Under the pieces are notes generated by a model that saw only the letters and a program-made list of their open reading frames with translations, did no database searches and was not told where the DNA came from. Positions 1-5,120 of a stretch of DNA of 5,120 nt are shown piece by piece. Each line of letters opens with the position of its first letter. Positions within the stretch are counted from its first letter, which is position 1. The position numbers were made by a program, and so were the translations under genes. Source of the stretch: a virus; the UHGV virus genome UHGV-0413291. One strand, written 5' to 3'.

Positions 1-86
1 TTTGCCTTTGTTGGTCGTTTTATTGGGTTGTATATACTTGGTATTACGTCTAGTCAAAGCTATTATTAATCTGTTTCGTAATAATC

Positions 87-383
87 ATGGAAAAGAGAAG
101 TTATAGGTATGTGGCCAGAGAGCCACAGAGTAGAGTCTCTGATACTCTACCCAATCAGACTGTAGATTTAAAGATCCTTGTCAAGCAGTTAATGGACGGT
201 CAGGCTCTTAATGTTGGATTGTCTTTGTCAGTTGATGGTTCGGATACATTGGATACCCCCGATATATCTAAGCTTGATATTAGGCATATGACAGTTTCAG
301 ATGTGGATAATCTGTTAGCTAAGGTTCAGCCGGTGCAGGTTGATGCGCCAGCTGATAGTGGTACGGCTCCCGTAGCCGATTGA
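87..383 (+). CDS. Hypothetical acidic protein (98 aa), possibly an internal scaffolding-like or accessory virion protein
   Basis: Complete ORF with an in-frame stop upstream at 51-53. Asp/Ser/Thr-rich acidic composition. Same strand and T-rich third-position codon style as the recognisable microvirus genes. Its TGA stop overlaps the ori-like motif. No recognisable family motif. Confidence 0.4.
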   Translation: MEKRSYRYVAREPQSRVSDTLPNQTVDLKILVKQLMDGQALNVGLSLSVDGSDTLDTPDISKLDIRHMTVSDVDNLLAKVQPVQVDAPADSGTAPVAD

Positions 384-390
384 TATTAAT
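380..390 (+). promoter_or_regulatory. Candidate rolling-circle origin nick-site motif, TTG^ATATTAAT, matching the phiX174 ori core
   Basis: 11 contiguous nt identical to the core of the phiX174 gene-A origin, CAACTTG^ATATTAATAAC. Sits at the boundary of the longest intergenic region, immediately upstream of a GC-rich hairpin and about 300 nt upstream of the Rep (VP4) gene. Confidence 0.35.
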
Positions 391-413
391 GGGTGTGGGG
401 GCTGAAGGCTTGT

Positions 414-452
414 CCATTGCCCCCCTCACCTCTTTTGAGGTGGGGGCAATGG
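414..452. repeat. GC-rich imperfect inverted repeat forming a hairpin
   Basis: Stem ccattgcccccctcacctc (414-432), loop tttt (433-436), stem gaggtgggggcaatgg (437-452), with one 3-nt bulge. Flanked by a G-tract at 391-400. A c(UUCG)g mini-hairpin at 467-477 and a C-tract at 478-491 follow. The surrounding genome is otherwise AT-rich. Confidence 0.6.
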
Positions 453-512
453 CATTTGCCGAATAAGTCCTTCGGACCGCCCCCCCGCCCGTTAATAATC
501 ACGAGAGAGCAG

Positions 513-543
513 GGCGATTACTATTACTTGACATGTAATCGCC
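513..543. promoter_or_regulatory. Perfect 9-bp inverted repeat enclosing a TTGACA hexamer; possible operator, promoter element or complementary-strand priming hairpin
   Basis: Stem ggcgattac (513-521) and gtaatcgcc (535-543) are exact reverse complements. The 13-nt loop tattacttgacat contains TTGACA at 528-533. No convincing sigma70 -10 element at 17-18 nt spacing. Confidence 0.35.
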
Positions 544-598
544 AAGTGACACCACTATACAGATACATTGTGGTGTTGTCTCTCTAAATAATTTGTAG

Positions 599-606
599 TA
601 CATTTG
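599..606 (+). promoter_or_regulatory. TAcaTTTG, a match to the Bacteroidetes sigmaA -7 consensus TAnnTTTG, about 80 nt upstream of the VP4 start
   Basis: Exact match to the TAnnTTTG pattern. The gene starts in the window lack Shine-Dalgarno sequences, which fits Bacteroidetes-style expression. Single motif, so weak. Confidence 0.3.
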
Positions 607-684
607 TGCCGTAAGCAGGTAACTCTTGATTATTAAGATTGTAAAAGCCTGCTTTTGGACTAAACGTATAACTCATTTTAGTAA

Positions 685-1623
685 ATGCTATGTGTTAATC
701 AAATACAAGTCTTGAATCCAAAGACGGGTAAATTTATTAAAGTGCCTTGTGGTACTTGTTACGCTTGTCAAAGCAATAAACGATCGTCTTGGATGTTTCG
801 TAATACAGTCGAACTACAGTACTCTGAATCTGCGTTCTTCTGTACTCTTACGTACAATGATACAGCCTTGTTAGGTCTTCCGTATCACGCTTCTTCTCAA
901 TTGCGTATGCCCTTGAAGTTCCATTATCAGCGCTGGTTTAAGCGCCTGCGTAAGGCGTTAGAACCTGCCAAAGTTCGGTATTTCTTGTGTCATGAGTATG
1001 GCGATGTGTCTCTGAGACCTCATTATCATGTTATACTCTATCTAGATCGGTTTATGTCTCTACAAGAGATGAGGTCACTAATATCTGATACTTGGATTTA
1101 TGGTAATATTCAATGTGATTATGTAACTCCAGCTCGGGTTCACTACCTCACTAAATATGTTACTAAGCAGTTCCGTAATGTCAAGGTTTCTGGTTGCTCA
1201 GTTGATTATATCTTTAATCATGTGTGGGAAAATAGAGCTCTTCAGCATCGTTATATAGTCGAATTCTACCTCAAAAAGTTCTCATTTGTGGTAGCAAGTA
1301 AAGGCTTAGGTTGTCAGCTCCTGCGGGAGCCTGCTTTTATCCGTTGGTTTTGGGATCACCTCGAACCAGGTGAGTCCTATCCTACTTATGCTATCGGAGG
1401 TCACTCTTATACGCTACCGCGTATTTACCTTAAGAAGCTTGTTCCAGATATCTGGCGTGAAGCTATTGCCCCCGATATATCGCCTGAGGCTAAATCAGCC
1501 CGTATATCTGAACTCGCGTCTGACGCTAATTTAACTACTAAACAGTATGTAGAAAATGCGCGCTACATACAAGACCGTATGTCTAAATCTATCCGCGCTA
1601 ATAACAAAAAATCCCCTTTGTAA
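685..1623 (+). CDS. VP4: Microviridae replication initiation protein (VP4/Rep; HUH rolling-circle endonuclease)
   Basis: N-terminal Cys cluster PCGTCYACQ as in gokushovirus VP4. RCR motif 1 FFCTLTY (about nt 835-855). Motif 2 HUH HYHVILY (1021-1041). Motif 3 YLTKYVTK with catalytic Tyr and Lys (1144-1167). Length of 312 aa is typical for VP4. Confidence 0.9.
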   Translation: MLCVNQIQVLNPKTGKFIKVPCGTCYACQSNKRSSWMFRNTVELQYSESAFFCTLTYNDTALLGLPYHASSQLRMPLKFHYQRWFKRLRKALEPAKVRYFLCHEYGDVSLRPHYHVILYLDRFMSLQEMRSLISDTWIYGNIQCDYVTPARVHYLTKYVTKQFRNVKVSGCSVDYIFNHVWENRALQHRYIVEFYLKKFSFVVASKGLGCQLLREPAFIRWFWDHLEPGESYPTYAIGGHSYTLPRIYLKKLVPDIWREAIAPDISPEAKSARISELASDANLTTKQYVENARYIQDRMSKSIRANNKKSPL

Positions 1624-1624
1624 T

Positions 1625-1753
1625 ATGAAACTACCTAGTCGAAAGCTTGGTTTCTTCGCTCGGTTGCGTAAGTATCGCATCCCGATTATACTGCTACTTG
1701 TTGCAGCAGTTGTAGTATGTGTTGCCTTTGGTTGGTCTGTAATCTTAATTTAG
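1625..1753 (+). CDS. Small single-pass membrane peptide (42 aa): basic N-terminus plus one C-terminal transmembrane helix; candidate lysis or membrane accessory protein
   Basis: ATG lies 1 nt after the VP4 stop. Sequence is MKLPSRKLGFFARLRKYR followed by the hydrophobic stretch IPIILLLVAAVVVCVAFGWSVILI. It is not embedded in another gene. The tracked ORF extends upstream to 1556 in the same frame, but that portion overlaps VP4. Confidence 0.4.
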   Translation: MKLPSRKLGFFARLRKYRIPIILLLVAAVVVCVAFGWSVILI

Positions 1754-1759
1754 TTTGCT

Positions 1760-2161
1760 ATGAATAATACATGTAAGTATAGGAATAATCCGTTTAATAT
1801 ACGGTATGATGTTTCCAATAATTGGCAAGGTCAAACAGAGCCTAAGAATGGCTTTTGTCAGTTCTCGGAAATGAAGTACGGTGTTCGTGCTGCTTTTATC
1901 CTTGTGTATAATTATCGTAATTTGCACGATGCAAAGACTCCTCGTGATATAATACGGTATTGGGCACCAAAGGAAGATGGTAATGATACTGCTGCTTATA
2001 TATCTTTTGTTGCTCAACTGATTAATGAGGATGAGCCAATAGATACTACTCTCGAGTATGTTGTTCTGCTTTATTCGATGTGGAAAGTTGAACAAGGATG
2101 GGTTCCCACTCTATGGGAATTTGCTCGCTTACTGAATTACTCACTAATAGAAGATTTGTAA
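1760..2161 (+). CDS. Hypothetical protein (133 aa) of unknown function, in the position occupied by small accessory proteins (VP5-like) in gokushovirus-type genomes
   Basis: Complete ORF 6 nt after the previous stop; its own stop lies 1 nt before the VP1 ATG. N-terminal motif NNPFNIR...W.G, then F..F.....GVRAA and YWAP..DGNDT. These feel like a conserved phage family, but I cannot name it with confidence. Confidence 0.6.
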   Translation: MNNTCKYRNNPFNIRYDVSNNWQGQTEPKNGFCQFSEMKYGVRAAFILVYNYRNLHDAKTPRDIIRYWAPKEDGNDTAAYISFVAQLINEDEPIDTTLEYVVLLYSMWKVEQGWVPTLWEFARLLNYSLIEDL

Positions 2162-2162
2162 T

Positions 2163-4082
2163 ATGCCAAATCTAACTAAGTATTCGCTGGATCACGAAGT
2201 AAGATCTAGCTTTGAGATGGGTCAATTAATCCCATTTCTCTGCCAGGAGGTTGTACCTGGTGATAAATATCGTGTACAGTCTAGCACTCTTGTGCGTCTT
2301 CAGCCTATGTTATCCCCGCTGATGCATAGACTTGATTACTTCCAGAGGTACTATTATGTGCCTTATCGTCTGTTGATACCTAATTATGAGCAGATACTAA
2401 CTGATCCTGATAGCGGTCAGATTGTTCCAAGTATGGATAAGTATCTACAGTATAGTGCTAAGACCTTTAAAGATCTTTTCTTGGAGAAACCATTGCTAGA
2501 GTATTTCGGTTTAGCTACTTCTAATGATGATTCTAATCCTGCTAATGCGCTTAAGGATCTTAATGCTACTCCCCTACTCGCTTATTACCTTATATATAAT
2601 CACTACTATATGAGGTCGGATCTTGATGAACGTTATATTGATCAGTTGCGCCCCGAAAATTTTAGTAGTGCTTCTCTGCGCAAATACATTGGTAATGTGA
2701 TGTACGTTAATGAGGGACTTGATTACTTTACTAGCGCACATACCTCTACGCAGTACGGCAATATGGTTCAGTTGGATATGGATGGTAATAATACTATTAC
2801 TGTTCCCGAAATGCGTCTCGCTGAGCGTTTGCAGTCTTTCCGTGAGCGCCTTTTGCGTGTTGGTGGTAAGTATGCTAATTATATTAAGGAGTTTTTCGGT
2901 GTTGAGCCGCTTGACGCTCGTGTACAGATACCTAAGTATCTCGGTGGTGATAGTTACGTTCTTAATGTTTCAGATGTTGACCAGACAGCTCCTTCTGAAC
3001 TTGGTTCAGTTGGTGAAAGTTATGGTAAATCTGTGTCTGTTAATCGTACCGGTCAGATTGAGTATGACGTTTACGAACATGGCTTGATTATTGGTTTGCA
3101 TTTTGTTCGTCCGCGTCCGTCAAATATCGGTGGTTGTCCTAAGATGTTTACTAGACGTACTTACTTTGATTTCTTTAATCCTCATTTTTCGGCTCTTGGA
3201 TATCAAGAAATAGAGGGTCGTGAACTTGATGTTGCACGCTCGAAAGATGAAGCTTTCGGATATGTACCTCGTTATGATGATTATCGTTTTGCTAATGATA
3301 TAGTATCTGGAGACTTTAGACGTTCGCTTGATTATTGGCATCTTTCTAGAGATATAAGTCAGGAGAAGTTATCCGTTGATTTTGTTACTTGTCATCCTGA
3401 TACTCGTATATTTTCTTTTACTGGTGATGCTCCTTTGTATCTTTATAAGTTTAGTGGCTCTGCTACAAATATTCGAACTGTTACAGGTACTATCCTTGAA
3501 CCTTTTAGAACTATTACTGGTTATGTTTGGGCTCCAGATGGTTTTTCTCCGAAAGGTGGCTTGTATAAAGCTCATGTTAAGTTAGGATATGATGTTGATA
3601 AAGATCCGCTTACTTATGATTTGTCTATAGTGGTTGTTGAAAAGATGTCTGATGATCTTTTGGCTCGTCCGTCTATATCTAGTACTAGTTCTAATATTAG
3701 TATAGGAGATTTATCCTTTACTGGTTCATATCTTTCTAGAGTTAAAGATTTATCTACTTCTGGTTCTTTTCTTATAGATTCTTCTTCTGATCTTGTTTTT
3801 CAGCGTGTTGTTGATCGTAAACCTTTAGATGGAGAATATCGTTTATCAGAGATTTCATATCTTACTCGAGATAATTTGGTTTATCCTTTCTTTGTTGATG
3901 TTGCTTCTAGTTCTATATCTGATGTTACTCGTCATACTTTTGCGTTTCCAGGTTGGAACTACGTTCGTACTCTGGCACGTGTTGTAGATAAGCCGGTAGA
4001 TAATCACGTATTGTCAGTTACCTACAATAATGTCGATGTGCTTCGTCCTCTAGCTCGCTATGATGGTAATGTATTAAGATAA
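2163..4082 (+). CDS. VP1: Microviridae major capsid protein (VP1/F-like), 639 aa
   Basis: N-terminus SSFEMGQLIPFLCQEVVPGDKYRV...LSPLMHRLDYFQRYYYVPYRLL aligns with the gokushovirus VP1 / phiX F N-terminal consensus (S.FD....L.PI.C.EVLPGDTF...PL.MDN..LD..FFFVP.RL). Central motif RLAERLQSFRERLLRVGGKYANYIKEFFGVEPLDARVQIPKYLGG matches the conserved R.A.ALQ...ER.AR.GSRY.E.L..HFGV...D.RLQRPEYLGG block. Confidence 0.92.
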   Translation: MPNLTKYSLDHEVRSSFEMGQLIPFLCQEVVPGDKYRVQSSTLVRLQPMLSPLMHRLDYFQRYYYVPYRLLIPNYEQILTDPDSGQIVPSMDKYLQYSAKTFKDLFLEKPLLEYFGLATSNDDSNPANALKDLNATPLLAYYLIYNHYYMRSDLDERYIDQLRPENFSSASLRKYIGNVMYVNEGLDYFTSAHTSTQYGNMVQLDMDGNNTITVPEMRLAERLQSFRERLLRVGGKYANYIKEFFGVEPLDARVQIPKYLGGDSYVLNVSDVDQTAPSELGSVGESYGKSVSVNRTGQIEYDVYEHGLIIGLHFVRPRPSNIGGCPKMFTRRTYFDFFNPHFSALGYQEIEGRELDVARSKDEAFGYVPRYDDYRFANDIVSGDFRRSLDYWHLSRDISQEKLSVDFVTCHPDTRIFSFTGDAPLYLYKFSGSATNIRTVTGTILEPFRTITGYVWAPDGFSPKGGLYKAHVKLGYDVDKDPLTYDLSIVVVEKMSDDLLARPSISSTSSNISIGDLSFTGSYLSRVKDLSTSGSFLIDSSSDLVFQRVVDRKPLDGEYRLSEISYLTRDNLVYPFFVDVASSSISDVTRHTFAFPGWNYVRTLARVVDKPVDNHVLSVTYNNVDVLRPLARYDGNVLR

Positions 4083-4089
4083 TGATGTT

Positions 4090-5052
4090 ATGTCAGTTAT
4101 ACCCGCAATAATTGGAGCTGGTGCATCTCTACTTGGTGGTCTTATTAATAATGAGTATGCCCAATCTAAATCGGATCAGCAATGGGATAGGATGAATTAT
4201 ATGCAGGATAAGATGAACGCTTACAATTCGCCTACTGCTCAGATGGCTCGTTTGCGAGCGGCTGGATTGAATCCTAATCTTGTGTATGCTAATGGCGGTG
4301 CTGTTATACAGTCCGCTGTTGGTAATGCTCCGCAACCGCCTAATTCTGCCCCGATTGATACTCAGGGAGTGTTACAGATGGTACAGACGATTGTCGGCGC
4401 TATGCTTGAAAAGGATAAGATACAAGCTAGTAAGGATATGCAGACCGAGAAGCTTGAATCTGATGCTAAGTTGCAGACCGAGAAGCTTGAATCTGATGCT
4501 AAGTTGCAGACTGAGAAGCTTGAATCTGATTCGAAGTTGCAGGAAGAGCAGATAAAATCTAGAGAAAAGATTGAAGATGCTAACCTTAAAGAGAATACTC
4601 GTCAGTTTAATGAGACTATGAAGCAACGAATTAGTGAATTTAATGCTAGAATTAATCTTGATCGTTTGATAGGTTCTTATCAGATAAAGAAGATCAATTC
4701 TGATGTTGCGGTTAATCGTATTAGAATGAGTATCGAACAGGATCAGTTATCAATGTCTAAGGCTATGCATAAGGTTGAATTAGATTCTGCTTTGGATTCG
4801 CTTAATATGCAGAAACTGCGTTCTTTTATGTCTGTTCCTTACCATTTGGAATCTAAGGACGTTTATCTTTTTATCTCTAATGAGCTCGGTGTCTCTGAGT
4901 TTTCCAAAACTAAGGCCGAAGAGCTTACGAAGATGCATAATGATATAATTGATAGACGTATGAAAGATGCTGATTTGTCAACTATGCCGTTGTCTGTTTA
5001 TTGGGATGCTGTTATGGGTCCCGTTAAAGACTTGGTATCTATTTCGAATTAG
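4090..5052 (+). CDS. VP2: Microviridae DNA pilot / minor capsid protein (VP2/H-like), 320 aa
   Basis: Gly-rich N-terminus IIGAGASLLGGLIN followed by NSPTAQMARLRAAGLNPNLVY, the conserved VP2 signature (NSP..Q..R.K.AGLNP.L.Y). Central K/E-rich predicted coiled coil. Position immediately downstream of VP1. Confidence 0.85.
   Translation: MSVIPAIIGAGASLLGGLINNEYAQSKSDQQWDRMNYMQDKMNAYNSPTAQMARLRAAGLNPNLVYANGGAVIQSAVGNAPQPPNSAPIDTQGVLQMVQTIVGAMLEKDKIQASKDMQTEKLESDAKLQTEKLESDAKLQTEKLESDSKLQEEQIKSREKIEDANLKENTRQFNETMKQRISEFNARINLDRLIGSYQIKKINSDVAVNRIRMSIEQDQLSMSKAMHKVELDSALDSLNMQKLRSFMSVPYHLESKDVYLFISNELGVSEFSKTKAEELTKMHNDIIDRRMKDADLSTMPLSVYWDAVMGPVKDLVSISN
4441..4539 (+). repeat. Three direct tandem copies of a 33-bp unit inside VP2, encoding QTEKLESDAKL x3
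   Basis: Units 4441-4473 and 4474-4506 are 100% identical (cagaccgagaagcttgaatctgatgctaagttg). Unit 4507-4539 differs at 3 nt, giving QTEKLESDSKL. The flanking sequence continues in degenerate 11-residue register. Confidence 0.95.
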
Positions 5053-5088
5053 TTTATTATCTTTGTGCTAGAAACTAAGTTCTTTTGT

Positions 5089-5120
5089 ATGGATAAGATT
5101 TTCATTAGCATTTTATATGT
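5089..5120 (+). CDS. 5' end of a further ORF (MDKIFISILY...) running off the window; possibly the next virion gene, e.g. scaffold VP3
   Basis: ATG 37 nt after the VP2 stop, same strand, open to the window end. Only 10 codons are visible, so the call rests on position alone. Confidence 0.2.
   Translation, partial: MDKIFISILY

Follow-up and report, generated by a model that had tools for sequence, protein, structure and literature searches.

It is very probable that the DNA pilot protein (VP2) of a temperate Porphyromonas microvirus contains an array of 11-residue coiled-coil units like that of phiX174 H, that whole units of this array are gained, lost and overwritten, and that in the genome studied here (UHGV-0413291; the window is the whole 5,120-nt stretch analysed) one unit was replaced without lengthening the array. 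The phiX174 H-tube is the model for the passage of DNA from tail-less ssDNA phages through the Gram-negative envelope, and the clade to which this phage belongs bears on whether the length of the tube and the chemistry of its lumen are tuned, and on whether the H-tube model holds beyond the coliphages.

The source phage is a temperate microvirus of ~5.1 kb whose relatives are Porphyromonas prophages. VP2 lies immediately after the capsid gene, a VP4/A-type initiator is present and the genome falls in the ~4.5-6.5 kb class, as in other microviruses, while the gene order VP4/VP1/VP2 was unchanged in every relative and prophage compared (Table 1). An earlier note, made from the DNA alone, had taken the gene at 4090..5052 to encode a DNA-pilot protein, and this was borne out by its match to phrog_8689 ('pilot protein for DNA ejection', E 9.4e-21) and by its place directly after the Phage_F capsid gene. 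Five more PHROGs with the same annotation also matched VP2, and a tblastn search with the protein returned 217 phage records, most of them annotated as DNA pilot protein; the search against Pfam gave no match at E<=0.1. The pyrD gene flanking a prophage is 94% identical to a Porphyromonas uenonis protein, a match in a Porphyromonas MAG provides a second clue to the host, and every host identified was congeneric. Prophages of the clade are present as 2-3 tandem copies, and related phages have their attachment site and host species in common. The clade is narrow: of 1.84 billion representatives, 7 matched at E<=1e-30.

Table 1 Features of the window (positions in nt; aa, residues of VP2).
Feature	Position	Strand	Basis and remarks
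VP4 replication initiator	685-1623		REP_ORF2-G2P, E 6e-17
VP1 major capsid gene	2163-4082		Pfam Phage_F, E 4e-55
DNA pilot protein gene (VP2/H homologue), 320 aa	4090..5052	+	ORF list, PHROG match; directly 3' of VP1
N-terminal Gly-rich hydrophobic segment, transmembrane-like, aa 2-19, SVIPAIIGAGASLLGGLI	4093..4146	+	Translation
Nearly invariant block, aa 87-115, ...PIDTQGVLQMVQTIVGAMLEKDKIQAxK	4348..4434	+	Column conservation; ends at anchor K115
Predicted single continuous alpha-helix, aa 94-247, 154 residues	4369..4830	+	AlphaFold2
Hendecad array, aa 116-170, five 11-residue units	4435..4599	+	Spacing, unit profile, H alignment
Repeat unit 1, QTEKLESDAKL, recent copy	4441..4473	+	DNA comparison by unit with relative L007
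Repeat unit 2, QTEKLESDAKL, probable donor	4474..4506	+	Identical to unit 1; 1 nt from the orthologous unit of L007
Repeat unit 3, QTEKLESDSKL, older paralogue	4507..4539	+	3 nt from units 1/2
Diverged fourth unit, QEEQIKSREKI	4540..4572	+	In register with units 1-3; DNA identical to the same-position unit of L006 and L007

Within the pilot gene, and in frame with it, three 33-nt units stand head-to-tail at 4441-4539. The first two are both CAGACCGAGAAGCTTGAATCTGATGCTAAGTTG, while the third, CAGACTGAGAAGCTTGAATCTGATTCGAAGTTG, differs from them by a synonymous C>T at 4512 (Thr) and by changes at 4531 and 4533 that turn GCT into TCG (Ala>Ser), such that the encoded peptide reads QTEKLESDAKL twice and then QTEKLESDSKL. 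Tandem Repeats Finder reported 4439-4542 with a period of 33, 3.2 copies, 95% matches and a score of 187, and a repeat search recovered weaker in-register copies on either side, at 4406 and 4505-4560. The chance expectation of a perfect 33-nt tandem copy in 5 kb is ~5120 x 4^-33. The tandem triplication described in the earlier note, with two units identical at every nucleotide and a third 3 nt off, was therefore confirmed by the sequence, by Tandem Repeats Finder and by the repeat search.

The encoded protein has both features by which Krupovic & Forterre 2011 and Roux et al. 2012 recognised pilot proteins, a transmembrane-like N-terminal segment (by hydropathy) and a long central helix (by AlphaFold2). 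An N-terminal transmembrane domain is typical of VP2/H (PMC3091885). For the 18 residues 2-19 the Kyte-Doolittle hydropathy averages about 1.9 (hand calculation), G9, A10, G11, A12, G16 and G17 are nearly invariant among 81 homologues, and the counterpart in phiX174 H is FGAIAGGIASALAGGA. The nearly invariant block at residues 87-115 begins the long helix, which was predicted with pLDDT 75-87 over residues 110-290 and would measure about 215-230 A if straight. The array lies within this predicted helix, as proposed earlier for an 11-residue unit acting as a hendecad, and is bounded by an invariant K115 and a nearly invariant R171. In the family register its five units read DMQTEKLESDA, KLQTEKLESDA, KLQTEKLESDS, KLQEEQIKSRE and KIEDANLKENT.

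Comparison with structures placed this array opposite the first hendecads of the phiX174 tube. In the PDB the family profile matched 'Minor spike protein H' best (4jpn_A, E 1.8e-4; 4jpp_A, E 4e-4), its positions 115-179 falling on H ~150-215, and hhalign against phiX174 H gave E 2.8e-5 and a probability of 74% over H149-212. The hendecads of H start at residues 151, 162 and 173 (PMC7354561 Table 1), and the homology suggested by the earlier note is thus upheld by the coiled-coil tube structures being the best profile matches, over hendecads 1-3. Judged from sequence profiles, this is a modest similarity (E ~1e-4 to 1e-5, hhalign probability 74%) within a helical region of biased composition. 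Searches of the PDB with the single VP2 sequence gave only chance-level matches (E >= 0.11), and Foldseek with the monomer model against the PDB returned nothing (E > 7), the latter because an isolated long helix offers no searchable fold. In a Fourier analysis of hydrophobicity no peak stood out, and 11/3 and 7/2 periodicity were indistinguishable even in phiX174 H.

The positions within the unit also resemble those of H. Across 264 distinct units, which are phylogenetically related so that the percentages overstate the independent support, position 2 was hydrophobic in 92%, position 6 was Q/R/N/H in 74%, position 9 was S/T/A in 80% and position 10 was N/Q in 54%, with charged residues at positions 1, 4, 8 and 11. 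In the same register, phiX174 H has I/L at position 2 and Q at positions 6 and 10, and N/Q/R occupy 18/23 of its lumen positions (PMC7354561). In barrels of the H-tube type, a right-handed supercoil of hendecads gives way further along to left-handed heptads. In VP2 the hendecad register stops at R171 and is followed by about 79 predicted helical residues, compared with 77 heptad residues in H.

The array is probably the counterpart of phiX174 H hendecads 1-3 plus the transition segment. Pilot proteins of Microviridae are virion components, present at about 10-12 copies, that are needed for delivery of the genome. By analogy with H, about ten copies of the protein may come together side by side in an alpha-helical tube that carries ssDNA across the Porphyromonas envelope. 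Packing on adjacent helices would fall to position 2 and often also to position 7, with the lumen lined by positions 6, 10 and 3, and positions 1, 4, 8 and 11 on the outside. The 33-nt periodicity of the DNA itself lets slipped-strand mispairing, unequal recombination or short-tract conversion add, delete or overwrite whole units, and changes in multiples of 11 would hold the conserved N-terminal block in phase, along the helix, with the conserved C-terminal part. The array has probably become, in this lineage, a rapidly evolving cassette that is 4-8 units long and is also traded between backbones. The 11-residue steps could, however, be partly a by-product of slippage in 33-nt-periodic DNA, as opposed to selection on helix phase. 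In addition, tomography of microvirus Ebor revealed no periplasm-spanning tube (PMC11980548), and the tube model may therefore not hold for all Microviridae.

Unit-wise change is seen among the relatives. The spacing between K115 and R171 was 44 (n=2), 55 (n=47), 66 (n=51), 77 (n=19) or 88 (n=1) residues, an exact multiple of 11 in all 120 of the 120 anchored homologues, i.e. 4-8 units, so the comparison across relatives supports the expectation that copy number differs between them. At least 7 changes in unit number were found inside clusters with flanks >=90% identical, and array length was not compensated by length change elsewhere in the protein (r = 0.18). For example, P0111 and P0116 have 100% identical flanks and differ by one TKSSERNVDVQ unit. 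The two forms came from 3 and 2 different samples, and the DNA of their units is not the same from unit to unit, so the difference is no product of assembly collapse. Differences of one or two units were also seen between P0055 and P0059, P0026 and P0044, and P0091 and P0094. Sequence content varied too, with arrays only 22-44% identical to that of the window where the flanks are 76-98% identical; for P0009, for example, identity is 98% in the N-terminal part and 97% in the C-terminal part but 29% in the array. Entire arrays have been exchanged between near-identical backbones. In the AlphaFold2 model of P0102, an 8-unit homologue, array pLDDT was 40-48 with a break at 153-164. Among 99 related loci, Tandem Repeats Finder detected 33/66-nt repeats in VP2 in this clade alone, and among 145 distant representatives an 11-residue tandem repeat was present only in the nearest outgroup, P0246. 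Pilot-protein indels follow the local coiled-coil period: the step is 11 where the repeats are hendecads, and 14 in the heptad region of a G4-like coliphage.

Set against these relatives, the window has not gained length. Its five units are the mode of its sub-clade and are shared with 47/120 homologues, and its closest relatives have QKEQIDSTQKL in the slot of the window's first QTEKLESDAKL, which indicates that a unit was replaced and not inserted. Compared with relative L007, ten mismatches fall within 4445-4467. The ACT and TCG codons that distinguish units 2 and 3 also occur in relatives about 10% divergent, pointing to an older duplication. The most probable course is that this duplication gave rise to units 2 and 3, and that an exact copy of unit 2 later overwrote the first unit (ancestrally QKEQIDSTQKL), by conversion or by duplication plus deletion, both of which fit. 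With the unit number still five, helix length is unchanged. The claim of a very recent expansion consequently holds for the unit 1/2 pair, which is recent, but not for the older unit 2/3 pair nor for any net expansion, and the idea that the repeat adds hendecads to VP2 has to be given up, since the count is that of the sub-clade and the QKEQIDSTQKL slot was overwritten. The net change is one of composition: the window's repeated unit has K at position 6 and D at position 10, unlike the Gln/Asn/Arg pattern of the family, so that Lys and Asp now fill the two main putative lumen positions in three successive units.

Mis-resolution of the repeat, with only one or two copies or the ancestral first unit in the actual genome, is extremely improbable. 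De Bruijn assemblers can mis-count perfect tandem repeats, but the perfectly periodic stretch here is only 71 nt and all k-mers >=39 nt are unique, so the copy number can be resolved by ordinary assemblers and 100-150-nt reads; the assembly and variant-calling hazard raised earlier is accordingly small. Furthermore, the same 99-nt block occurs base for base in L006 (ENA ERZ28595558), which was independently assembled from another sample and shows the 132-nt arrangement unchanged on a clearly different genome background, being ~25% divergent from the window just 5' of 4349. Mismatches between the two are dense until 4348 and number just 4 in 4349-5119, a pattern that marks L006 as a mosaic relative with a recombination breakpoint at ~4348, at the 5' edge of the invariant block. 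Arrays of the same design and varied unit content in about 120 homologous proteins also speak against an artefact. For annotation and variant calling, the array is a region needing care in alignment and copy-number calls.

The earlier note had offered a different explanation, in which a net expansion makes the tube 1.6 nm longer with each unit, plausibly adapting it to the thickness of the host envelope. Its arithmetic stands (11 x 1.4-1.5 A, from 170 A per 121 residues; PMC7354561), the 4-8 units across the family would give a range of about 6 nm, and the phiX174 tube is described as having the length needed to span the cell wall (PMC7354561). PMC5850374, citing Roznowski & Fane 2016, also ties phiX174 H function to protein length. 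However, the window gained no length: five units are also the count in 47/120 homologues and in almost its whole sub-clade. Prophages with 5 and 6 units occupy the same site beside pyrD genes that are 98.0% identical in DNA, which indicates one host species, 6 and 7 units occur on 100% identical protein flanks, and the hosts identified are all Porphyromonas. Tuning to envelope thickness is therefore very unlikely, given the 5- and 6-unit forms in a single host species.

A further possibility, which we regard as unlikely, is that the array is under diversifying selection, with differing unit numbers and cassette types either blocking co-assembly into defective mixed tubes with co-resident or co-infecting relatives or evading a host factor that recognises this segment. 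Divergence of the array far exceeds that of either flank (as in P0009), the array is swapped between near-identical backbones, and since these phages are temperate, form 2-3 tandem prophages and have a common site and host species, encounters between relatives are likely. phiX174 particles with H of two lengths are reportedly poorly infectious, a result attributed to Roznowski & Fane in 2016. In Bacteroides fragilis, pilot-protein mutations restored infection of resistant cells (PMC13064476); these mutations, at L84/L90, lie outside any repeat array (PMC13064476). Relaxed constraint on outward positions together with a high slippage rate would give the same pattern of divergence, and the high divergence or short length of the arrays precludes a dN/dS analysis. 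With fairly low probability, the array may be a selected, rapidly switching module, as opposed to tolerated slippage, in which changes of unit number and cassette type shift tube length and lumen chemistry and stop the pilot protein from co-assembling with those of related phages in the same host species and at the same attachment site. If true, length and sequence would act as a code for incompatibility or host range in what are the smallest known DNA phages, and the natural 4-to-8-unit allelic series would serve to test whether the microvirus tube has to match the envelope.

The repeat almost certainly does not function as DNA (as iterons, an origin or a packaging signal) or encode an overlapping gene. 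Open frames do run over it, at 4280-4555 in the +2 frame (91 aa) and at 4372-4626 on the minus strand (84 aa), but same-backbone relatives have unrelated array nucleotides and yet keep the VP2 frame and the 11-residue pattern. An overlapping gene was rejected as no alternative frame was consistently open across eight relatives, and a DNA motif as there was no nucleotide conservation between array types and no inverted repeats were found.

The preferred reading, an H-like hendecad array subject to unit-wise replacement, thus concerns what is apparently an undescribed variant of a known protein design. A literature search on tandem repeats in Microviridae pilot proteins found no paper, and the matches for 'hypervariable' concern the capsid protein. 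The clade is a natural pilot-protein series, in which near-identical backbones differ by whole hendecads (4-8, roughly 6 nm of helix) or by cassette. Its hosts belong to a clinically relevant genus of anaerobes, and the questions of length and lumen are directly testable from existing sequences and synthetic genomes; enterobacterial gokushoviruses have already been resurrected from synthetic DNA (PMC7062461).

Among the nearest known systems is phiX174 H (4JPP/4JPN; Sun et al. 2014; Roznowski et al. 2020, PMC7354561), which is likewise encoded after the capsid gene, has a Gly-rich hydrophobic N-terminus, and has a long central helix opening with tandem 11-residue units that are hydrophobic at position 2 and carry Gln/Asn at positions 6 and 10. 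Overall identity to VP2 is nevertheless very low, and the tube proposed here is extrapolated from phiX174 H. The H proteins of phiX174, G4-like and alpha3-like phages have a fixed three hendecads plus the transition segment, whereas the Porphyromonas clade has 4-8 units, whose number and sequence, unlike in phiX174, differ between near-identical phages. phiX174 H has Gln at the main lumen positions; the window's repeated unit has Lys/Asp at these sites, where a lumen role is putative.

Engineered phiX174 H mutants are similar in that whole coiled-coil units are gained or lost in frame in a pilot protein. Roznowski & Fane, in 2016 (J Virol 90:7956), are said to have found that insertions in length-altered phiX174 H are tolerated, that deletions are not and that mixed lengths are harmful. 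Those mutants are laboratory constructs in a lytic coliphage, in contrast to the natural 4-8-unit series in temperate Porphyromonas phages. The Alpavirinae/BMV proviruses are also temperate microviruses of Bacteroidales, with a VP2 that has a coiled coil as well as a TM segment at its N-terminus, resembles H more closely than the gokushovirus protein, and was noted as the most divergent core protein in Bacteroidetes-associated microviruses (PMC3091885, PMC3394797); the papers describing them (PMC3091885, PMC3394797) make no mention of hendecad arrays or copy-number variation. Finally, the tape measure proteins of tailed phages are, like VP2, long helical proteins in which in-phase gain or loss of repeats alters the length of a DNA-delivery structure. 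Belcaid et al. reportedly described 11-residue units in them in 2011, with the number of repeats scaling tail length. Tape measure proteins are, however, non-homologous to VP2 and act as a ruler inside the tail tube, whereas the array described here would form part of the conduit itself.

The window is an essentially complete microvirus genome of ~5.1 kb. Comparison with PHROGs placed its repeat-bearing protein in PHROG 8689 ('pilot protein for DNA ejection', E 9e-21), in agreement with the DNA-pilot assignment made from sequence in the earlier note, and the counterpart gene is annotated as DNA pilot protein in all five GenBank microviruses from human samples that share 79–86% DNA identity over 49–86% of the window (two from vaginal secretion and three from China, source not stated). 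Among the other genes, counting from the first ATG gives a replication initiator of 312 aa in the window, as in the related loci L114, L119 and L122, against the 276 aa called in several prophage relatives (L007, L111 and L113); its start codon may differ among relatives or be miscalled. The 133-aa ORF has a 132-aa counterpart in all prophage copies and no Pfam match, but in PHROGs it aligns with ~80 residues from the interior of large phage proteins, among them phrog_873 'endolysin' (E 3e-25) and members of tape-measure and head-protein families. Two further ORFs, one of 98 aa with an acidic Pro/Ala-rich tail and one of 43–53 aa directly after the pilot gene (VP2) and spanning the window ends, keep their positions in all relatives and have no family match; they may be scaffolding or DNA-binding proteins.

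Features of the window and of related contigs (window coordinates unless a contig is named)
Feature	Coordinates	Strand	Details
98-aa ORF	87-383	+	
Replication initiator	685-1623	+	REP_ORF2-G2P
133-aa ORF	1760-2161	+	Between replication and capsid genes
Major capsid protein	2163-4082		Phage_F, E 4e-55
DNA pilot protein (VP2)	4090..5052		320 aa, repeat-bearing
Repeat unit 1	4441-4473		QTEKLESDAKL
Repeat unit 2	4474-4506		QTEKLESDAKL
Repeat unit 3	4507-4539		QTEKLESDSKL
Tandem prophage copies, Porphyromonas contig L007	1550-11420		
Tandem prophage copies, Porphyromonas contig L008	6690-16560		
Tandem prophage copies, Porphyromonas contig L010	832-10702		
Tandem prophage copies, Porphyromonas contig L112	444-10500		
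Tandem repeats, related IMG/VR microvirus contig L034	4765-5028		Periods 42, 75 and 117 nt

Read directly from the sequence, three 33-nt units lie head-to-tail and in frame with the pilot ORF. The first two have the same bases, while the third differs at three nucleotides, through a synonymous ACC>ACT change at 4512 and changes at 4531 and 4533 that convert GCT to TCG (Ala>Ser); the earlier description of the repeat was exact. Tandem Repeats Finder (TRF) reported a period of 33, 3.2 copies, 95% matches and a score of 187, and a repeat search of the window found weaker in-register copies on both sides. Such a repeat cannot have arisen by chance in 5 kb. In contig L034, tandem repeats (TRF scores 144–413) lie downstream of the VP2 gene, outside the pilot gene.

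An AlphaFold2 model of the pilot protein, built with 81 homologues, predicted one unbroken helix over residues 94–247 (pLDDT 75–87 over residues 110–290), within which the repeat occupies residues 118–150. Compared with all PDB sequences, the family profile had only two significant matches, 4jpn_A (E 1.8e-4) and 4jpp_A (E 4e-4), both of them crystal structures of the coiled-coil tube formed by phiX174 H, with profile positions 115–179 aligned to the start of the tube. Alignment to phiX174 H by hhalign (E 2.8e-5, probability 74%) extended across H149–212. In phiX174 H, hendecads 1–3 start at 151, 162 and 173 and are followed by an 11-residue transition segment and eleven heptads (Roznowski et al. 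2020 Table 1, PMC7354561); the alignment therefore covers these hendecads and the transition segment, placing the repeat in the counterpart of the H-tube hendecad section. These matches support the previously suggested homology to the H-protein coiled coil but are not proof, as the similarity is modest and the region helical and compositionally biased.

A search of 5.8 billion proteins recovered 122 homologues, and the analysis used the best 120 of them. Array length, taken as the number of residues separating Lys115, which is invariant, from Arg171, which is nearly so (both in window numbering), was an exact multiple of 11 in 120 of 120 sequences keeping both anchors, at 44 residues in 2 proteins, 55 in 47 (including the window), 66 in 51, 77 in 19 and 88 in one. 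Copy number thus varies from four to eight units, each adding about 1.5–1.65 nm, in line with the ~1.6 nm of the earlier note. The multiple-of-11 outcome held with a cruder anchor pair, and array length was not offset by length elsewhere in the protein (r = 0.18). At least seven unit-number changes fell inside clusters with flanks ≥90% identical. In the clearest cases, homologues P0111 and P0116 (flanks 100% identical) differ by one TKSSERNVDVQ unit, P0055 and P0059 (95–99%) by one GMQEKSIQSQE unit, P0026 and P0044 (94–100%) by one QTEKLE-type unit, and P0091 and P0094 (97–99%) by a 22-residue double unit. For P0111/P0116, the two-copy form occurred in three samples and the three-copy form in two, and the units are non-identical in DNA, so the difference is not an assembly collapse. 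The most expanded allele, P0102 (358 aa), carries eight hendecads at residues ~120–207, including six consecutive near-identical GMQEKSIQSQE/GMQEKSIKSQE units.

In the window itself, the recent event was not a lengthening, since its five units are the mode of its sub-clade. Most of that sub-clade reads QKEQIDSTQKL / QTEKLESDAKL / QTEKLEADSKL / QEEQIKSREKI. Against the orthologous units of the close prophage relative L007, window units 2 and 3 show 1 and 2 nt differences, respectively, and unit 4 shows none, while unit 1, in the slot that holds QKEQIDSTQKL in L007, repeats unit 2 exactly; the recent event was therefore the replacement of one unit by its neighbour. Either short-tract conversion or duplication followed by deletion would account for this replacement. 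The ACT and TCG codons of unit 3 are common to L007, so the unit 2/unit 3 duplication is older than the window–L007 split. Of the very recent triplication proposed earlier, only the unit 1 copy is recent. Other members likewise have five units with other contents, such as QKEQIDATQKL / QKEQIDSTQKL / QTEKLESDAKL / QTEQIDSTQKI in homologue P0013, and constant number with varying contents looks like concerted evolution under a length preference.

The array is also a hypervariable, exchangeable cassette. P0009 is 98% and 97% identical to the window in its N- and C-terminal parts but 29% in the array, other relatives are 22–44% identical in the array and 76–98% in the flanks, and P0095 and P0111 have unrelated arrays between flanks 96–98% identical. 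In L006, a contig from another sample, 4 of 771 positions differ from the window over 4349–5119, compared with about a quarter over 3980–4348. This sharp change at 4348/4349, where the invariant PIDTQGVLQMVQTIVGAMLEKDKIQA block begins, indicates a recombination breakpoint on the border of the conserved block that immediately precedes the array. In P0246 (391 aa), from the nearest outgroup, the C-terminal boundary unit is doubled at residues 198–219 (SANLNENKRQF / NATLNENKRQF), so the otherwise conserved NxKENxRQF anchor can be copied too.

Close relatives are integrated as prophages, often with the full ~5.1-kb genome present two or three times head-to-tail. The insertions always lie between pyrD and a Fimbrillin_C-domain gene, a site shared by phages whose arrays have five, six or seven units. 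The protein encoded by the flanking pyrD shares 94% identity with that of Porphyromonas uenonis, and the sole close match in a species-genome collection was a Porphyromonas MAG, identifying the hosts as Porphyromonas. An adaptation of tube length to envelope thickness had been proposed. However, pyrD beside the five-unit prophage L009 and the six-unit prophage L119 is 98.0% identical in DNA, so one host species carries both, and six- and seven-unit alleles occur on identical flanks; other hosts are congeneric (pyrD 85–94% identical). These observations speak against a dependence of unit number on envelope thickness; finer host factors, such as the capsule, may still play a part. The variation may be tolerated slippage or may be selected, for example against co-assembly with relatives sharing host and attachment site.

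Across 264 distinct units, in register from the residue after Lys115, position 2 is hydrophobic in 92%, position 6 Gln/Arg/Asn/His in 74%, position 9 Ser/Thr/Ala in 80%, position 10 Asn/Gln in 54%, position 7 hydrophobic in 46% and position 3 Gln in 40%, with positions 1, 4, 8 and 11 mostly charged, although the units are related by descent and the independent support is smaller than these percentages suggest. An 11/3 helix puts positions 6, 10 and 3 on one face, beside position 2. When phiX174 H is read in this register, Ile/Leu occupies position 2 and Gln occupies 6 and 10, and lumen positions of its tube are Asn/Gln/Arg in 18/23 (PMC7354561). By inference, positions 6, 10 and 3 face the lumen. 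The window's unit reads KLQTEKLESDA in the same register and is unusual in having Lys at 6 and Asp at 10, so the triple would give three successive charged rings at these putative lumen positions. No alternative reading frame conserved across the array was found.

The Porphyromonas microvirus pilot protein therefore carries an expandable, exchangeable hendecad array, whose alleles form a natural series on which the tube model can be tested. The clade is narrow (7 representatives at E≤1e-30 among 1.84 billion, versus 8105 at E≤1e-3), and among the relatives examined recognisable tandem hendecads occur only in it and its nearest outgroup. The VP2/H coiled coil and N-terminal TM segment are well known (PMC3091885, PMC3394797), while the literature searched contained no account of pilot proteins that vary naturally in hendecad number; the expandable array is an apparently undescribed variation on the known H-type design. 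Hendecad number is the same in phiX174, ID11 (G4-like) and NC29 (alpha3-like). In an alignment of coliphage-type H proteins, that of Pectobacterium phage Mimer carries, relative to phiX174 H, 11 extra residues among the hendecads (NETALKATAMN / NETALQSTAMT), and that of ID11 carries 14 extra residues, or two heptads, in the heptad part; in this very small sample, indels in coliphage-type H thus also follow the local coiled-coil period.
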